Part shown: in pieces, positions 1 to 64,000 of the stretch | How positions within the stretch are numbered: position 1 is the first letter of the stretch | Layout of the letters: each line of letters begins with the position of its first letter | Source: Candidatus Parcubacteria bacterium | GTDB lineage: Bacteria; Patescibacteriota; Minisyncoccia; Phycocordibacterales; UBA5272 | Reading direction: 5' to 3' | NCBI GenBank assembly: GCA_039796775.1 | Contig: JBDKJD010000001.1 | Coordinates: forward strand, 5,874-69,873 | Length of the DNA stretch: 64,000 nt | Translations under genes and position numbers: made by a program | Notes under the pieces: model-generated | Told to the model about the DNA's origin: nothing | Database searches by the model: none | What the model saw: only the letters and a program-made list of their open reading frames with translations

Positions 1-183
1 TATAGCTTTGTTAGCTTCATCTTCTGATGCCATTTCTACGAATCCAAAACCTTTTGATCGGTTAGTCATCTTGTCAATAATGATTTGAGCAGAAACAACG
101 TTTCCTGCTTGTGAGAAGTGATTCTTAAGATCATCGTTAGATGATGCGTAAGGGATTCCACCCACGTACAATTTTGTATTCAT
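1..183 (-). CDS. RNA-binding protein with an RRM domain. The N-terminal 61 aa are in the window and the gene continues past coordinate 1.
   Basis: The reverse complement translates to MNTKLYVGGIPYASSNDDLKNHFSQAGNVVSAQIIIDKMTNRSKGFGFVEMASEDEANKAI. It shows the RNP-2 motif (LYVGGI) and RNP-1 motif (KGFGFVEM), with an ATG at 181-183 on the minus strand. Confidence 0.8.
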   Translation of the reverse strand, partial: MNTKLYVGGIPYASSNDDLKNHFSQAGNVVSAQIIIDKMTNRSKGFGFVEMASEDEANKAI

Positions 184-329
184 TTACGTTTTAACTAAAC
201 TTACTAAGAATAAGAGCCGAGAATCCAAGCTATACCCGTGAGACACGAACACAAATAGGATGAGGTTCTTACTAAAGAAAGTATACCACATCCTTTGGAT
301 AAAGTCCACCCTTTCTGGGGATAGGTTCT

Positions 330-363
330 CCACCGAAATGCAACTGCTTTCTTTTTTGATAAT
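330..363. repeat. Copy 1 of a ~36-nt conserved upstream element (ccaccgaaatgcaactgctttcttttttgataat).
   Basis: It is about 85% identical to 2218-2252. Both copies lie ~20-25 nt upstream (minus orientation) of a sigma70-like -35/-10 pair that drives a minus-strand gene. Confidence 0.5.
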
Positions 364-710
364 TACGGCCATTTGTAGATGATGTTTACTCACCCTCATT
401 TACTACAGGTGCGTTTCTACTCTGTCTCTCTCTGCGCTCGTAGAGAACTAATAGCACCACATTGGTTTACTATAGCGGTGCAGTTCTCGATATATGGTCC
501 CCAGATCAACTCTAAATACTTCTATGCTATATGTTTTTGCTTGTGCTCGTATAGGCACAAGACACAGATTCTGTCTTTGTGTTTTTCTTTAAATTTTGTA
601 AATATACTCTTTTTTATTTTTTGAATTTGGTATAACACTAATACAATTTTGAATTAAAAAGAGAATTTTCATAACGCTGTGGAATATAAGATATAATCTA
701 TTGGGTTGCG

Positions 711-1049
711 TTACTCAAACAGTTTTGCTGTTTGTCCAACATCTTCCTTTCCTTGGTTTTCAATATAACGTTGTACGGTTTGTTCATCTACGTCGACCGT
801 GGATACAAAGTATCCATCTGACCACACTCCGTCTGTGCCATAGCAGAGATGTTTGAGAAATGGGAATTTGGATTTGATGTTTCTTGAGGTGTTTGTTTTA
901 AGTAGCCTCACCACACTACCCACTGATACTTGTGGTGGTATAGAGATGAGTATGTGTACATGATTTATGTCGTGATTGATTTCTTTGATTCTTAGTCGTG
1001 GGTAGTGTTCTGTGACTTCATAGAATTTTTGTTCAAGGTATTCTAACAT
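711..1049 (-). pseudogene. tnpA: IS200-family transposase TnpA, truncated at the N terminus and probably inactive.
   Basis: The HUH motif HVHILISIPP and the C-terminal Tyr region (GYFVSTV) are present. The in-frame extension upstream of the ATG (..WGCSVTQPLPFR M..) still resembles the TnpA N terminus but is closed by a TAA with no start codon, so about 35 residues are missing. Confidence 0.6.
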
Positions 1050-1142
1050 GCGGAAAGGAAGAGGTTGGGTGACGCTACATCCCCAGGCTGACGCCGTAGG
1101 GTATTATGCGCGAATAAAAAATCATTACAACAAAAGAAAAAC

Positions 1143-1178
1143 CCCACGATTTACCTCGCGGGGTTATATTACTTACTT
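1143..1178 (-). terminator. Rho-independent terminator after the 292-aa gene. It may also be the left-end hairpin of the IS200 remnant.
   Basis: On the minus strand aaccccgcgagg-taaatc-gtggggtt is followed by tttcttttgtt. Confidence 0.5.
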
Positions 1179-1190
1179 TTATTTTCTTGA

Positions 1191-2069
1191 TCATGTAAAT
1201 GACGCCGCCCGCATCATCTTATCATAAACCTCTATGGGTTCAAGGTTTGAGAAGATGCGTCGTGCATACACATCCATCACAAGCCCTTGACGTGCAATCT
1301 TTTCGAGATTATCTTTATACTCCTTTGTGCCGGGCCGTTTAAGTGCAAAGCTCCATGTTGCAGGTTTCAATACACCTACCCCACCCCAACGGATAAACTC
1401 ACCCTGTTGTTTAGACGCACGGAAGTAGGCTTCAATGTCCTCCATGCCTGCGAGTGGAACCTCGCCATACTCAAGAGTACTTACCGTGGTTTTACCATCT
1501 CCATTACATTCAGGATTCATGCCACCAATCTGGTTAAGTAGTTTAAGATTCCAAATTGCACATGTATTTTGTGCAAATCTCCACTGAAGACGCTGGTGAT
1601 ACTGGTTGCGTAAGTACCCAACAAGCTCCAGCGCTTGGGCTTCCATGTAGTACAACATAAGATAAACCATATGCCCTGAAAGATCAATCTCGGGACTCCA
1701 AACAAGTAGTTTGTCTGCATTACGCTCGTTTGCAACTACAATACCAGCATTGATAGCAGTAGCTGACCCAGCATTAAGACCCCAACTATGAGACACTACT
1801 GGTACAAGTTTTCCACTAGCAATTTCTTCAGGAAAGAATTCCTGAAGACGAGATGTCGTTGGGGTTTCACCCTCTCGCAATTCTTCTGCATACTTTGAAC
1901 CAAGTTCAGCACAAGTTACCACAACAAGCCCCTTAAGTTCTGGAGGAGCAGTGTCAAACAATTTTTTAATTGGAGCAACAAGCCCCTTATCACACTTCTC
2001 TTTATTAAAAGTTGCAAAACTTGCACCACCTTGGAATGAGCGAGTAACAGCAAAGAGATTTGTATTCAT
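1191..2069 (-). CDS. Hypothetical protein of 292 aa, not recognised.
   Basis: It is a long ORF with AAAGG seven nt upstream of the ATG and a terminator downstream. Its GC content is higher than the surrounding DNA. No family is assigned. Confidence 0.6.
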   Translation of the reverse strand: MNTNLFAVTRSFQGGASFATFNKEKCDKGLVAPIKKLFDTAPPELKGLVVVTCAELGSKYAEELREGETPTTSRLQEFFPEEIASGKLVPVVSHSWGLNAGSATAINAGIVVANERNADKLLVWSPEIDLSGHMVYLMLYYMEAQALELVGYLRNQYHQRLQWRFAQNTCAIWNLKLLNQIGGMNPECNGDGKTTVSTLEYGEVPLAGMEDIEAYFRASKQQGEFIRWGGVGVLKPATWSFALKRPGTKEYKDNLEKIARQGLVMDVYARRIFSNLEPIEVYDKMMRAASFT

Positions 2070-2113
2070 GAGGAACCTTTCAAGATTGAAACTACTTTAA
2101 AGAATGATTATAT

Positions 2114-2154
2114 GGATAATACCGCTCTTTGTGAGACAAAGAGCAGTATTATCC
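2114..2154. promoter_or_regulatory. 17-bp inverted repeat (ggataataccgctcttt-N7-aaagagcagtattatcc), a candidate operator in the leader of the 292-aa gene.
   Basis: The arms are near-perfect palindromes with 1 mismatch. It lies 45-85 nt upstream of the ATG at 2069. Confidence 0.4.
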
Positions 2155-2217
2155 ATTGTCTATTATCTATAGTATCACTTTTATATGTAATAGTCAAGTA
2201 AATGTAGTGGTAAATTC

Positions 2218-2252
2218 CCTACCGAAATGCAATTACTTTCTTTCTTGATAAT
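2218..2252. repeat. Copy 2 of the conserved upstream element (cctaccgaaatgcaattactttctttcttgataat).
   Basis: It is followed (minus orientation) after ~20 nt by ttgact-N17-tactat and then the 292-aa gene. Confidence 0.5.
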
Positions 2253-2539
2253 GGAGGAACTTTGGTAATGATATCACTTTCAAGTGATGCTTCGTAAGTA
2301 TTCTTGTAACTAATTTATTTTATATACTTATGGTTTAAGGTAAACAGCGTTGATTGTAACTCTTCCCATGTAACAGAACTTTCTGATAGACTCTATAATT
2401 ATCATATAAGGATGTAGATTGAAAGTACTAAAAGATGAGAGAAGTGTGTCTGGGGAGTTATTACCGAATAGGTTTATTGGGTATAATTTAATACAATTAC
2501 AACCCAAAAGAAAATTTTCTGGGGATAGATACCCTTTTT

Positions 2540-4048
2540 CTACAAGTTACCGAGATCAAGAGTATGAGTGATACCAAGCTCTTTTACGAATTCATGTACG
2601 TGAGAAACTACGATAACCACACCATTAAAGTCATGAACAGCCTTCTGTATAGCAGGGATATGGCGGAAGTTAATATGATTAGTAGGCTCGTCTAAGATAA
2701 GGAGTCCTGGTTGCTGTAATCTCAAATAGGCGAACATAAGTAATCCTTTTTGACCTTCGGACAGGAGACCTATTTTTGAGGCTAATTGTTGACCACCTAA
2801 GAGCATGCTTGCAGCGACGCTACGTAATTTTTGATCATCTACTCTTTCGAAGACCTTAGCTAGCTCTTGATATGGACTCTTTTCAAAATCTAATGTAGAA
2901 AAGTCCTGACGATAATATCCAACTTTTATACCATCTTTGATAGAGACACCCTCTTCTTTTCGTTTTGCTATTTTTTCTAACAGTGTAGTTTTACCAATTC
3001 CATTTGGACCGATGATGTGTAACTTATCTCCTTTACGAAGCTCGAGGTTCACTTTTCTTGTCACCGGTTTATCATTATGAAGTACAGACACAGAAGAGAA
3101 TTGAACTATAACGCTCCCGATGTCTTCTTGGCAGGGGATAGTGAATGGTTTGATTGTCTTGTCTTCCTTACGCACTTCGGTCTTACTATCTTCTAATTCT
3201 TCCACTTCTTCTTTTAATTTTGCTGCGAGCTTGCGCATCTTCCCACCTTTTAGGGCGAAGAAGTTCACTTTATCTTTGTTGTCTTGTATTTCTTTTTCTA
3301 ATTGCGCATTTGCTCGTTCTGCTTTTTCGACAGCTCTTTTAATCTCTTCTACTACTTTGAAATAGTTCCCGACATATTGTTCTACTTTGTAATCCTGAGC
3401 ATTCACATACAATACCCCATGAGTGAATGAATTCAGGAACTGCGCATCGTGCGAGATAACAAGTACAGTTCTGTCATATTCTTTCATAAAACGAGTCAAA
3501 AGATCAATCCCTTGTTTGTCGAGATTGTTCGTCGGTTCATCTAAGAGTAAGAGATCTGGTTCTTGGATGAGAGCTTGAGCAATAAGTAATCTCCCTTTTT
3601 GTCCACCTGATAATTGTCGTATTTCTTTATCTAATGAAACAGAGAGTTCTACTTGTTTGAATATTTTCTCGGCTCGCTTGTCTATATCATATATTTTGGT
3701 AGTAAACGGTTCTTCCAAAAACTCTCGCACTGTCATTTCCCATTTTTTGTGAGGGATGAATTGTTTAGCGATCGCTATTTTGAGATCCTTTTGGAAAATA
3801 ATTCTCCCTTCTTCTGGTTTCAATTCATTCATAATAAGAGAGAAGAGTGTAGACTTACCAGCCCCATTCTGACCCATCAATGTGAACTTTGCTCCTTTTC
3901 TTAATACGAAGTTGCTCTCTACGAGAATCGGTTTGTTTTCTGCATATTTAAAAGTCACATCGTCAAAACGAAGTATTACTTCACCTGAGAGTGGATTGAT
4001 TTTTTCGGCCATATAACTATAGAAATTCTTAAGATTAAGCTCAAGCAT
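2540..4048 (-). CDS. ABC-F family ATPase with two ABC domains and no transmembrane region, EttA/Uup-like.
   Basis: There are two Walker A motifs (GQNGAGKST, GPNGIGKTT), two signature motifs (LSGGQKGRL, LSEGQKGLL) and an inter-domain linker. Confidence 0.85.
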   Translation of the reverse strand: MLELNLKNFYSYMAEKINPLSGEVILRFDDVTFKYAENKPILVESNFVLRKGAKFTLMGQNGAGKSTLFSLIMNELKPEEGRIIFQKDLKIAIAKQFIPHKKWEMTVREFLEEPFTTKIYDIDKRAEKIFKQVELSVSLDKEIRQLSGGQKGRLLIAQALIQEPDLLLLDEPTNNLDKQGIDLLTRFMKEYDRTVLVISHDAQFLNSFTHGVLYVNAQDYKVEQYVGNYFKVVEEIKRAVEKAERANAQLEKEIQDNKDKVNFFALKGGKMRKLAAKLKEEVEELEDSKTEVRKEDKTIKPFTIPCQEDIGSVIVQFSSVSVLHNDKPVTRKVNLELRKGDKLHIIGPNGIGKTTLLEKIAKRKEEGVSIKDGIKVGYYRQDFSTLDFEKSPYQELAKVFERVDDQKLRSVAASMLLGGQQLASKIGLLSEGQKGLLMFAYLRLQQPGLLILDEPTNHINFRHIPAIQKAVHDFNGVVIVVSHVHEFVKELGITHTLDLGNL

Positions 4049-4116
4049 TATACTACAATATAGTCATTTAGTCACTATAAACATCTTATAAAAATATTAA
4101 ATGCTATACTTTTTTT

Positions 4117-4617
4117 ATGTATAAAGCTCTTATTGTATTTTGTGCTGCACTTCTTTTAGGGAGCGCTTTTTACTATTTTAAAACTGGAGATGGTGGGTTA
4201 ATGCTTGAACGAGCAGTCACTCAAACAATTTCAAAACAAGAAGGAGTCACTCTTATTCAACTATTTTCTGGGAATTATAAATGTGAAGCAGATGATGGCT
4301 GCTCATTCCCGGTTGAGCTCAAGCTCTATGATGATACTAGTTTTGAATTGTTGTATAACAATACAGAAACACAGGAAGAGGTACAGGTAGCGGAAGGAAT
4401 TTGGGGTGTTGGAAGTAATAACAAACTGATTCTCATTGTGGATAGACAACGTTCAGCAAAACATATGCCTAAGTCAATATATGGCGTCATTGATACCTTA
4501 AAAATCAAAAACATTTCATCCAAAGCTACCATCTTTGAATGGATCAAGAATCCAACATTTACGAGAGTTTCAAATGACTTACAAAAAAATTCATCAACAG
4601 AAGAAGAATCTTTTTAG
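4117..4617 (+). CDS. Hypothetical membrane or secreted protein.
   Basis: The N-terminal segment MYKALIVFCAALLLGSAFYYF is hydrophobic. Confidence 0.5.
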   Translation: MYKALIVFCAALLLGSAFYYFKTGDGGLMLERAVTQTISKQEGVTLIQLFSGNYKCEADDGCSFPVELKLYDDTSFELLYNNTETQEEVQVAEGIWGVGSNNKLILIVDRQRSAKHMPKSIYGVIDTLKIKNISSKATIFEWIKNPTFTRVSNDLQKNSSTEEESF

Positions 4618-4695
4618 ATAAAGGGTTTGATAATTATAGTTAAACTTAGAGTACCGAGTCTGTTGCCTTATTACAATAATCAATATTTGAAGCTA

Positions 4696-4938
4696 TTATT
4701 TTCTGAAAAGTCGTCGCAGTTTTTTATTGAACTTCTCATAAAGATGATCTAACTTTGGATATTTTTTAACAAGAGAGAGAATTTTATTCTCTAAGGTTAC
4801 ACTTTCAAAAGAGAGAATAATCACCCCAATAATCAAAAATACTGTACCGTGCACTATAGGAAATATCATTCCTAGTACTCCTAAAATAACAAATATTGAG
4901 CCGAGTGTGATATGTAGTAATTTGCGTAAGTAGTCCAT
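4696..4938 (-). CDS. Small membrane protein with two transmembrane segments, possibly YbaN/DUF454-like.
   Basis: It is 80 aa, with hydrophobic helices followed by a basic C terminus. Confidence 0.45.
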   Translation of the reverse strand: MDYLRKLLHITLGSIFVILGVLGMIFPIVHGTVFLIIGVIILSFESVTLENKILSLVKKYPKLDHLYEKFNKKLRRLFRK

Positions 4939-4949
4939 ACTATGTGTCT

Positions 4950-5528
4950 TTATTCTGACAGTATTAAATCCTTAATAAAAATACTTTTTGTGCTACTCCC
5001 ATACACAACGCGTACAGTGCTTGAAGCATAAGAGAGAGACGTGGGTGTGGTAGTACCTAGCTTTATAGCATTAGCTCGAGCATAGGTGAGATCAGAGAGT
5101 CCGTACGCTAAGGCTACATAATATGTAGTATTTTCTTGTGTTACAAAGATAATATCCTTAAAACTATCATCATTAACAAAAGCTTTAACTGAAAGCGTGC
5201 TAGTAGCCGTAAGAGTATCCTTGAATGTTAAATATGTCGAGGTGCCAGACACGATGTATTGACCATCAAGGGATGTGAGGGAGGGTACTTTCTCTATATT
5301 ACCAGCTTTAAGTTGCATATCTTCACGAACAAAGATTTTAGTCTGTGTCTTACACAAATAAGGATAATCTTTTGGGACCACAAAACGAGCCTTAACACAC
5401 TCTTCATAAGAAGAGACATCGGTGAATGTTGTTTTAAGTGACACAAAAAAACTATACGCAACAAAAGACGAGACTGTAATAGTAATTAAAAAGATCTTAT
5501 TCTTATTGAGGAAATGATAGAGAGGCAT
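4950..5528 (-). CDS. Hypothetical membrane-anchored protein rich in Ser and Thr.
   Basis: There is an N-terminal transmembrane segment and a T/S-rich ectodomain. Confidence 0.5.
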   Translation of the reverse strand: MPLYHFLNKNKIFLITITVSSFVAYSFFVSLKTTFTDVSSYEECVKARFVVPKDYPYLCKTQTKIFVREDMQLKAGNIEKVPSLTSLDGQYIVSGTSTYLTFKDTLTATSTLSVKAFVNDDSFKDIIFVTQENTTYYVALAYGLSDLTYARANAIKLGTTTPTSLSYASSTVRVVYGSSTKSIFIKDLILSE

Positions 5529-5582
5529 GATTATTATTAAGTAGCAAGTGTATTACAGTATATCAACAATGACGAACGAATC

Positions 5583-8500
5583 TTATCTATTTTGTTGATA
5601 TTCTTTAAAAATAACAATTCCGGCCCTCAGTATTTTCCATACAAAAATACATGCTGTCTTAACAATCCCAGGCTTATTCTCAAAAGCTACTGTTAGATGC
5701 GCATATTCCTTTCCTGGGAAACGATAGAATAATACTGGTATAAGGATGAGAGTGAGGATAATAGCAAATGCGAGTCCGAACATGATAGTAAATGCAAGCG
5801 GCCCCCAAAGTGTCGATACAGTTGCAAGAGGTATCATCCCAACCACTGTCGTTACTGTTGTCAAAAATATAGGTCTCAAACGAACAGCGGAAGATTCAAC
5901 AATAGCTTCCAAGAGGGAGAAGTTCTGGCTTTCTTTCTCTAGAGCTAATCGTTTCAAGATGGAGTCTAATAATATGATCGCATGATTAATAATCACTCCA
6001 GCTAAAGCAACAAGACCGAGCATAGAAGAGAATGACAATGACTGCCCGGTTAATGTGAGACCGAACAATACACCAATGAGCGAGAGGGGGATAGTGAGGA
6101 GAAGGTACATTGAATATCGTAATGAGTTAAACTCAAGAACCAAGATAGCGAGCATCCCTAGCATCCCAACAATAAGTGCTAGCCCCATTTCTTTGAACGT
6201 TCTCTGTACATCTTCATTTTCTCCCCCATACACAACTTCAACAGAGGAAGGGATATCAAGCTCGGCTTCTCTTTTTTGAAAAGCATTCACAACTTCTATT
6301 GCATTAGCCCCACCTTCTAACCCAGCCGTGATTCTCGTATAACGCTTACCATTATCATGATTGATTTCATTTTTGCTTGTGCCAAGAGATACACTCACCA
6401 GTGATCCAAGCGGAATTACTTGAGAACTATTTGTCGTTACTGGCAATTGCTTAATAGCATCAATTGTTGCAACTGAAGTATCTTCAGGATTAATAAAAGA
6501 ATTGTTGAGATCAACTTTGACGACAATGTCTATATCTTCTTCTTGTTTTGTTATCGTTGTAGCATTCACTCCGGAGACTGCGGTTCTTAATATTTGAGCC
6601 ACAGTAAGAGGATTTAACCCTACCTGTGAAGCTTTTGCTCTGTCTACTTCTATGTTGAATTGAGCACCATCATTTTTAAGTGAGGTTTCGATATTTTTTG
6701 CTCCGCCTATATCATTTAATAATGTCTCACCCTTATCTGCTAACAGTGAAAGTTCTTCGAGTGAATCTCCTTTGAAAGTGATAACAATAGGTGCGCCTGA
6801 TGGTGGGCCATTGTTACCTTGTTCTACTTTTATGAATGCACCATTAATAACTGATAGTTTTGATTCAAGATAGGGGATGAGTTCAGTTGAAGTCATTTCC
6901 TTTTCTTGTTTGAGATTAACGGTGATATTAGCTAACTTTGTATTCTGTCCTCCTCCGTTATTAGAGAATACAGATGACGCACCAACTGTTGTGATAAACG
7001 ATTCAATATAAGGCTCCTCATAAAGAATTTCTTCAACCTGTCTCACATAAAGATCAGTATCCTTAAGCGGTGTCCCTTGTGGTCGCTCAACAGAAACATA
7101 GATCGCATTCTGCTCTTCTTGTGGAAAGAACTCTACGTTTAAAAATCCAAGGACTGGTAGGAGAATTGAAGTCAAGAGAGATATTTTTAGAAAATTAAAA
7201 AACTTATTCTGAAAATTACTATTTTGTAATATCTTTCGAAGAAAATCCTTGTACCAATTCCTAGCTTTAACGAAATATTCTTCTTGAATCCTAATCAAAC
7301 GATTTTCTGACACTTCACTTGTTGTGTGTTTTTTGTCAGATAACAAAATAGCAAGAAGTGGGACCATTCCAAGAGCAACAAAAATAGACGCAATGAGAAC
7401 GAAAATAATAGTGAATGGTATTGAAGAGATAAATTGTCCTACAACTCCAGAGAGGAAAAATAGTGGGGCAAATACAGCAACAGTAGTCATTGTTCCTGCT
7501 ATAAGAGGCCAGGCGTATTCTCGTATTGAATCTTCAGCTGCCTTATAAATATCCCCATCATATTTATCTTTCTTTGTATGTATGGCTTCTGCTATTACAA
7601 TACCTGAGTCCACTAATATTCCTATCGCCAAGATAAGAGAAAATAGTGACAAGAAGTTAATAGTATTACCAGATGCATACAAGCCAATGAATGCAATCAC
7701 AAAAGAAAGCGGAATAGAGAGCCCGGCTACAATACTTTCTCGCCATCCTATTGTCAAGAAGAGCATAATCATCACCAAGATAACAGTCTCTATACCAACA
7801 CGGAATAGCTGCGTGAGATCTTTCTTCACTTCTTTACCAGCATCAAAAGAGACAACGACAGATGAATCAATAAGAAGAGATGACTTAAGTTCTTCGATTT
7901 TTGCTTTAACGTCTTCACCGATGACTGTCACGTCCCCACCTGATTTTTTGTACACATTAAGAGAGATACCGTATTTAGAAGGTTCTCCATCCAATGAAAT
8001 TCGAGAGTATGTAGTCGGTGGAGCGATACCATCAATGGTGGTAGCAATATCCTTCAAATAAATTGTTGCACCATTTGTTGTTGATATAGGTATTTGAGAC
8101 ACAGTATCAATATCTTCTATTGATCCAAAAAACTTAATAGGGTAATCAATTGAAGACACGGTAATAGTTCCAACAGGAAGAGAGCTATTAGCTGCAGAGA
8201 TAGCTTGTAAGACTTGAGGGATTGAGACATTATAGCTTGCTAATTTGTCTTTGCGTAAGATTACCTGGAATTCTCTATCTCTTACCCCAGAAAGCTCCAC
8301 CTTAGATACTCCTTTTATTTTTTCTAATTCTTTTTCTAGACTTTTACCGAGCGCTCTTAATTGAGCTGGAGCTGAGTCAGAAGAAATAGAGAAGATAAGA
8401 ATTGGCTGTTCAGAGAAATTGATTTTGTTAACAGATGGTTCCGTTGCATCTTCTGGTAACTCATTCTTAACTTTATCTACTGATTCTTTGAGCGCTGCAA

Positions 8501-8816
8501 TTGACTCATCAATGTTTGCAGATGCCTCGAATTGTGCAGTAATAACAGAGAGCCCCTCTCGTGATGATGATGTTACCTTCTCAACATTTTCTGTGTTAAT
8601 AATTTCTTTTTCCAAACGATTAGTAACCAATTCTTCAACGTCCGCAGCAGAGGCTCCACGTAATACTGTTGTCACAACACCAACGGGGATAATAACCTCC
8701 GGCGAGGATTCTTTTGGTATAGCCAAAAGAGAATATGCCCCAGCACACACCAAAGATACCATTATTAAATACGTGAATACTTTTTTTCTTAAAAAGAATA
8801 GCCAGAGAGAAATCAT
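5583..8816 (-). CDS. RND-family efflux transporter permease (AcrB/MMPL superfamily).
   Basis: It is 1077 aa with a 12-TM, two-large-loop architecture typical of RND pumps. Confidence 0.9.
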   Translation of the reverse strand: MISLWLFFLRKKVFTYLIMVSLVCAGAYSLLAIPKESSPEVIIPVGVVTTVLRGASAADVEELVTNRLEKEIINTENVEKVTSSSREGLSVITAQFEASANIDESIAALKESVDKVKNELPEDATEPSVNKINFSEQPILIFSISSDSAPAQLRALGKSLEKELEKIKGVSKVELSGVRDREFQVILRKDKLASYNVSIPQVLQAISAANSSLPVGTITVSSIDYPIKFFGSIEDIDTVSQIPISTTNGATIYLKDIATTIDGIAPPTTYSRISLDGEPSKYGISLNVYKKSGGDVTVIGEDVKAKIEELKSSLLIDSSVVVSFDAGKEVKKDLTQLFRVGIETVILVMIMLFLTIGWRESIVAGLSIPLSFVIAFIGLYASGNTINFLSLFSLILAIGILVDSGIVIAEAIHTKKDKYDGDIYKAAEDSIREYAWPLIAGTMTTVAVFAPLFFLSGVVGQFISSIPFTIIFVLIASIFVALGMVPLLAILLSDKKHTTSEVSENRLIRIQEEYFVKARNWYKDFLRKILQNSNFQNKFFNFLKISLLTSILLPVLGFLNVEFFPQEEQNAIYVSVERPQGTPLKDTDLYVRQVEEILYEEPYIESFITTVGASSVFSNNGGGQNTKLANITVNLKQEKEMTSTELIPYLESKLSVINGAFIKVEQGNNGPPSGAPIVITFKGDSLEELSLLADKGETLLNDIGGAKNIETSLKNDGAQFNIEVDRAKASQVGLNPLTVAQILRTAVSGVNATTITKQEEDIDIVVKVDLNNSFINPEDTSVATIDAIKQLPVTTNSSQVIPLGSLVSVSLGTSKNEINHDNGKRYTRITAGLEGGANAIEVVNAFQKREAELDIPSSVEVVYGGENEDVQRTFKEMGLALIVGMLGMLAILVLEFNSLRYSMYLLLTIPLSLIGVLFGLTLTGQSLSFSSMLGLVALAGVIINHAIILLDSILKRLALEKESQNFSLLEAIVESSAVRLRPIFLTTVTTVVGMIPLATVSTLWGPLAFTIMFGLAFAIILTLILIPVLFYRFPGKEYAHLTVAFENKPGIVKTACIFVWKILRAGIVIFKEYQQNR

Positions 8817-8837
8817 AAAGGTTGAGCAGTGTGGGAA

Positions 8838-10490
8838 TTAGTCAATAACGTTAACAACAAAACCTTCTTTTAGTCCTCTTGCGTCCTTTACTATAATTTC
8901 AGTCCCAGACAATCCTTCTAGGATTTCTATTTGATCCCCCGAGACCGCTCCTTCTTTCACAGCTACAGACTGAAGTGTGTTAGATGCATTAACAACGAAG
9001 ACATTTGCTCCGCTTGGTGTTAGTTTAAGCGCAGAGAGAGGGATAGATATTTTAAAAGTATTCCCTGCAGTGACTGGTTGAGGATTAGTATCTTTCAAGG
9101 CACTCGTTACCGATATTCTTACTGACTGACCATTAATCAATGTATTTTGATCTTTGATTATCCCTATACGTACTTCTATCTTTTTTGTGCGAGGATCAAT
9201 AGCTTGAGCTACTTTGGTAACTATCCCTTCAACAGATACTCCGTTAGAGGTAACAATTGTTGCCTTCGACCCTATCGCTATTCGTTTCGTGTCATCTTCA
9301 TTAATAAACGATACCACCTCTAAAGCTTTATTGTTAGAAACTATAGCAACTTGAGAAAATGCGCCAATATAATCTCCTGAATTTAATGAAAGAGAATTAA
9401 TAGTTCCAGTGATAGGACTTCGTATAATTGTTTTTTGATAACGAGCAAGAGCTGCGTTATATGCACCCAAAGCTTGCTTCACCTGGGCTTCTGCTTGAGC
9501 TATTGTTCCTGTAATATCGGCATTATTACCTGAAATTTGTGTAGCGGTTTGACTTGAGGTGAGAGCAGTGCGGGTGCTTATAGTTCCATTTATGGTGCCA
9601 GTCACACTTGATCTCACTCCTTGGACTACTGCTTTTTGCGTATCGATGAAGGTTTGATTGAAGGTGCTATCTGGTATCGCTTTATTGTATGCGAGAGATA
9701 GATTATCTAAATAATTTTTGACAGTATTGAGTTCTGCTATAACTGTTGTTAATTCTGCCTGTAAGTCACTTGATGTTGTGATTGTTTTATTTCTCTCGCT
9801 TCTTGAAACGATAAGATTCTCAAGAGATTTTCTCTGTTGTTCAAGATTAAGTACTAGTGAAGAATCTGGCACAGATAATAAGAATTTAGCTTCACTAAAA
9901 CGAGGATCTCTATATGCTATATCCGTCTTGCCTCGAATCGCATCATCCATTGTGGTATAAGCAGAATATAATGTATTAAGTGCCTGATTTTTGACATCAT
10001 TTAAACTATTGCCAGATTGAGCGCTGTTTAATTTAGCGATTTGAAGTGAAGCTTTAGCTTGTTCATACGCGCCTTCTGCTTGTAACGTCGAAGCCCTTTC
10101 TGCGCTATTCTCAAATTCTGCAATAATTTGACCAGCAACTACCTGATCTCCTATTTTTCTGTAGACACGTGTTAACTTACCTGAACTTTCAGAAAGAATT
10201 GTCGCTTCACTTACAGAGGTAACAGTACCAACAAGAGGTATATCTTTGCTGTCTGAAGATAATTCTAAGAGTGAAGCAACTTGGACAGAACGTACACGCT
10301 CAGACGCTACTGCTTCTTTTGAAGAAGTGCCACCAAAGACAGCTATAAGCACTCCTCCGATAAGCATTATCTCACAAGCGATGAGTGCGTATCCCTTTTT
10401 CTTTGGGAGCTCTTTGTGTAAACGTATTACTTCGTTATAACTTTTTTCTAAATGATAGCGTATCTTCTGTAGATGATCTGTAGTTGTCAT
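8838..10490 (-). CDS. Efflux periplasmic adaptor / membrane fusion protein (HlyD-like).
   Basis: It has an N-terminal transmembrane segment, long coiled-coil segments and a beta-barrel-like C terminus. It sits immediately upstream of the RND gene. Confidence 0.8.
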   Translation of the reverse strand: MTTTDHLQKIRYHLEKSYNEVIRLHKELPKKKGYALIACEIMLIGGVLIAVFGGTSSKEAVASERVRSVQVASLLELSSDSKDIPLVGTVTSVSEATILSESSGKLTRVYRKIGDQVVAGQIIAEFENSAERASTLQAEGAYEQAKASLQIAKLNSAQSGNSLNDVKNQALNTLYSAYTTMDDAIRGKTDIAYRDPRFSEAKFLLSVPDSSLVLNLEQQRKSLENLIVSRSERNKTITTSSDLQAELTTVIAELNTVKNYLDNLSLAYNKAIPDSTFNQTFIDTQKAVVQGVRSSVTGTINGTISTRTALTSSQTATQISGNNADITGTIAQAEAQVKQALGAYNAALARYQKTIIRSPITGTINSLSLNSGDYIGAFSQVAIVSNNKALEVVSFINEDDTKRIAIGSKATIVTSNGVSVEGIVTKVAQAIDPRTKKIEVRIGIIKDQNTLINGQSVRISVTSALKDTNPQPVTAGNTFKISIPLSALKLTPSGANVFVVNASNTLQSVAVKEGAVSGDQIEILEGLSGTEIIVKDARGLKEGFVVNVID

Positions 10491-10499
10491 GGTTTTGTT

Positions 10500-10976
10500 T
10501 TATGAAAGTTTTGTTAATAATGCGAGTAATTGCTTCTGCTCTTTATCTTTAAGAGGGGAGAGTGAGCGTTTGATTTCTTGGAGAATCACTTTCTCTGCTT
10601 GTGTGAATATTTCTTTTCCTAAAGGGGAGATGGTAATGATGTGAGTTTTTTTATTATTGCGAAGCTTCTCTTTTTTTAGTAATTTTTTTTGTTCTAATGT
10701 TTTGATATGTCTACTGACTGTTGCTTCTTTTATGTTAAGATGTTCAGCTAAGTCTTTTTGGGAGAAGGAATCTCTACAGGGGCTAAGGAAGCTGATAAGG
10801 ACAATATATTGCGAGAATGTAAGATTGGCATTCTTCACAACAAGAGTCTCCACTCTCTTTGTTACATCTTCATGAAAACGATGCATTTTATGCATCAATT
10901 CTCCAGATACTGTAGATAAGAGCAAGCAGGAATTAGGTTCTTGTTTTGTCTTTTTTGACACTACTTTTGTTGTCAT
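10500..10976 (-). CDS. MarR-family transcriptional regulator.
   Basis: A winged HTH is present (DLAEHLNIKEATVSRHIKTLEQKKLL). It is the first gene of the MFP-RND operon. Confidence 0.8.
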   Translation of the reverse strand: MTTKVVSKKTKQEPNSCLLLSTVSGELMHKMHRFHEDVTKRVETLVVKNANLTFSQYIVLISFLSPCRDSFSQKDLAEHLNIKEATVSRHIKTLEQKKLLKKEKLRNNKKTHIITISPLGKEIFTQAEKVILQEIKRSLSPLKDKEQKQLLALLTKLS

Positions 10977-10983
10977 GCATCTT

Positions 10984-11005
10984 TTATCTTAGCATGCTAA
11001 GATAA
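10984..11005. promoter_or_regulatory. Perfect 22-bp palindrome (ttatcttagca|tgctaagataa), a candidate MarR operator.
   Basis: It lies 8 nt upstream of the marR-like start codon. Confidence 0.45.
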
Positions 11006-11136
11006 AAAAGTGAATAAGTACACACAATAACTTCAGTGCAAAGGACAGTCTGTGTCGCTCTATAGAATCTAAACAAAAGAACCCGCTTGGTGGGTTCTTT
11101 TGTTTTTATCTTACTCTAAAGATGATGATTCGATAC

Positions 11137-12804
11137 TTATGCCAATCTAAAGCCGAGATACTTTTTCTTTTTTAAGACAATTATCACACATATCATACTT
11201 ATTAACACAAGACCTGAACTCACAAGATAGAGAATTGTCGAATTCTGATACAACAATTCATAATAAAAACTAAATGCAGCCATGCTAGCAACTAGAAGTG
11301 TGGTTAACGTGAAGAATAGTCCTTGCCCTGTAGTGCTTATGAGCTCAGGTTCATCACTTTCTAAGCTAGGGAATAACGCACCGAGCGACAATGCGAAACT
11401 CACAATAAAAAACACAGTACTTAAGAAGAGTAGATAAAAATCAAAAGAGAGTTTTAATCCAAACTGAAGTACAATACTATTAACGAGACTCATCACGAAC
11501 CCTAGACACAAGAAAACAACAGAGAAGAATACTAGTTTGCCAATAAAGATTTTGTTGTAGGCTATAGGGGCTGTTCCTAATATCCAAAGTGTTTTCTTCT
11601 CTACACTAAAACTAGGAAACACGAATCTGAGTGCGAACGCTGCCACAAAGTACATCGCTATCACGAATTGAAATGCTTGGAGAAATGCAGTCTTAGAAGA
11701 TATGTCTGTACCGTCTGTCACCACAGAATCACTCACTGAAACAATAACAGCTATTTGTATAATCCATAATCCAAATAAAAACAAAAACCAGAGAACTCCC
11801 TTAGTATTTCTCATAAAAGATGTTATTTCTTTTACAAAGAGAAGCGATGTAGTACCTCGCACATGATTAAATAGAGTAGATGTTGTATCTGCGCCTTTCT
11901 TTAATTTTTCTTGAAATGACAATAAGAGATCATGGTGGAATCTAGTTGCCAGAATATAGATAAAGATGGAAACCACTGCGATACCCACAATAGCTACAAT
12001 ATTGTTCCAACTCATTGATAAGGCATATTGCCACTCTAGGAACATTGTTGAGATAAGAGAGCTTGGTGAGAGATAAAAGTATGATGTTATGTCAAGAAGT
12101 GTGACAGGAGTATCTCCCTCGGCTGATTTAAAAATAGTAAGAATTTTCAAATTTTTGATACTTGCATACACGGTCATCATAAGCCCAAGAACCAAAGCTC
12201 CAATAATCACAACAAAATGAGCGAAATTAGCTTTTCTTTTAAAGAGCGTAGTTATACTCATATAACATTTCCCAATTAAAAATATGCTCGCATGTGACAG
12301 AGCGACACTTATTATGAGCAATACTACGAGTATGAACATAGCCAATAAAACTTGGAGGAGTGACAGAGAGTGTACTTTGTCAAACGCTACAATAGCTGGA
12401 ACAAAAAGGATGAGGAACGGTAACATGCTCGCTCCCACCCCTTTGGTAAAATGATGATAGGGAAAATCTCTAAAAGAAGGCGAGGCGAGTAACCATTCAT
12501 TTCGTCGTGTTGAAAAAAGTGAGAACATGCCACTTATAAGAGCACTCGTGCACATCAACAAAAACAATACGAGGAAGAACATGTTATAGAGGAACAAAAG
12601 AAGTGGCTGACGTATCAATTCTTCTTCTATTTGAATGTCAACATATCTAAGTCCAGAAACAATAAAAGCGTAGATCAAACTACCGATACTTAAGAATAGT
12701 GCTACGAAGAGTCCTGTAGTGACTGTCTTAGCAAGCGTATTTGTTTTAAAATAAGCTCCTGTCTTTTTGTATTGAAAAACAAGAAAGGGAATAAGGGTAT
12801 TCAT
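11137..12804 (-). CDS. ABC transporter permease, a large polytopic ABC-2-like protein.
   Basis: It is 555 aa with more than 10 hydrophobic segments and is co-oriented with the ATPase gene upstream. Confidence 0.75.
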   Translation of the reverse strand: MNTLIPFLVFQYKKTGAYFKTNTLAKTVTTGLFVALFLSIGSLIYAFIVSGLRYVDIQIEEELIRQPLLLFLYNMFFLVLFLLMCTSALISGMFSLFSTRRNEWLLASPSFRDFPYHHFTKGVGASMLPFLILFVPAIVAFDKVHSLSLLQVLLAMFILVVLLIISVALSHASIFLIGKCYMSITTLFKRKANFAHFVVIIGALVLGLMMTVYASIKNLKILTIFKSAEGDTPVTLLDITSYFYLSPSSLISTMFLEWQYALSMSWNNIVAIVGIAVVSIFIYILATRFHHDLLLSFQEKLKKGADTTSTLFNHVRGTTSLLFVKEITSFMRNTKGVLWFLFLFGLWIIQIAVIVSVSDSVVTDGTDISSKTAFLQAFQFVIAMYFVAAFALRFVFPSFSVEKKTLWILGTAPIAYNKIFIGKLVFFSVVFLCLGFVMSLVNSIVLQFGLKLSFDFYLLFLSTVFFIVSFALSLGALFPSLESDEPELISTTGQGLFFTLTTLLVASMAAFSFYYELLYQNSTILYLVSSGLVLISMICVIIVLKKKKYLGFRLA

Positions 12805-12816
12805 AGTTAATTCTAT

Positions 12817-13545
12817 TTATGACTGAAGCACGAGCGAGTCGTACACTTCTTCAAGCGATGTATCATCTCCCAGCTTTGCTTTTTCTCTTAATTCTTGTAA
12901 CGTGCCAACCGCTATCAATTCTCCGTATTTCAGCACTCCTATTTTCGTCGCTATTTCTTCAGCAACTTTGAGTGTGTGAGTGACGAGTAGTACAGCGCCT
13001 CCACTTTTAGCATGGTTCACGAATAATTGCTTTGCGATCTTAGCTCCCTCTGGATCCAATCCAACAATAGGTTCGTCTATTACGAGAAGTTCTGGATCAT
13101 GAGAAATAGCAGACAGGATACTAAACTTTTGTTTATTCCCTCGAGAGTAGTCATCAAAATAATTATTCTCTATGCCGTTTAAGTGAAAGATGGGGAGTAA
13201 TTCTGTTATTTTCTTTTCTCGTTTTATCTGTGGCACCTTAAAGAAGGTCTGCATCATGAGTAGAAATTCCTTTCCGGTCATATATGACCAAATAGAAGGC
13301 TCGTCCGGTATATATCCAATATGAGACTTTGTCTTTTCTCCTTCTTTGACAACATCGTGACCAAGCACAGTAATTGTTCCACTTGTTGGCTCCAATAATC
13401 CCAAAATACTTTTCACAATAGTTGTTTTACCAGAACTGTTCGGTCCGATGAGAGCGAATATTTCTCCCTTTTTTATTTCAAAACTAACAGAAGATACCGC
13501 TTTGTTGTCTCCAAATTTTTTTGTAAGATTATGTACTTGTAGCAT
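12817..13545 (-). CDS. ABC transporter ATP-binding protein.
   Basis: Walker A (GPNSSGKTT), the signature motif (YSRGNKQK) and Walker B (LLVIDEP) are present. Confidence 0.9.
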   Translation of the reverse strand: MLQVHNLTKKFGDNKAVSSVSFEIKKGEIFALIGPNSSGKTTIVKSILGLLEPTSGTITVLGHDVVKEGEKTKSHIGYIPDEPSIWSYMTGKEFLLMMQTFFKVPQIKREKKITELLPIFHLNGIENNYFDDYSRGNKQKFSILSAISHDPELLVIDEPIVGLDPEGAKIAKQLFVNHAKSGGAVLLVTHTLKVAEEIATKIGVLKYGELIAVGTLQELREKAKLGDDTSLEEVYDSLVLQS

Positions 13546-13655
13546 ATGTTGTTAAGTATATGTAGCGTGCTAAGAATAGCAAGGGAAAGACTATAACAAA
13601 AACTACCAACATACTTTGTCCACTGAATTAACTTTATAGAAAGTCGAAAGGTCTT

Positions 13656-14609
13656 TTATTCTTCTTGAATCTTAAGTACAACATTCCCTACTTTTTTCTT
13701 ACTATCGACAAGTTGATACGCTTTAGCGACTTCGTCTATAGTGAACGTTTTATTAATAACAGGATGGATCACACCTTTGGTATAGAGTGAAGATATGATT
13801 AAAAATTGCTCAGAGGTTACCCTCGCTGTCCCAATAATAACTTTATATTTTTTGATAAAAAGACTTTGCAGCATTTCTTTAATCAACCCCGAGAGGAGAA
13901 TAATAACACCTCCTTCTTTGGTCAGCAGATGAATACTCTTCACAGGTATAACGTTTACGCAGTCTATTACTACATCATACTTTATACCAAGAGATAGGAT
14001 ATCAGTCTTTGTATAATCAAATACCATATCTGCTCCCAATTGAGTCATCAGTTCTACATTATCAGTACTTGTAACCGCGGTTACAAGAGCACCCCTGTCT
14101 TTTGAAAGTTGCAAAAAGGACACACCAACAGCCCCTGAAGCACCATTAATAAAAACCGTTTTATTGGCAAGATCTACACCCTCAAGAAAGTGTAAAGCGG
14201 TAGTAAAACCAAAAGGAAGTGCCGCTGCGTCAACATAACTCATTTTCTCCGGGATTTTACCCATTGGGGTAGTGTTATTAATAACCAAGTATTCAGCATG
14301 GCAGCCCACAAAATTTTCAGTCATTCCGTAGACACGATCACCAACAGTATATGTGGACACATTAGCTCCAATCTCTTCTACGATTCCAGAAAAGTTAGCA
14401 CCCAAAATACGCTTACGTGGACCCATAAAACCAAACACCAGTCGCACAAACCAAGGATCAGCTCTTCTTAACCTTGCGTCTCCACTGTTAACGCCAGCTG
14501 CTATTATCTTAATACGTAACTGATTTGGTTTTGTGATTATTGGCTCTTCTATATTTTTTACTTGAGCAACTTCTGGTCCACCATATTTTTCTACAATAAC
14601 TGCCTTCAT
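13656..14609 (-). CDS. Zinc-type alcohol dehydrogenase / quinone oxidoreductase-like protein of the MDR superfamily.
   Basis: It starts MKAVIVEKYGGPEVAQVKN and carries GASGAVG. The start was moved to the internal ATG at 14609, because the track ORF extends through a non-homologous N-terminal leader. Confidence 0.8.
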   Translation of the reverse strand: MKAVIVEKYGGPEVAQVKNIEEPIITKPNQLRIKIIAAGVNSGDARLRRADPWFVRLVFGFMGPRKRILGANFSGIVEEIGANVSTYTVGDRVYGMTENFVGCHAEYLVINNTTPMGKIPEKMSYVDAAALPFGFTTALHFLEGVDLANKTVFINGASGAVGVSFLQLSKDRGALVTAVTSTDNVELMTQLGADMVFDYTKTDILSLGIKYDVVIDCVNVIPVKSIHLLTKEGGVIILLSGLIKEMLQSLFIKKYKVIIGTARVTSEQFLIISSLYTKGVIHPVINKTFTIDEVAKAYQLVDSKKKVGNVVLKIQEE

Positions 14610-14668
14610 ACAATGCAGTTTACAGTATTTATTTTTCATCTCAAAGATTACTGAAGAAAATAAGTTAT

Positions 14669-14700
14669 AAAAAAAGAAATGCCAGCTCCGCGGAGCTGGC
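14669..14700 (-). terminator. Rho-independent terminator on the minus strand.
   Basis: gccagctcc-gcg-gagctggc is followed on the minus strand by atttcttttttta. Confidence 0.5.
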
Positions 14701-14965
14701 ATTTGGACGAGTATTCGGCTAACCTTTACAGAGGTTCTCGTTCGCGCGATTTGTGTCAAAATAGGGTTTTATTGCCTAAAGACATCTTAATGTTATCAAA
14801 CATGAGAAGAGGAAGTCAATAAGTCGACTTACTCCTTAGTTGCAACATCTCGTGTAAAGAAGTAAGTTAGCCAGAGGGAAGTATGAGAATGCGGTGAGTG
14901 CATAAAAAGAAATCCACTGAATCACGCTGACCTTTCTTAATAAAATAAATTATCAACTTATACTA

Positions 14966-14974
14966 TGGTATAAT
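14966..14974 (+). promoter_or_regulatory. Extended -10 promoter element (TGgTATAAT).
   Basis: A perfect TGnTATAAT lies ~16 nt upstream of the ATG at 14990. Confidence 0.4.
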
Positions 14975-14989
14975 TACGTAAACAAAACT

Positions 14990-15180
14990 ATGGGGAAAGT
15001 TATACCATTTAGTCCAGAAGGAAGAAAAAAATACTTGATACTGAATCTGAAGTAAACGATACAGCTTCAAAAGATTCTAATGAACCTAAAGTTACGGGCC
15101 ACAAAAAGGCAATTGAAGAACTTTGTCAGATAATGAAACCGGGACAAGACTTTGCAAATGCGGTTCTGCGCTATTTGTGA
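14990..15180 (+). pseudogene. Small ORF interrupted at an A7 run; with one extra A it would encode a 63-aa protein.
   Basis: MGKVIPFSPEGRKK stops after 21 aa. The adjacent frame continues ..LDTESEVNDTASKDSNEPKVTGHKKAIEELCQIMKPGQDFANAVLRYL to a TGA at 15178-15180. Confidence 0.3.
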
Positions 15181-15220
15181 CCTTTGCGTAAAACGCTGTT
15201 GCCAGGTCACGTGCAATGAA

Positions 15221-15252
15221 AGCCACGGGGTCAGTTAGGGTGACAATTTAGG
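15221..15252 (+). repeat. Imperfect inverted copy of the tRNA-Asn 3' end and flank (gccacggggtCAGTTAGGGtgaca versus the minus-strand tRNA end cccacggagcCAGTTAGGGgtac).
   Basis: About 18 of 24 positions match, including an exact 9-mer. It is a candidate boundary or recombination site for the integrated element. Confidence 0.35.
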
Positions 15253-15309
15253 TCCAAATGGTACACAGGTTCAGAACTTTTAATTGGGCTAATGTAAAAA
15301 ATAGTTTTC

Positions 15310-15942
15310 TTACACAGAGTCCTCAATAACTTCTTTTGGTGACCCTAACGCCTTTGATGAACGCCAACGAAACGATCTTTCGAAAAAACCAGTCACTTCT
15401 TCAAAAATTGAATTAACATCGGATTCCGTTATCTCTTCCAAAATTTCTTCTGGATGAAGAACCTCATTTCGTGTGATTCTTGTTATTGTTCCATTAGAAA
15501 ACTGATCTTTATCTATTATATTCTTTTCATAGAGAAGTTCTAATCTTTTAAAAAGACTTAACTTTTTTTCTCCAGGGTTTTTAATCAAAGAATTAACATG
15601 GGCTTCTAGAAGTACACCACATAAAGCAACAACACTTCTATTTAAACTTGCTGACTTAGCTTTAAGTAGCTCCATATAAGTATCTTTATAGTTGTCAGGT
15701 AACCATGAAGGGATAGTGCCTACATACTCTTTTGGGAAAACTGATTTTAGATTTCTTGTTCCATTTATTCCATTAGTGTACTCAGCAACAATCACATGCC
15801 CACCCGGGCAGTAAAGAGTTTCAATACTTATGCCATTTCTTGGAGTAAAGCTAGACCTTACCTCAAAATAGCTATCCTTTCCACACCTACTACACGTCCC
15901 AGACCAAGTTGCTTGCTGGGTATTAAATTGTATTTCTTGCAT
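15310..15942 (-). CDS. Protein with an N-terminal zinc ribbon and a C-terminal DUF4145-like helical domain.
   Basis: The N terminus has CSRCG...CPGGH. The C terminus (..LFKRLELLYEKNIIDKDQFSNGTITRITRNEVLHPEE..) matches the DUF4145 pattern as I recall it. Confidence 0.5.
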   Translation of the reverse strand: MQEIQFNTQQATWSGTCSRCGKDSYFEVRSSFTPRNGISIETLYCPGGHVIVAEYTNGINGTRNLKSVFPKEYVGTIPSWLPDNYKDTYMELLKAKSASLNRSVVALCGVLLEAHVNSLIKNPGEKKLSLFKRLELLYEKNIIDKDQFSNGTITRITRNEVLHPEEILEEITESDVNSIFEEVTGFFERSFRWRSSKALGSPKEVIEDSV

Positions 15943-16139
15943 TTAAGATATTCACAGTTAAATTTTATAAGACTGTAAAAAAGATATAAATCATGATAGA
16001 GTTAAGTTAGTTAAACTAAAATATATGATCACAAGACTTCTGTTGTCGCAGGGGTCTTGTTTTCTTTTCTACAATTCAAGTGTACACAATGTAAGGTAAA
16101 AGCCATTATTTTTGTCTTATACAAGAGTGTCAATAGTTT

Positions 16140-16193
16140 GACTTGACGTCAAGTCTGTTGCATATATAATAAACCTTTATCCTATAAAGGTTT
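16140..16193. promoter_or_regulatory. Two palindromes: gacttgacgtcaagtc (16 bp, perfect) and aaaccttta-N5-taaaggttt.
   Basis: They lie in the spacer between the DUF4145 and DUF559 genes and are candidate protein-binding sites. Confidence 0.3.
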
Positions 16194-16330
16194 ATAGTGA
16201 AAGATCGCAAATCGATGTACTTCAGCGTTAACTAAAAGTATTTCCTATTTATGGTAATCCACATGTACCTTACCTCCAAGGATGTCTTTTGGTTTATGAC
16301 GCTCATCTTTAACCACAGAAACATAATGTT

Positions 16331-16681
16331 TTAGTGGTTATTTGAGATAACCTTTACTATCGCTTCTGCAATCTCTTTTGCATGTGTTTCCACTAGTATA
16401 TTCGGTATATGTTTTACAAAAATATCTTCCTTGTTTGAAAAGTAGTCTCTATGAAAATCTGCATCTATTTGTGATGCGTTAAGGTAATGCTGCGCCCCAT
16501 CAATTTCAAGAGCAATCTTTGCCTTTGGTATATAAATATCAATATGTTTGTGTCCATCCCAGTATTCAAGTTCTAGATCAACACCAAGTGCTTTAAGCTC
16601 ACTTGCTAGTAATAATGCTTGAGGTGTTGATTGTATTAGTGGCATAAAAAATAAACAACTGAAATACAAAAAGCCCACCAC
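16331..16681 (-). CDS. DUF559 / endonuclease-domain protein.
   Basis: KIALEIDGAQHY...DADFHRDYF...VKHIPN fits the DUF559 restriction-endonuclease-like fold pattern. Confidence 0.55.
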   Translation of the reverse strand: MVGFLYFSCLFFMPLIQSTPQALLLASELKALGVDLELEYWDGHKHIDIYIPKAKIALEIDGAQHYLNASQIDADFHRDYFSNKEDIFVKHIPNILVETHAKEIAEAIVKVISNNH

Positions 16682-16880
16682 GTGAGTGAGAGCTTACGCC
16701 CTCCATACCCGTTTCCAGGTACGGCCGTTCAAGACAAATCCCACATGATGGGTTTTTTATTTTGAACGGGCTTTTCACCATGCCAATATTGCTATTGGTT
16801 TAGGCTACTTGTATTCAGTTGTATCTATATAATAACGTAGAAAATGACAAAATAAAAGAAATTAAGTAGTATACAGGGCA

Positions 16881-17792
16881 ATGGAGGCTAGTAAAATTAA
16901 AACTGAATTGGAACAACTCTATAGCTTGATTCCTGAAAAAATAAAGAGAGAAGCTGAACCTCCTCTTGATTTTGCCGTCGAAAAACCGATAGATTTTCTT
17001 CGTACCTTATATAACTATGTCGACTATATTAAGAACAAGGAGTTACTACAAAAAATAATTACTGTAGAAAAAGAAAGAAAAGCGCAAGAGTTAATTAAGC
17101 TTGCAAAATCTTCCATGGAGTCTAGACACGCTCATGAACATTTTGATATCTTTCAAGATCATATCAAGGAAGAAAAAAGAAACAACGATGAGGTTGATCA
17201 AGATCCAATTTATAACTACGGGCTTCTTCTTGATGCATATGAATCTTTTGAAATAATTAAAGATTTAAAAACAGAAGAGGAAATGCGCAAATTTCCAATC
17301 GTACTAAAACGAGAATCGCCATACGGTAACTCCACAAGTAATTTTTATGGGTATGGATTATTAAACCTGGCCATGTTCAGATACCCTGAACCAGGGCATC
17401 TTCACATTTTTTTACTTAACGCGCTAAATGAACTTGAAAGAGGAAAACCATTAAACAAATATCTTGAATATGATAATGAAAATGGTGTTTTATATTTTAA
17501 TGATCAAGTAATAAAAATACGGGTTAAAAATTCACCGACAGTAGGCGCACACCTACTCCTACAATACCTTGTTAAGAATAAGCCATTTGAAAAGCATGGT
17601 TATTATGAGTTCAATGATAACAATGTTTTTCTTGATGAAAAATCAGCAAAAGCATGTCTACACATTTGTAACGATATTCAAAAAAAAGTTTTGGAAAATA
17701 CTGGAATACCTGACTTTTTGGATTACAACACCGGAGAAGATATGTATGTTCGAATTAATCCAAAACATTCTTTAAATATAACCGACAAATAA
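16881..17792 (+). CDS. Hypothetical protein of 303 aa.
   Basis: It is a long ORF with a hairpin terminator (ccgacat...atgtcgg) immediately downstream. Confidence 0.5.
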   Translation: MEASKIKTELEQLYSLIPEKIKREAEPPLDFAVEKPIDFLRTLYNYVDYIKNKELLQKIITVEKERKAQELIKLAKSSMESRHAHEHFDIFQDHIKEEKRNNDEVDQDPIYNYGLLLDAYESFEIIKDLKTEEEMRKFPIVLKRESPYGNSTSNFYGYGLLNLAMFRYPEPGHLHIFLLNALNELERGKPLNKYLEYDNENGVLYFNDQVIKIRVKNSPTVGAHLLLQYLVKNKPFEKHGYYEFNDNNVFLDEKSAKACLHICNDIQKKVLENTGIPDFLDYNTGEDMYVRINPKHSLNITDK

Positions 17793-17799
17793 CCATTCC

Positions 17800-18195
17800 G
17801 ACATGTTCCGGGAAAGATGTCGGTAACAGTGTGTCATAAAGTTGAATCATCCTAATCAAGGATGATTTTCTTTTACTAAGGGTGATTTATTGAGGGGTTT
17901 GCATTTGGCACGATACTCTCGATTACTCACTTATATAAGCAGACCTTTCGGCGGAGCGGAAAGGTCTCTAGCGTACAGCATTAAGCACACAGGCTTTTGC
18001 CTTGTCAAACTCGAACGGAGTTTACGGAGTGAGTTTGATAAGGATAAAAGCTGTGTGCTACGAGAGCATTCCCGAGCGACCGATTAAAGCGAAGGGAATG
18101 ATCTTGTGCGCGAAGCGCGTGCACAAGTGACATCCGGAGGACGGCGCGCAGTGCGTATTTGCATCTGTTGACTCGACTAAACATACACTTACGGA
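17800..18195 (+). promoter_or_regulatory. GC-rich cluster of stem-loops upstream of the Rep gene, a candidate rolling-circle origin (dso).
   Basis: Hairpins include ccgacatgttccgggaaagatgtcgg, aatcatcct-aatcaa-ggatgatt, agacctttcggcggagcggaaaggtct and cttgtgcgcgaagcgcgtgcacaag. The local GC content is well above the surrounding DNA. Confidence 0.4.
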
Positions 18196-18198
18196 GAA

Positions 18199-19068
18199 AT
18201 GAGAAATCCAATAATCTACAAAAAGAAAATAATAATCTCTGGCTCAACAGTTGAGATTCTTTCATACGAGATACCGATAACACATGGTTTTGAAATATCT
18301 CCTAAGTGGAGAGAAAAGAGGAGACTGGCGAAGTTATCGGCTAAAGCAAACCTATCAGAGCAACAATTGCAAGAACGAAGAAAAAGAAACAGAAAACTAG
18401 CCATGATACGAGCAAGTAAAACACTCATACGACTGATTGATTGTAATGTATATCAATACAAAAATACCGTAGGAAGAATCTATCTTCCTGTCTTTCTTAC
18501 GCTTACATTTAAAGAAGACGTACGAGAACAAAAAGAAGCCAATAGACTGTTTACTCTTTTCATAAAAAGACTGAACTACCATGTAAACAAAAAGATCAGA
18601 AACCCACTCAGGTATTCTGTTGTTATCGAGTTCCAAGATCTTAATCGTAAAGGGGTAATTCATTACCATACTCTTTTCTATGATCTGCCATTTATACGAA
18701 GTACAACACTAGAGAATCTCTGGGGAGAAGGTTCTATTAATATCAACAAAGTACATAAGGTTAAGAAGATTGGACTATATGTTTCTAAGTATATGTCTAA
18801 GAATTTTGAAGACCCTCGACTCGATGGACATAAACGATACTTTTCAAGTAGAGGACTTATCAAGCCTAAGACGTATGCAGGAGAGGAAGCGTACAGAATC
18901 GTTAAGTCTGTCATACCTACAGAGGTAACTGTTAAGGTGAGTAACTTTACTACTGAGAAACTTGGCAGTGTAACAAAGGAACTATTTTCTTTTCCTGAGA
19001 AGGAGCATATAGGCGAGCATATCTCCTCTGAGTTTAGGGAGTTGCTTGAGAAGTATGACATTTCCTAA
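18199..19068 (+). CDS. HUH-superfamily rolling-circle replication initiator (Rep), phiX174 gpA / RCR-plasmid type.
   Basis: Motif I is FLTLTF, motif II is HYHTLFY (HUH), and motif III is YVSKYMSK (YxxKY double tyrosine). The order and spacing are correct. Confidence 0.75.
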   Translation: MRNPIIYKKKIIISGSTVEILSYEIPITHGFEISPKWREKRRLAKLSAKANLSEQQLQERRKRNRKLAMIRASKTLIRLIDCNVYQYKNTVGRIYLPVFLTLTFKEDVREQKEANRLFTLFIKRLNYHVNKKIRNPLRYSVVIEFQDLNRKGVIHYHTLFYDLPFIRSTTLENLWGEGSININKVHKVKKIGLYVSKYMSKNFEDPRLDGHKRYFSSRGLIKPKTYAGEEAYRIVKSVIPTEVTVKVSNFTTEKLGSVTKELFSFPEKEHIGEHISSEFRELLEKYDIS

Positions 19069-19212
19069 TCAAGTTATTAAAACTGAAGCGACTTCTAGTG
19101 TGGTTACAGATGAAGATATCAAGAAGCTCGCAAAACTGTATGCATGGCTTATAAAGGAGCACAAAAAGCAAAATCCTGACTTATACAAAAAGAAGGAGTA
19201 TAATTAGAAATT

Positions 19213-19983
19213 ATGAAAACAAAGCTTCAGAAAATTAAAAATTGGATTGTAAGAGACGATCTCGATCTTAGTGCTAAATGGTGGCATAGATTACTTAAGG
19301 TTCTTTTTATAATATCTTATTTATTGGTAGCATTTTATTTTTTGAATCTACTTGCAAACTCATACTCAAGTATAATTAATAGATGGGTTTTTGCTGATGT
19401 GTTATCTTCAAGATTACTTAAACCAGAGTATACAGGCAAAGTCTTTTCTATCTATGAACTACAAAAAGACAACGAGGTAATAAGTACACTAGATCAGGTA
19501 TATTCTAAAGATGGATATAGTCCGAGTTTAGAAGCAAAAGAAACACTGAGACCTTATTCATCGCTATTTCTAGTGAGCAACCCTCCAGTTCAAAGTTTCT
19601 GTTCAGACAAACTTCCTGAAAAAGTTAAAGATATTGCTCTAATGAACAACATTAAATTTTTTTCAGATGAGAACCCAAGATTTGATAAGCTCACAAATAA
19701 TATTGATTCTTTTATTTCCTATCTTGACAGTAAATCATTTACTATCAAGTGTGTTATGGTTGATAGTTATACAATAGTTAATAATGACAGCACAGAGTCT
19801 ACATATAAGTTTTTGAGGCCGGTCAATACATACGATTACTCGATCTTCAGATATGAAGACGGTAAATTACTTTTGTTACTTGCAATTGTAATAGGCGTTT
19901 TCTTTTATTTTATTTCTATTTTTATATGTCTAGTTATTTATTACAAAATAATACTTTATATAGTTTTTGGTAGCAAAAAATAA
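19213..19983 (+). CDS. Hypothetical membrane protein with N- and C-terminal transmembrane segments.
   Basis: It is 256 aa. Its stop is adjacent to the recombinase start (taaATG). Confidence 0.5.
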   Translation: MKTKLQKIKNWIVRDDLDLSAKWWHRLLKVLFIISYLLVAFYFLNLLANSYSSIINRWVFADVLSSRLLKPEYTGKVFSIYELQKDNEVISTLDQVYSKDGYSPSLEAKETLRPYSSLFLVSNPPVQSFCSDKLPEKVKDIALMNNIKFFSDENPRFDKLTNNIDSFISYLDSKSFTIKCVMVDSYTIVNNDSTESTYKFLRPVNTYDYSIFRYEDGKLLLLLAIVIGVFFYFISIFICLVIYYKIILYIVFGSKK

Positions 19984-21513
19984 ATGAAAGCAATTATCGT
20001 AGCAAGAGTCTCCACAGACGAACAGAAAGAAAATTCTCCTGATGCTCAGATATACAGAATGGAGAGATACTGCGAGAATAAAAATCTAACTATTATTGAA
20101 AGGTTCAGCTTTGTTGAGAGCGCTTACAAAACTAAACGTGATGAATTCGATAAAATCTTATCATCGGTAAAGAGCACAAAAGAAAGAGTTGCTATTTGCT
20201 TTGACAAAGTTGACCGACTCTCTAGAAACATATTCGACAAGCGAGTAGCTTTGCTGTACGAGAAAGCTATTAATAATGATATTGAACTTCACTTTGTTTC
20301 TGATGGTCAGGTGATAGACAGTAACATCTCTGCGGGTGATAAATTTGCCTTTGGAATGAAGCTTGGTCTTTCTAAATACTATTCAGATGCGATCAGCGAT
20401 AACGTGAAGCGTGCATTTGAACAAAAGCGAAGAAATGGTGAATGGACTGGTAGTGTACGACTCGGGTATCTTAACGTTACCTTAGACGAAAGCAAGAGAC
20501 TTCGAAAGGATATTATTGTTGACCCTGAAAGAGGGCACCTCATAGTTAGAATGTTTGAACTCTACGCTACAGGACTATATTCACTAGAAACTATTCGTCT
20601 ACAAATGATCGATCTCGGACTAAGGACACTCAAAGGTAACAAGCCTTCAAAGAGCGGTATTGAGAATCTTCTTAAGGATAGCTTTTATTGTGGTGTTGCT
20701 ATGTCTCCTAAATATGGAAACTTTCACCACAAGTACCCAAGACTTATCTCAAGAGAACTTTTTGATCAATGTCAAGATATACGAAATGGACGCAACCTTC
20801 GTAAACATAAGTCTGTATCTAAGGAAGTTCTCTTTAAAGGACTTATTACTTGTGATCGTTGTGGTTGTACCATGACACCAGAAATAAAAAGGAAACCTAG
20901 TGGTAAGGAATATGTATTCTATTCTTGTACCAATGCCAAGAAGATATGCGAAAGGATATATGTTAATGAGAAGGAGCTTCTTAAGCCAATTTATGACATT
21001 CTAGACAGATTCCAATCTATATCCCAAGAGACACAGGACAGACTAATTAAGGAACTCAAATCAACCAATCAAGTAGAATCTGATTTTCATAAAGCGCAGA
21101 TTTCCAGAATTAACAGTGAACTTGATATGATCAAAATAAAGCAAGATAAGCTTCTAGACGCATACCTAGATGAGCGTGTTACAGAGGAACAATTTAGCCA
21201 AAAGCAAAAAGAGTATTCTCGTCAGACAGGATTACTTGAGATTGAAGCTAGTGAGTACAGAAAGGGGGATTTTAGCTATCAAGATACCGTAGCTCAAATA
21301 ATTACAATATCTCGAGAAGCAAAGGATATTTTTGAGAAGAGTTCTGATGTTGCCGGAAAACGTGCTTTTATCAATTCACTAATTCAGAACCCGACCGTAA
21401 ATAAGAAAAAGCTATGTTTTACCATAGCTTCTCCTTATAATTTAGTACTAGAACTTGCTAGTACCCCTAACTGGCTCCGTGGGCAGGGATCGAACCTGCG
21501 ACCAACTCGTTAA
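19984..21513 (+). CDS. Large serine recombinase with a resolvase/invertase catalytic domain, a recombinase domain, a zinc ribbon and a coiled coil.
   Basis: The N terminus is MKAIIVARVSTDEQ (catalytic Ser). A Cys cluster (CDRCGCTMTPE...YSCTN) is present. Its 3' end overlaps the tRNA-Asn gene by 42 nt on the opposite strand. Confidence 0.85.
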   Translation: MKAIIVARVSTDEQKENSPDAQIYRMERYCENKNLTIIERFSFVESAYKTKRDEFDKILSSVKSTKERVAICFDKVDRLSRNIFDKRVALLYEKAINNDIELHFVSDGQVIDSNISAGDKFAFGMKLGLSKYYSDAISDNVKRAFEQKRRNGEWTGSVRLGYLNVTLDESKRLRKDIIVDPERGHLIVRMFELYATGLYSLETIRLQMIDLGLRTLKGNKPSKSGIENLLKDSFYCGVAMSPKYGNFHHKYPRLISRELFDQCQDIRNGRNLRKHKSVSKEVLFKGLITCDRCGCTMTPEIKRKPSGKEYVFYSCTNAKKICERIYVNEKELLKPIYDILDRFQSISQETQDRLIKELKSTNQVESDFHKAQISRINSELDMIKIKQDKLLDAYLDERVTEEQFSQKQKEYSRQTGLLEIEASEYRKGDFSYQDTVAQIITISREAKDIFEKSSDVAGKRAFINSLIQNPTVNKKKLCFTIASPYNLVLELASTPNWLRGQGSNLRPTR

Positions 21514-21546
21514 CAGCGAGCTGCTCTACCGCTGAGCTACCACGGA
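21472..21546 (-). tRNA. tRNA-Asn (anticodon GTT).
   Basis: A manual cloverleaf gives: acceptor TCCGTGG/CCACGGA, D arm GCTC-AGCGGTA-GAGC, anticodon stem with loop CTGTTAA, T arm GCAGG-TTCGATC-CCTGC, discriminator G, encoded CCA. Confidence 0.9.
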
Positions 21547-21718
21547 ATATATAAGTAAACGTAAAAAGAATTGTACTAAAAAAAGATTGTTTCTGCAAGC
21601 TATAAGATAATCATTATAGTACAACTCTTAGCATATCACTGTATCCTTTATTGTCTTAAAATATACAATCATGGTAACTTTTTATTATCTATTAAAACTC
21701 AATCGGTAATCAACAAAT

Positions 21719-21752
21719 AAAAAATCTCAAACGAATTCGTTTGAGATTTTTT
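21719..21752. terminator. Bidirectional hairpin terminator.
   Basis: aaaaatctcaaacg-aatt-cgtttgagattttt is a perfect palindrome flanked by A and T runs. Confidence 0.45.
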
Positions 21753-21785
21753 GAACATATAGTTAACGATAGTTAACCAATATAG

Positions 21786-22412
21786 TTATATAGAATGTTC
21801 TTTTAGACGATTGTACACATATGCAGAAGAGAATACTGATACAGGAACAGTAACAACAAGACCAACCAAGAATAGTAATGCCCCAGCCACATTAAGAAGC
21901 ACGATGAGAATAAGGAAAGCAAATAGCATAAAGAAATGCTTGTCAGTAAGCTTGTATGATTTTTTGATCAACTCTTGTATTGAGTCATTTTCATTATCAA
22001 CCAATGTGTAGGTGAAAAAATGAAAACGAACCATAACAAAAATAGCAGGGGCAATGATAAGCAAGCTGAACCATCTAGCAGGCACAAGATATAATAATGT
22101 TCCTACGATGATAGCAAAAAGCATATAAATAGCTCCCAGAATAAGAAGTTTTGTTACTTTCTTTGGGGACAAGATAGGCTCTATAAGTGAAGAAAAATCA
22201 AAATGATGATCTCTCGCCACAAGTAATGACACGTATGTTATTGAGAGCGCTATCAAGAATCCAACAATAGTACTCAAGATAGGGACACTTTCTACTGAGC
22301 TAGTAATAATCGCGACGATAAGAAACGTTAAAAAAGAAAACCAATAATGTTGTTTTGTTTTGTTCCAACCAAAAACAAAAGCTTCTTTGAATGAAAAATG
22401 ATGTTTTGACAT
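21786..22412 (-). CDS. Hypothetical polytopic membrane protein.
   Basis: It is 208 aa with 5-6 hydrophobic helices. Confidence 0.5.
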   Translation of the reverse strand: MSKHHFSFKEAFVFGWNKTKQHYWFSFLTFLIVAIITSSVESVPILSTIVGFLIALSITYVSLLVARDHHFDFSSLIEPILSPKKVTKLLILGAIYMLFAIIVGTLLYLVPARWFSLLIIAPAIFVMVRFHFFTYTLVDNENDSIQELIKKSYKLTDKHFFMLFAFLILIVLLNVAGALLFLVGLVVTVPVSVFSSAYVYNRLKEHSI

Positions 22413-22555
22413 AAATATACTTATGCTTATGAGTATACATTTTATGAGAAGTATTAGATGTGTATAAGATTGTATTTTGATTTTTAATACGACATTACTA
22501 TGTTGTATACTGATATGTATTAGCAGTATAAATATTAATTTTTAGTTCCTACACT

Positions 22556-22921
22556 ATGCATATCATAATAAGCGGGGTACATGTTGATATTACAGAAGCA
22601 ATGAGAACGTATGCAGAAGATAAGCTTCAATCTGTAGAAAAGCTCATCAAACGTGATGACAGTAGCGCATCTCTCACTCTTGAATTATCAAAAACGAGTA
22701 ATCATCATGTTCATGGAGACTTCTTCCTAGCTGAAGCCATGCTCCATATTCGCGGAAAGGATATGACACTCAAAGCAACTGAAGATAATATGTATAAGGC
22801 AATAGATGTAGTCAAAGATAAGCTCCTAAGAGAACTTTCTTCCTACAAGGACAAAGAGCTTTCTATTATTCGTAGAGCTCAAGCCAAAATAAAATCATTA
22901 TTAAAAAATAACAACGAATAA
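22556..22921 (+). CDS. hpf: Ribosome hibernation promoting factor / ribosome-associated inhibitor A.
   Basis: MHIIISGVHVDITEAMRTYAEDKL...HHVHGDFFLAEAMLHIRGKDMTLKATEDNMYKAIDVVKDKL matches the HPF/YfiA family. Confidence 0.85.
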   Translation: MHIIISGVHVDITEAMRTYAEDKLQSVEKLIKRDDSSASLTLELSKTSNHHVHGDFFLAEAMLHIRGKDMTLKATEDNMYKAIDVVKDKLLRELSSYKDKELSIIRRAQAKIKSLLKNNNE

Positions 22922-22928
22922 GCCACTC

Positions 22929-23615
22929 ATGTCTAAGAATGAAAAAATGCTCTACGGAGGTATCGCTTTAGTCGTAGTTGTTGTATCACTTGTTTATACT
23001 ATTGCTGTATCTGGTACAACACAAACCACGACTCCTTCATCTACTAATCAAAGCGCAACCGGGGAATCATCATCTCCTATTAACAACACATCATCACCTC
23101 AACCACCTATGAATCCAACCTCTGAAGTAAAGAATTATACTCGTGCAGTCATAACAACAAACAAGGGTGTAATAGAAGTAGAGCTCGATACAAATAAAAA
23201 ATTAACAGTAGGAAACTTCGGCAAGCTCGCTGATGCTTCATTTTATAATGGAGTACGTTTCCACAGAGTTATTAAAGGCTTCATGATTCAAGCCGGAGAC
23301 CCTCTCTCAAAAGACCTTGCCAACAAGAATGTATGGGGGACAGGAGGGCCTGGATATAAGTTCAATGATGAATTAGTTGGTAATGAACAGTACACAACTG
23401 GAACATTAGCAATGGCAAATGCTGGACCTAATACAAACGGAAGTCAATTCTTCATCGTAACCGCGCAACCTGGGGTACCTCTTCCTGCTTCATATACTGT
23501 TTTTGGTAAAGTGACAAAAGGATTAGAAGTAGCACTCTCTATAGAAAATGTACCAACTAATTCGAGCGATCAACCACTGGAAGATGTAATAATCGAAACA
23601 ATAGAAATGAAATAA
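22929..23615 (+). CDS. Cyclophilin-type peptidyl-prolyl cis-trans isomerase, membrane-anchored.
   Basis: FHRVIKGFMIQAGDP and GTLAMANAGPNTNGSQFFI are present, after an N-terminal transmembrane segment and a low-complexity linker. Confidence 0.85.
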   Translation: MSKNEKMLYGGIALVVVVVSLVYTIAVSGTTQTTTPSSTNQSATGESSSPINNTSSPQPPMNPTSEVKNYTRAVITTNKGVIEVELDTNKKLTVGNFGKLADASFYNGVRFHRVIKGFMIQAGDPLSKDLANKNVWGTGGPGYKFNDELVGNEQYTTGTLAMANAGPNTNGSQFFIVTAQPGVPLPASYTVFGKVTKGLEVALSIENVPTNSSDQPLEDVIIETIEMK

Positions 23616-23739
23616 GGGAGGTATTGAACTTTAAGCTGTTAACTTTGATCCTAATAAAAATGCGAGACTTCTGTCTCGCATTTTTACTGATGTCATGTAT
23701 CACTTACAATGACTTTTGCTATTTGCTAACAGTCAACGA

Positions 23740-24621
23740 CTAATTGCTGTTCATGTATCCTCGCTTGAAACTTTCGAAGTCCATTTGTTTTTTGCCTTCT
23801 GGGGTTACGGAGAGTATATAAGCATCTGCTGTTATTTCATTTTTTGTAGTCACAAGATCAAGTGCGTTTATTTTAACTCGTATCTCTTTGTCCTTATGGG
23901 TAATAAAGAAATACAATCCAGGCCAAGGGGAGAGTGCTCTATACTTACGTCTTACTTCACGAATATCATCATGAAGATGAATGAGGCCAAGTTCTTTGGT
24001 TATCTTCTTGCAGATTGTAGCTTCGGCGTGATTCTGTTCCTGTGGTAGTAATGTTTTTTCTATATAATGCGACAAACACTGCACAAGCATCTCGCCGCCC
24101 ATTTGACCACATATTACTTCGAGAGTTCCGGCCGTTGCTTCTGTTGGCGTCATGAAACTATTCTGAACCAAAATCGGTCCATGATCCATTTCATTGTCTA
24201 ACTTCATAATAGAAACACCTATACTCATATCACCATTTAAAAGCGCTGACTCCAAAGGAGATGGTCCTCTATACTTTGGAAGAAGTGATGGGTGTACATT
24301 TAAGACACCATGCTCAGGGAGAGTGAGTATAGATTCTGGAATAATTTTGCCATATGAGGCTACAATAAATACATCAAACGGTTGTTTAAAAATAACAGAG
24401 TCTTCTCTGAGATCTTTTAATGACTCAGGCTGGAAGACGTCTATCCCTTTTAAGGATGCCCATGTCTTAATAGATGGGGCTGTGACTACCATATGTCGAC
24501 CTTGTTCTTTATCTGGCTTGGTTACAACAAGAGAAGGTATATATCCATTACGATATAATGTAGCGAGTACACTTTCAGCAAGCGGCCCCGTTCCAAAAAA
24601 AGCATATCTGAGTGGTTGCAT
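23740..24621 (-). CDS. fmt: Methionyl-tRNA formyltransferase.
   Basis: The family motifs are present (..VASYGKIIP.. HGVLNVHPSLLPKYRGPSPL..), and it is paired with def. Confidence 0.85.
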   Translation of the reverse strand: MQPLRYAFFGTGPLAESVLATLYRNGYIPSLVVTKPDKEQGRHMVVTAPSIKTWASLKGIDVFQPESLKDLREDSVIFKQPFDVFIVASYGKIIPESILTLPEHGVLNVHPSLLPKYRGPSPLESALLNGDMSIGVSIMKLDNEMDHGPILVQNSFMTPTEATAGTLEVICGQMGGEMLVQCLSHYIEKTLLPQEQNHAEATICKKITKELGLIHLHDDIREVRRKYRALSPWPGLYFFITHKDKEIRVKINALDLVTTKNEITADAYILSVTPEGKKQMDFESFKRGYMNSN

Positions 24622-24632
24622 GATGTGATTAA

Positions 24633-25163
24633 TTATTTCTTATTATTCTTTTTAATATCTTCTTCTGTATATTCTTCTAAATCAAAACCATGATCAATAA
24701 AAAGTATACCGTCTAAATGGTCTATTTCATGTTGGAATATGTGAGCGATAAGACCAGAGCCTCCGAAGGTGAACTTGCGGCCTTCTACATCATACGCTTC
24801 AACTGTGGCTTGCGTATAGCGATACGTTTTCCCATATATCCATCGCACAGAGAGACAGCCTTCTTGCATTGTCACTCTCTTTTTGGAATGTTTAATAATC
24901 TTCGGATTAATGAAGACAAGTGGAGTATCTTTGGCTCCTGGTTCATACGATGATGAAGCGACAACAAAAATCCTAAGAGAGATGCCGATCTGTGGAGCAG
25001 CTAATGCTACACCGTCTTCTTCTTTTTTAAGAGCGTCTTGCATATCACGTATTACATCTCTCAAAAGAGGAGAGCCGAATTCTTCTTGTGTCACAGCTCT
25101 TGCTTGTAGACGAAGAACACTTGATGGATTCTTATCTATTTGAAGTATTGCCTGGGGTTTCAT
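24633..25163 (-). CDS. def: Peptide deformylase.
   Basis: The motifs GVALAAPQIG, EGCLS and HEIDHLDG are present. Confidence 0.9.
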   Translation of the reverse strand: MKPQAILQIDKNPSSVLRLQARAVTQEEFGSPLLRDVIRDMQDALKKEEDGVALAAPQIGISLRIFVVASSSYEPGAKDTPLVFINPKIIKHSKKRVTMQEGCLSVRWIYGKTYRYTQATVEAYDVEGRKFTFGGSGLIAHIFQHEIDHLDGILFIDHGFDLEEYTEEDIKKNNKK

Positions 25164-25226
25164 GTCTTTAATCTAGCACAAAAATTACAAACCCTCTATA
25201 GTTCCCGTATAGCAAATGGCACTAAC

Positions 25227-27098
25227 TTAATTGAAGAAATTAAGAGGGTTGACTTCTTTTTTATTATTAAAAAAGAGATGCTTCATAGTATTCCTAACAT
25301 GTTCATCATGTTCCCACAGAGATGTTTTGACATGAATGAAAAGTAATGTAATACCTCGTCCTTGCTCATACCAATCGAGATGATATGAAGATAATTCTTT
25401 TATCAAGAGAGCACGGTACGCTTCTTCCATATTCTCAAAAGAAACTTTGATTACAGTGTAATAAGGGGGGAGTAAGAACTCTTTTCTTTCTTTTTGCAAA
25501 ATATCATACACATCTCTAAAGGAAGGCGTGGTTACATGCGAAATAATCGGTAATGTTTTCATCCTTGTTTGCAAGATGAATGTCATATACTTAGGGTCTC
25601 TTTCTTTTACCTTCTCGGACAATTCAGTAATTAATGACAATATCTTTTCGTCGACTCTATATTCAGGGAGAGAGAACAATGAGTCAAGTGAAGAAACTAT
25701 GACAGCGTCAGCTTCAGACTCCTTGAGAAAGGGGAGTATCATTTCTGTACCAAGCAAAACCCCGTACTCTGCCTTCTTCCATTCTTTGTAGACTTTTAAT
25801 GCTTTGGTTTTTGTGCTAGTTCTCTCAGCGTCAATACAAAATACCGGCATATGTATTTCTTTGAGAGCTTCTTCTATTCCTCCACTAGCAACGCCAAGCG
25901 TGAACAGTCTCCAACTACCACAATGACTACAGATAATGTTCTTATCTTCTTCTATGCGTTTCAAATCATTGCAGGAATGACACACAAACGTGCGTACATT
26001 ATTAATCTTATGTAACACATATGGTCTATTACAAGAAGAACATTCATAAAGCGCTCCACAATCTGAACAGACCGTTGTGGGATACATACCCTTGCGATGA
26101 CAGAAGACGACGATATGCCCACGTTTACGGTCATGAGAGGCTTGAAGTAACAAGAGAGCTTCTTCTCCAAAGTATGGATTCTTGCTCTTATTGTCCTTCA
26201 TGTCGACAACTGTTACATATGCATCATTTCTATACTTTGGCGGCATAAGAGCAAAAGCTTCTCTCTGTGAATAAAGTACATGTGCTCGTAGCGACAAAAA
26301 CGATGAACCAAAAAGACAAGGGATGTTAATATGCTGCGCTATAGATTCTATGATGACACGCATATCATAAGAAACCTTACCATATCGATAATAATGATTA
26401 CTGTTTTCTTTTTCTAATACTATATAGCCAACATCATGCTTAATAAATGGCACAATAGACGGAGTTGAGATAATAAGTAATGGGGTCTTGATGGTAGAAA
26501 TTTTCTCAATGGATGATGCATACTCTTTATCGGAGAGATCACTGTGGAGGACGACAAATTTTTCTTCTATTCCTTTGATGAGGTGGGTGGTGATATTTTC
26601 TATGTCTTTTATGGTAGGCAAAAATAATACAACGCTTTTCTTTTTGGAAAACATTTCTCTTATAAGACTTCTATACATAGTCATTCTATGTTCATGTGAC
26701 TCAAGTAGAACAGATATCTCTTTGTTTTCAGTTTGGTCTTTGGACTCTTTCCAAAGTTTATGTGGGATGTCGAATGATCTTTCACTCAAAAAATCATAAA
26801 TAATCTCACCGGGAGTTTTGAGAGTACAAGAGGCTCCATAAACAATTCCTTGCCACAACTTCGGAGCAAGAAAAGATCTCACGAGGCAGATAGTGATTTT
26901 TTTTGTGACAAAGGAAGCATTTTTGATGCTCTGCTTTTGTTCAATAAGAGGTTCTAGATTGATGACGAGTGCTCTTACTTTGCGTTTCCGTATATCTATT
27001 TCAACAAGATCTCCAGGGGATAATGCAATTGAAGAAAAGTAAGTCAACTCCTCATAAGGAATAGAAGAAGTGAGCGGACATACAGTCACGATATTCAT
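25227..27098 (-). CDS. priA: PriA-like primosomal protein with degenerate helicase motifs.
   Basis: It has a PriA-type N-terminal domain and the VLHSDLSDKEY motif. The Cys-rich zinc-binding region (CSDCGALYECSSCN...CHSCN) is present. Canonical Walker A GSGKT and Walker B DEEH are not found; SHEHRMT and LEKE occupy those positions. Confidence 0.65.
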   Translation of the reverse strand: MNIVTVCPLTSSIPYEELTYFSSIALSPGDLVEIDIRKRKVRALVINLEPLIEQKQSIKNASFVTKKITICLVRSFLAPKLWQGIVYGASCTLKTPGEIIYDFLSERSFDIPHKLWKESKDQTENKEISVLLESHEHRMTMYRSLIREMFSKKKSVVLFLPTIKDIENITTHLIKGIEEKFVVLHSDLSDKEYASSIEKISTIKTPLLIISTPSIVPFIKHDVGYIVLEKENSNHYYRYGKVSYDMRVIIESIAQHINIPCLFGSSFLSLRAHVLYSQREAFALMPPKYRNDAYVTVVDMKDNKSKNPYFGEEALLLLQASHDRKRGHIVVFCHRKGMYPTTVCSDCGALYECSSCNRPYVLHKINNVRTFVCHSCNDLKRIEEDKNIICSHCGSWRLFTLGVASGGIEEALKEIHMPVFCIDAERTSTKTKALKVYKEWKKAEYGVLLGTEMILPFLKESEADAVIVSSLDSLFSLPEYRVDEKILSLITELSEKVKERDPKYMTFILQTRMKTLPIISHVTTPSFRDVYDILQKERKEFLLPPYYTVIKVSFENMEEAYRALLIKELSSYHLDWYEQGRGITLLFIHVKTSLWEHDEHVRNTMKHLFFNNKKEVNPLNFFN

Positions 27099-27198
27099 GG
27101 TTATATACTACCTCAAATCATTGTCAAAAGCATCTCCGGGGTGTTTTGTAATCAAAAAATATTATTTAAAACTATGCTATACTTCTCTTTATAACACT

Positions 27199-28212
27199 AT
27201 GGAATTCTTCTTTAAAAAGCTCGGCATCGATTTAGGGACTGCTAATACGCTTGTCTATGTTCCCGACAAAGGGGTTGTGCTTGTCGAGCCTTCTGTTGTT
27301 GCCATTTCAGAGTCAGGGAACAAAATCTTAGCCGTAGGTCAAGACGCTAAAGATATGATAGGTAAGACCCCCGACAGCATCACAGCATACCGCCCTATGA
27401 GAGATGGAGTGATCGCTGATTACAGAGTAACAGAAGCGATGCTTAGATATTATATTCACAAAGTCGTAGGTAATTGGAATATATTCAAACCAGATGTGAT
27501 GGTATCAGTTCCAGCCGGAGTAACATCAACCGAGAGACGGGCGGTGATAGAAGCTGCACTCAAAGCTGGGGCTCGTAATGCTTATGTGGTGAAGGAACCT
27601 ATCTTGGCTGCGATTGGTGCGGGTATTCCTATTCATGAAGCTAAAGGCAGGATGATCGTAGATATTGGAGGAGGGACAACGGATGTTGCCGTAATTTCTC
27701 TTGGGGGTATAGTATGCAGCACGTCGGTTAAATGTGCTGGTACAAAAATAGATCAAGCCATCATCGACTATGTTAAAAAAACGTACAATCTAGCAATCGG
27801 TGATCAAACAGCAGAAGAAATAAAAATAAAAATAGGCTCAGCGCTTCCTATAGAAGAAGAGCTCAGTTTGAATGTTAAGGGGAGAGACTTCGTAGCTGGA
27901 TTACCAAAAACTGTTGAAATCAAAACAAATGAAATAGTGAAAGCTATAGATAAAGAACTCAAGATAATGGTCAAAGCTATTAAAGATGTTCTCCAAGAAA
28001 CCCCTCCAGAACTTGCTTCAGATATTATAGATAACGGTATTATTATGTCTGGAGGCTCTTCTCAATTACGTCATTTCCCAGAACTGGTAGAGAGGCGCAC
28101 CGGGGTGAAGGCCGTACTTGCTGATGATGCCTTCTTTTGTGTCGCCAAAGGTACTGGTGTTGCCCTCAAACATCTTGATACTTATAAGAGGAGTATCTTT
28201 GCCAAAAAGTAA
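27199..28212 (+). CDS. mreB: Rod-shape determining actin homologue MreB.
   Basis: It starts MEFFFKKLGIDLGTANTLVYV. The start was moved to the internal ATG at 27199, because the track ORF begins 129 nt upstream inside priA. Confidence 0.9.
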   Translation: MEFFFKKLGIDLGTANTLVYVPDKGVVLVEPSVVAISESGNKILAVGQDAKDMIGKTPDSITAYRPMRDGVIADYRVTEAMLRYYIHKVVGNWNIFKPDVMVSVPAGVTSTERRAVIEAALKAGARNAYVVKEPILAAIGAGIPIHEAKGRMIVDIGGGTTDVAVISLGGIVCSTSVKCAGTKIDQAIIDYVKKTYNLAIGDQTAEEIKIKIGSALPIEEELSLNVKGRDFVAGLPKTVEIKTNEIVKAIDKELKIMVKAIKDVLQETPPELASDIIDNGIIMSGGSSQLRHFPELVERRTGVKAVLADDAFFCVAKGTGVALKHLDTYKRSIFAKK

Positions 28213-28261
28213 TTCATAAAAATGATACTATTGTATAGGGAACGATTACACTACATACTAC

Positions 28262-28927
28262 ATGTCTCATCACGCACGTTTAATAATCAACATAGAAAGA
28301 AAACAAATTGCTTCTTCACTGTTTGAACAATTGAACACTTCCTTTTCTTCTCATGTCTTACATGATCTAACATCTCTTGATATACACACAGCGAGAACTA
28401 TTATCTCTTGGGCCATAACTCCTGCGAGCAAAGAGAAGACTGCTGTTATTTCTTTTCATACAGCCACAGGAGAAGCTCAAAACGCTCTTCTTAAAATAGT
28501 TGAAGAGCCGCCAGTTGGGGTGTCATTTATTTTTGTAACATCAAGCAAAGAAACACTCTTGCCTACATTTTTGTCTCGACTTTCATTAATAGATGATGAG
28601 GATACCCTAGAGACTAACACTTCTTCACAAAAAGCGAGTGACCAGATGTCTTCACTGGTTGAGCTTTTTTTGACAACAGATACTACAGAACGATTAAAAA
28701 ACAAGGAGCTGCTTTCGATAATGGAGCAGGAGACCGAAGATGGCAAAAAAGATAGAGAAGGCGCAAAGCGTTTCCTGTTCACATTGTTACAAAAAATGAA
28801 GCTCTATCATTATCCTCACACCCATATCGAGGAAGTGATCAATCTATCATCTGCGCTTTCTTCTCCGAGTACAAGCATCAAGTATATATTCGAATATCTA
28901 TCATTTCTATTAGCTGTCAAAAAATAA
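28262..28927 (+). CDS. DNA polymerase III delta-prime-like clamp-loader subunit, short and without a P-loop.
   Basis: NALLKIVEEPP and LLPTFLSR (sensor and SRC-like motifs) are present. There is no Walker A. Confidence 0.5.
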   Translation: MSHHARLIINIERKQIASSLFEQLNTSFSSHVLHDLTSLDIHTARTIISWAITPASKEKTAVISFHTATGEAQNALLKIVEEPPVGVSFIFVTSSKETLLPTFLSRLSLIDDEDTLETNTSSQKASDQMSSLVELFLTTDTTERLKNKELLSIMEQETEDGKKDREGAKRFLFTLLQKMKLYHYPHTHIEEVINLSSALSSPSTSIKYIFEYLSFLLAVKK

Positions 28928-28984
28928 ACAAAATCTGCCACACCAAGATACCTATGCTATACTTAGCATTATTTATTACACAAT

Positions 28985-29539
28985 ATGGCATATAATTTCA
29001 CTCAAACAAAATCACAAAAAGACTCAATCATTGATTGGCTCAAAGGTGAATTCAAATCTGTTCAAACAGGAAGAGCTACTCCAATCGTGCTAGACAATAT
29101 AGCAATAGACCTCTACGGATCACGAACTCCGATTGCTCATACAGGAAGCATCACAATAGAAGACCCTAAAACATTGCGAGTGTCCCCATGGGACAAATCT
29201 TCTGTGAGTGCTATAGAAAAAGCAATCAATGAAGCCGATCTTGGTCTCTCAGTGGTATCAGATAGTGACGGATTACGTGTACACTTCCCAATGTTAACAA
29301 CTGAATCAAGATCTCGCCTTGTTAAAGTTTTAAAAGAAAAATTAGAAGATGCTCGTATCAAGATTAGATCATTACGAGAAGATACTAATAAAGACATAGA
29401 CAAGAGAGAGAAAGACGGAGAATACGGCGAAGATGAGAAGAAGCGTTATAGAGAGGAGATGCAAGGAATTGTAGACGAAGCTAATCAAGAATTAGAGTCT
29501 CTCTTCCACAAGAAAGAACAAGAAGTGATGGGGGAGTAA
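28985..29539 (+). CDS. frr: Ribosome recycling factor.
   Basis: It has the typical RRF length and sequence (..VHFPMLTTESRSRLVKVLKEKLEDARIKIR..). Confidence 0.9.
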   Translation: MAYNFTQTKSQKDSIIDWLKGEFKSVQTGRATPIVLDNIAIDLYGSRTPIAHTGSITIEDPKTLRVSPWDKSSVSAIEKAINEADLGLSVVSDSDGLRVHFPMLTTESRSRLVKVLKEKLEDARIKIRSLREDTNKDIDKREKDGEYGEDEKKRYREEMQGIVDEANQELESLFHKKEQEVMGE

Positions 29540-29641
29540 GCGAAAATCATTTATTTTCTGAGTAGTTAATAAAAAAGTGCCGCACTCTTTAAAAAAGATG
29601 CGGCACTTTTGTCCTCTGACCCAGGAGGACACAGCAGCGGC

Positions 29642-30202
29642 TTAGAGCTTGTTGTGCTGACAGGTCGCGCACGGCCGTGGTGTGAACTGCCGCTGACTTT
29701 CATCAGCTAGACTTTTCTGCTTAGCGTCTAGATCACTTAAACATTGATCAATGTCTGCCTGGCTAACCTTGTCATCAAGAGCGTAACGCAGCGTAATCAT
29801 GCCTGGTCCCTCGAAAGAGGGGACGAAGGAGCAGTGCAGATTTCCTGCAGAGGCCCTCACCATGCTCGGCATCGGATACCGGTCAATTTCCGTGTAGCTG
29901 ACTTCCTCAAGACGCTGTAAGCAGTTGTTGATGTTTTTCATGCTCAACCGCTCTTTGTTCCGCGCAGAGACAGACACCAGTTCAAATACCTGGTCCGCAC
30001 GTGATGTGTCGCAATAGATGCCTGGCACACTCCACATGCGGCGAGCAGATGTTTTGGGGGCAATAATGCCTGTTGAGAAGTAAGGCGCTGGAGGGACGGC
30101 ACTAAAGTACGGGGTGTTACTGTTTTGGGCACTTGTTAGCCCCCAATTAAAAAAAAGAAGCAGTGCGCACAAAACAGCACGCAGGACGGGAAACTTTCTC
30201 AT
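29642..30202 (-). CDS. Hypothetical secreted protein encoded by a GC-rich gene.
   Basis: A signal peptide is present (MRKFPVLRAVLCALLLFFNWGLTSAQ). Codons are conspicuously richer in G and C than the neighbouring genes. Hairpin terminators flank it. Confidence 0.5.
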   Translation of the reverse strand: MRKFPVLRAVLCALLLFFNWGLTSAQNSNTPYFSAVPPAPYFSTGIIAPKTSARRMWSVPGIYCDTSRADQVFELVSVSARNKERLSMKNINNCLQRLEEVSYTEIDRYPMPSMVRASAGNLHCSFVPSFEGPGMITLRYALDDKVSQADIDQCLSDLDAKQKSLADESQRQFTPRPCATCQHNKL

Positions 30203-30310
30203 AGTGAGATCTCCTATAATAAATTAAGGTTGTGTGAAAAAAACTACCACAAAATATTATACATAATTTAAAACAATATGTCAATATTTTGTTAGCTGTA
30301 TGCTATACTT

Positions 30311-31426
30311 TTGTTCATGTCAGTATCTGCAATTTTCTTATTTATTGTTATTCTAATTGTTCTTGTTATTGTTCATGAATTTGGGCATTTTATTGCCGCG
30401 AAACTAACAGGAATGAGAGTCGATGAATTCGCTTTTGGTTTTCCACCGAGATTATTCGGTAAGAAAATTGGCGAAACAATGTATGCCTTCAACGCTACCC
30501 CTCTTGGTGGATATGTTTCTATTTGGGGAGAGAACGGTAGTGACGACGACAAAAAAGAAGATGGCGCATCGCATCACCCAAGAGCATTCGGCAATAAGTC
30601 AACTTGGGCAAAATTTTTTGTCCTCTCAGCTGGAGTGATTATGAACATGGTTTTGGCTTTGATTATTTTTATAGGAATCTCTTTTGGAGAAGTGAACATA
30701 AGTGTTGATGACATAGAGTATGGATCAAGGGTGAAGAATCCTTCTCTTGTTGTAACAGAAGTGTCACAGGAAAGCCCTGCGTATAGAGCAGGTATAGTGC
30801 CTGGATCAATACTCCTCTCTATAGTAAGTCAGAAAAAAGTAGCTAACATTTCTTCAGCAACATCTGCTGTCGCTTTTATTGCGGCTAATCAGAATGCTTT
30901 TTTTGATATAACATTTCTATCACCTGATTCCATAAAAAAACAAGTAACCGTCGCTGCGGTGTATGGAATAGTGCCGGACAAAAAAGCTCTCGGCGTGAGT
31001 CTTGATATGGTAGGTAACGTTAAACTCACTGCAGGAGAAGCTATTCTCCTAGGGGTGGAGAGAACGTACAAAATGACTGAACTAACACTCGTAGGATTAA
31101 CGGGAGTTCTTACTTCTTTATTTAAAGGTGAAAGCGTTCTTGAATCACTTTCTGGTCCTGTTGGTATAGCCAAAATAGTAGGGGAGACATCATCGTATGG
31201 ATACATCGCCTTACTTACCCTTGTGGCTGTTTTATCTATCAATCTCGCAATCTTCAATGCATTACCGTTACCCGCTCTTGACGGGGGAAGAATATTAGTA
31301 GTTCTTATCGAGTCAGTGATAAGAAAAAAGATTCCTTTTGTGTATTATGCTTGGCTCAACACAATAGGATTCTTGTCATTATTGCTCTTACTTATCGTTG
31401 TAACCATTAAAGACATAGGCTTATAA
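30311..31426 (+). CDS. rseP: RIP (site-2) zinc metalloprotease RseP.
   Basis: HEFGHF (HExxH), a PDZ region and NALPLPALDGG are present. Confidence 0.85.
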   Translation: MFMSVSAIFLFIVILIVLVIVHEFGHFIAAKLTGMRVDEFAFGFPPRLFGKKIGETMYAFNATPLGGYVSIWGENGSDDDKKEDGASHHPRAFGNKSTWAKFFVLSAGVIMNMVLALIIFIGISFGEVNISVDDIEYGSRVKNPSLVVTEVSQESPAYRAGIVPGSILLSIVSQKKVANISSATSAVAFIAANQNAFFDITFLSPDSIKKQVTVAAVYGIVPDKKALGVSLDMVGNVKLTAGEAILLGVERTYKMTELTLVGLTGVLTSLFKGESVLESLSGPVGIAKIVGETSSYGYIALLTLVAVLSINLAIFNALPLPALDGGRILVVLIESVIRKKIPFVYYAWLNTIGFLSLLLLLIVVTIKDIGL

Positions 31427-31451
31427 ATGTGAGATACTTACTATAATATCT

Positions 31452-32729
31452 ATGAGACAATCACATCTTTTTACAAAAACAAGGAAGGAGGCGCCAAAAG
31501 ACGAAGTCTCCAAAAATGCAATATTATTAACACGTGCCGGATTCATTCACAAAGAAATGGCTGGGGTGTATACAATGCTACCGCTTGGTCTTCGTGTTCT
31601 CAAAAAAATCGAAGATATTATACGTTTCCATATGAATACAGTGAGTAATGAACTCCTTATGCCAGCTCTCTCACCGCTTGAACGATGGGAAGCAACTGGG
31701 AGGTTAGACACTATTGATGTGCTCATGAAGACAGTTCCAGCAAATGATCATTCGAAGGAGCGTAGCTCTAATTCATATGTCCTTAACCCAACACATGAAG
31801 ATGTTATCACACCAATTGTGAGAGATGTTGCTCGCTCATACAGAGACTTACCTGTGTCTGTCTATCAAATACAAACCAAATTCCGAAATGAAGCACGTGC
31901 AAAGTCAGGTATTTTAAGAGGGAGAGAATTTAGGATGAAAGATCTTTATAGTTTCCATAAAGATCAAGAAGATCTTATGAAGTTTTATGACTCAATGAAG
32001 ACAGTCTACGCTAACGTCTTCAATGATATTGGAATAGGCGCTGATACCTATTTAACCGTAGCATCAGGTGGAGACTTTACGACCAACTTTTCACATGAAT
32101 TCCAAACTCTCACTGAAGCTGGAGAAGATTTGATCTATGTAGACAAAAAAAATAAAATTGCTTACAACAAAGAAGTGGTCAATGAGGAGAACGCTAAGAA
32201 ACTAGGGGTTAACTTCGAGGAGATGGAACAAATAAAAGCGTGTGAAGTAGGTAACATATTCCCGCTTGATACTCGTTTTAGTAAAGCACTTGATTATACG
32301 TACACAGACGAACACGGAGAGCAACAAATAATTTATATGGGGTCCTACGGTATTGGTCCAAGCAGACTTATGGGAGTGGTGGTGGAGAAGCTATCTGACG
32401 AAAAGGGGCTCGTATGGCCTGCGTCTATCGCGCCATTTTCTCTTCATCTCATTACACTCTCAAAAGATAAAGAAAGTGAAGCCTCTAAACAAGCAGTCTC
32501 ACTCTATGACACCTTAAGAGAACGAGGGGTCGAAGTACTCTTTGATGATAGAGAAGTATCAGCTGGAGAAAAATTCGCAGATAGCGATCTGTTAGGTATT
32601 CCAATCAGAGTTGTTATTTCAGACAAGTCATTAGAAAAGGGTGGGGTAGAGATAAAAGAAAGAACAAGTGAGTTAAGTGAGATAATCACTATCGAAGAAT
32701 TATTAGCAACATACAACAAAAACTGTTAA
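31452..32729 (+). CDS. proS: Prolyl-tRNA synthetase, short form without the insertion editing domain.
   Basis: The N terminus (MRQSHLFTKTRKEAPKDEVSKNAILLTRAGFIHKEMAGVYTMLPLGLRVLKKIE) is typical of ProRS, and class II motifs are present. Confidence 0.9.
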   Translation: MRQSHLFTKTRKEAPKDEVSKNAILLTRAGFIHKEMAGVYTMLPLGLRVLKKIEDIIRFHMNTVSNELLMPALSPLERWEATGRLDTIDVLMKTVPANDHSKERSSNSYVLNPTHEDVITPIVRDVARSYRDLPVSVYQIQTKFRNEARAKSGILRGREFRMKDLYSFHKDQEDLMKFYDSMKTVYANVFNDIGIGADTYLTVASGGDFTTNFSHEFQTLTEAGEDLIYVDKKNKIAYNKEVVNEENAKKLGVNFEEMEQIKACEVGNIFPLDTRFSKALDYTYTDEHGEQQIIYMGSYGIGPSRLMGVVVEKLSDEKGLVWPASIAPFSLHLITLSKDKESEASKQAVSLYDTLRERGVEVLFDDREVSAGEKFADSDLLGIPIRVVISDKSLEKGGVEIKERTSELSEIITIEELLATYNKNC

Positions 32730-32754
32730 CTAATTATCTACGGAAGGCAAAGGT

Positions 32755-32797
32755 CTCCCTTTATTAATAAATTAAATAGAGGGAGATTTTTATTTTG
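32755..32797 (+). terminator. Rho-independent terminator of proS.
   Basis: tctccct-N19-agggaga is followed by tttttatttt. Confidence 0.6.
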
Positions 32798-33917
32798 AGG
32801 AAATGGTATACATATGATCATATATGAATAAAAAGAGGTTTAAATAATTGTTTATTTATAAGTATCGAATTAATCTAATAGTTAAAAATACATTGTTTTA
32901 TAATGCCATAATATCAATTAATAAATAATTAAAATGGGATGCAAATTAACATCTAAAATCTACTCATAGTATAGAAAAGCGTGTCTATTACTCATACACC
33001 GCTTTGATGATGACTGAGTTATTCAAAAATATACAAAGGTTTATATAAGGGAAGCTGAGCACAAAATCAATTCTATTGCTTATAGATTTTGAAGATTATA
33101 TTTGTTCAGACTTTTTTATATATAATCTTTATAGAAGCTATCTAATTAAAGGGATATATCCATCCATGAATACAAAGAAGAGAGTATAGGTAGCCAACAA
33201 TATCGAGACCAAGGATTGTAAGGGTATATATCATTAAAGAAGGCCATGATAAGACCTATGCGAAAAAGTTAACTAGAGGCTGATAGGAAGGCACACGATA
33301 TAGAATACTTTTAGAATTAACTTTTTGAAATGATTCTATTAATAGACACTGATCAAACATGGGTCACGGAGTAGGGATATAGAGAAGTAGAACTGTATGG
33401 CTGACAGAATTATTTTTAATATAAGAGACAATGTTAAAAGTGCTTTAGATATATAGTTATTAAAAGGGGTTTTGTTATATATCTAATGTCGCACAATATA
33501 TCTTTTACGACTATATATCCTATAATAAGGCTTTACCCCTAAACTTCGTTAGCTTAATTTCGCTCACATTAAACTTGATTAACAGAAAAGATTACAACCA
33601 AGTAAGACTAGGTTATCTGGGAGTACTTACACTATAGCAACCTGTATGCATAAAGTCCTTACGGTTAATATACAAAGAAAATTAATTTCCAAGACTTCTC
33701 TTTATATAAATGGTTTAATACACCTGTACGCAAGATAGCATAATATCTTTTACATGAAAGAACGAAGTTGAAGAAATAAGAGATTAAACCTCTAACCCCT
33801 TTTCTACTGGCTTAGATTTTATTAAGACACAGCTCTTTATGTATCATCTACTAATTTTTTAACCAAAAAGCTATGATAATTTATCCTTATCTTCTTTGGA
33901 TTATACTGGGGGGTGTT

Positions 33918-34019
33918 TTACTTTATCTTATTCAAAATAATCCAAAGCCCTAGAAGTAGTCCAGCAATATATGAAGCAACAGCTAGGAGTATAAAAGATG
34001 GTAATGTGAAAGTTATCAT
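33918..34019 (-). CDS. Small hydrophobic peptide of 33 aa (MITFTLPSFILLAVASYIAGLLLGLWIILNKIK).
   Basis: It is a paralogue of the adjacent peptide, has a single transmembrane helix and ends in KIK. Confidence 0.4.
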   Translation of the reverse strand: MITFTLPSFILLAVASYIAGLLLGLWIILNKIK

Positions 34020-34047
34020 ATACGTAAGTAGTGTTAAGACTATAAAG

Positions 34048-34158
34048 TTACTTCACTTTAAGATAATAAAGATAAACTCCAATGCTTGATGTTAGTGCTC
34101 CAAAAATAAAAATAGCACTGAGTAGTAATATGGCTCCTGGTAAAGTGAAAGTGATCAT
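34048..34158 (-). CDS. Small hydrophobic peptide of 36 aa (MITFTLPGAILLLSAIFIFGALTSSIGVYLYYLKVK).
   Basis: Its first seven residues are identical to the downstream paralogue. The two genes are in tandem, 28 nt apart. Confidence 0.4.
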   Translation of the reverse strand: MITFTLPGAILLLSAIFIFGALTSSIGVYLYYLKVK

Positions 34159-34184
34159 ATCTATATAATTTTGTTTATAGTATA

Positions 34185-35516
34185 TTACAAATAACTAAGC
34201 GGGTTAAGATAACCTGATCGTGGAGCTATTGGCATGCGCATAATGGTCCCACACGCTCGACTCCTATGATTAGTTATTTGAACAGCATCAGAAGCAAATA
34301 CTGTGAAGTGTAGATGCGGTCCGGTACTGTAGCCAGTATTGCCTGAGAGGCCTATTTTTTGTCTCTGTGTGAGCGAGTCTCCTTCTCTTACATGTATAGA
34401 AGACATATGCGCATAAAGCGTGGAGAGACCATTATTGTGCCTAATGAGTACCCATTTACCATATGACGCACCACTACAAGCAGTGTCTGTGTCCCCTACT
34501 CCTATGACTGTACCTGACTCAGCAGAATATAATGTTGTCCCTGTAGGAACACCAAAATCAATACCATTATGCCCAGCTCCATTGTAAACCTGAGGATTCT
34601 TGCTCGAGAATGGAGTATTGCCAAAATATTGAGTAATACGCACGGTATCAAGTGGATACTTTAATATTCCTTTACCGTATTTTGGTAACTTACTAACATC
34701 TACTATTGTCTTTAATTTTGCTTCAATGTCAGACATTTCTGACTCTAACTCATTTTTCTTTTTCTTTCTTTCGGCTAATAGATTTTGATATACAGATTCT
34801 TTATTCTGAGTATCTTTAAGTAATTTATTTTTATCTTTAGAAGTTATTTCTACTGTTTCTTTTTGATTAGCTAAACGATTATTTAACACCTCTAAATTTT
34901 CTTTGTGTTGTTCATATGACTTCTTTTGAACATCTAATGTTAGCTTGGTATCGACAAGAGCTTGTACTCGTTCAGAAATAGCATTTGAAACTTCTGTATT
35001 TCTTGTATATGAATCAATGGCGCTCGAAAGAGTCCCACCATCTTTTAACACAAAAATATACTTAGGGATAGCCACATCATCATAATAGAACCGTCTCAAA
35101 GACTCACTCAGAGCTTTCTTATTCCTCTCAAGCACTGACTCTGTTGCATGTATCTTTTCTTCAGTGAAAGAAATATTCTGTTCAGCTTTTTCTATTCGAA
35201 GAGACGTATTTTTGATTTCTTTTAACAGTAAAGTTCTTTTGTTTTCTAACACCAACAATGCCTGTCTTAATGTTTTAGCCTCACCTTTAGTTTGGTTAAT
35301 CTTTTGAGAGAATGCTTTTATTTCATTATCAAGATCAGTAATTTGTTTTGATAGTCCATCTAAGTCTTGGCGCAATTCATCGGCTGTTTGAGCTTTTAGG
35401 TGCGTCACGGGGAAGAAAAAACTTCCATATATTCCAAGTGTCAAAAAGCATAAGAACGCCAGAGACTGTATGGCTATATTTCTTTTATGTTGTTTGTTCG
35501 AGTTGTACGACTGCAT
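34185..35516 (-). CDS. M23-family peptidoglycan DD-metalloendopeptidase with an N-terminal coiled coil (EnvC-like).
   Basis: The C-terminal M23 motifs are present (HNGIDFG...GNTGYSTGPHLHF), preceded by a long heptad-rich region and a transmembrane segment. Confidence 0.8.
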   Translation of the reverse strand: MQSYNSNKQHKRNIAIQSLAFLCFLTLGIYGSFFFPVTHLKAQTADELRQDLDGLSKQITDLDNEIKAFSQKINQTKGEAKTLRQALLVLENKRTLLLKEIKNTSLRIEKAEQNISFTEEKIHATESVLERNKKALSESLRRFYYDDVAIPKYIFVLKDGGTLSSAIDSYTRNTEVSNAISERVQALVDTKLTLDVQKKSYEQHKENLEVLNNRLANQKETVEITSKDKNKLLKDTQNKESVYQNLLAERKKKKNELESEMSDIEAKLKTIVDVSKLPKYGKGILKYPLDTVRITQYFGNTPFSSKNPQVYNGAGHNGIDFGVPTGTTLYSAESGTVIGVGDTDTACSGASYGKWVLIRHNNGLSTLYAHMSSIHVREGDSLTQRQKIGLSGNTGYSTGPHLHFTVFASDAVQITNHRSRACGTIMRMPIAPRSGYLNPLSYL

Positions 35517-36804
35517 TTCTTATTCTTGTTTTTACTTCATCATAACCGAGAAGGTAACAGATAGTAAACGGATCTAACGATTTTTCTTTCCCTGAGAGTG
35601 CGACGCGTAATGGCCATAACACATTACCTTTGCCATGCTCTGTGGCATAAGGCATGACACTTTCTTTTATAGTAGCAGGAGAATAGAAGTCAGAATAGAG
35701 CAATAATTCAAGTACAGAGATTAGATGTTTACTCGTATCTTCCTTTGTGTCATCTTTCCAGAGAATCAAAGAACCATTAACCTCTGGGCGTGATTTCAAG
35801 AAACCAAATTCTTCTTGCTCCAGTGTTGAAAGCTGTCCATAATAAGATATTCTATCGACAACAAAAGGTAGCATCTTATCGAGAAGCTCTTCGTCATACT
35901 CTCTAAAATAAGGAGCAATCATTTTTTTGACAGCAGCAGCATTCTCCATCTTGAGATGCTCTTTGTTCATCCAGAGTAACTTTTCTTCATTAAAAATAGC
36001 TCCAGCTTTGTGAATTCTTGCTATATCAAACAGTTCAATTAATTCTTGTGTTGAAAATATTTCTTTCTCCCCTCCTGGATTCCATCCAATAAAAGCCATG
36101 AAATTAATGAGCGCTTCTGGCAAAAATCCTTTGTCTCTATAGTACGTCACAGGGAGAGCGCCTTTACGCTTAGACAGTTTAGTTCTATCAGGCGATAAAA
36201 CAAGTGGTAGGTGGGCATAGAGTGGTATCTTGAACCCCAAAGCTTTGGCTATCAGTATCTGACGTGGCGTATTAGGAATATGATCCTCCCCTCTTATAAC
36301 ATGAGTTACATTCGCTTCATAGTCATCGACAACAACCGCCAAATGAAATAATGGCTCTGTGACTGACTTAGCAATAACAAAGTCACCAAGATCAGTCGTG
36401 TCTATTTCTATTCTTCCTCTAATTAAATCATCGAACACAACAACTTCTCCAGTGTTCTTAAAGCGCACCAGCTCTCTCATCACACCGCTACCATCTTTGG
36501 CTTCCTCTTTTGAAATATACGCATAACCTTGTGTTATTAATTGATTGAGATATGCAGTGTGCTTATTAAGATTCTCACTTTGAATATAAAGCTTATCGTG
36601 AGCAAGGCCAAGCCATGTGAGACTTTCTAAAATATTCTCCTTGTACTCTTCTTTGCTTCTTTCTCTGTCTGTATCTTCTATTCTTAAAATAAAAGAACCT
36701 CCCATTTTTTTGGCATATAGATAAGCAAAAACAGCGGTTCTGTAATTACCTAAATGAAGTAATCCTGTAGGACTAGGAGCGAAACGTGTGACTATTGATG
36801 ACAT
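35485..36804 (-). CDS. gltX: Glutamyl-tRNA synthetase.
   Basis: FAPSPTGLLHLGN (HIGH) and KLSKRKG (KMSKS) are present. Confidence 0.9.
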   Translation of the reverse strand: MSSIVTRFAPSPTGLLHLGNYRTAVFAYLYAKKMGGSFILRIEDTDRERSKEEYKENILESLTWLGLAHDKLYIQSENLNKHTAYLNQLITQGYAYISKEEAKDGSGVMRELVRFKNTGEVVVFDDLIRGRIEIDTTDLGDFVIAKSVTEPLFHLAVVVDDYEANVTHVIRGEDHIPNTPRQILIAKALGFKIPLYAHLPLVLSPDRTKLSKRKGALPVTYYRDKGFLPEALINFMAFIGWNPGGEKEIFSTQELIELFDIARIHKAGAIFNEEKLLWMNKEHLKMENAAAVKKMIAPYFREYDEELLDKMLPFVVDRISYYGQLSTLEQEEFGFLKSRPEVNGSLILWKDDTKEDTSKHLISVLELLLYSDFYSPATIKESVMPYATEHGKGNVLWPLRVALSGKEKSLDPFTICYLLGYDEVKTRIRNAVVQLEQTT

Positions 36805-36845
36805 ATTACTAGTATAGAGAGAAGTATATCATTAGAACGGTTATT

Positions 36846-37961
36846 TTATGAGTGACTAAGCGCTATACGAATAATCTCAGAAGCTATTATTTTGGAAGCG
36901 TTTCTAGACGATGGGAACTCTCTACTTTTGATAACATATTTCATATATTCATCTTTATTTTCAAGAATAAGAGCAATTGAATTGGTTAAAATATTCGGAC
37001 CAAGATTATCTTCTTCTATCACTGAAGCTACACCATGAGACGCCATAGCATAAGCATTACTACGCTGATCTCTACTTATTGACTCTGGTATTGGTATAAC
37101 AACAAAAGGTAGTTGCCATTCAATCATCTCAAACATAGAAGACCCTGCTCTCGTCACAACAAAATCAATCTTAGGATAAAAAACGCTGAGATCGAGAAAT
37201 CCTAGAGGATAATAGTGTTCTTTATACGGATGATCATGTAGTATGGTTTTTGTTTTTTCTTTGATTGCTTCAATATTGTTCTCCCCTGTTTGATGTATAA
37301 TGTCATACTGATTAAGCAAGCTCGGCAACACAGAAACAACAACGTCATTTATTTTTTGACTACCTTGAGATCCTCCAAGGACTAAGATAACAGGTCTCTC
37401 ACTTCGTTCTTTCAATGAATATTCTCTAGAGAAGTTTTCATCTGGCAACAAAGATTCTCGTATGGGCTGGCCAGTGACTGCGGTGACTTCTTTTTTGTAA
37501 TACTGAAAAGCTTCTTTGTATGAGAGAGCGACTCTTGCTGCGAATGTACTCGCCCATAATGTGGTTCTTCCTGGTACTGAATCACTTTCGTGAATGATTA
37601 CAGGAATAGAAAGTATCCTCGCCGCCAAAAGCGTCGGAAAGCTAGCATACCCACCTTTGGCAAACACAACGTCTGGATAAAGAGAATACAATTTAATAAG
37701 CGCCAAGAAACAACCGTAGAATGTTTTAAGTATATCTGTGATGTTTTCTAATGAGGGGTATAAACGCAGCTTACCTGCAGGTATCTCTACGAACTTTGCT
37801 CTAATACCAAACAATGCTTCTTCGTCATATGAATTATCAGAAAAAAAATAAAATTCTGGCTGCATAATCTTTTGCAAAAAAGCTTCCTTTTCTATTCTTT
37901 CTGCCACTGCGATGAGTGGATAAAAGTGACCCCCACCTGCTCCTGTTAAAACAATTTTCAT
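36846..37961 (-). CDS. murG: UDP-GlcNAc:lipid I N-acetylglucosaminyltransferase MurG.
   Basis: The N terminus MKIVLTGAGGGHFYP fits the MurG family fold. Confidence 0.85.
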   Translation of the reverse strand: MKIVLTGAGGGHFYPLIAVAERIEKEAFLQKIMQPEFYFFSDNSYDEEALFGIRAKFVEIPAGKLRLYPSLENITDILKTFYGCFLALIKLYSLYPDVVFAKGGYASFPTLLAARILSIPVIIHESDSVPGRTTLWASTFAARVALSYKEAFQYYKKEVTAVTGQPIRESLLPDENFSREYSLKERSERPVILVLGGSQGSQKINDVVVSVLPSLLNQYDIIHQTGENNIEAIKEKTKTILHDHPYKEHYYPLGFLDLSVFYPKIDFVVTRAGSSMFEMIEWQLPFVVIPIPESISRDQRSNAYAMASHGVASVIEEDNLGPNILTNSIALILENKDEYMKYVIKSREFPSSRNASKIIASEIIRIALSHS

Positions 37962-37971
37962 AGTATAGAGT

Positions 37972-39069
37972 TTACTCCTTTAATGAAGATTTTGAAACAT
38001 TAAGCACTACACCTATTTGGAACAAGAGAGCAATCAGTGCTGTACCTCCATGCGACACAAATGGTAACGGCACCCCAGTTAATGGCAATATTCCTATCAT
38101 AGAACCGACATTTAGGGTTAATTGTATGAGAATAACTGACAATATTCCTATCACCAACAATCTCCCAAATTGAGAATATGCATATCTAGCGATGATGTAT
38201 ATTCTCCATGTTAACAATAAATACAGCGAGAAGAGATAAAGAACGCCGACATAACCAAGTTCTTCTCCTATCACAGCAAAAATAGAATCCCCTATTGGCT
38301 CAGGTAGATAGTTAAATTTTTGAACACTTTGACCTAACCCTCTTCCGAACACTCCACCACCACCCAAAGCAATCAATGATTGATTCACCTGCCATGATGA
38401 GCCATGTAAGTCTTGTGAGCTGTCAAAAAAAGTCTTCACTCGCTCCAACATATAAGGTCTCACGGAAATAAGCAGCAAGAACCCAGCTATTCCTAATGCA
38501 GCTAAAATATACATATGCTTCTTCCTCGCTCCTCCAACAAAAAACACAGCAAACGATGCTCCAGCGATGACCAAATATGTTCCAAAGTCAGGCTGTAGCA
38601 AAAGAATAATAGTCACCAACATAAGACCAACCCCATACGCTAAGAGTCCGTATCTAACATCCTTAAAAGAATTACGATACGTACTGCACCAATATGCGAC
38701 CATGACAACAAAAGCGAATTTCAAAAACTCACTAGGCTGCAAACTAAGTGGCCCTATATCTATCCAACGATGGGCGCCTCCATGATAACGAGATAACCCA
38801 GGGACAAACACAAGAGAAGTCACAAATAATCCTAGGAAGAACAAATAATACGCGAATCTATAATAAAGTGTGTATGGAATAGTAGCACCAATAAGAAGTG
38901 CCACACTCCCTAAAAGTAATGCATAGATAAGCTGTGTCTTTATTACTGCATAGAACTTAACATCGTTAACCGAGAGTACACCAAGAGCAGCAGATCCAAA
39001 GAAAACAAGTCCACTAATAACTAATGTGACTATGATAAAAAATAGCGGTTTATCTATTTTTTTAAGCAT
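37972..39069 (-). CDS. ftsW: SEDS-family peptidoglycan glycosyltransferase (FtsW/RodA).
   Basis: It has 10 transmembrane segments and a conserved C-terminal region. The start was set at the internal ATG (MLKKIDKPLFF) to avoid overlap with mraY. Confidence 0.8.
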   Translation of the reverse strand: MLKKIDKPLFFIIVTLVISGLVFFGSAALGVLSVNDVKFYAVIKTQLIYALLLGSVALLIGATIPYTLYYRFAYYLFFLGLFVTSLVFVPGLSRYHGGAHRWIDIGPLSLQPSEFLKFAFVVMVAYWCSTYRNSFKDVRYGLLAYGVGLMLVTIILLLQPDFGTYLVIAGASFAVFFVGGARKKHMYILAALGIAGFLLLISVRPYMLERVKTFFDSSQDLHGSSWQVNQSLIALGGGGVFGRGLGQSVQKFNYLPEPIGDSIFAVIGEELGYVGVLYLFSLYLLLTWRIYIIARYAYSQFGRLLVIGILSVILIQLTLNVGSMIGILPLTGVPLPFVSHGGTALIALLFQIGVVLNVSKSSLKE

Positions 39070-39074
39070 ATAAT

Positions 39075-40145
39075 TTAGCTCACTAATACCAACACCACTC
39101 CAAAGAGAGCGCACATATAAGAAACTATCCAATATCTCATCGAGACCTTATATGCAGGCCACCCCTTAGCTTGAAAATGATGATGAAGCGGAGCGACGAG
39201 AAATAGCTTTCGCTTGAATACTTTCTTCCAAAAAAGTTGCAAAATAACGGAAGCGGTAGTAACAAGGAGCGGAAACGCGATAATAGGCAGATACATAACC
39301 GCATCTGTGAGAAACGCTATCACTGAAAGTGAGAGTGATAATGCAAGCATGCCGGTCTCTGTAAGATAAAATGATGCTGGGGGTATATTAAACCAAAGAA
39401 AAGCAATAAGCCCCCCAACAATAACAAAACAAAGTGTGGCTATATCCACTTGCCCTTGAACATACGCAATCATTCCATACGCTATGAATACAGCTGACAT
39501 AACTCCGCCCGATAATCCATCCACTCCGTCAATAACTCCAGTTGAAAAGGTTGCGAGAGTCACCGTGATAAAAAATAGAATAAATAAAAGACCTCCCAAA
39601 TTCACATCTCCATACCAAGGGACATAGACAGAACTCACTCCAAGCTTCGCAAAGAACCACCATCCAGCAAACCCACCAAGAGAAGACACTGCTGCCAATC
39701 TCACTGGAAATGATAGCCCTCCACCAATATATGAGTTCAATCTACTACCAAAAGCTTCAACAACCAGGAGATCATCTATCGCGCCAACGACCGCACCTAC
39801 GAACATGGCGAATAATGGTAGCCATGTCTGATTACGAGAGATGAAGTCTAATTTTTCGGTGAACGCTATTGGGAATACTTTTGATATTGAATAAAACAAA
39901 AGAGCAGTAATAAATACAGATGCCCATACAACAACACCTCCAAGTCTTGGGACTGGGGCTTTTTCATCATTATGAATGCTCGCTGTAATGCTCGCTTCTT
40001 TGCCATCAATTGTTTTGATGACATTTTTTTTCTTCCAGAGTTTATTCTTATGCAAAAATCGAGCAATATGGGGAGCAATAATAATCCCGATCAAAAAAGC
40101 GAGTATCGCAGGCAGAAGCACTTTGAATGAGTCGAGATTATACAT
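39075..40145 (-). CDS. mraY: Phospho-N-acetylmuramoyl-pentapeptide transferase MraY.
   Basis: A polytopic protein with DDL and VIDGVDGL motifs, sitting among murG and ftsW. Confidence 0.8.
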   Translation of the reverse strand: MYNLDSFKVLLPAILAFLIGIIIAPHIARFLHKNKLWKKKNVIKTIDGKEASITASIHNDEKAPVPRLGGVVVWASVFITALLFYSISKVFPIAFTEKLDFISRNQTWLPLFAMFVGAVVGAIDDLLVVEAFGSRLNSYIGGGLSFPVRLAAVSSLGGFAGWWFFAKLGVSSVYVPWYGDVNLGGLLFILFFITVTLATFSTGVIDGVDGLSGGVMSAVFIAYGMIAYVQGQVDIATLCFVIVGGLIAFLWFNIPPASFYLTETGMLALSLSLSVIAFLTDAVMYLPIIAFPLLVTTASVILQLFWKKVFKRKLFLVAPLHHHFQAKGWPAYKVSMRYWIVSYMCALFGVVLVLVS

Positions 40146-40194
40146 TTTGATTAGTATAACACAGAAGAATCAACCTCAAATGTATAGAGTATCG

Positions 40195-41160
40195 CTACTT
40201 TTCTATAGCTGTAGAAGGTGTATTGAAGACTGAGAGATTTTGTTTTATAGAAGAATAGATATGACTCACGTCTCTGAATCTCCCCTCTTTTGTTGAACCT
40301 AGAACTATAAGTATCATCGGTCTACCGACACTCATATCAACAATAACTCCAAGATTACCGCCCGCAAGATCAGTGAACCCGGTCTTAGAAGCTTCAGCCC
40401 CACTTAATAGCTGTATTGATTGATTAGTATTAGGCACTCCAGATATCGGACCTCGAACTGCATATACCTTTTGTCTATGTTTGGTTGTTGAGTCCATAAT
40501 CTCTCTCATCTCCCTATACGCAAAAAAGAAAAGCTTCGCTACGTCCTCTGCATTCCCATAACCTCCTAGAGATTGGCCAACGTCTAATCCTGCCGGGTCA
40601 GTGAATGTTAAGTCGAGATTATTAGTTTTGGCATATTCATTCATTTTGCTAATAAAAACATCTCTTCCTCCATAATGAGAAGCAACAGCGTATGCTGCAT
40701 CATTAGAAGAAAAAACGAGCATATACTTTAATAGTTCTCCAAGCTTCCACTCTTGTTTATCCTTTAATCCTAAATCGAAACCACCTTCTATAGAACGTTT
40801 AGATATGACTATCGTATCAGTACTTGATCCAAGCGAAAGCGCAGTAAGAGCAGTTGCGACCTTGGACAAGCTAGCAAGTGGGAGTGAAGTAGTAGCATTT
40901 TTTGAAGAGAGTATTCTTTTGGAGTGAATATCATAGACTACATAAGCTTTGCCTTCTATGTCATATGTTGGCAAAAAAATTGGATGAGAATCTTGCGTTA
41001 GATAATCAAAACTAGAAAGCTTATGTGCTGTTTGAGATGTGAATAACGGAAACTGAAGAGACGCCAAAAAGAAAATAATGCTCACCATCACTATATGCAA
41101 GTGTGATGCTTCATGTAATCGTACTTTTTTTAATTCTTTAACAAACTTCTTGCGTTTCAT
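40195..41160 (-). CDS. Serine-type D-Ala-D-Ala carboxypeptidase (PBP5-like).
   Basis: SLSK (SxxK), SSND (SxN) and KTGFT (KTG) are present, with an N-terminal transmembrane or signal segment. Confidence 0.8.
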   Translation of the reverse strand: MKRKKFVKELKKVRLHEASHLHIVMVSIIFFLASLQFPLFTSQTAHKLSSFDYLTQDSHPIFLPTYDIEGKAYVVYDIHSKRILSSKNATTSLPLASLSKVATALTALSLGSSTDTIVISKRSIEGGFDLGLKDKQEWKLGELLKYMLVFSSNDAAYAVASHYGGRDVFISKMNEYAKTNNLDLTFTDPAGLDVGQSLGGYGNAEDVAKLFFFAYREMREIMDSTTKHRQKVYAVRGPISGVPNTNQSIQLLSGAEASKTGFTDLAGGNLGVIVDMSVGRPMILIVLGSTKEGRFRDVSHIYSSIKQNLSVFNTPSTAIEK

Positions 41161-41669
41161 TGTCCTTCTTTTTCATTTAATTTTTTGGTAAATGATTGAT
41201 TAATACGCTCAAAATCTGGAAGTTCTTCTTTTTTAGTAATGCCTAAATATTTGAAAGCCTCTGTCGTCAAAGAGAGAGATTCTCCTTCTTTTTTTATTAA
41301 TCCACGAATGAGGAGAGCGCGTATAGATTGAGAAGACTGAACTCCTCGAATGTATGAAATAGTTTCTTTATTCGGAGTGTCCAAGTAAGCTACAAGAGTG
41401 AGCACCTGGAGATTAGCTGGAGTTAAGTCACCCTCTAATTCTTTTTGTTTAAACTTCTCCACAAGAGCGCTTTGTTCTTTTTTTGTTACCAAGGAGAGAT
41501 TCTCACCATCGTAGACAATCAGAAGCGATGCCTTACTCGCTGTCTCTTCAAGTTCCTTGATAGCAGCTACCACCTCTTCTTTGTTCACCTCACAAAGTGA
41601 AGCTATCTTATCGCAACTAATCGGATCGCCAGAGAGATATAGTATTGTTATTATTTTTTCTATTAACAT
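41157..41669 (-). CDS. scpB: Segregation and condensation protein B.
   Basis: Two winged-helix repeats are present (...LTPANLQVLTLVAYLDTPNKETISYIRGV...). The start is taken at the internal ATG, MLIEKIITILYLSGDPIS. Confidence 0.8.
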   Translation of the reverse strand: MLIEKIITILYLSGDPISCDKIASLCEVNKEEVVAAIKELEETASKASLLIVYDGENLSLVTKKEQSALVEKFKQKELEGDLTPANLQVLTLVAYLDTPNKETISYIRGVQSSQSIRALLIRGLIKKEGESLSLTTEAFKYLGITKKEELPDFERINQSFTKKLNEKEGQ

Positions 41670-41705
41670 AAAGACGTTTGAATAAGTGTAGCACAAGTGA
41701 CTCTG

Positions 41706-42419
41706 TTATATTTTGGAAAGAATAATGTCTCCCCCTTTTTCATCTTGAGTTGCAGAGAGGGCGCCGTTTTTTAATAATTCAAGTATTGCCATGAAGCTTG
41801 TGATAAGTATTTTCTTTTTTTCTTCTACTGTGCCTGCTGATTGAGACATCGTTTGTAGTGAAAGAGTTTGAGCGGATTTTATTCTGGTCATTATATCTTC
41901 TATAACATTTTCTATTCTAATAGCTTTTTCTACTGCTATCTTGGTTAAAACTTTTGGTTCCAAAAAGGTTACCAATGTCATTGAAGCAATAGACTGTAGC
42001 AACTGTAGAGAGAGTCTAGTATCTATCACAAAAACCATCACCGATTCAGGTAATTTGTACGCTCGAGAATACAAGACCGATTTGGCGAATGTGTTTTTTA
42101 TTCCCAATTCTGCATCTTTTAAAATGGTATGTAATTCGAGCTTTTTTTCTAAATCGTCTATTTGTCGTTCTTCCTCTTCTGTATAGACCATTTCTGGGAA
42201 AAGTGACTTCGCCTTCATAAGCATCAACGTCGATGCCACAACCACAAATTGTGATATATCTATCACGTTTTTGTCGTTGAGCGATCTTACATATGCAATA
42301 TAGTCATCAGTCACTGAGACAAGCGATATTTCTGTGATTGAAAGTTTTTTGTTTTCTATGAGTTCAAGGAGTGCGGTGTATGGTCCTTCGAATCTATCTA
42401 ACTTAACAGTGAATTCCAT
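41706..42419 (-). CDS. scpA: Segregation and condensation protein A.
   Basis: The N terminus FEGPYTALLELIENKKLSITEISLVSVTDDY is typical of ScpA. Confidence 0.8.
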   Translation of the reverse strand: MEFTVKLDRFEGPYTALLELIENKKLSITEISLVSVTDDYIAYVRSLNDKNVIDISQFVVVASTLMLMKAKSLFPEMVYTEEEERQIDDLEKKLELHTILKDAELGIKNTFAKSVLYSRAYKLPESVMVFVIDTRLSLQLLQSIASMTLVTFLEPKVLTKIAVEKAIRIENVIEDIMTRIKSAQTLSLQTMSQSAGTVEEKKKILITSFMAILELLKNGALSATQDEKGGDIILSKI

Positions 42420-42462
42420 AAGAATAGTATATAGTTACTGGTTAGTAGTTGCTAGTTAATAG

Positions 42463-42493
42463 CAAAGGACAGGCCTTCGGCCTGTCCTTTGCT
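42463..42493. terminator. Strong GC stem-loop (14-bp perfect stem, UUCG loop) with no U-tract.
   Basis: gcaaaggacaggcc-ttcg-ggcctgtcctttgc lies between the GH18 gene end and the scpA start. Confidence 0.4.
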
Positions 42494-42508
42494 CTAGTGA
42501 TTATAACC

Positions 42509-43621
42509 TTACTTTATCACTTCAAAGATCTTAGGGTCTTGGGCTCCGTCTATTTTAAATACACCAATTCCACCCAACTTATATAATCTAGCTAGCTTGA
42601 GCTTATCTCTGATAGCTTCACTGTCTGAATACGTAACATAATAGTTCTTGAGTGTGCCTGGCGTCTTATTACTCAAATCCGTTGACGTGGAGTATGAAAA
42701 CTCAAGTTCGCCTGCTTTATTCCTTGTTGGAGTAATTCCTAGCGACTGTGCCAGCTCTTCTGCATATTTATAATTCATTGAACCTATTTTTCTATAATTA
42801 ATAGCGCCACTCTCTGTATAACTATACTCATATTTATATCCATAGGTCGCAACCCCTACTACTATCTTACTCGCAGGTATGTCACGAAGGGTGAGCGTGA
42901 GCACCTTTCTTACCCACGCTATATCAGCTACAGGTCTATAGAGCTTACCTTTGTTGACCCCAACCAACTGCACATCTCCGTCTATCTGATCATAGGTCAT
43001 GATGCGCACTTGATCACAGACCTTCCCTATCACTTTATAATCATTCGAGTATTCTATCTTTGCAAGTAATTCTTTGGTGACTTTTGAATAACGAGAATCA
43101 ATTGGGGTACGTGCTTCTATGGTACAGATGAGTTTCTTTTTGTTTTTCTTAAGTTCTTTACTTAGCTCTTTCAAGAAAAGAGAAAATCCCTCTCTCGTTT
43201 CTGCACTCTTCCCTTCATAATCAATATCGATTCCGTCGAACTTATGATACACAACTTCTGATACTATTTCCTCAATATGATACTTACGCTCAGTCTTATT
43301 ATTCAAAACAGTCTCCATGGCCTTGCGGTCAATCCAGAGAATAGAAGGATATACTTTGATTCCTTTTTTCTGCGCATCGATAAGAAGACTTTTCCATGGC
43401 TCTTCTCGTATCTTGGCAGCATCTTTGAGAGACCCCGTTTCTGTTACCTCATATGAAAAAGGACTTATCTCTGTGAATGACGAAAGGTTGGCAAGGGTCG
43501 TGCTTGCTCCAGCATCTTTTCTCCAATACGGTATCCAGGCAGCCTTAGTAAACGTTGAGGCAACCACAGCTTCAAAACATGTAACCACAATTAATAATGA
43601 AAGTATTGTCTTCATGTACAC
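42509..43621 (-). CDS. Secreted glycoside hydrolase family 18 protein (chitinase-like).
   Basis: A signal peptide is present. The catalytic DGIDIDYEG motif (DxxDxDxE) is present. Confidence 0.7.
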   Translation of the reverse strand: MYMKTILSLLIVVTCFEAVVASTFTKAAWIPYWRKDAGASTTLANLSSFTEISPFSYEVTETGSLKDAAKIREEPWKSLLIDAQKKGIKVYPSILWIDRKAMETVLNNKTERKYHIEEIVSEVVYHKFDGIDIDYEGKSAETREGFSLFLKELSKELKKNKKKLICTIEARTPIDSRYSKVTKELLAKIEYSNDYKVIGKVCDQVRIMTYDQIDGDVQLVGVNKGKLYRPVADIAWVRKVLTLTLRDIPASKIVVGVATYGYKYEYSYTESGAINYRKIGSMNYKYAEELAQSLGITPTRNKAGELEFSYSTSTDLSNKTPGTLKNYYVTYSDSEAIRDKLKLARLYKLGGIGVFKIDGAQDPKIFEVIK

Positions 43622-43678
43622 ACTATACCATATAACAAAATACCCGAAGCTTACGCTTCGGGTATCAACATCAACACC

Positions 43679-44131
43679 TCATTTCCCGACTTGTTGAGAC
43701 CCAAGTGGATAAGAGAGTGTTGATCTGTAATCCTCAACGGGGAAAATTGTCGGTATTTTCTTCATCACACCATCTGTGTATGCTTCAACGATACCAATTT
43801 TTTGCCCAGGTTGTAGAGCTACGATGTACACATCTGGCTTGCCGACATTTCCTTCCCAGAAGACGACGGTGTTAGCCCCTTTCCGTCCTGCGGCTGCAAC
43901 ACACTGAGCAACGGTTACTTTCTCACCAATTCGACGAAACGCTGCGATACATGATTCCCCTTTTTTCACAAAGGTGAATGTGCCGTGTTTCAACGTTGTG
44001 CCTTCTTTAACAACTGGCACAAAGTAGCCAACACCGAGTGCCACACCAACGTCTTCTGCTTTCAGATCAGTTTTGCCAGCAAATGAAATCGCTGAAAAAA
44101 CAATAGAAAACAAAATAATTACTTTTTTCAC
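43679..44131 (-). CDS. Hypothetical secreted protein.
   Basis: A signal peptide MKKVIILFSIVFSAISFAG is present. No family is recognised. Confidence 0.5.
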   Translation of the reverse strand: MKKVIILFSIVFSAISFAGKTDLKAEDVGVALGVGYFVPVVKEGTTLKHGTFTFVKKGESCIAAFRRIGEKVTVAQCVAAAGRKGANTVVFWEGNVGKPDVYIVALQPGQKIGIVEAYTDGVMKKIPTIFPVEDYRSTLSYPLGSQQVGK

Positions 44132-44231
44132 AATGAACTCCTGTTGTTACACTAAATACAGTATAGAATATTTAAAAAATTAGTCAATATTGACTAATTT
44201 TTTAAATATTCCTATTTATTTTGTGTCAACC

Positions 44232-45644
44232 TTAGACTTTCTTCTTTGTTTCAATTCCGAGCTCACGTAGAACTTTTGCTGTTGCAACAGACGGCGCTTG
44301 CATAAGAAGATCCTTGCCTTCGCCAGTTTTAGGGAATGCCATCACTTCGCGGATATTAGGCTCATTAAGAAGGATCATGAGTAGTCTATCTAGCCCCCAG
44401 GCGATACCACCGTGTGGCGGAGTGCCCGATCCAAGTGCCTCTAACATGTGACCGAAGTTCTGATTAATCCTCTCTTCACTATATCCCATGATTTCAAATA
44501 CACGACGTAATGCGACAGGGTCATGAAGTCTAATACCTCCTCCCCCTATCTCATAACCATTAAGTGCAATATCATATTGGGTTGAGATAATGGCTTCGAT
44601 ATTTTTCTTTTCTAAGAGGTCATTCTTGTACTCATCGAGCACGCCTGTAAACGGATTATGCGTGAATGTCCACGCACCTGTGTCATCTACGTTGTCTTCC
44701 CCTGTTTTTTCAAATGCAGGAAAGTCTGTCACCCAACAGAATGCTAGTAAGTTAGGATCATTCTTGTCTTCTCTAATATCAGGCTTATCACTTCCATACT
44801 TTTCCATCACTTCTTTGTATGTAAAGCGTGGGAACGGTACCTGCTGAATACGTTTCTCTGGGAAAAGTGTTGTAACTATTTTTATCAAAAGATCTTCGTT
44901 TACTTTCATGACATCTTCTCTTTCGACGAAGCTCATCTCCAAGTCCATTTGAGTGAATTCAGGCTGACGATCACCTCGTGTGTCTTCGTCACGCATACAC
45001 TTAGCAATCTGGAAGTATCGTTCAAATCCTGAAGACATGAGAAGCTGCTTGTACTGCTGTGGTGACTGTGGAAGGGCGTAGAATGTTCCCTGCCAGATAC
45101 GAGATGGTACGAGATATGAGCGAGACCCTTCTGGCGTAGGGTTAGTTAGGAGCGGGGTTTCGATTTCAAAGAAGTTTTGCTTGTCTAACTCGTCACGCAC
45201 AAGCTTGATAACCTTGTGACGCATCTGCACATTTCTCTGTAGACGCGCACGACGAAGGTCAAGATATTTTTTTTCTAATCTTACCTCTTCGCTTACTTCA
45301 TACCCATCAGTTGAGATATCAAACGCAGGTGTCGCGGCTTCATTAAGCACGGTAATAGCGAGCACCTCTAGCTCAACGTCCCCATTAACGACATCCGCCT
45401 TTATATTCTTTTCCGGGCGCTTATTGACCTTGCCTTTGACTTCTACTACCCATTCTGGACGAATCTTTTGAGCTATCTCGAGGGCTTCTGTGTGGAATGG
45501 AAGGACAACACCCTGTACCTTCCCTGTCACATCACGAAAGTCTAGGAACACCATTTTTCCTTGATCACGTCTCACATCCACCCAAGCTTTGATAATAATT
45601 TCTTGTCCAACAGATGAAGAAATAGTGTTAATATAGGTACGCAT
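44232..45644 (-). CDS. aspS: Aspartyl-tRNA synthetase, short archaeal-type without the GAD insertion.
   Basis: It has an N-terminal OB fold, motif 1 FYALPQSPQQYKQLLM, and FRDED. Its 470 aa length is too short for the long bacterial form. Confidence 0.85.
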   Translation of the reverse strand: MRTYINTISSSVGQEIIIKAWVDVRRDQGKMVFLDFRDVTGKVQGVVLPFHTEALEIAQKIRPEWVVEVKGKVNKRPEKNIKADVVNGDVELEVLAITVLNEAATPAFDISTDGYEVSEEVRLEKKYLDLRRARLQRNVQMRHKVIKLVRDELDKQNFFEIETPLLTNPTPEGSRSYLVPSRIWQGTFYALPQSPQQYKQLLMSSGFERYFQIAKCMRDEDTRGDRQPEFTQMDLEMSFVEREDVMKVNEDLLIKIVTTLFPEKRIQQVPFPRFTYKEVMEKYGSDKPDIREDKNDPNLLAFCWVTDFPAFEKTGEDNVDDTGAWTFTHNPFTGVLDEYKNDLLEKKNIEAIISTQYDIALNGYEIGGGGIRLHDPVALRRVFEIMGYSEERINQNFGHMLEALGSGTPPHGGIAWGLDRLLMILLNEPNIREVMAFPKTGEGKDLLMQAPSVATAKVLRELGIETKKKV

Positions 45645-45680
45645 AAAGTTATCTATGTATACTAGCAGATTTTTGTATTT

Positions 45681-45714
45681 AAAAAAAGAAGCCCCCGCGA
45701 GTACGCGGGGGGGG
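45681..45714 (-). terminator. Rho-independent terminator.
   Basis: ccccccccgcg-tact-cgcgggggc is followed by ttcttttttt on the minus strand. Confidence 0.55.
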
Positions 45715-45746
45715 TTGATAGCTAGTGCCCTGATCCTGATCGTTCA

Positions 45747-46388
45747 CTAATGCGTGATTAAGAACCAAACCAAAACCATCAGGAGCTCATGGATAAAGGA
45801 TGACCACAGGAAAACCTTTCTTCCTTTCAAAGCTGTGGGCGTTCTTGCAAAAGACGAATCGGCGAAGGCGAAGGCGACGAAGGCGAAGGCGGTGGCGGCG
45901 AGGGTCACGAAGGCGGCGAAGGTGACGCCGAGGGTGACGAAGGCGGCGAAGGTGACGCAGAAGGCGACGCCGGCGAAGGCGAAGGCGACGAAGGCGAAGG
46001 CGTTGGTGGTAAGGGTGAAGAAACACCGAATCAAAAAGAAACATACCGACAAGAACATAAAGATCATCCCCGCCAAAACAAAGATAATTTTTTTTTGAAA
46101 AACTTCTTGTAGCTCTTCTTGTTCACCTCCACTTTCCACCAGCTTTTTTTGTATCGGGTCTGCAGTGATCATCACAGCAGCAGTACACAATTCCTTCTTG
46201 TGAAACCATGACCTCTCAAGTGTCACACACCTTCTTGGGGACAACTCCTTAGACTGTCCGTCATAAAGAACTATCCTGGTGGGGGCTGGTCCCCCGTACT
46301 GATAGTCGGCTTCAGACAACTTTTCGGCATGTGCTGAAAGCGTCAATAGCAAACCAATGAGAAAAACAATGCTACGAACAAAGGACAT
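45747..46388 (-). CDS. Hypothetical exported or membrane protein containing an AFAFVAFA-type hydrophobic repeat. The coding strand is ambiguous.
   Basis: It is the longest ORF across the repeat. A signal peptide MSFVRSIVFLIGLLLTLSAHA is present. It is co-oriented with its neighbours. A Lys/Ala-rich ORF overlaps on the plus strand. Confidence 0.45.
   Translation of the reverse strand: MSFVRSIVFLIGLLLTLSAHAEKLSEADYQYGGPAPTRIVLYDGQSKELSPRRCVTLERSWFHKKELCTAAVMITADPIQKKLVESGGEQEELQEVFQKKIIFVLAGMIFMFLSVCFFLIRCFFTLTTNAFAFVAFAFAGVAFCVTFAAFVTLGVTFAAFVTLAATAFAFVAFAFADSSFARTPTALKGRKVFLWSSFIHELLMVLVWFLITH
45860..45990. repeat. GC-rich tandem repeat block: heptamer-like gaaggcg units and ~27-nt units arranged A-B-B'-A.
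   Basis: ggcgaaggcgaaggcgacgaaggcgaaggcg occurs at both ends. gtSacgaaggcggcgaaggtgacgc occurs twice in the middle. Confidence 0.6.
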
Positions 46389-46454
46389 AATGTCCTCCTT
46401 TCTTTAAAAATGAGCTTGAAAAATAACTCTACTGTAGAATATACATCAAACAAG

Positions 46455-47456
46455 CTAATTTGTCAACCCTACCTGCTCTCTTACTTGAGACATCGTAATC
46501 TGTGCTTTTGCTCGGGCTCTTTGCCCCCCTTCTTCAAGAATCGCAACGATTTGATCCTGATTATTCATTAAGTCGTCGAACTTTTCTTTCTTGCCTTCGC
46601 GCCACTTCATAATGGTTATGAGCAGATCTTCTTTTGCTTCTTTATATCCATACGAAACACCTTCTCTTTCTCCTGTCTGTTCAAACTTGACACGAAGTGC
46701 TACTTGGCCCGCTTCGTCTAGGAAGTGTTTATGAATATTAAAAATATTATTCTCATCTGCGTTCTTTTTGTCTTCTGGACGAGCAGAATCTGTGACGATT
46801 CCCATCACGGCTTTCTTCACCTCTTCATCTGAGCCAAAAAGTGATACAACATTCCCTTTGCTCTTACTCATCTTCGCACCATCTATCCCAGGAATAGTTG
46901 CAACAGAGTCGAGAATCATTTCTTTTGGAAGCTTGAACTGCTCTATGTTCAAAGCACGATTGTAGAACCCCGCGATATCACGCGCATACTCTACGTGCTG
47001 TTTCTGGTCTGCGCCTACTGGTACCACATCTGCCTGATACATAAGGATGTCCGCCGCCATAAGAACCGGGTAATCGAAGAGGCCGAGGTTAACTTCTTTG
47101 TCTTTCGCCTCATGGTCCTTAAATGCATGCGCGCGCATAAGGTATGGCATAGTCACCACATTGTTAAATATCCACGTGAGTTCTGTGTGCTCCGGAACTG
47201 ATGACTGACGGAAGAGTGTAGCCTTGGAGAGGTCGAGTCCGCATGCGATATATGCAGCCGCTATTTCAAGCGCGCTTTCACGGAGCGCCCGCTTATCCTT
47301 CACTGTAGTGAGAGCGTGATAATCAGCGATAAAAATATACGCCTCATAGTCACCACTATTTGCGAGGTCGATGTTTTGTTTCATTGCACCAAAGTAATTA
47401 CCAAAATGAAGCTTACCTGTTGCTTGAATTCCTGAAAGTAGAACTTTTTGTGACAT
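46455..47456 (-). CDS. trpS: Tryptophanyl-tRNA synthetase.
   Basis: GIQATGKLHFGNY (HIGH-type) and KMSKSKGN are present. Confidence 0.9.
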   Translation of the reverse strand: MSQKVLLSGIQATGKLHFGNYFGAMKQNIDLANSGDYEAYIFIADYHALTTVKDKRALRESALEIAAAYIACGLDLSKATLFRQSSVPEHTELTWIFNNVVTMPYLMRAHAFKDHEAKDKEVNLGLFDYPVLMAADILMYQADVVPVGADQKQHVEYARDIAGFYNRALNIEQFKLPKEMILDSVATIPGIDGAKMSKSKGNVVSLFGSDEEVKKAVMGIVTDSARPEDKKNADENNIFNIHKHFLDEAGQVALRVKFEQTGEREGVSYGYKEAKEDLLITIMKWREGKKEKFDDLMNNQDQIVAILEEGGQRARAKAQITMSQVREQVGLTN

Positions 47457-47458
47457 AG

Positions 47459-48190
47459 TTATTTTTTAAAATTCGCAAAGCCTTGTAATATTTCAGTTGG
47501 GATTGCCCACACTGTATTATTGCTCGACTTCTCAATAGTCTGAAGTGTGCGCATAGCGAGACCTCCATTAGTATCAGCTAATAACTTAGCTGCTTCTGCC
47601 AGCTTCTTTGACGCTTCGAGCTCACCATCTGCACGAATAATAACCGCGCGACGCTCTCGTTCACTTTCTGCTTGCTTGGCCATGATACGCTTCATGTCTT
47701 CAGGAAGCTCGATATCTTGTAACTTGATAGCAGTGATGTTGATACCCCACTCCTCTGTTGTCTTGTCTACTATTTCTTTTATTTTGTTAGCTATCACCTC
47801 TCTCTCAGAAAGTACATGATCAAGCTCGAAGTTACCAACAACATCACACAACGCCACCTGAGAAAAGTCAGCGACCGCTATTGGATAATCTTGAATATTG
47901 AGTATCGCTTTTTCTGCGTTCTCAATTTGATAATAGACTACTGCATTGATGTTAAGCGGGACATTGTCCTTTGTGATAACTTCCTGCTGAGGGATATCAA
48001 CAGTTCTGATACGCATATCTACTTTTGTCATCACTTGTATTCCTGGGAATATCCATGTGAGCCCCGCACTTCGCATAGAGGTGAACTTACCTAAGGTAAG
48101 CACTATAGCTTTTTCATATTGATCAACAACACGAAGACCTATAATCGTGAGAATAAAGAGAACACCAATAAAAGGTAATAATAGTTCCAT
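47459..48190 (-). CDS. SPFH/band-7 (stomatin-like) membrane protein.
   Basis: An N-terminal transmembrane segment is followed by an SPFH domain and a coiled-coil C terminus. Confidence 0.8.
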   Translation of the reverse strand: MELLLPFIGVLFILTIIGLRVVDQYEKAIVLTLGKFTSMRSAGLTWIFPGIQVMTKVDMRIRTVDIPQQEVITKDNVPLNINAVVYYQIENAEKAILNIQDYPIAVADFSQVALCDVVGNFELDHVLSEREVIANKIKEIVDKTTEEWGINITAIKLQDIELPEDMKRIMAKQAESERERRAVIIRADGELEASKKLAEAAKLLADTNGGLAMRTLQTIEKSSNNTVWAIPTEILQGFANFKK

Positions 48191-48241
48191 ATAGTTCTAT
48201 TCTACCACATACTATCTATTATTTATGAGGCACATTAAATA

Positions 48242-49657
48242 TTACTTTGAAGACTCATTGTGTATATTTTTATCTATAAAATAGCCAGCACACGACCCGA
48301 TAATAATAGCTATAAATGACGCGCAGAAGCCGATAAGTGTCGGAGGGATATCGGTCCCTACTCTTTCTGCCATCTGCCAAAATGTAATACCAGATATCAC
48401 GGAGAAGAATGCTCCGAACGGATTGACCCATTTGGTATATAGCCCAAAGACAAGCGGGATGAAACCAGCAACAAGAGTCACACTATATGCACTACTCACT
48501 AATTCGTAGATTCTTGCATTATCTTTAAGAGCAAGAGTGGTGCCGACGGCTGCAACTACTATGACAGCTATGCGAATAATTCTAAGACGAAGTATGTCAT
48601 TAATATTCTTATAAAACGGCTTAACGATATTCTCAGCAAGAAGAGTACCTGGAGCTAAAAGAGCACCAGATGCAGTCGAAACAATGGCAGAAATAAGCGC
48701 ACCGAAGAAAAGAACTTGTAATACAACCGGGGTATGCTCTTGTATTGTTCTAAGAAGAAGATTCTCTAAATCTGTCGCTGCTAATTCTGGATATAAGATA
48801 CGCGCAGAAGCCACAATAGTAATAGGGAGCATCACAATTGCAAAATATACAAACCCTCCAACAATAGACGCCCACATAGATACTGTAGCGCTCTTGGCAC
48901 TCATGGCGCGCTGATAGACATCTTGTTGAGGAATACTTCCAAATGCGGCCGTCATAAGCGCTGTGATGAATACTAACCACTCAGTAAGATTCCCTGATGT
49001 CCCAGGAGAAAATGTAAAAAATGTGTCCGGTGTGCCTTGAATGAGAGTCGAGAATCCACCCACTTCTCCAACCAAAAAGAAAGCAATGACAGAGAGACCA
49101 ATAATAATAACTAGCGACTGCAAGGTATCAAGTGTTGCGATCGAATACATTCCTCCAAAGTATGTATAGACAACCACAAGCGCAGCTGCGATAAGAATAG
49201 CAAGCGGAAGACTAATACTAGCGAACAGAGTCGAGATAACTATCCCAAGCGCCAAGAATTGCGCAGCCACCCATCCAAAGTAACTAACGATGATGACAAG
49301 CGATAAGAATACAGCGATGAGGGTGTTATACCTATGCTTGAAGTAATCCCCTATGGTTAAGAAATTCAGTCCGTATAACTTTCGATTAAAGAAAATACCA
49401 ATAATGATAAGGCAGAGCGCGAATCCAAATGGATCCTCGACAATATTCGAGAACCCCCCTTCTGCAAATCTTGCGGATGTCCCCAATATCGACTCACTAC
49501 CAAACCAAGTCGCAAACACCGTGGCAAGCGCCATATAAAACGGAAGTGAACGGCCCGCCAAGACATAATCAGTTGAATTCTTTACTTTACGCGCAGCGTA
49601 TAACCCAACTGCGAGCATGATAACAGCATACAAAACAATAGAAATAGTAAGTAGCAT
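48242..49657 (-). CDS. Sodium:solute symporter family transporter.
   Basis: About 13 transmembrane segments are predicted from the hydrophobicity, with an SSS-like N-terminal region. Confidence 0.75.
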   Translation of the reverse strand: MLLTISIVLYAVIMLAVGLYAARKVKNSTDYVLAGRSLPFYMALATVFATWFGSESILGTSARFAEGGFSNIVEDPFGFALCLIIIGIFFNRKLYGLNFLTIGDYFKHRYNTLIAVFLSLVIIVSYFGWVAAQFLALGIVISTLFASISLPLAILIAAALVVVYTYFGGMYSIATLDTLQSLVIIIGLSVIAFFLVGEVGGFSTLIQGTPDTFFTFSPGTSGNLTEWLVFITALMTAAFGSIPQQDVYQRAMSAKSATVSMWASIVGGFVYFAIVMLPITIVASARILYPELAATDLENLLLRTIQEHTPVVLQVLFFGALISAIVSTASGALLAPGTLLAENIVKPFYKNINDILRLRIIRIAVIVVAAVGTTLALKDNARIYELVSSAYSVTLVAGFIPLVFGLYTKWVNPFGAFFSVISGITFWQMAERVGTDIPPTLIGFCASFIAIIIGSCAGYFIDKNIHNESSK

Positions 49658-49757
49658 ACTTTCTTAATTACCTATAAATAACCGTATTCTACTCTTTTGT
49701 ATGAAAAAGAAAAGCGCGACCTTCGGTCGCGCTTTTGTTATCTGTGTTAGTTTTTCT

Positions 49758-50299
49758 TTACTGATTACCTGTCTGAACCTTAAATCCTTTTTGTTCTTTA
49801 TTGTACTGATCTAGTCTGTGCTCAGCTTCTTCTAATGACCAACCGGTCAATTCACGAAGAGAATTCTTCAAAAAGAGCCTCTTTATAAAATTTGATGATT
49901 TTATTTTACTAAGTATATTCCGCAATACAACGAACTCACCATCTTCTTGACGTGCCATAGCTCTTAAATGATCGTTTGACATTCCAAAATATTCACCTGT
50001 AACAAAAAGAGAATTATACTTATTAGGGTCTGGAGTAACCCACTCTTTAAGAAAATCTAACTTTTTAACCCCTCTACTTGCATATCTGGGTTTATGGTGC
50101 TAGGGTTGAGTTTATCTAAAAGCTTATTTCTGGCACTTTCATCAACCATTCGCTCACCATTCGCTACTAAAAACTTAGCATTTAAAACAGCTTGTTCCTT
50201 TTGGGTTAAAGGCGCATTATGACGTTCTGGCTTTTCAGGAGTATCTGTTGGTTTTGGAGCTTGATTAGCTTGATTTTGATCTATATTTTCCATATACAA
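49758..50299 (-). pseudogene. Single ~165-aa gene split by a frameshift at a C4/G4 run (~50069-50072). Function unknown.
   Basis: The upstream 80-aa ORF ends ..DMQVEGLKS*. The downstream ORF's frame is open upstream to 50099 and reads ..VKKLDFLKEWVTPDPNKYNSLFVTGEYFGMSNDHL.. with no start codon. Confidence 0.4.
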
Positions 50300-50427
50300 A
50301 AAAGTATATATATCAAAAGTAAAGCAAGTAATCGAGCAGAGAATAAAAAAACAGAAGTGAGGCTATTAACCTCACTTCTGTTTTTTTCTATACTCTTATA
50401 TTCTGGGGGGGTTATTCTAGGGCTTAG

Positions 50428-51507
50428 CTACATCCCTTCTTCCTTCAATCCCTCTACATACACTAACGCTTTTCTGGATAATTTCTTTGGCATAACGATA
50501 TGTAATCTAACAAGAACATCCCCTCTTCTCCCCTTCTCGTGGACATGTGGGACACCTCGTCCTTTCACTCGCATCACCTCTCCATGAGTTGCTCCTGGGG
50601 TGATATCTATATCAATTGGTCCATCTAGTCCATCAACTGAATGCTTCACACCAAGTAGAGCGTCTGTTAATTTAATATCATGATTAATAACGAGATCATT
50701 TCCTTCTCTCTTCCAGATTTTATGAGGGATGACATTCACTTTGACATACAAGTCTCCTGTTGTTCCTCCTTGTACAGCTTCCCCCATACCCCCCATACGC
50801 ATCATTTCTCCATTTGATATTCCAGCCGGAATAGAGATATTAATCTCCTCTCGTTTATTCAAGACTCCAGCACCTCGACAATCGTGACACTTCTCTTCTG
50901 GAACTTGACCCTGACCATGACAAGCGTTACAGGTACGAACTGTTTGGAAATTACCCATAAATGTTCGCTTCACATCTCTCACCTTTCCTTGACCATTACA
51001 AGTGGTACATGTTTTTTTCTTTGTTCCTGGCTTAGCACCATCACCCTTACATGAAGAACATGTGGCTACTTTTGAAATGAGTACATTTCTTTCTGTTCCA
51101 AATACCGCTTCAGTAAAAGGTACATCAAGCTCAAGAGAAATATCTCTTCCTCTCTTTTGTTTTGACCCTCCGAAGCCACCTCCGAACATGTCACCAAAAA
51201 TATCTCCAAGATCTCCGAAATCGAATTGCATATCAGAGAAGTCACCTTGATTAAAGCCTCCGAAACCACCGAACCCTCCACCTTGAGGGCCTGCGCCGTT
51301 GAATGTCTGACCATACATGTCATATTCCTTTCTCTTCTTTTCATCAGAGAGTACTTGATATGCTTCATTCACTTCTTTGAACTTTGCTTCATCTCCACCT
51401 TTTTTGTCAGGGTGGTACTTTGAAGCAAGCTTATAAAAAGCTTTTTTGATATCATCTTTTGAAGCTGATTTCTCTACTCCGAGCACATTGTAATAGTCTT
51501 TTGACAT
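50428..51507 (-). CDS. dnaJ: Chaperone DnaJ.
   Basis: A J domain (YHPDK), a G/F region and four CxxCxGxG zinc-finger repeats are present. Confidence 0.9.
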
Positions 51508-51537
51508 AGATAATAGCTTATTCTAACACAGATATTA

Positions 51538-53427
51538 TTATTTTGTTTCGCCTGTAGTCCCGTCAGTCTTTGTCTCTGTATTCTCTGTATTCTGCGCTCC
51601 ATCCTCTGTCGTTTTTGCGTTATCGTTAGAAGTCTTCATTGCTTCACCAATCTTCATCATCGCATCAGACAATGCAAGGGACGATTGCTTGATAGCATCT
51701 TTATTGTCTCCATTACGAGATTCTCTTAGCGCTTTAATTTTATCTTCAACATCTTTTTTGATGTCGTCACCAATCTTCCCATCTGCATCACGTAATGCTT
51801 TCTCTGCGGTATGAATAAGCGCGTCTGCCATATTCTTCTCTTCTGCTAATTCTTTCTTCTTTTGATCTTCATCGGCGTGTGCTTCTGCATCTTGTTGCAT
51901 ACGCTTAATATCTTCATCAGATAAACCAGAAGATGCTTCTATACGAATAGATTGTTCTTTTCCTGACGTTTTGTCTTTTGCTTTTACATTCAAGATACCG
52001 TTAGCGTCAACATCAAAGGTTACTTCTACTTGTGGAATACCACGTGGGGCTGGCGGAATACCATCTAGAATAAAACGCCCGAGTGATTTGTTGTCGGCTG
52101 CCATTGGGCGCTCACCTTGAGTAATGTGAATCTCAACTGAGGTTTGATTATCTGCGGCTGTTGAGAAGACCTGAGACTTTGATGTTGGAATGGTTGTGTT
52201 TTTTTCAACTAACTTAGTCGCAACATTTCCCATAGTCTCAATTCCAAGCGAGAGAGGAATAACATCAAGAAGAAGCACATCCTTCACATCTCCCTGAAGA
52301 ACTCCAGCTTGTACAGCAGCACCGAGCGCCACTACTTCGTCTGGGTTGATAGAACGATTCGGCTCTTTCCCAAAGAGTGCCTTAACTGCTTCTACAATCA
52401 TCGGCATACGAGTCTGACCTCCAACCATAATTATTTCGTTGATCTCTTCTTTTTTAAATGGAGAGTTATTGAGCGCTCTATTAGTAATCTCAATTGATCT
52501 GTCTACGAATTCTTTTGCTATTGTTTCTAATTGGGCACGAGAAACTTTTAGCAAAAGATGCTTTGGTCCTGTTGCGTCTGAAGTGATAAACGGGAGATTA
52601 ATCTCCGTTTCAACTTGAGTTGATAATTCGTGCTTTGCTTTTTCTGCAGCTTCGTCTAGTCGCTGTAGCGCGAGAGGGTCAGTTGAAACATCTATTCCTG
52701 ATTCTTTTTTGTACTCATCTGCAATATGGCGCACGAACTTTTGATCAATATCACGACCTCCAAGATGAGAGTCGCCGTCTACTGACTTCACCTCAACAAC
52801 ACCATCCCCTACCTCAAGGATTGAAATATCAAATGTTCCTCCTCCGAAGTCATATACTGCAATTTTTTCATTCTTTTGTGAGTTGAAACCATACGCGAGA
52901 GCGGCTGCTGTTGGTTCTGGGATAATACGCTTCACATCAAGACCAGCGATTTTCCCGGCGTCGATTGTTGCCTGTCTTTGTGTATCATTAAAATAAGCAG
53001 GCACAGTAATAATAGCTTCTGTGATTTTTTCTCCAAGCTTAGACTCGACATCTGTCTTGATTTTTTGAAGAATCATAGCAGATACTTCTTCAGGACGATA
53101 ATCCTTACCACCCAAAGTTATAGACACTCCACCGTTATCGCTCTTCTTGATAGCATAAGCAACTTTTGGAATATCTGACTGCACTTCTTTGTCATCAAAG
53201 GAATGCCCCATGAAGCGCTTCACTCCATAGATAGTATCTTTTGGGTTAGTTACCGCTTGACGCTTAGCAACTTGCCCCACAGAACGCTCTCCGTTTTTGT
53301 TCACAGAAACTACAGACGGAGTAGTTCTATTACCTTCGATATTCTCAATAATTTTTGGTTGCCCAGCTTCAATAATTGCTACTGCTGAGTTTGTTGTTCC
53401 TAAATCGATTCCAATTATTTTTGACAT
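51538..53427 (-). CDS. dnaK: Chaperone DnaK (Hsp70).
   Basis: [10 protein letters not shown] and DLGGGTFD are present, with typical length. Confidence 0.95.
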
Positions 53428-53469
53428 AAGATATATAATTATAAATAGCTAATAGTTTATTATGAGTTA

Positions 53470-54060
53470 TTACTTTTCTATCACACCTACATGGACACGA
53501 GCTGGTCTCAAAATGTAATCATGTAACTTATAACCACTTTGAAGGACTTTTACAACTGTGTCATTTAATTGTTCGTCAGTGACTTTTATTGATTCAAGAG
53601 TCTCATGAAGAAGCGGATCAAAAGCATCTCCAACATTTCCGTAACGTGTTACATTTTCTTTTTCAAGAACAGAGAGTAGCTGTCCGAAAATATATTCGAT
53701 TCCTATCCTCCAATTAGCATCCACTGCCTCCCACGCCTGTGTATTATTCCTTGCCCCGTCGTACGCATCGAGTACTGGAATAATATCTTCTATAAATCTT
53801 CTTGTGGCGTATTTTCTATCATCTGCACGCTTTTCTTCTACTTCTTTTTTGAAGTTAATATAGTCAGCTTTTGTACGCTGCGAAAGATCCAAGTATTCCT
53901 GTTTCTCTTTCTCAAGAAGTTTTATTTTTTGGCGTAACTTTTTGACAGTGTCACGTATATCGACTTCTCCTTCTTCGTTTGTTTCCTCAAAGGTTATTTC
54001 TTCATTTGTCTCCTCCTTTACCTCACTTTCTTTATATTCATCATTCATAAGAGTTTTCAA
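53470..54060 (-). CDS. grpE: Nucleotide exchange factor GrpE.
   Basis: An acidic N terminus, a coiled coil and a C-terminal GrpE domain are present. It is the first gene of grpE-dnaK-dnaJ. Confidence 0.85.
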   Translation of the reverse strand: MKTLMNDEYKESEVKEETNEEITFEETNEEGEVDIRDTVKKLRQKIKLLEKEKQEYLDLSQRTKADYINFKKEVEEKRADDRKYATRRFIEDIIPVLDAYDGARNNTQAWEAVDANWRIGIEYIFGQLLSVLEKENVTRYGNVGDAFDPLLHETLESIKVTDEQLNDTVVKVLQSGYKLHDYILRPARVHVGVIEK

Positions 54061-54230
54061 ACAAATATTACAATTTTCAATAATCTAAACAATTTCATGA
54101 CATTCCTGATTTCTTTCGTGTCGGTCTTTCTATCGTTACTGGTGTATATAGTTTTATAATCCAAGTCACGCTTCCTGTCAAGCGGTACTGGTGTTTCTTT
54201 TATACGCGATTTATTTTTAACTTTTTTAAG

Positions 54231-54257
54231 AAACAAAAAAACTGCACATACTGTGCA
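54231..54257 (-). terminator. Terminator after rpsI.
   Basis: On the minus strand ttgcaca-gta-tgtgcag is followed by a T run. Confidence 0.4.
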
Positions 54258-54272
54258 ATTTTGATGTTTGAA

Positions 54273-54677
54273 TTAACGCTTAGACCAGGTTGGAGCTTTG
54301 CGAGCCTTCTTGAGCCCGAACTTCTTACGTTCGACTTGACGAGGGTCACGCTTAAGGAATCCAAGTTTCTTAAGAGCTATTTTGACATTCTCATCTTTGA
54401 TAACGAGAGTTCTTGAGAGTCCATGACGTACAGCTTCTGCTTGCGCATGAATACCGCCACCTAACACTTTAACAGTTACTGTGAACTTCTCGCCAATATC
54501 TGACTTTGAAATAGCTTCTTGAGCAATCGCTTGGAGATCAGCTGTTGGGAAGTATTCTTTAACGTCTTTATCGTTGACGATAAAGCTGCCTTTTGTTGCA
54601 GGAGTTATTCTCACTCTGGCGATTGCAGTCTTGCGACGACCTACGGCTTCAATATAACGGTTCTTTGTTTCTGACAT
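54273..54677 (-). CDS. rpsI: 30S ribosomal protein S9.
   Basis: GGGIHAQAEAVRHGLSR and a C-terminal basic tail are present. Confidence 0.9.
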   Translation of the reverse strand: MSETKNRYIEAVGRRKTAIARVRITPATKGSFIVNDKDVKEYFPTADLQAIAQEAISKSDIGEKFTVTVKVLGGGIHAQAEAVRHGLSRTLVIKDENVKIALKKLGFLKRDPRQVERKKFGLKKARKAPTWSKR

Positions 54678-54686
54678 ACTCTTTTA

Positions 54687-55034
54687 TTAATCTTTAATAA
54701 TCAAATTCTTAAGACGAATATCCTGAAGTTTATTCTTAGGAAGCATCCCCTTAACTGCGTGTATAATAATTTCAGAATACCCCTTCTTGGCAACAACGTG
54801 CTTAAGCGGTTGTTCTTTTAGACCACCTGGATAACCAGAATAAGACTTGTGAACACTTTCGCTCATCTTATTGCCTGTCACTTTTACTTTGTTGGCATTC
54901 TCTACAGTAACAGTAACTTTTTCAACTGCATTTTTGACAAAGGTAACACTATCTTTTCCATTCAAAAGAGCAGCGACCTCTGATGCGAGTCTTCCGAGAG
55001 ATTTTCCTGTTGCGTCAATTACGTGATTTTTCAT
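54687..55034 (-). CDS. rplM: 50S ribosomal protein L13.
   Basis: It starts MKNHVIDATGKSLGRLASEVAALLNGK. The start was taken at the internal ATG to avoid overlap with rplQ. Confidence 0.85.
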   Translation of the reverse strand: MKNHVIDATGKSLGRLASEVAALLNGKDSVTFVKNAVEKVTVTVENANKVKVTGNKMSESVHKSYSGYPGGLKEQPLKHVVAKKGYSEIIIHAVKGMLPKNKLQDIRLKNLIIKD

Positions 55035-55053
55035 ATAAAAGTTTTGAAATAAA

Positions 55054-55407
55054 TTACACAAATTCAATAATAGCTTTCTTGGCACCATCAGAAAGACGGC
55101 GTTCTAATTTCAAAATTCTTACATATCCTCCTTCTACTTCCTTGAACTTAGGAGCGTACTCCTTAAATAGCTTAGAAACCTCATTTTCTTGATTAAGGAG
55201 ACGAGACATTATAAGACGACGACGTGCCACTGTGTCTTCTTTTGAGAGTGTTACAAGCTTCTCAACGAGAGGTCTAATTTCTTTCGCTCTTGCTTCGGTT
55301 GTTTCAATACTTCCGTGACGGATAAGGTTAATAAGAAGGCTCTTAATAAAAGCTTTTCTTTCATTTTTTTCTCGTCCGAACTTTCTTTGTGCTTTATGGT
55401 GTTTCAT
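55054..55407 (-). CDS. rplQ: 50S ribosomal protein L17.
   Basis: The N terminus MKHHKAQRKFGREKNERKAFIKSLLINLIRHGSIETTEARAKE matches L17. Confidence 0.9.
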   Translation of the reverse strand: MKHHKAQRKFGREKNERKAFIKSLLINLIRHGSIETTEARAKEIRPLVEKLVTLSKEDTVARRRLIMSRLLNQENEVSKLFKEYAPKFKEVEGGYVRILKLERRLSDGAKKAIIEFV

Positions 55408-55433
55408 ATCTTTACTAACTTTTTAACTAATAA

Positions 55434-56402
55434 CTACGCTTTAAGCGAAAGCCCTAAATCACTCAACGCCTTTTTAATTTCTTGTACACCTTTTTCTCCT
55501 AACCCGTCAAGAGCTAGTAGGTCATCTTCATTCTTACGAGCAAGACCTCCTGATGTTCTGATAGAAGCAGAAACAAGTGCGTTCTCGGTGCGGGTAGAAA
55601 GACCCATGTCTTCGATCTTTACTTTAGTAGCAGCATTCTCATCATCTTCAACTTTTTGATTCCCTGCTTCTGCGTCATCTTTTACTGACTGAGGAACTTC
55701 AATGACAGTTTCTCTAAAACCTACAATTGATTGAAGTTGTGTAATCATTGTATGAATGGAAGACTCAAGAGCTTGATGAGGGCTGATTGTACCGTCAGTT
55801 TCAATGGTCACACGAAGTCTATTGTGATCTGTTCTGTCTCCAACACGCATGTTCTCTACTTCATATGAAGCACGACGAATAGGTGTAAATGAAGCGTCGA
55901 GGAAAATAGTACCGATATCAGCCTTCTCCTTCTGAAGAACTTCACGAGAGATATATCCTAATCCTTTTTCTACAGTGATTTCAATAGCAATATCTATATC
56001 TTTTGTTGTTGATTCACAGATATATTGATCAGCATTCATCACTTCGAGCTGAGAAGGAAGAGAGATATCTTTGGCTGTTATTTTTTTAGCTCCCTTGATA
56101 TGTAGTGTTGCTTTTTGTGCATCGTCTCCGTGTAGCTTGAATCTTGTCTTCTTAAGATTGAGAATAATCGCAATCACATCTTCTTTTACACCGTCGATAG
56201 CCGAAAATTCATGTTTTACTCCATCAATAGAAAGAGCTGTAATAGCTGATCCCGGAATAGAAGAAAGGATGATACGTCTAAGTGAATTACCTAGAGTGTG
56301 ACCGTATCCTGGATAAAGACCGTCTATCTCATAGATACCTGTAGTAGCATCTTCTTTTATGATTTTTGGTTTTGAAGGCAAAATAATAGAGTTTGAAGAC
56401 AT
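55434..56402 (-). CDS. rpoA: DNA-directed RNA polymerase alpha subunit.
   Basis: The N-terminal domain with the TLGNSLRRILLSS-like motif and the C-terminal domain are present. Confidence 0.9.
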   Translation of the reverse strand: MSSNSIILPSKPKIIKEDATTGIYEIDGLYPGYGHTLGNSLRRIILSSIPGSAITALSIDGVKHEFSAIDGVKEDVIAIILNLKKTRFKLHGDDAQKATLHIKGAKKITAKDISLPSQLEVMNADQYICESTTKDIDIAIEITVEKGLGYISREVLQKEKADIGTIFLDASFTPIRRASYEVENMRVGDRTDHNRLRVTIETDGTISPHQALESSIHTMITQLQSIVGFRETVIEVPQSVKDDAEAGNQKVEDDENAATKVKIEDMGLSTRTENALVSASIRTSGGLARKNEDDLLALDGLGEKGVQEIKKALSDLGLSLKA

Positions 56403-56585
56403 AGAAAAATTGAATTAGCTAAACAATAGTAATAGATATACTTTAACGTTATTACCTTTATAGGGTGAGGAGTGCGCACTTTGCAGTTACAACAAAGTTG
56501 TATTATTCTAACTCACAATTAAAGATTTTGCAAGGGTTCTACAGTGGAAAAGGTATATAAAATACCATTTCTAAAGTAATTAAGA

Positions 56586-57206
56586 TTAACGAGAGTAGTA
56601 TTCCAATACTTTTTGAGTATCAAACACAGGCTCTACTTCTCTAGGAGCTTCTTTCATTTCTACAGCAAGAGCTTTAGGGTTAACTGTGAAAGTGTAATTA
56701 GGTGACATCTTTTCTAATGTTTCCGCCAACGAAGTGAAAAGCTTTGATATCTTACTACCCTCACGGACAGCAATAATATCTCCCATCTTCACTTGATATG
56801 AAGGAATGTTTAGACGACGTCCATTAACAGTGATATGCCCGTGGGACACAATTTGACGAGCAAGAGCTCTTGAATTAGCGAATCCAGAACGATACACCAT
56901 GTTATCAAGACGAGCCTCTAAATTGCGGTACAACTTAAGAGATGGAGTAATAGCACCCTCACCTGTCTCCCTCATAAGAATCGCATTCTTAACATAAGAA
57001 GAGAATTGCTTCTCGTTGAGACCATATGTATGGCGCATCTTCTGCTTAGCGCGAAGCTGCTCACCGTATTCAGAAACTCCAGAACGATGTTTACGTTCGC
57101 TATCTAGCTTACCTGGAGCGTAAGGACGCTTGATGTAGGCACATTTAGCACGTCCGCAAACGTTCTCACCAAGTCTTCTACAAATTTTACAACTAATTCT
57201 TGACAT
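56586..57206 (-). CDS. rpsD: 30S ribosomal protein S4.
   Basis: The N terminus MSRISCKICRRLGENVCGRAKC, with a zinc ribbon, matches S4. Confidence 0.9.
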   Translation of the reverse strand: MSRISCKICRRLGENVCGRAKCAYIKRPYAPGKLDSERKHRSGVSEYGEQLRAKQKMRHTYGLNEKQFSSYVKNAILMRETGEGAITPSLKLYRNLEARLDNMVYRSGFANSRALARQIVSHGHITVNGRRLNIPSYQVKMGDIIAVREGSKISKLFTSLAETLEKMSPNYTFTVNPKALAVEMKEAPREVEPVFDTQKVLEYYSR

Positions 57207-57226
57207 ATTTTTATTTAAATTAAAGC

Positions 57227-57661
57227 TTATACGTGACGAGGCTTTGGAGGCTTAGGTCCATTATGAGGAACTGGCGTCTTGTCCAAAATAGCTGAAATCT
57301 CTACACCAAAAGCTGAGAAGCTTCTGATAGCTGACTCTCTACCGGACCCAACTCCTTTCACGATAACGTTCACTTCCTTCACTCCGATCTGTTGAGCTTT
57401 TTCTCCAATGAGTTCTCCTATCTTGGAAGCAGCAAAAGGTGTCCCCTTCTTAGCGCCCTTAAATCCAAGCGCGCCGGATGATGACCATGCCAAAACATTA
57501 CCAGTCTTATCACTAAGAGTGAGTCTTGTGTTGTTATAAGAAGACTCAACATAAAGAGTCCCTTCTACAATCTTCTTCTTAACAGCACGAGCTAAAGAGC
57601 GAGCTTTTAGAGCACTATCTATTCCTGAACTGTTCTTTTTTACGATACGTTTCTTTCCCAT
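57227..57661 (-). CDS. rpsK: 30S ribosomal protein S11.
   Basis: The length and sequence fit S11 (..TGNVLAWSSSGALGFKGAKKGTPFAA..). Confidence 0.9.
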   Translation of the reverse strand: MGKKRIVKKNSSGIDSALKARSLARAVKKKIVEGTLYVESSYNNTRLTLSDKTGNVLAWSSSGALGFKGAKKGTPFAASKIGELIGEKAQQIGVKEVNVIVKGVGSGRESAIRSFSAFGVEISAILDKTPVPHNGPKPPKPRHV

Positions 57662-57688
57662 AAGAGTAATTGATATTAAATTTTAATT

Positions 57689-58069
57689 TTAGGTCTTCTC
57701 AACCTTACGACGACCGCTTCCCATCGTTACACGCTTGTTACCACGTACTGTTCTACTGTTGGTCTTAGTTCTTTGTCCACGAGCAGGGAGACGCTTCGTG
57801 TGTCTTGTTCCGCGATAGCTCTTAATGTCTTTTAGGCGCTTAATTGATTGTTGTGTCTCTCTACGGAGGTCACCTTCTGTCTTAAACATTTCGATTTCGC
57901 GTCGGATGAGATTTTCTTGATCAGCAGTAAGATCTGTAGTTCTTAATCCCCAGTCCAAACCAAGCTTGTCGAGAATAAACTTAGCTCTAGCGCGACCAAT
58001 ACCATACACAGCAGTGAGAGATATTTCGAGACGTTTATTTTCTGGGAGTGTAATACCTGAGATACGCAT
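57689..58069 (-). CDS. rpsM: 30S ribosomal protein S13.
   Basis: The N terminus MRISGITLPENKRLEISLTAVYGIGRARA matches S13. Confidence 0.9.
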   Translation of the reverse strand: MRISGITLPENKRLEISLTAVYGIGRARAKFILDKLGLDWGLRTTDLTADQENLIRREIEMFKTEGDLRRETQQSIKRLKDIKSYRGTRHTKRLPARGQRTKTNSRTVRGNKRVTMGSGRRKVEKT

Positions 58070-58101
58070 AGGTCGTAAAAAATAATAAATAAATGATTAA
58101 A

Positions 58102-58215
58102 CTATCCTTGAGCTTGTTTGTGCTTAGGATTCTTGCAAATAACACGAAGCACGCCACCTCGTTTAAGCATTTTGCAATCTGCGCAAATTTTTTTAATTGA
58201 TGATCGTACTTTCAT
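58102..58215 (-). pseudogene. rpmJ: 50S ribosomal protein L36 gene with an apparent +1 insertion in its 3' half.
   Basis: [25 protein letters not shown] is read, then the frame is lost (YLQES*). Deleting one T from the gtttat stretch restores ..[13 protein letters not shown]. Confidence 0.6.
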
Positions 58216-58379
58216 GAAAAATAATGCGTATAATTATACTATAATCTAATAAATAATGCAACTACAGTCTGATTTTTGGTTCTTGGTTCTTAATTCTTGA
58301 GACAAACTTTTTGTAGGCATATAGCTTGATTTTGATTTGTGCTCTAACTAAAACTTGAAACTGTATGCACCGAGCTCAA

Positions 58380-58610
58380 CTACAATCTCTTGATAATTCT
58401 CCCCTTTCCACCATAAGGATCAACCTGTATCGACACCTTATCTCCAACTAACACTTTGATTTTATTAACACGCATCTTCCCTCCCAAATAAGAGATAATA
58501 GTTCCTTCTTTGGTTTCTACTCTAAAGAGAGTACTTGGCAGGGCTTCTACGACACGTCCTTCTATTATTTCTATGTCATCTAGACTTTCTTCGTTGTTTT
58601 GATTACTCAT
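58380..58610 (-). CDS. infA: Translation initiation factor IF-1.
   Basis: ..EGRVVEALPSTLFRVETKEGTIISYLGGKMRVNKIKVLVGDKVSIQVDPY.. matches IF-1. The start is at the internal ATG, MSNQNNEES. Confidence 0.85.
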   Translation of the reverse strand: MSNQNNEESLDDIEIIEGRVVEALPSTLFRVETKEGTIISYLGGKMRVNKIKVLVGDKVSIQVDPYGGKGRIIKRL

Positions 58611-58790
58611 ATGGTTATGAAAGAATAAGTATAACAAAAAAATGGTGAAATTAAAAACTGTAACTCTTAACAATGACTTACTCTTAGAGAGGAGCAGTAA
58701 AGAAATCCTATCTACGTATTAATACTTTACTTTTTAATACAAAACTAATGATAAATACTCAGAGGGTTGCAATCTTCTTATCTAAAACAT

Positions 58791-60191
58791 CTATTTGTTC
58801 AAAAGTTTTTCTTTTATGGTTATTTTATCGCGAGTACTAGGGAATGAAGAGACCCATAAGGGAGAAAAGTCTATCTCTGCGCTATCAACCGCTTTAAAGT
58901 TTTTCATGATTGTCTTGAAATCATTAGTACTCTTACCTAAAATAGAATTGATAATAAGGTCCTCGTCTAATCTCCAAACTACTTGTGGCTTGCCTTCAAT
59001 GAGGATTGGGAGCGATGTGGCATTCAGGAGAGAATTACTCTCTCTTCTTGTAAAATCAAGTGTTTCAACTTGGCGCAAAGTAACATTGTCATTATCATAG
59101 TCAGGTAATGTCTGAGCAAAAATTTTGGCAAGTGATGTTGTCTCAGCGAACATAATATATCCTGTTACTGTGATTGTGTAGACCTCACCCCCTTCTTTGG
59201 TTAACGTTTCCTGATTGTCAGAGAAGACAATTTGAATAGTGTCATCCATACGTATATATCCATCTTTTGAGAGTGTAACTAACTCTTTTTTTATATCGCG
59301 TTCCAATTCTATTGAAAGAGAATCTTTAGCTGCGTTGATGTCTGGGAGAGAGACTATTGATTTATTCCCTGAGGAGCCGCCTTTGATTGGGGAAGATACT
59401 GTCGCATAAAAACCCTCGAATCTGTCTGATCCTTTGAAACCAGGTACTGAGAGTCTGCCTTCTGTGAGGTTAAATGAAGGACCTGAACTTTCTGCTGTAA
59501 CTGTTACTTCTATTTGTCCTGGTGTACCTGATTGTTTACCAGGGACAACTACTGATTCTCCTATACGATAGATGAGGCCATTAGGAGATTCGAATCGTGT
59601 GTTTTTAATAAGACGTTGAGGATTCTCGTCATAATTATTGTATATAGTTATTTTTCCTGAGGCTTTTGTTTCTACCTTTTTTGATTCAGAAAGTGTGAGT
59701 GTCTTTGAACGTGATAAAGTTCTTGATTCAGTTGTGAAAGAAACAGTATCTTTGGTGCTAGCATCTTTAGTAAAAGTGACGACTTTGCTAAAAGCTTCTA
59801 TGTCTTTGTTCTTTGGAGTGATTAAAAGAGTTGCTGAATTAAAAATATATGTGTATGCAAAGAGAAAAGCTATAACAACAAGAGGGATGCCTGTTGAAAA
59901 AATAATTTTAGATAACTTCCTCTTACCACCGCCACGACTTGGTGATAGTTTTTTTCGAGAAATGTTCTTGTTGTCAAAGAATGAACTGCTTGATGAAGGA
60001 CTTTGCCAATCATCTTCATAATCGTTAGATTCTCTTGTGTCTCTTGACGAGAGAGACTTTACGCCTCGCACTGGGATACGAACAGAAGTATCGTCTTCCT
60101 CGAAACGAGACCCAGATTGAAAACGCTCCAGCCTTGTCTGTAAATCTTCGCTAGACCTTGAACGAGTGTATGGTTTGCGAATGTCTTGCAT
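58791..60191 (-). CDS. Hypothetical 466-aa single-pass membrane protein.
   Basis: A charged Ser-rich N terminus, one transmembrane segment (IIFSTGIPLVVIAFLFAYTYIF) and a large extracytoplasmic domain are present. It sits where secY-adk-map would normally precede infA. Confidence 0.55.
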   Translation of the reverse strand: MQDIRKPYTRSRSSEDLQTRLERFQSGSRFEEDDTSVRIPVRGVKSLSSRDTRESNDYEDDWQSPSSSSSFFDNKNISRKKLSPSRGGGKRKLSKIIFSTGIPLVVIAFLFAYTYIFNSATLLITPKNKDIEAFSKVVTFTKDASTKDTVSFTTESRTLSRSKTLTLSESKKVETKASGKITIYNNYDENPQRLIKNTRFESPNGLIYRIGESVVVPGKQSGTPGQIEVTVTAESSGPSFNLTEGRLSVPGFKGSDRFEGFYATVSSPIKGGSSGNKSIVSLPDINAAKDSLSIELERDIKKELVTLSKDGYIRMDDTIQIVFSDNQETLTKEGGEVYTITVTGYIMFAETTSLAKIFAQTLPDYDNDNVTLRQVETLDFTRRESNSLLNATSLPILIEGKPQVVWRLDEDLIINSILGKSTNDFKTIMKNFKAVDSAEIDFSPLWVSSFPSTRDKITIKEKLLNK

Positions 60192-60540
60192 ACGATAGAG
60201 ATGTGTCTTTTACTTTTTCTAGTGTAACACTTACCTTCGCTCCACGGGTAAAGAACTGTGTATAAGATGTTCCTTCTATAACTTCTCCTATCCACATGGA
60301 ATGTCTCTTGGAAAGTAATCTAACATCTGTTGGTACTCTATCGTGTAAAGAAATGAATTCAAGTGTATAGAGAATCCCATCGATAAACTTTGAAGCAGCG
60401 ACTTGATTCATTCCTTCTGCTTCAATGTTTTTGTATCCGAATGGGTGCACGTGTGAGACAATGATATGACCGTCGACAACATAATTAATGAGCGTCGACT
60501 CATCAGCCACAGCTACGGAAAGGTATGAGGGTGAATCCAT
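60151..60540 (-). CDS. Hypothetical protein of 129 aa.
   Basis: The ORF overlaps the downstream gene by 41 nt. No family is recognised. Confidence 0.4.
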   Translation of the reverse strand: MDSPSYLSVAVADESTLINYVVDGHIIVSHVHPFGYKNIEAEGMNQVAASKFIDGILYTLEFISLHDRVPTDVRLLSKRHSMWIGEVIEGTSYTQFFTRGAKVSVTLEKVKDTSLSYARHSQTIHSFKV

Positions 60541-60599
60541 GCTCTATAGTTTATAGTTAACGGTTAATACTTGCTAGTGGATGAATTAAAAAACTAATG

Positions 60600-60935
60600 T
60601 TAATCAAAAAACGCAACACCGAAACTAAGGACATATCTTTTTGTGGAATGATTAACCACACTGTGGGTACTGATATCTGGGCGAAATAAATATATTTTTT
60701 TAAAAACAGAAAATATAATCTTTTCTGAGATAAAATCACCTCTACCGTAGATTTCAATATTTAAACGATAATGCTTCCCATCTATCGTGTCTCTATGTGG
60801 AGGTAACGTTGTATTTGGTTCATAGCGGAGAATGTATCCATCTAATCCGAGGTGCCCAATTTTACAAAAAAGAAAACAAAATTTTTTGTATTCTGTTCCC
60901 TGTTGTCTGCCTTCTAACCAAGAAAAAAGTTTCAT
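60600..60935 (-). CDS. Hypothetical protein of 111 aa. The PPHRDTIDGKHYRLNIE stretch is vaguely cupin or double-stranded beta-helix-like.
   Basis: ORF only. A weak HxD...H pattern is present. Confidence 0.4.
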   Translation of the reverse strand: MKLFSWLEGRQQGTEYKKFCFLFCKIGHLGLDGYILRYEPNTTLPPHRDTIDGKHYRLNIEIYGRGDFISEKIIFSVFKKIYLFRPDISTHSVVNHSTKRYVLSFGVAFFD

Positions 60936-60941
60936 GCGAGA

Positions 60942-62840
60942 TTATTCAAGAACAGCTTTTATTCTTCTGACCCCTGCGGACACCGCTTCTTCTTTTTGAA
61001 TTTTGAATTTTCCGAGCGTACCTGTGGAATTCACATGAGGGCCACCACAGAATTCCATTGAGAAGAGCTTCGCTTCACCGCGCTTTCCGATCTCGCTCCC
61101 TATTGTATAGATAGACACCTTCTCTGTGTACTTATTATCGAACACTCCGATTGCACCACGCGCTCGCGCTTCATCATAGCTCACTTCTTCACGATGAACT
61201 GGGAGGTCTTCTGCGATAACATCATTCACAATCTTTTCTACCTCTGCCTTCTGTTCATCTGTCATTTTCTCACCATGAGAAAAGTCGAATCGTAATCGCT
61301 CAGCTGTGATGTTAGATCCTTTCTGTAGAACATGGTCACCGAGTACCTGACGGAGCGCTTCGTGGAGTAAGTGTGTCGCGGTATGGAACTTCACTTCCAT
61401 TTCACCGTCTCCACCGAGACCTCCTTTGAACTTCCCAGCGGATGCTGTACGAGATTCTTCTGAGTGTTTTCTCTTTTCTTCATCAAATGCTGCTCTATCA
61501 ACTGTGATCCCTCGCTCAAGAGCAAGCTCTTCGGTGAGTTCGATCGGGAAGCCGTATGACTGAAGTAGGTCAAAAGCGTCTACGCCCGAGATATTCTTAC
61601 TAGCCACTTTTTCAAACCGCTTTATCCCATTCTCAAGCGTCTTCCTAAACTTACTCTCTTCTTTATCAAGCTCGTTTAGAATCATCTCTCGCTTCTCTTC
61701 TAAGTTCTTGTACTCATCTTTATACACATCAACAAACGCCGCACCGATTTCTTTTGTAAAATTTTCCATCACACCTAGATTACGAGCGAAGCGCACAGCA
61801 CGGCGAATAAGGCGACGGACGAAATACATCTGGTCCTTGTTTCCAGGTAACACATCGTCCCCGATTAAAAATGTAGCTGAGCGTATATGATCGAGAACTA
61901 CACGATATGCATAGACACTCACTTCATCTTCACCATACACTTTACCTGACAACCTTTTGATCGTATCTTTTGGTATATCAAATACATCAACATTAAATAC
62001 ATCTGGGTCGTTGCGGAGTGCTGCAGCATATCGCTCTAGTCCAGAACCGTGATCCACATTCATCTGTGGAAGCTCTTCGAAGTTCCCTCCAACTTTCTTG
62101 TACTGCATGAAGACATTGTTCCCAATTTCGAGGAATCGTCCACAGTCACAGTTCACATGACATGGTTCAGCCGACCACTTACTATTCTCATGTATCTTCT
62201 TAGAGCCATCTGGATCAAAGTCATAGAACATCTCAGAATCTGGTCCACCAGGCTCACCTTCTCCCATATTCGCAGGCACCCCCATACGTGACCACCAGTT
62301 CTTCTTTTCAGAATAATAAAATATCTTTTCACCCTCTTTCATTCCCATTTCTGGAGTATCAGAAATAAGCGCTGTAATCCCCTTTTCTTTAAAGAGCTTC
62401 TGCCACAGCTCTGCTGAGAAGATATCCCGTGGAACACCAAGCGTGTCATTGCCAAAGAAACATGTTACATAAAAATTCTTCGGGTCAAGTCCAAGCTCAT
62501 CAATAAGAAACGTCCACATCCAAGTAATTTCTTCCTCTTTAAAATAATCTCCGAATGACCAGTTACCAAGCATCTCAAAAAACGTAGTGTGGCGGTTGTC
62601 CCCCACTTCTTCGATATCTTGTGATCGGAATGACTTTTGTGAGTCTGCTATACGCTTCCCAAGTGGATGTGGTTGCCCTAAGAGATATGGAAGCATTGGT
62701 TGCATACCAGAACCGGTAAAGAGTGTTGTAGGGTCATTCTCAGGTACAAGAGAAGCTGACGGGACAACGGCGTGCCCTTTCTTTTTCATGTAGGAAAGAA
62801 ACTTAGATCTAATTTGATTAACAGTGAGAAATTGTAACAT
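60942..62840 (-). CDS. alaS: Alanyl-tRNA synthetase, short form (catalytic, tRNA-recognition and editing domains; no C-Ala domain).
   Basis: The N terminus is ..FTGSGMQPMLPYLLGQ..FEMLGNWSFGDYFK. The editing domain motif HTATHLLHEALRQVLGDHV and CGGPHV are present. Confidence 0.9.
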   Translation of the reverse strand: MLQFLTVNQIRSKFLSYMKKKGHAVVPSASLVPENDPTTLFTGSGMQPMLPYLLGQPHPLGKRIADSQKSFRSQDIEEVGDNRHTTFFEMLGNWSFGDYFKEEEITWMWTFLIDELGLDPKNFYVTCFFGNDTLGVPRDIFSAELWQKLFKEKGITALISDTPEMGMKEGEKIFYYSEKKNWWSRMGVPANMGEGEPGGPDSEMFYDFDPDGSKKIHENSKWSAEPCHVNCDCGRFLEIGNNVFMQYKKVGGNFEELPQMNVDHGSGLERYAAALRNDPDVFNVDVFDIPKDTIKRLSGKVYGEDEVSVYAYRVVLDHIRSATFLIGDDVLPGNKDQMYFVRRLIRRAVRFARNLGVMENFTKEIGAAFVDVYKDEYKNLEEKREMILNELDKEESKFRKTLENGIKRFEKVASKNISGVDAFDLLQSYGFPIELTEELALERGITVDRAAFDEEKRKHSEESRTASAGKFKGGLGGDGEMEVKFHTATHLLHEALRQVLGDHVLQKGSNITAERLRFDFSHGEKMTDEQKAEVEKIVNDVIAEDLPVHREEVSYDEARARGAIGVFDNKYTEKVSIYTIGSEIGKRGEAKLFSMEFCGGPHVNSTGTLGKFKIQKEEAVSAGVRRIKAVLE

Positions 62841-62846
62841 TTCTCG

Positions 62847-62855
62847 ATTATACCA
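62847..62855 (-). promoter_or_regulatory. Extended -10 (TGgTATAAT) 6 nt upstream of the alaS ATG, implying a leaderless alaS transcript.
   Basis: The minus strand reads tttttggtataatcgagaaATG. Confidence 0.35.
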
Positions 62856-62900
62856 AAAATAAAAGTAACACTCTACTGCTCATAATTTTCTAAAAGAGTG

Positions 62901-62925
62901 AAGCCGCGTTTGTTAGACGCGGCTT
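62901..62925. terminator. Hairpin aagccgcg-N9-cgcggctt.
   Basis: Read on the minus strand, it is followed by a weak T tract (cactctttta). It lies downstream of the minus-strand ORF 62958-63272 and upstream of the alaS promoter. Confidence 0.35.
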
Positions 62926-62957
62926 GTCCATTTTAGTTGAAATGAATATTAACTGAC

Positions 62958-63272
62958 TCACCGTCTTGTAACGACATGAAAAACGAACTTAGCTTTAGTG
63001 AAAGAGAGATCCTTCACCTCAAAAGTCGGCGAGGTCGCCGTGTCTTCAAGCTTCGGAGAATGATGAAATTCGCTCTTGAGTCTGATGAGTACAAGCTCAC
63101 GAAGGAGATCCTCATTCGAATGCTCATCCGCCTCCAAGATGAAGGTGATCAAATGTTCCGAGACGCCTGGGAGGGTCTCGATTTTCATGTCGTCTTGTTC
63201 ATACTGGACCAGCTCTCGATTTCTAAGGGCGATAACCGCGTTGACGACAAACCAATTTGTACGACTTCCCAT
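62958..63272 (-). CDS. Hypothetical protein of 104 aa. The strand is ambiguous: a perfectly antisense 108-aa ORF on the plus strand (62976-63302) is the alternative.
   Basis: The minus frame has GGAAGGA 5 nt before its ATG and a hairpin downstream. The plus frame has no Shine-Dalgarno sequence but is followed by the bidirectional terminator at 63345-63377. Confidence 0.35.
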   Translation of the reverse strand: MGSRTNWFVVNAVIALRNRELVQYEQDDMKIETLPGVSEHLITFILEADEHSNEDLLRELVLIRLKSEFHHSPKLEDTATSPTFEVKDLSFTKAKFVFHVVTRR

Positions 63273-63344
63273 GACAATCCTTCCATTCCACGACCTACGT
63301 GAACCTGAAACAAACTCTATACTTTTTTATTATTATTTGCAAAA

Positions 63345-63377
63345 TAAAAACACTGGGGCCTGCTCCAGTGTTTTTAT
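63345..63377. terminator. Bidirectional rho-independent terminator.
   Basis: aaaaacactgg-ggcctgct-ccagtgttttta has A and T runs on both sides. Confidence 0.6.
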
Positions 63378-63442
63378 AAAGATAGATTGTTTGGGTCGTT
63401 TTTTGTCTATATGTTGTCTTGTCTGCAATGTCTAGATGAAGT

Positions 63443-63613
63443 CTAAAAACCGAATCCGCCCATCATTCCCTTCATGCCATGACCTCCGTGCTTGCCCTCC
63501 TTTTTGTTTGTAGACTTAGTCTGCATAGTAGCTAAGCGCTTATCAGCCTGAGCTTGGGTAATGACACCCTTGGTTACCAGATTCTGCTTCAATCTACTAC
63601 GGTAAAGTAACAT
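63443..63613 (-). CDS. Small hypothetical protein of 56 aa (MLLYRSRLKQNLVTKGVITQAQADKRLATMQTKSTNKKEGKHGGHGMKGMMGGFGF).
   Basis: The start is taken at the internal ATG downstream of a terminator. The basic N terminus is followed by a Gly/Met-rich C terminus. Confidence 0.4.
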   Translation of the reverse strand: MLLYRSRLKQNLVTKGVITQAQADKRLATMQTKSTNKKEGKHGGHGMKGMMGGFGF

Positions 63614-63630
63614 TGTAAACAAATACAGGT

Positions 63631-63676
63631 CGCAAAAAAAAGAAAAGAGGCGGGTCACACAGTGCAACACCGCCTC
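63631..63676 (-). terminator. Rho-independent terminator on the minus strand.
   Basis: gaggcggtgttgcactgtgtgacccgcctc is followed by ttttctttttttttgcg on the minus strand. Confidence 0.55.
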
Positions 63677-63869
63677 AACCAACAATCTTTAAGGCAACTG
63701 CGATAGTTGGATCTATATTATAAACAAAATTAATACTCCTGTCAAGCGATTGTGCTCGCACATTTCATTATATAAGTAGTCATGACGGTAAAGCATATGC
63801 TATTATTTTAAGCAGAATTGTTTTTGCAATCTTGTTTATTACATAGTTGACGAATAGTCACATGGTCAA

Positions 63870-64000
63870 GCTCGATAGGTGACGGTTCGGGCGATATCAG
63901 CGTGGACACCATTCGCTTCGCTAAGAGCGACAAACGCCCGTCAGCGATCAAGGCGAAAGCTCCGGGTCATGTTGTCAACGAACAGCTCGTCAAGCAAGCG
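63870..64000 (+). ncRNA. Candidate structured RNA, cut by the window end. It may be the 5' part of RNase P RNA; this is speculative.
   Basis: GC content rises abruptly and there is no convincing ORF. A helix CGGGCG (63885-90) / CGCCCG (63930-35) is possible. GGCGAAAGCUCCGGG resembles the P4 strand GGAAAGUCCGGGC. ACGGTTCGGGCGATATCAGCG resembles the 5' region of Bacillus-type RNase P RNA (ACGUUCGGGUAAUCGCUG, as I recall it). Confidence 0.25.

Follow-up and report, generated by a model that had tools for sequence, protein, structure and literature searches.

A lineage-specific insertion carrying a glycosyltransferase-like gene in a Parcubacteria genome, and the repeated block at its end and ahead of its cargo gene

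A sequence block that recurs ahead of two promoters in a Parcubacteria genome belongs to the boundary of acquired DNA. We analyzed a stretch of 64,000 nucleotides (the window, to which all positions refer) and found a lineage-specific insertion between genes for an ABC-F ATPase and an RRM (RNA recognition motif) protein. The insertion is flanked by a target-site duplication and carries a gene for a 292-residue protein, with a predicted glycosyltransferase-like fold, together with a degraded IS200 (Table 1). One copy of the repeated block forms the terminus of the insertion and the other lies inside it, and each is the right end of a small unit (E1 and E2) that also has a left-end block in common with its partner. 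On balance we favor a compound-transposon-like insertion in which the repeat would be the conserved right end of two flanking non-coding units.

Insertion between the ABC-F and RRM genes

Six related Parcubacteria loci have the ABC-F gene directly followed by the RRM gene, with a spacer of 152–155 nt. These empty-site loci comprise L011, in which the ABC-F protein is 97% identical at the amino acid level, and L012–L016 (85%). Alignment of the window with L011 gave two junctions, each with (A)CCTATCCCCAGA, and zero homology between them; homology to L011 resumes exactly at position 326, the end of repeat copy 1. The junctions carry a direct repeat of 13–15 nt, TTTCTGGGGATAG(GT/AT), at 312–326 and 2515–2529 (13/13, or 14/15, identical), and the target duplicated by the insertion is (A)CCTATCCCCA(GAAA), 9–15 bp. 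The insertion landed in the 29 nt that separate the −35 hexamer of the RRM gene from the stop codon of the ABC-F gene. A second assembly (L001/L002, Logan SRR35185531) shows the same arrangement as the window.

Table 1. Features of the insertion and its surroundings, in window positions
Feature	Position	Strand	Description
RRM protein gene, 5' part	1-183	(-)	runs off the window
RRM-gene native promoter	280-308	(-)	TGGACT-N17-TATACT; kept in relatives without the insertion
Target-site duplication, RRM-side copy	312-326		plus-strand sequence TTTCTGGGGATAGGT; possible duplicated length 9-15 bp
Lineage-specific insertion	327-2514	(-)	~2,188 bp; missing in six related loci; 292-aa gene region richer in G+C
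Repeat copy 1	326-383	(-)	right-end block of unit E1; final 58 nt of the insertion, abutting the target duplication
Left-end block of E1	625-671	(-)	GAAAATTCTCTTTT..AATTGTATTA..TTATACCAAAT; begins where IS200 right-end homology breaks off
Degraded IS200	672-1122	(-)	left end intact; right end cut inside hairpin, ~22 nt short of terminus
Intrinsic-terminator-like hairpin after cargo gene	1140-1165	(-)	IS200 left end begins just downstream
Cargo gene, 292-aa protein	1191-2069	(-)	no Pfam family; predicted GT-A glycosyltransferase-like fold
Hairpin in 5' UTR of cargo gene	2112-2156	(-)	21-bp stem
Cargo-gene promoter-like site	2169-2197	(-)	TTGACT-N17-TACTAT, extended TG; resembles promoter of the L007 orthologue
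Repeat copy 2	2215-2272	(-)	right-end block of unit E2; inside the insertion, 18 nt upstream of 292-aa gene -35
Left-end block of E2	2475-2519	(-)	begins at the insertion's first base; overlaps last bases of the target duplication
Target-site duplication, ABC-F-side copy	2515-2529		plus-strand sequence TTTCTGGGGATAGAT; 14/15 identical to RRM-side copy
ABC-F ATPase gene	2540-4048	(-)	upstream neighbor of RRM gene in all relatives

The initial annotation had offered, as one of two explanations, that the segment between the repeat copies was inserted with duplication of promoter-proximal sequence, and had pointed to relatives lacking the 292-aa gene as the comparison to make. In all six such loci the site is empty and neither copy is present. 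An insertion did occur, in that the ABC-F gene adjoins the RRM gene in relatives without the 292-aa gene and the IS200 relic, but it runs from ~327 to ~2514 rather than between the two copies, both of which it contains. The duplication part did not hold up. The L011 empty site has no trace of the 36-nt element, which therefore did not arise by duplication of sequence near the RRM promoter; what the event left behind is the 9–15-bp duplication, and copy 2 sits 240 nt within the insertion rather than at its edge. A literal duplication of native sequence, with the two copies as its footprint, shares with our data the insertion between the ABC-F and RRM genes but is contradicted by the empty-site alignment and is almost certainly wrong.

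The IS200 remnant and the G+C-richer 292-aa gene described previously both lie within the insertion, and the region of the gene has a G+C content of 43–48%, compared to ~31–40% in flanking windows. In a Foldseek search of the PDB, an AlphaFold2 model of the 292-aa protein (pLDDT 95) matched RmlT, TarS, WrtF and mannosylglycerate synthase (E ~1e-6, TM ~0.5), the best matches being GT-A glycosyltransferases; the sequence profile of the protein gave no PDB match. Orthologues are located in glycosyltransferase/UDP-glucose dehydrogenase clusters. The protein is predicted from its model to be GT-A-fold glycosyltransferase-like, not a recombinase, and the gene probably has a role in the cell envelope. 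The IS200 has a 115-nt internal deletion through which the TnpA N-terminus was lost, and no other transposase was found in the insertion. Neither the insertion nor adjacent DNA has an integrase gene, and there is no integron integrase in the neighborhood. Terminal inverted repeats were absent from the whole insertion, from E1 and from E2 (the left end matched the reverse-complemented right end no better than shuffles did), and a blastn search with the complete insertion found no match among plasmids or phages.

We considered an argument on age, that 97% L011-identical flanks set against 76–87% identical repeat copies place the divergence of the copies before the insertion. This was dropped because identity to L011 is only 84% on the ABC-F side, the 97–99% on the RRM side being a local anomaly.

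Repeat copies and the units E1 and E2

The ~36-nt look-alike pair of the initial annotation is real, at the coordinates and with the sequences reported there, and forms part of a longer repeat. Positions 326–383 and 2215–2272 are 76% identical without gaps over 58 nt, with a core of 33/38 identical positions (326–363 on the copy 1 side; 86.8%, blastn) that includes ACCGAAATGCAA, and a sub-core at 332–363 of 28/32. A degenerate 32-nt pattern allowing ≤3 mismatches occurs at exactly two sites in 64 kb, the two copies (0.00 expected from 100 shuffles), and an nhmmer profile of both copies found no further match in the 64-kb window (next E=2.3). Folded as single-stranded DNA, the 58-nt blocks have no hairpin, attC or IS200-end structure (they are equaled or surpassed in folding by 186–196 of 200 shuffles), and reading the sequence revealed no clear dyad or direct-repeat substructure.

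Each repeat copy has a counterpart at the other end of its unit. Positions 671–625 and 2519–2475 align with a local score of 21, which 0/1000 shuffles reached (12.5 ± 1.8, maximum 20.5); leaving out the 5 nt that overlap the target duplication, the similarity is marginal (26/500 shuffles reach the score). E2 (~2519–2215, ~303 nt) and E1 (~671–326, ~346 nt) both lie on the minus strand, in direct orientation, and bracket the cargo. The left end of E1 is a true junction: by comparison with intact copies of IS200 (L022–L025), the IS200 right end is cut there in the loop of its hairpin. Their common parts measure ~46 nt on the left and ~58 nt on the right. The interiors are unrelated (score 9.5, compared to 12.7 ± 3.1), and the units are therefore not products of replicative duplication of one element. 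Six-frame peptides of E1 and E2 had no Pfam match, and Rfam returned nothing in 1–2700 at gathering and E-value thresholds. The direct repeat at the junctions, the second similarity block, a set of plus-strand hexamers within the repeat (see below) and the comparative context had all escaped the initial annotation.

In the compound-transposon-like reading, the 2.19-kb block E2-cargo-E1 inserted as a single piece between the ABC-F stop and the RRM −35, duplicating 9–15 bp of target. A recombinase or transposase acting in trans may recognize the conserved ends, and the outer ends (E2 left and E1 right) may have served to mobilize the block, in the manner of a directly repeated compound transposon. 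The block brought the glycosyltransferase-like gene with its own putative promoter and terminator, plus the dead IS200, and beyond about −52 the DNA upstream of the RRM gene is now E1 sequence. Points against this reading are the lack of inverted repeats and that the only transposase is that of the dead IS200; IS200/IS605 elements generate no target duplication. A further point against it is that no third copy was found, and two members are a slender basis for a family.

A third copy of the left or the right block was not seen in the 64-kb window, among 31 fetched loci, or in collections of genome, metagenome and viral sequence; these collections, which lack the source genome, were scanned with exact patterns, which miss diverged copies. 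The scan of genome contigs with ACCGAAATGCAANTNCTTTCTT gave one match, in Omnitrophota, which did not extend and was judged to be chance; it lies in a stretch whose translation has a GNHD motif, which we take to be a metallophosphoesterase signature. Metagenome contigs gave five matches, none extending past the pattern. Viral contigs gave no match to the right block and 87 to the left-block pattern, none of which fit the profiles. A search of the literature on CPR mobile elements found nothing pertinent.

It is conceivable, though we consider it doubtful, that E1 and E2 represent a previously undescribed CPR family of small (~300–350 nt) non-coding mobile elements with no inverted repeats, distinct conserved ends (left ~46 nt, right ~58 nt) and a 9–15-bp target duplication, able to mobilize neighboring genes as compound units. 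Such elements may favor landing ~16–18 nt upstream of a −35 hexamer; both right ends seen face a promoter at ~16–18 nt.

Should more copies come to light, a new element family could be defined by the end blocks, which would also provide a tracer of gene flow in these uncultured bacteria. As the evidence stands, the locus exemplifies ordinary mobile DNA and genome plasticity with some unusual details, among them flanking units that have neither inverted repeats nor a known enzyme. It also gives a boundary-resolved case of gene gain, of a glycosyltransferase-like gene, in the genome of an uncultured CPR/Parcubacteria bacterium. CPR/Parcubacteria genomes are small, and mobile elements are reported to be scarce in them.

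Regulation, transcription, coding and integration as alternatives

The other explanation in the initial annotation was a shared activator or UP-like site serving both promoters and co-regulating the RRM and 292-aa genes. The minus-strand −35/−10 pair that it placed near each copy is present, both pairs are good matches with an extended TG, and at each promoter exactly 18 nt separate the edge of the 58-nt block from the −35 hexamer. In-register identity continues through the promoter at ~45%, compared to a background of 25–30%, but the extra identity is confined to the −35 and −10 hexamers themselves. The equal spacing appears to be a by-product, because the target space is only ~30 nt (ABC-F stop to −35, ~29 nt) and a matching offset arises by chance about once in 30. 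Counted from the inferred transcription starts, the block spans about −53 to −110 instead of −40 to −60; it lacks clear dyad or direct-repeat substructure, and there are two copies only.

The comparative data bear most directly on a regulatory role. The RRM promoter is present in the six related loci, and the block is absent upstream of the RRM gene in each (L011–L016). It was likewise absent upstream of the 292-aa orthologues in L004–L010 and L032–L035, and seven loci (five distinct sequences) with such orthologues lack it. A 13/16 match in L007 (TCTCAAGACAGAAAGT) lies at another distance from its −35 and was judged to be chance in A/G-rich sequence. With the RRM promoter conserved without the element, 292-aa orthologues lacking it and no third copy, we regard a shared activator site as quite unlikely. 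A secondary effect of the block on either promoter is possible. A plausible regulatory interpretation is thereby corrected: the motif seemingly common to two promoters is boundary sequence of acquired DNA.

The repeat also contains promoter-like hexamers on the plus strand (TTGATA-N16-GATGAT at 356–383 and TTGATA-N16-AATGAT at 2245–2272), kept while the N16 spacer diverged (6/16 identical). E1 and E2 could accordingly be read as plus-strand transcription units, for example sRNA genes, with the 58-nt block as promoter and the 46-nt block as common 3' end, and on the plus strand the folding of the E1 interior does exceed that of shuffles (z = −2.9). The E2 interior, however, has no excess structure (z = 0.1), the two interiors are unrelated, neither of the 46-nt 3' blocks has a canonical terminator and no Rfam match was obtained. 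Since this reading also leaves the exact position of the units at the insertion ends unexplained, we judge it improbable.

A coding relic, for instance a tiny ORF or what remains of the 3' end of a transposase gene since lost, is a very remote prospect. The plus-strand frame F(S/P)TEMQLLSFLI is open in both copies, with the three core differences synonymous, and the minus-strand frame ..PLS(R/K)KK(V/A)(I/V)AFR has conservative changes, but the substitutions are too few for a test and there are six frames to pick from. The minus-strand frame is broken by stop codons, the plus-strand ATG has no Shine-Dalgarno sequence, and peptides derived from the units are without a Pfam match. The sole match to the 31-aa frame peptide among 1.8 billion proteins, a beta-propeller repeat protein that matched via its repeats, was spurious.

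Site-specific integration would explain the boundaries differently, with the 9–15-bp repeat as att core and the end blocks as arm regions, where a recombinase or accessory protein would bind, of a small integrase-less element, possibly a two-unit accretion, mobilized in trans. Tyrosine and serine integrases typically leave direct repeats and no inverted ones, the linear and unstructured sequence of the end blocks is as expected of protein-binding arms, and copy 1 directly adjoins the core. Nevertheless, no integrase lies in or beside the insertion and the target is neither a tRNA gene nor a known att site. An accretion array predicts the core and a left block after the internal right block, where instead 1.5 kb of cargo follows and the stretch beyond copy 2 agrees with the core at just 7/15 positions. 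We consider integration of this kind unlikely.

Comparison with known systems

As UP elements and class I activator sites do, the block precedes a −35 hexamer, with equal spacing at the two promoters, but it is absent from the orthologous promoters and was brought in by insertion. A UP element is A+T-rich and adjoins the −35 on its upstream side (about −40 to −60); the block is too far upstream and not strictly A+T-rich. The end blocks differ from integron attC sites in having no hairpin and no integron integrase nearby.

IS200/IS605 elements are represented inside the insertion by the degraded IS200, with its Y1 transposase and typical left and right end hairpins. This IS200 is a passenger, and its own ends (~1122 and ~672) differ from those of the insertion. 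E1 and E2 resemble MITEs and other non-autonomous IS derivatives, including the PATEs derived from IS200/IS605, in being small and without an ORF, with conserved ends and variable interiors. They differ from MITEs in having no terminal inverted repeats, and from PATEs in having no subterminal hairpins and in the presence of a target duplication; two copies were seen here.

Integrase-less att-flanked elements (CIME-type elements and accretion arrays) likewise carry a short core directly repeated at their two ends and lack both inverted repeats and an internal recombinase. Here, however, the internal junction has no further core-like repeat, the neighborhood has no integrase gene, and the target is an intergenic promoter-upstream site.

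Compound transposons offer the remaining comparison. The flanking units here are only ~300–345 nt and non-coding, have just the terminal 46 and 58 nt in common, and lack inverted repeats and a known cognate transposase. As in Tn9 with IS1 and the IS26 pseudo-compound transposons, a passenger gene lies between two directly oriented units, here probably related ones, and a single target duplication flanks the whole unit, which is missing from related genomes.

The interval between the ABC-F and RRM genes

We compared the window with the contigs of the closest ABC-F homologues, six related Parcubacteria loci comprising L011 (97% ABC-F protein identity to the window) and L012–L016 (85%). All local genes in the window lie on the minus strand, and the ABC-F and RRM genes are separated there by the 292-aa gene and an IS200 relic (table). 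In all six related loci the RRM gene directly follows the ABC-F gene across a 152–155-nt spacer, and both the 292-aa gene and IS200 are absent from between them. Alignment of L011 with the window yields two blocks: the ABC-F-side block ends at ...ATCTATCCCCAGA (window 2529..2517) and the RRM-side block restarts at ACCTATCCCCAGA... (window 326 downwards), and the junction sequence occurs once in L011 and twice in the window. This pattern indicates that the window bears a 2,188-bp insertion (~327–2514) between copies of a 9–15-bp target duplication. Comparison with relatives lacking the 292-aa gene, proposed in the initial annotation, thus revealed the insertion through six empty sites.

The window lineage and L011 form the closest pair, with L012–L016 more distant. 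Because L011 and the more distant loci all have the empty site, gain in the window lineage is the parsimonious history of the insertion. The arrangement in a second assembly of the locus (Logan SRR35185531) is identical to that of the window.

The RRM transcribed region (window 1–280 vs L011:4766–5045) is 98–99% identical between the window and L011 (5' UTR, 95/96; CDS, 180/183), as against ~84% on the ABC-F side and 87% in the RRM promoter on the same contig. General conservation does not account for this, because the L012 UTR shows only 64% identity; the region looks like a recent recombination tract ending ~45 nt from the insertion.

Features of the window and conserved leaders of related loci
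Feature	Position	Strand	Remark
ABC-F ATPase gene	4048..2540	minus
292-aa protein gene	2069..1191	minus	no Pfam family
Truncated IS200 Y1 transposase	1049..711	minus
RRM-domain protein gene	start at 183	minus
RRM-gene promoter-like pair	308..280	minus	TGGACT-N17-TATACT, extended TG
292-aa-gene promoter-like pair	2197..2169	minus	TTGACT-N17-TACTAT, extended TG
Target duplication copy	312-326	plus	TTTCTGGGGATAGGT
Target duplication copy	2515-2529	plus	TTTCTGGGGATAGAT
Repeat copy 1	326-383
Repeat copy 2	2215-2272
Inverted repeat, 292-aa gene 5' UTR	2112-2156		21-nt arms, 3-nt loop
LOOT RNA (RF03000)	16688-16806	minus	full-length match
Conserved leader	L032:~2855-3000		upstream of 292-aa orthologue
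Conserved leader	L035:~2860-3000		upstream of 292-aa orthologue
Conserved leader	L004:~4850-5000		upstream of 292-aa orthologue
Conserved leader	L010:~4795-5000		upstream of 292-aa orthologue

The repeat and the two promoters

The repeat sequences quoted in the initial annotation are present at their assigned positions, and the two promoter-like pairs are true matches. The similarity it described, ~85% over ~36 nt, holds for the core (33/38 identical, 86.8%), but the repeat is longer, aligning ungapped over 58 nt at 76% identity. A degenerate 32-nt pattern allowing ≤3 mismatches finds exactly the two copies in the 64 kb and has no match in 100 shuffles, and a profile built from both copies found no third within the window. 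Past the 58-nt block, in-register identity is 45%, mainly within the −35 and −10 hexamers.

Both copies lie within inserted DNA. Copy 1 forms the final 58 nt of the insertion, adjoining the target duplication, and copy 2 lies 240 nt in from the opposite end. The RRM promoter itself is native; its position is kept in L011 (TAGACT-N17-TATACT) and L012–L016 (TCGACT-N17-TATAGT), and upstream of it none of these loci carries any remnant of the repeat. The repeat is likewise absent upstream of the 292-aa orthologues in seven loci (five distinct sequences). This leaves no support for a regulatory site, such as a shared activator or UP-like site, that was ancestral to either gene, and a regulatory role of the 58-nt block is a minor possibility. 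The block ends 18 nt from the −35 hexamer at both promoters, an agreement less striking than it appears, because the empty site has only 29 nt between the ABC-F stop codon and the RRM −35, giving any non-disruptive insertion a ~1 in 30 chance of the same offset. The other proposal, that the segment between the copies was inserted with duplication of promoter-proximal sequence, is borne out as to insertion; literal duplication is contradicted by the empty site, which lacks the repeat. The repeat belongs to the DNA that was inserted, where it marks the end, and is neither a duplicated nor a shared promoter element. That it is a coding relic is very improbable, searches having given no support.

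Flanking units and the IS200 relic

A second similarity block (window 671..625 vs 2519..2475; GAAAATTYTCTTTT..AATTGTATTA..TTATACC.AAT) starts at the first base of the insertion. Its local score is 21, against 12.5 ± 1.8 (maximum 20.5) in 1000 dinucleotide shuffles; without the 5 nt overlapping the duplication the score is marginal, being reached by 26/500 shuffles. Together with the repeat, this block defines two non-coding units, E2 (~303 nt) and E1 (~346 nt), each with a 46-nt left-end and a 58-nt right-end block and with unrelated interiors. The minus-strand order is duplication, E2, promoter, hairpin, 292-aa gene, terminator, IS200 relic, E1, duplication.

Intact IS200 copies (L022–L024, 88–94% nucleotide identity) set the boundaries of the relic. 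Its left end is intact, beginning just past the cargo gene's terminator, and 115 nt are deleted internally. The right end is cut within a hairpin, ~22 nt before the terminus, and the E1 left block begins at that very point, which makes the left end of E1 a real junction. Apparently intact copies (L022–L031; ~585 nt, 146-aa TnpA, protein 82–88% identical to the relic) occur in differing contexts on several Parcubacteria and Nomurabacteria contigs, so the family appears to be active, or recently so, in CPR bacteria.

As single strands the 58-nt blocks are unusually unstructured, which excludes hairpin-type ends (IS200/IS605 ends, attC sites and REP elements). They retain TTGATA-N16-RATGAT hexamers around a diverged spacer, consistent with E1 and E2 being plus-strand transcription units, a minor possibility.

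The E1 interior (window 388–672, plus strand) contains several local hairpins and folds better than shuffles (z = −2.9 plus, −2.1 minus strand); the E2 interior does not. The first 2.6 kb (region 315–2527) contain CCCCAG/CTGGGG five times (two copies within the target duplication, one in the hairpin of the IS200 left end and one in each E interior), vs 0.36 per kb window-wide. At the left junction (2523..2503), duplicated CCCAGAAAA pairs with the element's TCTTTTGGG, a hairpin that now acts as a terminator-like structure after ABC-F.

The cargo gene and the movement of the block

The 292-aa gene region has 43–48% G+C, vs ~31–40% in flanking windows. The confident alignment-based AlphaFold2 model of the protein (pLDDT 95) has as best solved relatives the GT-A glycosyltransferases RmlT, TarS, WrtF and mannosylglycerate synthase (E ~1e-6, TM ~0.5), and the predicted fold agrees with the genomic setting of its orthologues, which neighbor glycosyltransferase, CofD-like and UDP-glucose dehydrogenase genes. 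The predicted GT-A-like protein is cargo, not a recombinase.

On four distinct Patescibacteria contigs, a conserved 130–150-nt 5' leader precedes the orthologues (ATCGTTCTTTGAATC...CCGACTTTACATTGTCGGCAAGGCTCAAC.CTGTGAGGAAAAGAACTCTCAAGAATTTGYGCAT...). RNAalifold predicts an invariant closing stem (GUUCUUU/AAAGAAC) as well as two hairpins with compensatory changes, and one sequence carries a 58-nt loop insertion. No Rfam family matches at gathering threshold; the leader is a candidate cis-regulatory RNA for the glycosyltransferase-like gene. It is absent from L007 and from the window's own gene, where an inverted repeat (arms 95% complementary) occupies its position. Elsewhere in the window, the LOOT RNA match scores 85.7 bits (gathering threshold, 46.4).

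Exact-pattern scans of genome, metagenome and viral collections gave chance matches only, none extending past the pattern, and blastn turned up no match among plasmids or phages. These are weak tests of further copies, since the scanned collections lack the source genome and exact patterns miss diverged copies. The principal rival account of the insertion, an unlikely one as the internal junction has no core, is att-type site-specific integration in which the 58- and 46-nt blocks serve as arm sites. We favor, with moderate confidence, movement of the block as a compound transposon whose flanking elements are direct repeats, in which the repeat would be the right-end recognition sequence of E1 and E2. 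No terminal inverted repeats were found on the whole insertion, E1 or E2; their absence, the lack of an enzyme and the knowledge of only two units are the weak points of the comparison, and the units merit a name only if further copies appear. The insertion adds a new case to a known kind of event, and its flanking units are unusual. It shares with compound transposons two same-orientation units with conserved ends, cargo in between, a single target duplication around the whole and relatives with an empty site.

Follow-up and report, generated by a model that had tools for sequence, protein, structure and literature searches.

The 64-kb window analysed here, part of a Candidatus Parcubacteria MAG, contains an element of 6,223 bp at positions 15256-21478, the ends of which were mapped with the attP of a circular sibling, L104. 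The genes flanking the element are host housekeeping genes, and its GC content does not set it apart. All seven of its ORFs are intact with catalytic motifs present, including a 289-aa replication initiator (Rep; 18199-19068, + strand) and a 509-aa large serine recombinase (LSR; 19984-21513, + strand). The recombinase ORF overlaps by 42 nt (21472-21513) an intact tRNA-Asn(GTT) gene on the opposite strand (21472-21546, - strand; ARAGORN; Rfam tRNA, 69.7 bits), which serves as the integration target. ORF and tRNA calls reproduced the ORFs, motifs and overlap described in a first-pass annotation, while the left boundary given there, 15221, lies about 30 nt off the left end at 15249-15256.

The 289-aa protein carries, in order, the three motifs of a HUH rolling-circle initiator: VFLTLTF (FLTLTF at residues 99-104), IHYHTLFY (HYH at 155-157) and YVSKYMSK (YVSKY at 194-198). 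It matches the Pfam family PF23343 (REP_ORF2-G2P) with an E-value of 2.2e-20 and 73 bits against a cut-off of 27.8, and phrog_3584 (5e-19) and phrog_3419 in PHROGs. Across 31 homologues, residues F99, T101, T103, F104, H155, H157, Y194 and K197 are invariant and Y198 is nearly so; the profile search and motif alignment that the first-pass annotation had proposed as a check thus returned both a family match and motifs conserved in homologues. The AF2 model (pLDDT 89.6) led in Foldseek to the Rep nuclease domains of TYLCV, PCV2 and Vientovirus with probabilities of 0.8-0.97 and weak E-values. We concluded that the protein is a Rep of HUH superfamily I with two tyrosines and a predicted nicking activity. 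The proposed kinship to phiX174 gpA and Microviridae VP4 did not hold, as the protein is a member of PF23343 and only its two-Tyr motif is phiX-like. Assignment as a Phage_GPA-type Rep was likewise rejected, there being no Phage_GPA match at E ≤ 0.1 and PF23343 being the best family. A tblastn comparison with phages yielded only uncultured small-genome viruses and the Rep of a Spiroplasma plectrovirus. Relatives occur on small Firmicute rolling-circle plasmids, where a homologue is the only replication gene of replicons of 1.5-1.8 kb, in inoviruses of Patescibacteria (CPR) and in AICE-like elements, and more distant family members carry the RepSA domain PF20199. One Rep lineage ties together three lifestyles, namely plasmid, filamentous phage and conjugative element.

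The LSR ORF, which begins MKAIIVARVSTDEQ, matches Resolvase (2.6e-21), Recombinase (PF07508, 4.5e-12) and Zn_ribbon_recom (PF13408, 6.4e-9) in Pfam, the three domains for which a search had been suggested, as well as phrog_95 (1e-71). Its catalytic domain (PF00239) spans residues 3-154, with the model matched over its full length and S10 located within ARVSTDEQ. These profile matches bear out that a HUH rolling-circle Rep is combined here with an LSR that is complete. The protein is 72-82% identical to the recombinases of the siblings L101, L105 and L104, and its gene forms the right end of the element, where the ORF runs across attR and ends 35 nt inside the host tRNA sequence.

To define the junctions, attL, attR and attP sequences of the window, the L104 circle, L105, L101, L007 and L002 were aligned. 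The attR core TGGCTCC (21472-21478) is the complement of the final 7 nt of the tRNA-Asn gene, CCA included, and similarity to L104 breaks off exactly at 21478; the P arm preceding this core ends ...GCTAGTACCCCTAAC at 21471. On the left, the attL core TAGGTCC (15249-15255) is the displaced counterpart of the tRNA 3'-terminal TGGCTCC, from which it differs at two of seven positions, so the window copy might be old or locked in. It is followed by the P' arm, a conserved left-end motif AAATGGTACACAGGTTCAGAACTTTTAATTGG (15256-15290, + strand) that recurs in the attP of L104 and in the attL of L105, L101, L007 and L002. In the reconstructed attP a dyad GTACC...GGTAC flanks the core, and the core shared by attP and attB comprises at most 7 nt (TGGCTCC). 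The attP, as observed in circular L104, falls within the LSR ORF, and such short att sites with a minimal core and a partial dyad are of the LSR type. Recombination takes place within or beside the TGG of the tRNA CCA end, and since the element re-supplies the last tRNA nucleotides, tRNA-Asn stays intact. Integration also swaps the C-terminal tail of the recombinase, which measures 509 aa in the integrated state and a predicted 522 aa in the excised form, where translation of the P' arm would contribute the tail QMVHRFRTFNW. Because attP splits the LSR gene, the integrated and excised states would make different recombinase isoforms. Together, the att alignment and the end of L104 homology at 21478 substantiate an integrated element at tRNA-Asn; the element is real and mobile and is inserted at the extreme end of the gene. 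Neither an empty tRNA-Asn site nor a circular form of the window copy itself, both suggested as further checks, was found.

Just outside the element, an inverted attR-like remnant occupies positions 15223-15248. It consists of CCACGGGGTCA, corresponding to the tRNA-Asn 3' end in sense orientation on the + strand, and GTTAGGGTGAC, followed by AATT. The second segment is the reverse complement of an L104/L105-type P arm and matches the L104 P arm GTCACCCTAAC at 11 of 11 positions. The first 18 nt (15223-15240; inverted repeat I23) are identical to 21465-21482 at 16 of 18 positions.

An LSR gene immediately downstream of Rep was detected in 33 other loci, mostly from Patescibacteria, and in 23 of them its 3' end overlaps a convergent tRNA. 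Nine target specificities are represented (Leu, Glu, Asn, Ala, Asp, Pro, Gln, Ser and Gly), and the common gene order is c5-(c4)-Rep-(small)-LSR. L104 is a free circle of 6,150 bp with the same gene set as the window element, including a homologue of its 256-aa membrane protein; the 30-nt (k-1) terminal overlap of the circle falls inside the LSR gene, and the circle could in principle be a non-replicating excision product. Neither Pfam nor PHROGs gave a capsid, scaffold or Zot match among the ORFs of the element, in keeping with the earlier statement that it is not a complete microvirus; Zot and conjugation genes (FtsK/T4SS) are absent from it, as apparently are coat genes. Within the wider Rep family, Zot was found in eight related loci, never alongside an LSR, and FtsK-type Tra proteins in 13 distant loci, e.g. 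in Collinsella, while the LSR-type loci never carry Zot, FtsK or a tyrosine integrase. We therefore read positions 15256-21478, with a probability of roughly 75%, as the integrated form of a small rolling-circle replicon with site-specific integration, i.e. an integrating plasmid or episome, from a family widespread in Patescibacteria. The first-pass annotation had already offered an integrative rolling-circle replicon, which remains the best reading given the free 6.15-kb circular sibling, although it leaves the inverted attR-like remnant abutting attL unexplained. A full-text literature search did not retrieve a description of this widespread and apparently undescribed family, in which a plasmid/filamentous-phage-type Rep is paired with an LSR.

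The absence of structural genes, the imperfect attL and the att remnants adjoining the element would also fit a degenerate prophage, namely a former inovirus or microvirus stripped of its structural genes and now eroding at its integration site, and siblings in decay do exist: L004 contains tandem decayed copies with tRNA fragments at tRNA-Leu, and the LSR of L007 is frameshifted. However, the intactness of all seven ORFs and their catalytic motifs, the recurrence of this compact layout without structural genes in over 30 species-level genomes together with a closed 6.15-kb circle, and a Rep outside the phiX family without Microviridae markers make such a remnant highly improbable. Membership in a compact conserved family equally speaks against the element being a random degenerate remnant or a one-off oddity, as had been considered.

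Directly upstream of rep, a highly structured and conserved intergenic region (17961-18198, + strand) was identified as a candidate origin (dso/sso). It contains a 28-bp hairpin (17984-18059), is matched by nhmmer in L002, L004, L104, L018 and L105, shows compensatory changes in 17 of 56 predicted pairs and folds as ssDNA with z = -6.85; its profile gave no match in Zot-type loci. Further upstream lies the 303-aa c5 protein (16881-17792, + strand), with a helical N-terminal part and an OmpR/PhoB-type winged-helix C-terminus. The c5 family was found in 14 loci, always immediately upstream of Rep and in LSR-type elements only; Trans_reg_C was matched in 3 of 21 family members (best 1.3e-8), and the AF2 model (pLDDT 70) led in Foldseek to the DNA-binding domains of PhoB, VicR and SaeR (probability 0.85-0.95, TMt about 0.6). 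We regard it as a candidate regulator or accessory factor. A small ORF of 53 aa (19046-19207, + strand), in which no TM segment is apparent by eye, sits between rep and the next gene, is conserved in L104, L105, L101-L103 and L007, and has a counterpart after rep in most family members, making it a candidate accessory or directionality factor.

In the window element the variable slots contain a DUF4145 protein, a membrane protein, and a LOOT RNA next to a nuclease-fold protein; in sibling elements they contain an R-M system and ThsB-TIR. The DUF4145 assignment of the 210-aa zinc-ribbon protein (15310-15942, - strand) was confirmed (Pfam 3.8e-7; phrog_1305, 8e-15); it is without a homologue in sibling loci and, with a weak PADLOC match to PD-T7-4 (1e-4), represents a candidate defence gene. 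Less secure is the DUF559 call on the 116-aa nuclease-fold protein (16331-16681, - strand), which stays below threshold (0.0032; 17.7 bits vs a cut-off of 20.6); a 91% identical copy occupies the same position in L018, and the protein also occurs in L019, L023 and L041. Directly upstream of this ORF and co-oriented with it lies a LOOT RNA motif (Rfam RF03000; 16688-16806, - strand), matched over the full-length model with 85.7 bits against a gathering score of 46.4 and present in 15 of 94 sources, namely the window and 14 Rep loci. The 256-aa membrane protein (19213-19983, + strand), with TM segments at both termini and two conserved Cys, belongs to a family of 58 cluster representatives and matched neither Pfam nor phage structural families; its homologue in the L104 circle occupies the equivalent position and is 45% identical. 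It seems that the element family carries genes of the defence type (R-M, ThsB-TIR, DUF4145) from one ultra-small bacterium to another, and it places the orphan LOOT RNA in a genetic context.

We infer replication, the nicking site, excision and any transfer from homology only. On this basis, the LSR, probably with a directionality factor, would excise the element as a 6.2-kb circle, whereupon Rep would nick an origin in the hairpin-rich conserved region upstream of its gene and drive rolling-circle replication via an ssDNA intermediate, like its homologues in the 1.5-1.8-kb Firmicute plasmids. The winged-helix protein may regulate or assist replication or excision, and accessory genes would occupy the variable slots. 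As the element has no conjugation genes and appears to lack virion genes, its spread must depend on external means, be it the help of an inovirus, natural competence or vertical inheritance.

The first of these routes would make the element a satellite of CPR filamentous phages that has kept Rep, the origin and possibly a packaging hairpin, its ssDNA being packaged and exported via a co-resident Zot-encoding inovirus, as with RS1 and TLC-phi in Vibrio. Inoviruses have been reported in CPR (Roux et al. 2019), and genuine CPR inovirus genomes, in which small TM proteins are followed by a 400-500-aa protein, Zot, Rep and a tyrosine integrase, contain Reps 38-40% identical to that of the window; the LSR-type elements share the layout of Rep followed by an integrase at the end, with the whole morphogenesis block missing, and the long conserved hairpin upstream of rep would fit as well. 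Nevertheless, the 64-kb window holds no helper inovirus, the origin-region profile found no match in Zot-type loci, Rep is as similar to small-plasmid Reps as to inovirus Reps, and nothing supports encapsidation, so that we consider a satellite unlikely. Alternatively, the HUH Rep might act mainly as a relaxase at an oriT, with the element hijacking a conjugation or type IV pilus apparatus as an integrative mobilizable element, in the manner of Rep-related relaxases of streptococcal IMEs/ICEs. Firmicutes IMEs combining a serine integrase with a RCR-Rep-like relaxase are documented (PMC5704250), and distant members of the Rep family adjoin FtsK-type Tra proteins in Collinsella and Firmicutes; yet no LSR-type locus contains a coupling protein, FtsK or T4SS gene, and among characterised proteins its nearest relatives serve the replication of tiny plasmids, which renders this very unlikely.

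Building on the integrative rolling-circle replicon, a joint reading can be formulated tentatively, although it is rather unlikely to hold in full: a phylum-wide class of self-integrating CPR rolling-circle episomes that are not self-transferable and are passed on either as ssDNA satellites depending on CPR inoviruses as helpers or by natural competence, with the attP-split LSR isoforms as a possible directionality switch, an LSR that radiated to target nine or more tRNA specificities at their CCA end, and the LOOT RNA as a regulatory part. If true, CPR bacteria would thereby gain a first defined system of plasmid-like replication and integration. These bacteria account for a large part of bacterial diversity and, to our knowledge, almost no plasmids and no genetic tools have been described for them. 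The module of attP, tRNA attB, LSR, Rep and candidate origin is a plausible vector starting point, and the diversification of the LSRs over many tRNA 3' ends amounts to a natural experiment on how serine integrases choose their targets.

A Rep, a serine recombinase and a tRNA target have been found together before, so that the combination, first noted as unusual, is not unprecedented: the filamentous phage phiRSM1 uses a serine recombinase at tRNA-Ser, and mycobacterial AICEs pair a RepSA-type Rep with a serine recombinase at tRNA-Leu, both cited in a paper that called serine-recombinase integration into tRNAs rare (Ghinet et al. 2011, PMC3218068). AICEs are likewise small, reside at tRNA 3' ends, excise and replicate by rolling circle with a RepSA bearing a two-Tyr phiX-like motif, and their set of integrase, rolling-circle Rep and tRNA 3'-end integration is found in the window element; they differ in encoding an FtsK/SpoIIIE Tra for dsDNA conjugation and usually a tyrosine integrase with Xis, whereas the CPR elements lack Tra, are half their size and belong to another phylum. 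phiRSM1 and the CPR inoviruses (Roux et al. 2019) share an inovirus/plasmid-type rolling-circle Rep and a site-specific recombinase at a tRNA 3' end, but inoviruses encode a Zot/pI morphogenesis ATPase, coat and adsorption proteins, none of which was recognised in the window element or its LSR-type siblings, and the CPR inoviruses found here use tyrosine integrases. The 1.5-1.8-kb plasmids of Brevibacillus, Geobacillus and Clostridium possess Reps of the same family (34-40% identity over 70-87% of the protein) and replicate by rolling circle, the whole replicon consisting of Rep and origin; unlike the window element, they have no recombinase and do not integrate. RS1 and TLC-phi of Vibrio cholerae are satellite filamentous phages with a proven helper that integrate at dif by host XerCD. 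They are similarly small integrated elements with a rolling-circle Rep, few small genes and no morphogenesis genes, whereas the window element has its own LSR, a tRNA target and no known helper. Finally, the ssrA islands of Dehalococcoides (PMC3146451) are larger cargo islands, but their serine integrase, too, targets a tRNA-like gene at its 3' end and leaves that gene restored.

Comparison of the tRNA-Asn(GTT) element with profile libraries and with sibling loci revealed that the first-pass annotation had been right in its core interpretation: the element combines a rolling-circle replication protein (Rep) with a large serine recombinase (LSR) and is integrated at tRNA-Asn. The listed ORFs, motifs and 42-nt overlap between recombinase gene and tRNA are all present in the sequence. 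The 509-aa LSR ORF (19984-21513, plus strand; N-terminal start MKAIIVARVSTDEQ), which runs into the convergent tRNA (21472-21546, minus strand), matched all three expected Pfam domains (Resolvase, 2.6e-21; Recombinase, 4.5e-12; Zn_ribbon_recom, 6.4e-9) as well as PHROG integrase family 95 (1e-71). The 289-aa Rep (18199-19068, plus strand; VFLTLTF, IHYHTLFY and YVSKYMSK), whose database entry is a hypothetical protein from a Candidatus Parcubacteria MAG, matched PF23343 "Replication-associated protein ORF2/G2P" (2.2e-20, 73 bits against a cut-off of 27.8) and rolling-circle initiator families in PHROG. In an alignment of 31 homologues, F99, T101, T103, F104, H155, H157, Y194 and K197 are invariant and Y198 nearly so, and the specific structural matches of the AlphaFold model (pLDDT 89.6) were HUH nuclease domains, including TYLCV Rep (prob 0.97), PCV2 Rep and Vientovirus Rep, all with weak E-values. 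Given the profile matches of both proteins, we concluded that their motifs are not due to chance.

Pfam likewise bore out the DUF4145 domain of the 210-aa cargo ORF, which also has a weak PADLOC match to PD-T7-4, while the DUF559 assignment of the 116-aa nuclease-fold protein found a match below threshold only. Further cargo is TM256, a 256-aa membrane protein of a family with 58 representatives and no Pfam match. As had been annotated, capsid and scaffold genes are absent, and neither these nor Zot or FtsK gave any signal in Pfam and PHROG profile searches of the element. Its flanks are ordinary host genes, with an ABC transporter and a zinc-type alcohol dehydrogenase on the left and a hibernation factor, cyclophilin, fmt and def on the right. 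Between the alcohol dehydrogenase gene and the att region lie about 460 nt (14760-15222) without any ORF of at least 50 aa and with one short, interrupted reading frame from 14991 onwards; this gap, unusually long for this compact genome, may be a residue of older insertions.

The proposed affiliation of Rep with phiX174 and the Microviridae had to be abandoned, as Pfam returned PF23343 and no match to Phage_GPA; Rep is not a member of the phiX/Microviridae family. Its relatives fall into three groups. The first comprises rolling-circle plasmids at 34-40% identity, of 1.5-1.8 kb in Brevibacillus, Geobacillus and Clostridium and of 5-7 kb in Bacillus and Fusobacterium. CPR inovirus Reps form the second (38-40% identity), from genomes with the gene order small TM proteins, 400-500-aa protein, Zot (PF05707, 4e-8), Rep and tyrosine integrase; three of these genomes are IMG/VR contigs of 6.7-9.3 kb. 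The third consists of AICE-like elements of Collinsella and Firmicutes that encode an FtsK/SpoIIIE protein and a tyrosine integrase (Rep identity 31-33%), and many more distant Rep matches also carry the RepSA domain of pSAM2 (PF20199). A search of the Rep profile against PDB sequences yielded nothing meaningful. The LSR-type elements are thus built on a Rep lineage common to plasmids, filamentous phages and conjugative elements; as the LSR never occurred together with Zot, FtsK or a tyrosine integrase in the Rep loci examined, they represent a distinct compact lifestyle.

The boundaries of the element were derived from a free sibling. L104, a Logan contig of 6,180 nt from SRR20718605, has a 30-nt terminal overlap (k-1, k = 31) within its LSR gene and is therefore a closed circle of 6,150 bp; since the junction is read through without a branch, it is not an integrated copy. 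It encodes an LSR with 82% identity to that of the window over residues 1-280 and 58% over residues 275-499, a Rep (49%), a TM256 homologue in the same position (45%), a small ORF and a protein related to the 303-aa protein encoded upstream of rep in the window. Its attP reads ...GCTAGTCAC CCTAAC TGGCTCC AACTG GTGTACAGATTCAGAAC..., compared with ...GCTAGTACC CCTAAC TGGCTCC GTGGGCAGGG (tRNA) at the right and ...GGGTGACAATT TAGGTCC AAATG GTACACAGGTTCAGAAC... at the left junction of the window copy. In the integrated sibling L105, also at tRNA-Asn, attL is ...TTTTAATT TGGCTCC AACTG GTACACAAGTTCAGAAC and attR is ...CACCCTAAT TGGCTCG GTGGGTAGGG. From this alignment, and because the similarity to L104 ends exactly at 21478, attL was assigned to 15249-15255 and attR to 21472-21478, giving an element of 6,223 bp. 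Recombination occurs in the last nucleotides of the tRNA, at its CCA end, and the tRNA is restored upon integration. The distant LSR of L004 follows the same logic at tRNA-Leu, with the core TGTGCC and tandem decayed copies and tRNA fragments.

The reconstructed attP contains a dyad GTACC...GGTAC centred on GG/GC of TGGCTCC, and direct repeats of the tRNA 3' end in the window do not exceed the core in length. The window sites may share either the full 7-nt core, with two positions of attL mutated later, or no more than GG; the predicted attP is ...GCTAGTACCCCTAACTGG(C)TCCAAATGGTACACAGGTTCAGAAC and the predicted attB is ...GGGTGACAATTTAGGCTCCGTGGGCAGGGATCG or the same sequence with TGGCTCC. The pattern of an empty tRNA-Asn site had no match in JGI metagenomes. 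A circular form was found for the sibling L104, and none for the window copy in JGI or IMG/VR: the attP pattern had no matches in IMG/VR and a single scar-like locus without Rep or LSR in JGI metagenomes. With all ORFs intact, an imperfect attL and neither empty site nor circle recovered by these pattern searches, the window copy could today be either active or inactive.

The scar-like locus, found on three JGI contigs (L106-L108: Ga0076071_128, C687J39217_1002367 and Ga0208246_1000192), shows the exact attP-like junction CCCTAAC TGGCTCC ACATA GTATACAAATTCAGAAC on a 56.8-kb contig; translations inspected by eye suggested HTH, putative restriction enzyme, methyltransferase-like and LexA-like proteins on its P' side, and it might represent either a scar or a cargo module left stranded. 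Just outside attL of the window (15223-15248) lies a 22-nt inverted "mini-attR", in which the 3' end of tRNA-Asn, in sense, precedes the reverse-complemented P arm of the L104/L105 lineage (11/11); this scar-like piece may have been left by a previous integration in the opposite orientation or by an inversion that the LSR mediated. An 18-nt inverted repeat in this area (15223-15240/21465-21482) was considered as the P'/P arms and ruled out, as the L104 attP places it outside the element. In L105 and L007, attL is likewise flanked by inverted tRNA-3'-like pieces and terminator hairpins. A 17-nt direct repeat at 2536-2552 of L007, initially taken as attL, was superseded by the real attL at about 2724-2731; the 17-mer is an older tRNA fragment abutting TCGGTCACGAA, and L004 has the same junction. 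These tRNA 3' fragments (L007 2536-2563, Asn; L004 7839-7866, Leu) are each joined to TCGGTCACGAA at the T-stem, and this junction appears to be the attL of another family of integrative elements, unrelated to the first, that targets the tRNA T-loop region in the same hosts.

The location of the core places attP inside the LSR ORF. In the L104 circle this ORF runs 110 nt past the core to give 533 aa, whereas the integrated window ORF reads into antisense tRNA sequence and ends with ...PNWLRGQGSNLRPTR (509 aa); its reconstructed excised form would end with ...PNWLQMVHRFRTFNWANVKNSFLTQSPQ (522 aa). The P' arm encodes V-H-[RK]-F-R-T-[FYL]-[NDS]-W in the window, L104, L105, L101, L007 and, in two copies, L002. 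Variable columns are evenly spread over codon positions 1, 2 and 3 (5/5/6), so that constraint on the protein and on an LSR-binding site are inseparable. That the swap of the LSR tail matters for directionality is speculation.

A scan with the Rep alignment, taking one genome for each GTDB species, yielded 80 loci, and almost all of the closest ones belong to Patescibacteria (Nomura-, Taylor-, Morani- and Magasanikiibacteria, Paceibacterota, Saccharibacteria and Minisyncoccia). Counting these together with contigs carrying closer Rep homologues, the LSR gene lies directly 3' of rep in 33 further loci, in 23 of which the LSR ORF ends within the 3' end of a convergent tRNA (Leu, Glu, Asn, Ala, Asp, Pro, Gln, Ser or Gly). 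Clustering of all ORFs around Rep revealed a conserved core in the order 225-310-aa protein, ~64-aa ORF, Rep, ~55-60-aa ORF and LSR, with variable genes upstream of the core or between rep and LSR. Between rep and LSR, L101/L102 carry a DNA methylase and a HinfI-type endonuclease; L105 carries ThsB-TIR and DUF2726. The window element is a mosaic whose modules have counterparts in different siblings, with DNA identities of 84% to L018 (LOOT RNA and nuclease-fold gene) and identities of 71% to L002 (origin region and rep) and 72-76% to L101, L104 and L105 (LSR). No relatives of the LSR were found in IMG/VR.

At tRNA-Leu(CAA), L004 harbors a tandem array (7452-7855 and 4697-4785) in which the final 250 nt of the LSR gene recur at 83-85% identity together with a tRNA 3' fragment. 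Another tRNA fragment and a duplicate of the left-end (P') region belong to the same array, indicating that elements integrated repeatedly at one site and decayed there. The independently assembled Logan contigs L001, L101 and L105 all break 14-17 nt past the LSR stop, inside the tRNA; we set these breaks aside as evidence of att-site heterogeneity in the population, since tRNA sequence shared among co-assembled species would explain them equally well.

The 225-310-aa family, including the 303-aa protein, is confined to LSR-type loci, where it invariably lies immediately 5' of rep. As it is sparse in the word-indexed database (4-7 matches), its AF2 model was based on 7 sequences (pLDDT 70); it combines a helical N-terminal part with a C-terminal beta3-alpha-beta-alpha-alpha-hairpin domain matching OmpR/PhoB-type DNA-binding domains (PhoB, prob 0.95, TMt 0.63; also VicR, SaeR and YycF). 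Trans_reg_C was detected in 3 of 21 family members (best 1.3e-8), and we read the protein as a putative DNA-binding regulator or accessory factor. The 240 nt upstream of rep, a candidate origin, are conserved at the DNA level in L002, L004, L104, L018 and L105 and contain a 28-bp hairpin with compensatory changes (double changes in 17/56 predicted pairs); the enclosing 406-nt intergenic region folds as ssDNA far better than its shuffles (z = -6.85).

Apart from tRNA, the only Rfam match in the 64-kb window is LOOT RNA (RF03000; 16688-16806, minus strand). This orphan motif is a recurrent component of CPR Rep elements, being present in L018 (2529-2647), L100 (6101-6220), L105 (2064-2180) and L007 (5440-5564) as well as L019, L023, L041, L006, L010, L011, L016, L028, L051 and L059. 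In nearly every case it immediately precedes a DUF559/DUF2726 nuclease-fold gene and has the same orientation, on either strand. In L051 it precedes a 303-aa-family gene, and in L011 it is ~6 kb from rep. As its orientation tracks the downstream gene and not rep, a role as leader or sRNA looks more likely than one as origin.

By homology, the LSR would catalyze both integration and excision, for which a directionality factor is expected, and Rep would drive rolling-circle replication from the structured region upstream of its gene. Transfer might proceed as a satellite of inoviruses, by competence or by mobilisation.

The claim of an unprecedented element class proved wrong. Ghinet et al. 2011 (PMC3218068) named phiRSM1, a filamentous phage at tRNA-Ser, and described mycobacterial AICEs that have RepSA-type Reps and use serine recombinases at tRNA-Leu, and Roux et al. 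2019 (PMC6813254) reported that CPR harbor inoviruses and that inoviruses have serine or tyrosine recombinases; the combination of Rep, LSR and tRNA is thus not categorically new. A full-text literature search found no description of the Rep-LSR family, although its incomplete coverage leaves that absence unproven. Relative to these systems, the novelty lies in a compact element that pairs Rep and LSR but lacks any transfer or virion module, in its wide distribution among Patescibacteria, in an attP embedded in the LSR gene at the CCA end of the tRNA, and in the associated winged-helix gene and LOOT RNA.

Follow-up and report, generated by a model that had tools for sequence, protein, structure and literature searches.

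The window examined here is a 64,000-nt stretch of contig JBDKJD010000001.1 (assembly GCA_039796775.1) from a Candidatus Parcubacteria bacterium. It holds a 6.2-kb integrative element whose right end lies in the 3' end of a tRNA-Asn gene, the single tRNA that ARAGORN reported in the window. A short inverted copy of the junction between this tRNA and the element lies in the flank next to the left junction. The features that the argument needs are given below in window coordinates.

14877..14917, plus strand: debris of an older element with the promoter-like motif GAGAATGCGGTGAGTGCATAAAAAG, which directly follows the P' arm in the L083, L086, L087 and L089 relics
15223..15244, plus strand: the inverted copy, CCACGG GGTC AGTTAGGG TGAC, the reverse complement of an attR-type junction, lying outside the element
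15251..15255, plus strand: attL core GGTCC, from junction comparison
15252..15329, plus strand: P' arm, which encodes the detached C-terminal tail of the recombinase, QMVHRFRTFNWANVKNSFLTQSPQ-stop (nhmmer E=8e-9; tblastn match at 15252-15326)
15310..15942, minus strand: gene for a DUF4145 protein, from domain search
18199..19068, plus strand: gene for a rolling-circle HUH replication initiator (PF23343, REP_ORF2-G2P), from domain search
19984..21513, plus strand: gene for a large serine recombinase of 509 aa in its integrated-state form (PF00239, E=2.6e-21; PF07508, E=4.5e-12; PF13408, E=6.4e-9)
21465..21482, plus strand: attR junction and right arm of the inverted pair, CCCTAACTGGCTCCGTGG, made up of the P arm (21465-21472), the core GGCTCC (21473-21478) and then tRNA acceptor bases
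21472..21546, minus strand: tRNA-Asn(GTT), from ARAGORN and the Rfam tRNA model (69.7 bits)

The recombinase carries Resolvase, Recombinase and Zn_ribbon_recom domains and the conserved serine motif RVST, which confirms the serine recombinase named in an earlier sequence-only reading. Upstream of it, five genes encode a 256-aa membrane protein, the HUH replication initiator, a 303-aa protein for which no family match was found, a DUF559-like ORF and the DUF4145 protein. The interior of the element also holds a strong match to the LOOT RNA family (RF03000) on the minus strand at 16688-16806, between the DUF559-like ORF and the 303-aa ORF (85.7 bits where the gathering score is 46.4, E=1e-15); nine related elements were scanned, and none had one. 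About 140 nt upstream of the HUH initiator gene, a 29-nt inverted repeat (17984-18059, 83% complementary, 18-nt loop) forms a hairpin that is a candidate for the replication origin of the element. The recombinase family comprises 1592 proteins of Patescibacteria with E <= 1e-20, and the best 120 of them are 60-88% identical. In IMG/VR no close viral relatives were found, the best match being 29% identical, and a full-text literature search returned no description of this family of recombinase elements.

The ends of the element were mapped by comparison with about 40 related integrated elements; 80 genomic loci of recombinase homologues were fetched (labels such as L001 denote loci, labels such as P0021 proteins). 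On the right, homology to L083, whose recombinase is 88% identical, stops at 21479. On the left, homology starts at 15253 with L083, L084, L086, L087, L089 and many others, and an nhmmer profile of left junctions matched the window at 15253-15303 (E=8e-9). The left junction of the window, at 15245-15277, reads AATTTAG-GGTCC-AAATG-GTACACAGGTTCAGAAC, with the conserved P' motif GTACACAGGTTCAGAAC at 15261-15277. Overall, 46 left junctions share one layout: a host trailer, usually with a terminator hairpin, followed by (T)GGCTCC, 5 nt, GTGGACAAGTTCAGAAC and then TGCAAATTGG onward. The stretch that the left and right ends of a single element have in common varies in extent; it is built on GCTC(C) and amounts to GCTC only in L020, L025 and L056. 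GCTC(C) is the only direct repeat common to the ends of the element family, and such a small overlap is what a serine recombinase should leave. The domains and the site forms seen in the family place the element among large serine recombinase integrative elements: attL and attR were seen in about 40 loci, and a contiguous P-core-P' was seen in L173, P0021, P0087, P0105 and P0112.

From these junctions, the crossover appears to lie within GGCTCC, at the last acceptor pair and the discriminator of the tRNA. The consensus attP, GTCCTAACTGG-CT-CCCCTTAGTGGAC, has a weak dyad symmetry around the core, from which we take the CT of GGCTCC to be the likely crossover dinucleotide. The attL core of the window is GGTCC, which departs in the crossover region from the GCTC(C)-based core of the other junction pairs, either through a substitution or through the loss of 1 nt; the same GGTCC core is present in L001, an independently assembled Logan contig. 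Should CT be the crossover dinucleotide, the element in the window is probably unable to excise. A search of the window for a direct copy of the tRNA 3' segment gave only a chance-level best match, inside the ADH gene. The sequence-only reading had argued that the site is not a classical tRNA-duplicating att repeat, and this stands, the only direct repeat at the element ends being G(C)TCC. Exact-protein look-ups returned the same contigs only and two metagenome DNA scans were empty, so that no element-free genome of the same species was found.

At the right junction, the attR core GGCTCC is located in the final bases of tRNA-Asn, and TGGCTC overlaps the CCA, the discriminator and the last acceptor base. 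The P arm next to it, CCCTAACTG, is encoded by the element and consists of Pro-Asn-Trp codons of the recombinase ORF; the P-N-W codons CCCTAACTGG are kept in more than 100 recombinase homologues, whatever follows them. Relatives with an identical tRNA-Asn have unrelated trailers (GGAGCAC-TTGAAAAG in L087, GGAGCC-CAATAGG in L174). Therefore the sequence GTTAGGG beside a tRNA-like end marks an element junction. From this comparison, the last bases of the tRNA-Asn gene, from the discriminator onward through the CCA and the trailer, come from the element.

The recombinase reading frame and attP

The recombinase homologues are conserved through ...SPFNLVLELAxxPNWL and diverge after it. For the recombinase in the window, the conserved part ends with ...PNWL at 21477, and the last 12 codons are the antisense of tRNA-Asn. 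About 45 of the 80 loci end their ORF in the same way, with CCTAAC-TGG-CTC followed by antisense tRNA-Asn or sometimes tRNA-Gln. The left junctions, read in the recombinase frame, encode L-P-L-V-D-K-F-R-T-A-N-W-x-x-I-K-S-E-L-Q-F-S-G-I-L-G-L-F-P...L-Q-N-stop, in which F-R-T and N-W are nearly invariant. Among 46 copies of this tail, the diversity at codon positions 1, 2 and 3 was 0.455, 0.397 and 0.565, a coding-type pattern of substitution. Most members have a detached tail of about 35 aa; that of the window has 24 aa (QMVHRFRTFNWANVKNSFLTQSPQ).

The two pieces are found joined in other members. The tail LPLVDKFRTANW..FSGIL..LQN is fused to the recombinase in P0021, P0087, P0105 and P0112, and L173 (2200-2420) has an uninterrupted P-core-P' with element genes on both sides. 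Since these four proteins and the L173 contig carry an uninterrupted P-core-P', they are free (attP) or tandem forms. These comparisons show that the recombinase ORF runs across attP, so that integration swaps the conserved tail for a few codons antisense to the tRNA.

The tRNA-Asn locus in host relatives

Relatives of the host were located by means of their versions of the adjacent 208-aa protein (52-56% identity). The gene order PPIase-HPF-208aa-tRNA-Asn...ABC transporter is retained in these relatives, and their tRNA-Asn is identical. The contents of the interval vary. In L174 the site is nearly empty, the tRNA and the ABC transporter gene being 345 bp apart. L087 and L089 hold short relics with the canonical attL-like sequence GTGCTCC-AAACG-GTACACAGGTTCAGAAC, the one in L087 being about 400 nt long. 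L086 has a different and longer serine recombinase (569 aa, 9854-11563) at the same tRNA-Asn, and its island continues downstream to about 18400 with the defence-type genes PycTM and Abi_C. L004, L042 and L047 have extra large serine recombinase (LSR) genes upstream in the same orientation, and the extra gene in L042 ends about 65 nt before attL.

Inverted pieces resembling the tRNA 3' end recur beside attL in L083, L086, L087, L089, L003, L008 and L009, and convergent pseudo-tRNA ends exist beside tRNA-Asn in the host relatives. The displaced stub GGAGC(CA) is often the outer arm of a long terminator palindrome, an arrangement that puts an inverted partner some tens of bases from the tRNA 3' end. 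Beside tRNA-Asn in the host relatives, a module of about 130 nt was observed at L087 10300-10432, L089 2947-3092, L086 18469-18646 and L092 1182-1281. It folds strongly on both strands (minimum free energy -67 to -70 kcal/mol, z=-6 to -7), had no Rfam family match and is absent from the near-empty L174 site. A structured RNA, origin-like DNA and a miniature insertion are all candidates for what it is; a tmRNA or another known RNA in the relatives' flanks was considered and dropped, there being no Rfam match.

Apart from these, in 11 loci (L005, L006, L011, L030, L031, L043, L044, L045, L054, L057 and L070) the element abuts, right behind the recombinase gene, only the 3' half of a tRNA-Asn. 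The half-tRNAs break in the anticodon loop and are followed by the conserved TTAC|ACTTATCC..., which suggests that a second element family integrates in the anticodon loop and displaces 3' halves that LSR elements then target. We also considered a crossover in the T-loop or the anticodon loop, in view of these 11 half-tRNA loci and of the longer direct repeats in L008, L009, L013 and L003. This candidate was rejected, as the canonical GCTCC-P' junction is found there too, and we attribute the T-loop and anticodon-loop signals to other elements or modules located at that tRNA.

The left flank in the window also contains a strong intrinsic terminator, AAATGCCAGCTCCGCGGAGCTGGCATTT with a T run, on the minus strand at 14677-14704, just upstream of the ADH gene. 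Its stem-loop holds the palindrome GCTCCGCGGAGC, similar to the tRNA-like ends that the module has in the relatives. Given a terminator at this place, the 367-aa TTG-start ADH ORF is too long, and the real start is at 14609.

The inverted copy outside the left junction

The sequence-only reading had pointed to an inverted match to the tRNA-Asn 3' end at 15221-15252, and the match was recovered. A repeat search listed it as inverted pair I16, with 18-nt arms that are 89% complementary and 6224 nt apart. The plus strand at 15223-15240, CCACGGGGTCAGTTAGGG, agrees with CCACGGAGCCAGTTAGGG, the reverse complement of 21465-21482, at 16/18 positions, and an ungapped extension to 15244 gives 18/22. The exact 9-mer CAGTTAGGG, also noticed in that reading, does cross the 3' boundary of the tRNA, comprising the CA of CCA and 7 trailer bases. 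What changes is the place. The copy had been put at the far end of the element, and the family comparison sets the left junction at 15251-15255, leaving the copy 11-28 nt outside attL on the host side.

Read on the reverse complement, the copy runs from a P arm through a core into the initial 6 nt of the tRNA acceptor strand. In this orientation GTCA-CCCTAACTG-ACCC-CGTGG aligns with GTAC-CCCTAACTG-GCTC-CGTGG of attR. Both mismatches of the 18-nt match (G to A, T to C) are within the 4-nt core; by simple arithmetic, two random mismatches among 18 positions would both fall in the core with a chance of about 0.04. The same copy sequence is present in the Logan contig L001. Upstream of the copy, similarity to the tRNA body did not exceed chance (p=0.74). 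A decayed plus-strand tRNA gene was therefore set aside, with neither tRNA-body similarity nor any tRNA reported there by ARAGORN or Rfam. Likewise, tblastn of the left flank gave no match to a recombinase remnant, so that an inverted recombinase pseudogene was rejected as well.

The match is short at 18 nt, and the earlier reader had searched specifically for such a copy; the CCACGG part also has a higher prior, given that tRNA-like fragments are enriched around the hotspot. These points favour chance resemblance, which we nevertheless consider very unlikely. The local alignment score of the copy against the tRNA end was 26, a score reached by 1 of 2000 dinucleotide shuffles when 15150-15300 was aligned with 21440-21560 and by 0 of 300 shuffles of 10.4 kb on both strands. 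The 18-mer with at most 3 mismatches is expected 0.03 times in the 64-kb window and, leaving aside the tRNA copy, was found once. The region has 36% G+C but the match is rich in G+C, and it lies less than 30 nt from a boundary that was mapped independently. The inverted match is non-random, in keeping with the shuffled controls that had been proposed for it.

The sequence-only reading had offered a recombination half-site, for integration or inversion, as one meaning of the copy. A functional site of this kind, either an integration/excision half-site or one end of an invertible 6.2-kb segment, is suggested by the recombinase gene that abuts the right arm and by the position of the left arm less than 30 nt from attL. 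Sites of serine recombinases are internally dyad-symmetric. The copy spans -9 to -30 from the centre of attL, but its P-arm motif CAGTTAGGG points away from it, while in the true P arm CCCTAACTGG is immediately next to the core. The crossover point falls within the right arm, and hence the pair is neither B/B' nor P/P'. Symmetry of the two arms of attB, with both outside the element, was rejected on the ground that CCCTAACTGG is the conserved P-N-W coding end in all homologues; symmetry of the two arms of attP, with both inside, was rejected because homology begins at 15253 and the core lies to the right of the copy in all left junctions. The central bases differ too: the copy has ACCC against the core GCTC, and none of the dinucleotides GC, CT and TC is identical in the two. 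Mismatched central dinucleotides block product formation by serine recombinases such as those of phiC31 and Bxb1, and large serine recombinases are not known to recombine attR-like sites with one another without a directionality factor. Half-sites should be conserved at the boundaries of relatives, but no inverted P-arm copy was found in any of 39 other elements with mapped junctions when 100 nt of left flank was scanned; across 92 loci, the 18-mer (at most 3 mismatches) occurred elsewhere only at the attR junctions of L008 and L028. Finally, attL, the element, attR and the tRNA follow one another in L001 in the orientation seen in the window, which does not speak for inversion. With its wrong polarity, with both mismatches in the core and with nothing like it in the relatives, we give the half-site scarcely any credence.

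A role in RNA rather than DNA is about as hard to credit. A plus-strand transcript of 15223-15240 could regulate the recombinase by pairing with its mRNA at the 3' end, a stretch antisense to the tRNA. As plus-strand RNA the arms pair at 18/18 positions, both DNA mismatches becoming G-U, and rightward promoter-like hexamers lie at 14937-14964, with TGGTATAAT around 14966-14974. Two wobble-compatible changes, however, are expected by chance in about 10-25% of cases, the local RNA structure around the copy is not unusual (z=-0.25), and the related elements offer neither conservation nor covariation; we regard such pairing as highly improbable. The same low standing goes to the broader idea that selection keeps the copy as a decoy or partner site, or as an RNA partner of the recombinase mRNA 3' end and the tRNA trailer, with the core mutations and the mutated attL core locking the element or allowing rare inversion.

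A host-native origin is also unlikely, though less so than the readings above. Here CCACGGGG, a remnant of a palindromic structure at the tRNA end, would have formed the distal side of a hairpin with the acceptor 3' strand of tRNA-Asn, and GTTAGGG would have arisen by templated quasi-palindrome correction against the element-derived trailer. The relatives provide models for this. Of about 35 loci, about 10 have the displaced tRNA stub of attL embedded in a long palindrome that includes the terminator (L003, L025, L067, L083, L086, L087, L089), and the closing stem of the 130-nt module in L086, L087, L089 and L092 consists of inverted and direct copies of the tRNA-Asn end. The copy in the window has the same relative position and orientation. 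Yet homology of the window flank to the relatives' palindromic module or trailers was tried and was not significant (p=0.4-0.66 for the module), and the near-empty relative L174 has no such inverted copy. Moreover, once the present element had integrated, the templating stub should still adjoin the attL core; it does not, and an extra deletion is thus needed.

The reading that we favour, with moderate confidence, is that the copy is a non-functional fossil: an inverted and slightly mutated attR-type junction just outside attL of the 6.2-kb element. The other debris at this tRNA-Asn hotspot, both in the window and in relatives, and the inverted tRNA-like pieces that recur beside attL fit such a fossil. 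In the sequence-only reading, the copy could have been a relic of the original target. The relic is retained here as the best reading and the original target is not, the copy holding the element P arm CCCTAACTG fused to the core and to tRNA acceptor bases. A displaced original tRNA end would be a direct repeat with the native trailer, and the copy is neither. The copy must have been templated on a post-integration junction that already existed, because element and tRNA bases are contiguous across the crossover point. Strand exchange on the spot is not the source, because a junction made by the recombinase would change partner at the core. The copy would have no role in the integration or excision of the present element.

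Two routes to the inversion fit about equally, and each requires at least two steps. By the first, a convergent pseudo-tRNA end would have received a sibling element in the opposite orientation, and this sibling would later have been deleted down to about 22 nt. By the other, the tRNA end and its element-derived trailer would have been drawn into a palindrome, as often happens at the tRNA-Asn locus, and one arm of the palindrome would have been lost when the present element arrived or after. Several points count against the fossil junction, among them the number of steps in either route and the lack of significant similarity between the flank and the relatives' palindromic module. The P arm of a simple tandem predecessor should abut the attL core in direct orientation, and it does not. 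The G-U compatibility of both mismatches in plus-strand RNA is not predicted, and its chance is about 0.1-0.25.

Comparison with known systems

The att sites of phiC31, Bxb1, A118/LI and TP901-1 resemble those described here in that a Resolvase/Recombinase/zinc-ribbon enzyme acts on few shared junction bases, with weak dyad symmetry of attP around the core and no long direct repeat at the ends. Unlike those systems, the target here is the extreme 3' end of a tRNA gene, whose discriminator, CCA and trailer are restored by the element, and attP lies inside the recombinase ORF. The inverted copy corresponds to none of the four canonical half-sites. In the myxophage Mx8, attP is located within intP and integration into a tRNA gene alters the integrase C-terminus; that integrase is a tyrosine enzyme, and the segment of identity is longer. 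Mx8 may be the closest known analogue of an ORF across attP. Both have attP in the integrase ORF, whereas the present family uses a serine recombinase, and what integration swaps is a conserved peptide tail of about 35 aa, LPLVDKFRTANW...LQN.

Short inverted repeats that flank a segment, with an adjacent serine recombinase gene, recall Hin/hix and Gin/gix. Hin and Gin, however, are small invertases that carry a C-terminal HTH and, aided by an enhancer, act on 26-bp sites whose central dinucleotides are identical, whereas here the recombinase is of the integrase type with 500 aa, the central bases of the arms differ, a hybrid att junction forms one of the arms and no part of the arrangement is conserved. 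The likeness to accretion and decay at tRNA hotspots lies in the layered debris, the tandem recombinase genes and the fossil fragment beside a live-looking element. Remnants at such hotspots are normally direct repeats of the tRNA 3' end, but the remnant here is inverted and includes an element-side arm.

Taken by itself the copy is ordinary, and the repeat carries little weight: it marks past recombination at the tRNA-Asn hotspot and is not a working part. The family of large serine recombinases with attP in the ORF is moderately interesting. The ends and the crossover region are now mapped for widespread small integrative elements of Patescibacteria, which is useful for annotation, and the ORF that runs across attP explains why gene callers report recombinases reading into tRNA-Asn. 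The integrated and free forms encode recombinases with different C-termini, a candidate means of controlling directionality or expression.

Follow-up and report, generated by a model that had tools for sequence, protein, structure and literature searches.

A small Parcubacteria element probably carrying a LOOT-nuclease unit and a RAZR-family gene as independent accessory units

RAZR, the ring-activated zinc-finger RNase of Escherichia coli that is the same system as PD-T7-4 (PDB 9y9c; Zhang et al., Nature 2026, PMC13017515; for PD-T7-4 see also Vassallo et al. 2022, PMC9519451), acts in abortive infection as an RNase encoded by one gene; it joins a zinc ribbon to a DUF4145/HEPN domain, and its residues R146 and H154 are essential (PMC13017515). 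It forms higher-order oligomers (oligomerization residues D179, D180, and R184), is activated by ring-shaped phage proteins, and cleaves single-stranded RNA non-specifically, which aborts the infection (PMC13017515). The other described systems closest to the locus studied here are the Vsr/DUF559 endonucleases (PF04480), among them NGO0050 (3hrl), E. coli Vsr (1cw0), and the catalytic domain of I-Bth0305I (3r3p); serine-integrase elements; the moron and defense cargo of prophage ends; and the LOOT motif, which Weinberg et al. 2017 (PMC5737381) defined and Rfam places among sRNA genes. A discussion of LOOT function was not found in the literature searched, which did not extend to the supplement of the defining paper, where the context may already be noted.

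In the window, by which we mean the whole 64,000-nucleotide stretch of DNA analyzed, taken from a Candidatus Parcubacteria metagenome-assembled genome (MAG), a distant relative of RAZR lies next to a mini-nuclease gene that is preceded by a LOOT RNA (Table 1). We consider it probable that an element of ~6.2 kb at tRNA-Asn carries these as two independent accessory units, a LOOT-nuclease unit belonging to the backbone and a single-gene cargo of the RAZR family. CPR bacteria have tiny genomes, and phage defense in them is little established by experiment. By homology, a ~6-kb element would here bring a RAZR-type RNase to a Parcubacteria host, and a sister element delivers a Thoeris-type TIR in the same slot; a mechanism characterized in E. 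coli in 2026 would thus extend, again by homology, to a very distant lineage.

Table 1. Coordinates of features in the window
Feature	Position	Strand	Basis or remark
Putative left attachment half-site	15223..15240	.	Inverted copy (16/18 bases) of 21465-21482
RAZR-like gene, 210 aa, NCBI RI935_20	15310..15942	-	ORF
DUF4145/HEPN domain, residues 92-182	15397..15669	-	C-terminal DUF4145 with HEPN fold
Predicted catalytic motif R155-ITRNEVL-H163	15454..15480	-	Alignment to RAZR ICRIVGNQAVHP
Zinc-ribbon sensor domain, residues 1-70	15733..15942	-	Putative ligands C17, C20, C45, H49 (CxxC...CxxxH)
Conserved hairpin 5' of RAZR-like gene	16031..16060	.	Terminator-like scan, 13 pairs
Sigma-70-like promoter match (TTGACA-17-AATAAT, 11/12)	16105..16133	-	Consensus scan only; faces RAZR-like gene
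Perfect 16-bp palindrome GACTTGACGTCAAGTC	16140..16155	.	TTGACG on both strands; abuts -35 box
Hairpin, 12-bp perfect arms, 3-nt loop	16169..16195	.	Candidate bidirectional terminator
17-nt block TATGGTAATCCACATGT	16250..16266	.	Invariant between window and L003
Vsr/DUF559-fold mini-nuclease gene, 104 aa, NCBI RI935_21	16331..16645	-	ORF
Weak hairpin plus U-run (CTCACTCACGTGGTGGG CTTTTTGT), between LOOT and nuclease ATG	16666..16690	-	Terminator-like scan
LOOT RNA (Rfam RF03000), 5' leader of nuclease gene here	16688..16806	-	cmscan
orf303, backbone gene	16881..17792	+	Diverges from LOOT
Rolling-circle replication initiator (Rep)	18199..19068	+	PF23343 REP_ORF2-G2P, E = 2e-20
orf256, backbone gene	19213..19983	+	ORF
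Large serine recombinase (integrase)	19984..21513	+	Resolvase, Recombinase, and Zn_ribbon_recom domains
tRNA-Asn(GTT), integration target	21472..21546	-	ARAGORN and Rfam; 3' end abuts element

The RAZR-like protein

The 210-aa ORF was found where the sequence-only reading of this DNA had placed it, its product is 100% identical to NCBI protein RI935_20, and the motifs that had been picked out, CSRC...CPGGH and ...ITRITRNEVLHPEE, are both present. A profile search bore out the suggested DUF4145 domain (PF13643; E = 3.8e-7; 30.5 bits against a cutoff of 23.1), and the pairing of a zinc ribbon with a helical domain is real and conserved in 12 homologues. In the AF2 model, the N-terminal domain is beta-rich, with six beta-strands in residues 1 to 70 at a pLDDT of 79 to 91, and the C-terminal domain is helical; pLDDT falls below 50 at the catalytic loop (residues 162 to 164) and in the C-terminal 16 residues. 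The suspected defense context also stood, since the architecture is that of the experimentally characterized RAZR/PD-T7-4 (PMC13017515; PADLOC; PDB 9y9c).

When the family profile was compared with PDB, the sole meaningful sequence match was to 9y9c (RAZR, cryo-EM; E = 2.9e-5; residues 16 to 178 against 15 to 172), collinear from the two zinc knuckles through the linker (xLPDN/MPDN) to RIxxNxxxHP. The 210-aa sequence taken singly has an E value of 0.008 against PDB, and Foldseek did not retrieve 9y9c. The PADLOC profile PD-T7-4 (PDLC04109) matches the protein alone at an E value of 1e-4 (19.8 bits), no other PADLOC family being matched, and it matches 4 of the 12 family members, the best at 4.8e-15. 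The membership of the protein in RAZR/PD-T7-4 is therefore transitive and distant. On these alignments, it would be a divergent homologue of RAZR/PD-T7-4 over its full length.

The two proteins are alike in size (210 versus 219 aa), in an N-terminal zinc ribbon whose two knuckles stand at corresponding positions and which is followed by a linker with (L/M)PDN, in a C-terminal DUF4145/HEPN domain with RIxxNxxxHP and the Arg-His spacing of R146-H154, and in being encoded by a single gene on mobile DNA. The C17xxC20 and C45xxxH49 knuckles align with C16xxC19 and C49xxC52 of 9y9c; C17, C20, and C45 are invariant across the 12 homologues, and position 49 is His in nine of them, the other three having a Cys 2 to 3 residues past C45 (CxC or CxxC). 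In the alignment, R146 and H154 of RAZR fall on R155 and H163 with equal spacing, in a motif that holds both the RAZR-type R-x7-H and the canonical HEPN R158-N-x3-H163. Among the homologues, N159, H163, and P164 are invariant and R155 and R158 nearly so. In contrast, sequence identity to RAZR is very low, as the profile and single-sequence E values indicate; the second knuckle is CxxxH in this clade instead of CxxC, giving a Cys3His set where E. coli has Cys4; the additional canonical HEPN arginine, R158, occupies a place held by Gly in E. coli RAZR; and the host belongs to the Patescibacteria (CPR). The Cys3His zinc ribbon and the R-N-x3-H motif of the clade are natural variants that could be used to study the specificity of sensor and trigger.

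The protein matches phrog_1305 over residues 7 to 188 (E = 8e-15), a family annotated as "DNA binding protein," and together with the zinc ribbon and a perfect palindrome that overlaps promoter-like boxes upstream, this would fit a regulator, for instance a repressor, that binds DNA or RNA and controls the element, with a noncatalytic HEPN-like domain and the palindromes as binding sites. We regard such a role as quite improbable: R-x7-H, R-N-x3-H, N159, and P164 are conserved in homologues down to 27% identity, as for an active HEPN RNase, the motif aligns with the residues essential in RAZR, and the palindromes are not conserved. The gene is moreover missing from the sister elements described below and is therefore not a core regulator.

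As an RNase of the RAZR family, the protein would, by homology with the E. coli enzyme, bind large ring-shaped phage proteins, e.g., portals, through its zinc-ribbon domain and assemble as an oligomer around them. The oligomer would position the HEPN active sites (R155 or R158, together with H163), the enzyme would cut single-stranded RNA non-specifically, translation would halt, and the infection would be aborted, with the gene acting alone, without the nuclease. Since no known phage infects this host, the trigger cannot be named, and a tblastn search of phage genomes with the 210-aa protein gave no matches. Members of this very rare family form 15 clusters among 1.84 billion representatives, and its comparative context therefore comes from few, short contigs; a search of metagenomic and viral contigs with a 5-sequence alignment returned no relatives.

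The element and its sister elements

The proposal that both genes ride on a mobile element held up, as shown by the serine recombinase, the Rep, and the insertion site at tRNA-Asn. The recombinase matches the phrog_95 integrase (E = 1e-71), and its last 14 codons overlap the tRNA gene; Rep matches phrog_3584 and phrog_3419. The element would thus consist of these two genes, two genes of unknown function, and the accessory units at the recombinase-distal end. Family searches gave no matches for orf303 (Pfam and PHROG) or for orf256, and Pfam and PHROG searches detected no structural or packaging genes in the element. IMG/VR, searched with Rep and with the nuclease family, gave no matches, and the element is not represented there. 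As in other serine-integrase elements, a large serine recombinase adjoins its tRNA target, but this element is very small (~6 kb) and has a rolling-circle Rep of the ORF2/G2P type.

The putative left half-site is matched by the 3' end of tRNA-Asn plus 7 nt (21465-21482); with a BLAST E value of ~1 in a 9.4-kb search space, the match is meaningful by its position only. No direct repeat of the tRNA-Asn 3' end was found at the opposite end of the element, where only this inverted 16/18 match occurs. Relatives of the flanking dehydrogenase, through which an empty tRNA-Asn site was sought, were mostly 24 to 34% identical and showed no synteny, and no empty site was found among them; for that reason we infer the left boundary. 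The element would accordingly extend from ~15236 to 21470, about 6.2 kb, inserted at the 3' end of tRNA-Asn, with a predicted attB of CCACGGGGTCAGT-TA-ACTGGCTCCGTGG and a predicted attP, at the circular junction, of ...TAGTACCCC-TA-GGGTGACAATT... As the left boundary is set by one match, in strict terms the RAZR-like gene may fall immediately beyond the end of the element.

Three sister elements (L124, L178, and L218-220) show the order tRNA, serine recombinase, small ORF, Rep, small ORF, orf303-like gene, and LOOT followed by the nuclease. The tRNA abutting the element is tRNA-Glu in L124 and L178, and tRNA-Gln stands at the corresponding position in L218. Rep homologues in L124 and L178 are 37 to 38% identical to that of the window, and L178 has a homologue of orf303 (27% identity) at the equivalent position. 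All three keep LOOT and then the nuclease, and other cargo replaces the RAZR-like gene: 3' of the nuclease stand a transmembrane protein and a ThsB_TIR protein (Thoeris-type TIR; E = 4e-25) in L178, a zinc-ribbon membrane protein in L124, and two zinc-ribbon proteins in L218-220. Variable far-end cargo of this kind (RAZR-like, ThsB_TIR, and zinc-ribbon proteins) resembles the moron and defense cargo of prophage ends. The RAZR-like gene is a relative of a known defense family in a variable cargo slot.

The nuclease gene and the intergenic region

A 116-aa ORF had been read from a GTG, and it is present at 16331-16681 on the reverse strand. That GTG sits within the hairpin plus U-run that follows the RNA gene, however, and the start is most likely the ATG at 16645, which gives the 104-aa protein of the NCBI annotation RI935_21. 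The accompanying DUF559 assignment stood as to fold, which is of the Vsr-type PD-(D/E)xK, but not as a Pfam call, since PF04480 scores 17.7 bits against a cutoff of 20.6; a precomputed PF04480 match exists for 4 of 16 homologues. These homologues are 103 to 113 aa long (one is called at 155 aa), carry the JGI name "very-short-patch-repair endonuclease," and share invariant D30, H32, K33, H34, D36, E47, G50, H53, D63, R66, and N82; the mean pLDDT of the AF2 model is 88.6. The invariant acidic and His residues of the nuclease may correspond to the D...ExDG..H pattern of the Vsr/DUF559 endonucleases, but the protein is minimal, with no extra DNA-binding domain, its Pfam score lies under the gathering threshold, and a LOOT RNA precedes its gene in the elements of this family. 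Vsr is usually accompanied by a Dcm-type methyltransferase gene, and none was found among the neighboring genes scanned.

The sequence-only reading had joined the zinc-ribbon/DUF4145 and DUF559 proteins into a two-gene defense or addiction (toxin-antitoxin-like) module with the palindromes as operators. The genes are indeed adjacent, co-oriented, and on a mobile element, with palindromes between them, but the comparative evidence counts against the module, which we consider very improbable. The two genes do not co-occur outside the window: the nuclease is absent from the four informative contexts of RAZR-like relatives, and the RAZR-like gene is absent from ~8 other nuclease contexts. In the sister elements, the nuclease is kept and the gene downstream of it is swapped. 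RAZR-like relatives lie directly past tRNA genes or beside a type IIG methyltransferase/Eco57I gene, and across all contexts examined their neighbors differ and include no conserved partner. E. coli RAZR, furthermore, functions as a single gene. As judged from gene context, the nuclease and the RAZR-like gene are neighbors here and not a conserved pair. Small genes upstream of the RAZR-like relatives in L268 and L270 were considered as DUF559-like partners and rejected; neither matches the nuclease profile, one being a low-complexity, probably spurious call and the other overlapping a tRNA gene.

The 388 bp between the genes also argue against a module, because they contain a strong hairpin and a promoter-like site, which together suggest two transcription units. 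The perfect 16-bp palindrome reported for this region was confirmed. About 1.1 such palindromes are expected per 64 kb in Markov shuffles, so that it is weak evidence by itself, and it is at most a candidate local operator or bidirectional -35 element. The second inverted repeat exists but is longer than had been reported, reading ATAAACCTTTAT-N3-ATAAAGGTTTAT. Hairpins whose perfect arms reach 12 bp or more are expected 0.025 times per 64 kb, and many comparable perfect hairpins occur directly past stop codons in the window and genome; this hairpin is likely a bidirectional terminator closing the LOOT-nuclease transcript. Neither palindrome nor hairpin is conserved in the closest relative, L003 (86% protein identity). 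Strongly conserved there are the final ~130 nt upstream of the RAZR-like ATG, including the 13-pair hairpin; the -35 block ACTATTGACAC of the promoter-like site is also conserved, and the -10 is not.

We therefore favor two independent units. By comparison among elements, unit 1, the LOOT leader and the 104-aa nuclease gene, would be conserved backbone, its transcript probably ending at the 12-bp-arm hairpin, and unit 2, the 210-aa gene, would be variable cargo with its own promoter-like site and conserved 5' region.

The LOOT RNA

A LOOT RNA, overlooked in the earlier reading, immediately precedes the nuclease gene and shares its strand. Its cmscan match covers model positions 1 to 121 of 121 at 85.7 bits (gathering score, 46.4), and in full length and score it thus agrees well with the LOOT motif. 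Unlike the sRNA of the Rfam class, however, LOOT behaves here and at about 80 other loci, in prophages and integrative elements of Patescibacteria, as would a promoter-proximal 5' leader to a variable gene in the same orientation. The next gene is co-oriented with LOOT in 75 of 77 confirmed loci, at a median distance of 51 nt, and a -10-like box lies upstream of LOOT in ~40% of loci (33/80). The genes downstream are highly variable accessory genes, rich in nuclease, defense, and moron families. For these counts, a stricter LOOT pattern gave 84 matches on genomes, 4 of which, found only in MAGs outside the Patescibacteria, were rejected by the covariance model; a loose pattern scan of IMG/VR gave >120 matches, 2 of which were Rfam confirmed after prescreening.

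This grammar raises the possibility that LOOT, the nuclease, and the RAZR-like gene, which all lie on one strand, form a single LOOT-controlled unit, with LOOT as a cis leader (attenuator or antiterminator) and read-through expressing both genes. The tight, co-oriented spacing of LOOT, the weak hairpin plus U-run at its 3' side, and the frequent nuclease, defense, and moron families downstream all agree with this. We nevertheless think it unlikely, because the hairpin with 12-bp perfect arms and the promoter-like site stand between the nuclease and the RAZR-like gene and because L003, L001, L002, L268, and L270 have a RAZR-like gene with the conserved 5' region and no LOOT (covariance model, flanks).

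The context of LOOT is the most interesting by-product of the locus and may matter more than the rest, as an orphan structured RNA with a clear, testable genomic grammar. We put forward, tentatively and with more doubt than belief, that LOOT is not a free-standing sRNA but a promoter-proximal leader gating a hypervariable cargo slot in Patescibacteria mobile elements (nucleases, defense, and surface or superinfection-exclusion genes), here a LOOT-nuclease unit and possibly the RAZR-like gene by read-through, and that, separately, the RAZR-like clade is a CPR-adapted branch whose Cys3His sensor is tuned to the ring proteins of CPR phages. Control by LOOT could take the form of attenuation, processive antitermination, or sensing of the infection state. 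The gap between LOOT and the nuclease gene here is 42 nt, the LOOT-nuclease arrangement recurs in L124, L178, and L218-220, and L124, L178, and L218 have an identical hairpin and U-run sequence up to and including CTTTTTG.

A probable divergent RAZR family member

Both open reading frames described in the sequence-only reading lie where it placed them, and the motifs that it quoted are present. The 210-aa product, which is 100% identical to NCBI RI935_20 (163-kb contig of a Candidatus Parcubacteria MAG), had been given a DUF4145 domain and a possible defense role, and both proposals were borne out. Residues 92 to 182 match Pfam DUF4145 (E=3.8e-7; 30.5 bits versus a curated cutoff of 23.1), phrog_1305 of PHROGs covers nearly all of the protein (E=8e-15), and the sole PADLOC match is PD-T7-4, now named RAZR (PMC13017515). 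The sole match among solved structures is the RAZR cryo-EM entry, 9y9c, with a single-sequence E value of 0.008; in this alignment ITRITRNEVLHPEEI pairs with ICRIVGNQAVHPGEI of RAZR. With a profile of 12 family sequences, the E value for 9y9c was 2.9e-5, and the alignment is collinear (residues 16 to 178 versus 15 to 172) and contains both zinc knuckles. In PADLOC, 4 of the 12 family members match PD-T7-4 (best, 4.8e-15), and no other defense family was matched by any of them.

RAZR combines an N-terminal Cys4 zinc ribbon with a DUF4145 domain, the latter a divergent form of HEPN RNase, and its R146 and H154 are essential; it forms a 24-mer around ring-shaped phage proteins, followed by nonspecific cleavage of single-stranded RNA, and acts as a single gene in abortive infection (PMC13017515). 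In the family alignment (n=12), C17, C20, C45, N159, H163, and P164 are invariant, and R155 and R158 are nearly invariant. As fourth zinc ligand, most members have His, and the most distant members have Cys. The canonical HEPN R-N-x3-H motif is present in this clade, whereas it is absent from E. coli RAZR. In an AF2 model (mean pLDDT, 79.7), the N-terminal domain is rich in beta structure and the C-terminal one is helical. On these comparisons, the gene is most likely a divergent member of the RAZR family; its product is probably a single-gene abortive-infection RNase. The clade is rare, with 15 clusters among 1.84 billion representatives and, by profile search, 11 clusters among 5.8 billion sequences.

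The LOOT RNA and the mini-nuclease gene

The neighboring 116-aa protein exists as an open reading frame; the annotated product, however, begins at ATG 16645 and has 104 aa, and the GTG start of the longer frame sits within a hairpin and U-run 3' of a full-length LOOT RNA. Its proposed assignment to DUF559 was judged right. The Pfam score of 17.7 bits is below the cutoff of 20.6. The protein belongs to a coherent family of 16 members, all but one of 103 to 113 aa, in which acidic and His residues are invariant, and its AF2 model is of high confidence (mean pLDDT, 88.6). The gene is grouped with LOOT and the backbone of the element, and a nuclease is its candidate product. On four Patescibacteria contigs with a chromosomal mini-nuclease copy (L125 to L128), a SAM riboswitch lies 5' of a SAM synthetase gene (L125, 2644-2761, with equivalents in L126, L127, and L128).

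LOOT (RF03000) was pursued because it alters the reading of the nuclease gene, directly 5' of whose longer frame it lies (Rfam scan; 85.7 bits versus a gathering score of 46.4). In GTDB genomes, 84 loci were picked up by a strict pattern scan, and a covariance model based on four copies verified with Rfam confirmed about 80 of them. Nearly all confirmed loci are in Patescibacteria MAGs, and nearly all are in prophages or integrative elements; a large serine recombinase is found in 31 of the 84 loci, often about 200 nt from LOOT, and a terminase in 12. In 75 of 77 confirmed loci, the gene following LOOT has the same orientation, starting a median of 51 nt past the model end, whereas the orientation of genes 5' of LOOT is mixed (47 versus 30). 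The downstream genes are very diverse nuclease, defense, and membrane or surface "moron" genes, including those for zinc-ribbon and membrane proteins, DUF4352, SNase, NucS-like nucleases, Mrr_cat, T5orf172/MUG113, DUF2726, a type III methyltransferase, and an Ltp-like lipoprotein, and many match PADLOC candidate defense families. In two IMG/VR phage contigs (L068 and L096), LOOT precedes a NucS-like nuclease gene. On the Patescibacteria-type contig L068 (4403-7071), a reverse transcriptase (RVT_1, E=1.6e-22), LOOT, and the NucS-like PD-(D/E)xK nuclease lie on one strand, adjoining a terminase gene.

Many loci have a conserved ACAAYT start and a -10-like box just 5' of LOOT; ACAAYTKAAT is found in 48 of 80 loci (L134-L217), 33 of which have a TATAAT-like box 4 to 12 nt upstream. 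On the 3' side, a GC-rich stretch and then a U-run follow in many loci, and the GCTGGCGnGGGGCTTTGTGT-like tail resembles a weak terminator. The Rfam model, which is classed as an sRNA, may be too short at both ends. A literature search on LOOT function found no paper discussing it, the original supplement being outside its scope. We consider the LOOT context the part of the finding most worth following up.

Features of the window and LOOT copies in other loci
Feature	Position	Strand	Remark
Putative left half-site	15223-15240		inverted copy, 16/18, of tRNA-Asn 3' end plus 7 nt (21465-21482)
RAZR-like gene	15310-15942	-	RI935_20
Hairpin between the genes	16169-16195		12-bp perfect arms, 3-nt loop
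TATGGTAATCCACATGT block	16250-16266		17 nt
Mini-nuclease gene	16331-16645	-	RI935_21
LOOT flanks	16666-16690, 16807-16835		conserved sequence outside Rfam model
LOOT	16688-16806	-	RF03000
orf303	16881-17792	+	ORF; function not assigned by family searches
Rolling-circle Rep	18199-19068	+	PF23343, E=2e-20
orf256	19213-19983	+	ORF; function not assigned by family searches
Large serine recombinase	19984-21513	+	domain and phrog matches
tRNA-Asn	21472-21546	-	overlapped by last 14 recombinase codons
Other long perfect hairpins	10982-11007, 14677-14704, 21719-21752, 23655-23686, 42461-42493, 44166-44211, 49710-49736, 50345-50387, 63344-63377		arms 12-23 bp
LOOT, sister elements	L124 5835-5954; L178 5818-5948; L218 4390-4520
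LOOT, phage contigs	L068 5520-5654; L096 2421-2538

Two proposed transcription units

The proposal that the two genes and the palindromes between them form one small defense or addiction module was not supported. The sister elements L124 and L178 share a backbone of tRNA gene, serine recombinase, Rep (37 to 38% identity to the Rep here), and LOOT followed by the nuclease, with an orf303-like gene in addition in L178. Rep, LOOT, and the nuclease are common to this element and L218-220, where a tRNA gene occupies the corresponding position. The RAZR-like gene is in none of these sister elements. Its slot 3' of the nuclease is taken by a zinc-ribbon membrane protein in L124, by a transmembrane protein and ThsB_TIR (E=4e-25) in L178, and by two zinc-ribbon proteins in L218-220. 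Further nuclease homologues occur in unrelated contexts without LOOT. Conversely, RAZR-like relatives follow tRNA-Val (L001), tRNA-Arg (L270/271), or a partial tRNA-Glu (L002) or adjoin a type IIG methyltransferase/Eco57I gene (L268), and no DUF559-like neighbor was found around any of these. The two genes do not co-occur in the other contexts examined, and locus comparison thus indicates that they are not a pair.

The relatives begin exactly 256 nt past the tRNA 3' end in two unrelated contexts, tRNA-Val (L001, 1-331) and tRNA-Arg (L270, 736-1065; L271, 568-897), with no sequence similarity between these spacers. In L178 (6918-7624), whose nuclease is 93% identical to that here, the transmembrane protein (114 aa) overlaps the ThsB_TIR gene; this Parcubacteria genome may thereby contain a minimal pair of Thoeris-like genes.

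Both inverted repeats reported between the genes are present; the second extends further than described and is the hairpin with 12-bp arms at 16169-16195. In Markov shuffles, about one perfect 16-bp palindrome per 64 kb is expected, so such a palindrome is unremarkable by itself, whereas hairpins whose perfect arms reach 12 bp or more are expected only 0.025 times per 64 kb. The window has about ten of the latter, far more than shuffled sequence and mostly right after stop codons, and they are probably the terminator style of this genome. The two genes are separated by the 12-bp hairpin and by a TTGACA-17-AATAAT match that faces the RAZR-like gene, and we therefore read them as two putative transcription units, one being the conserved LOOT-nuclease unit and the other a variable cargo gene, RAZR-like here. 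In the closest relative, L003, with 86% identity at the protein level, conservation covers the last ~130 nt 5' of the ATG and neither palindrome. The simplest reading of the palindromes is that one is a terminator hairpin and the other a nonconserved palindrome of the promoter region. The TATGGTAATCCACATGT block is identical in L003 while the surrounding DNA has diverged; because the small ORFs of either strand are of unequal lengths, a DNA or RNA signal is the likelier reading.

The mobile element and its putative boundary

Both genes are located within a small mobile element flanked by housekeeping genes, for an ABC transporter and a dehydrogenase on the left and for HPF and cyclophilin on the right. 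No direct repeat of the tRNA-Asn end was found at the opposite end of the element. With serine integrases, the attB half-sites finish inverted at both ends of the inserted element. An inverted partial copy of the tRNA-Asn end is located in the spacer that separates the dehydrogenase gene from the stop codon of the RAZR-like gene; the match has an E value of about 1 and is not significant alone. The reconstructed attB, CCACGGGGTCAGT-TA-ACTGGCTCCGTGG, and the reconstructed attP are both imperfect palindromes. We infer a left boundary at this putative half-site; no empty site was found via relatives of the flanking dehydrogenase. Just outside it, a small ORF of ~63 aa (14991-15180, + strand) is apparently broken by a frameshift in an A-run.

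The reconstructed attP core (ACCCC-TA-GGGTGAC) is similar to the junction at the far end of L178 (7815-7840; GCCC-TA-GGGTCAC), even though the identity of the two recombinases is only ~21%; the likeness may be coincidence. In both elements the recombinase frame enters the target tRNA gene by 40 to 75 nt (L178: recombinase, 1956-3533; tRNA, 1922-1996), so that integrated and excised forms would encode different C termini.
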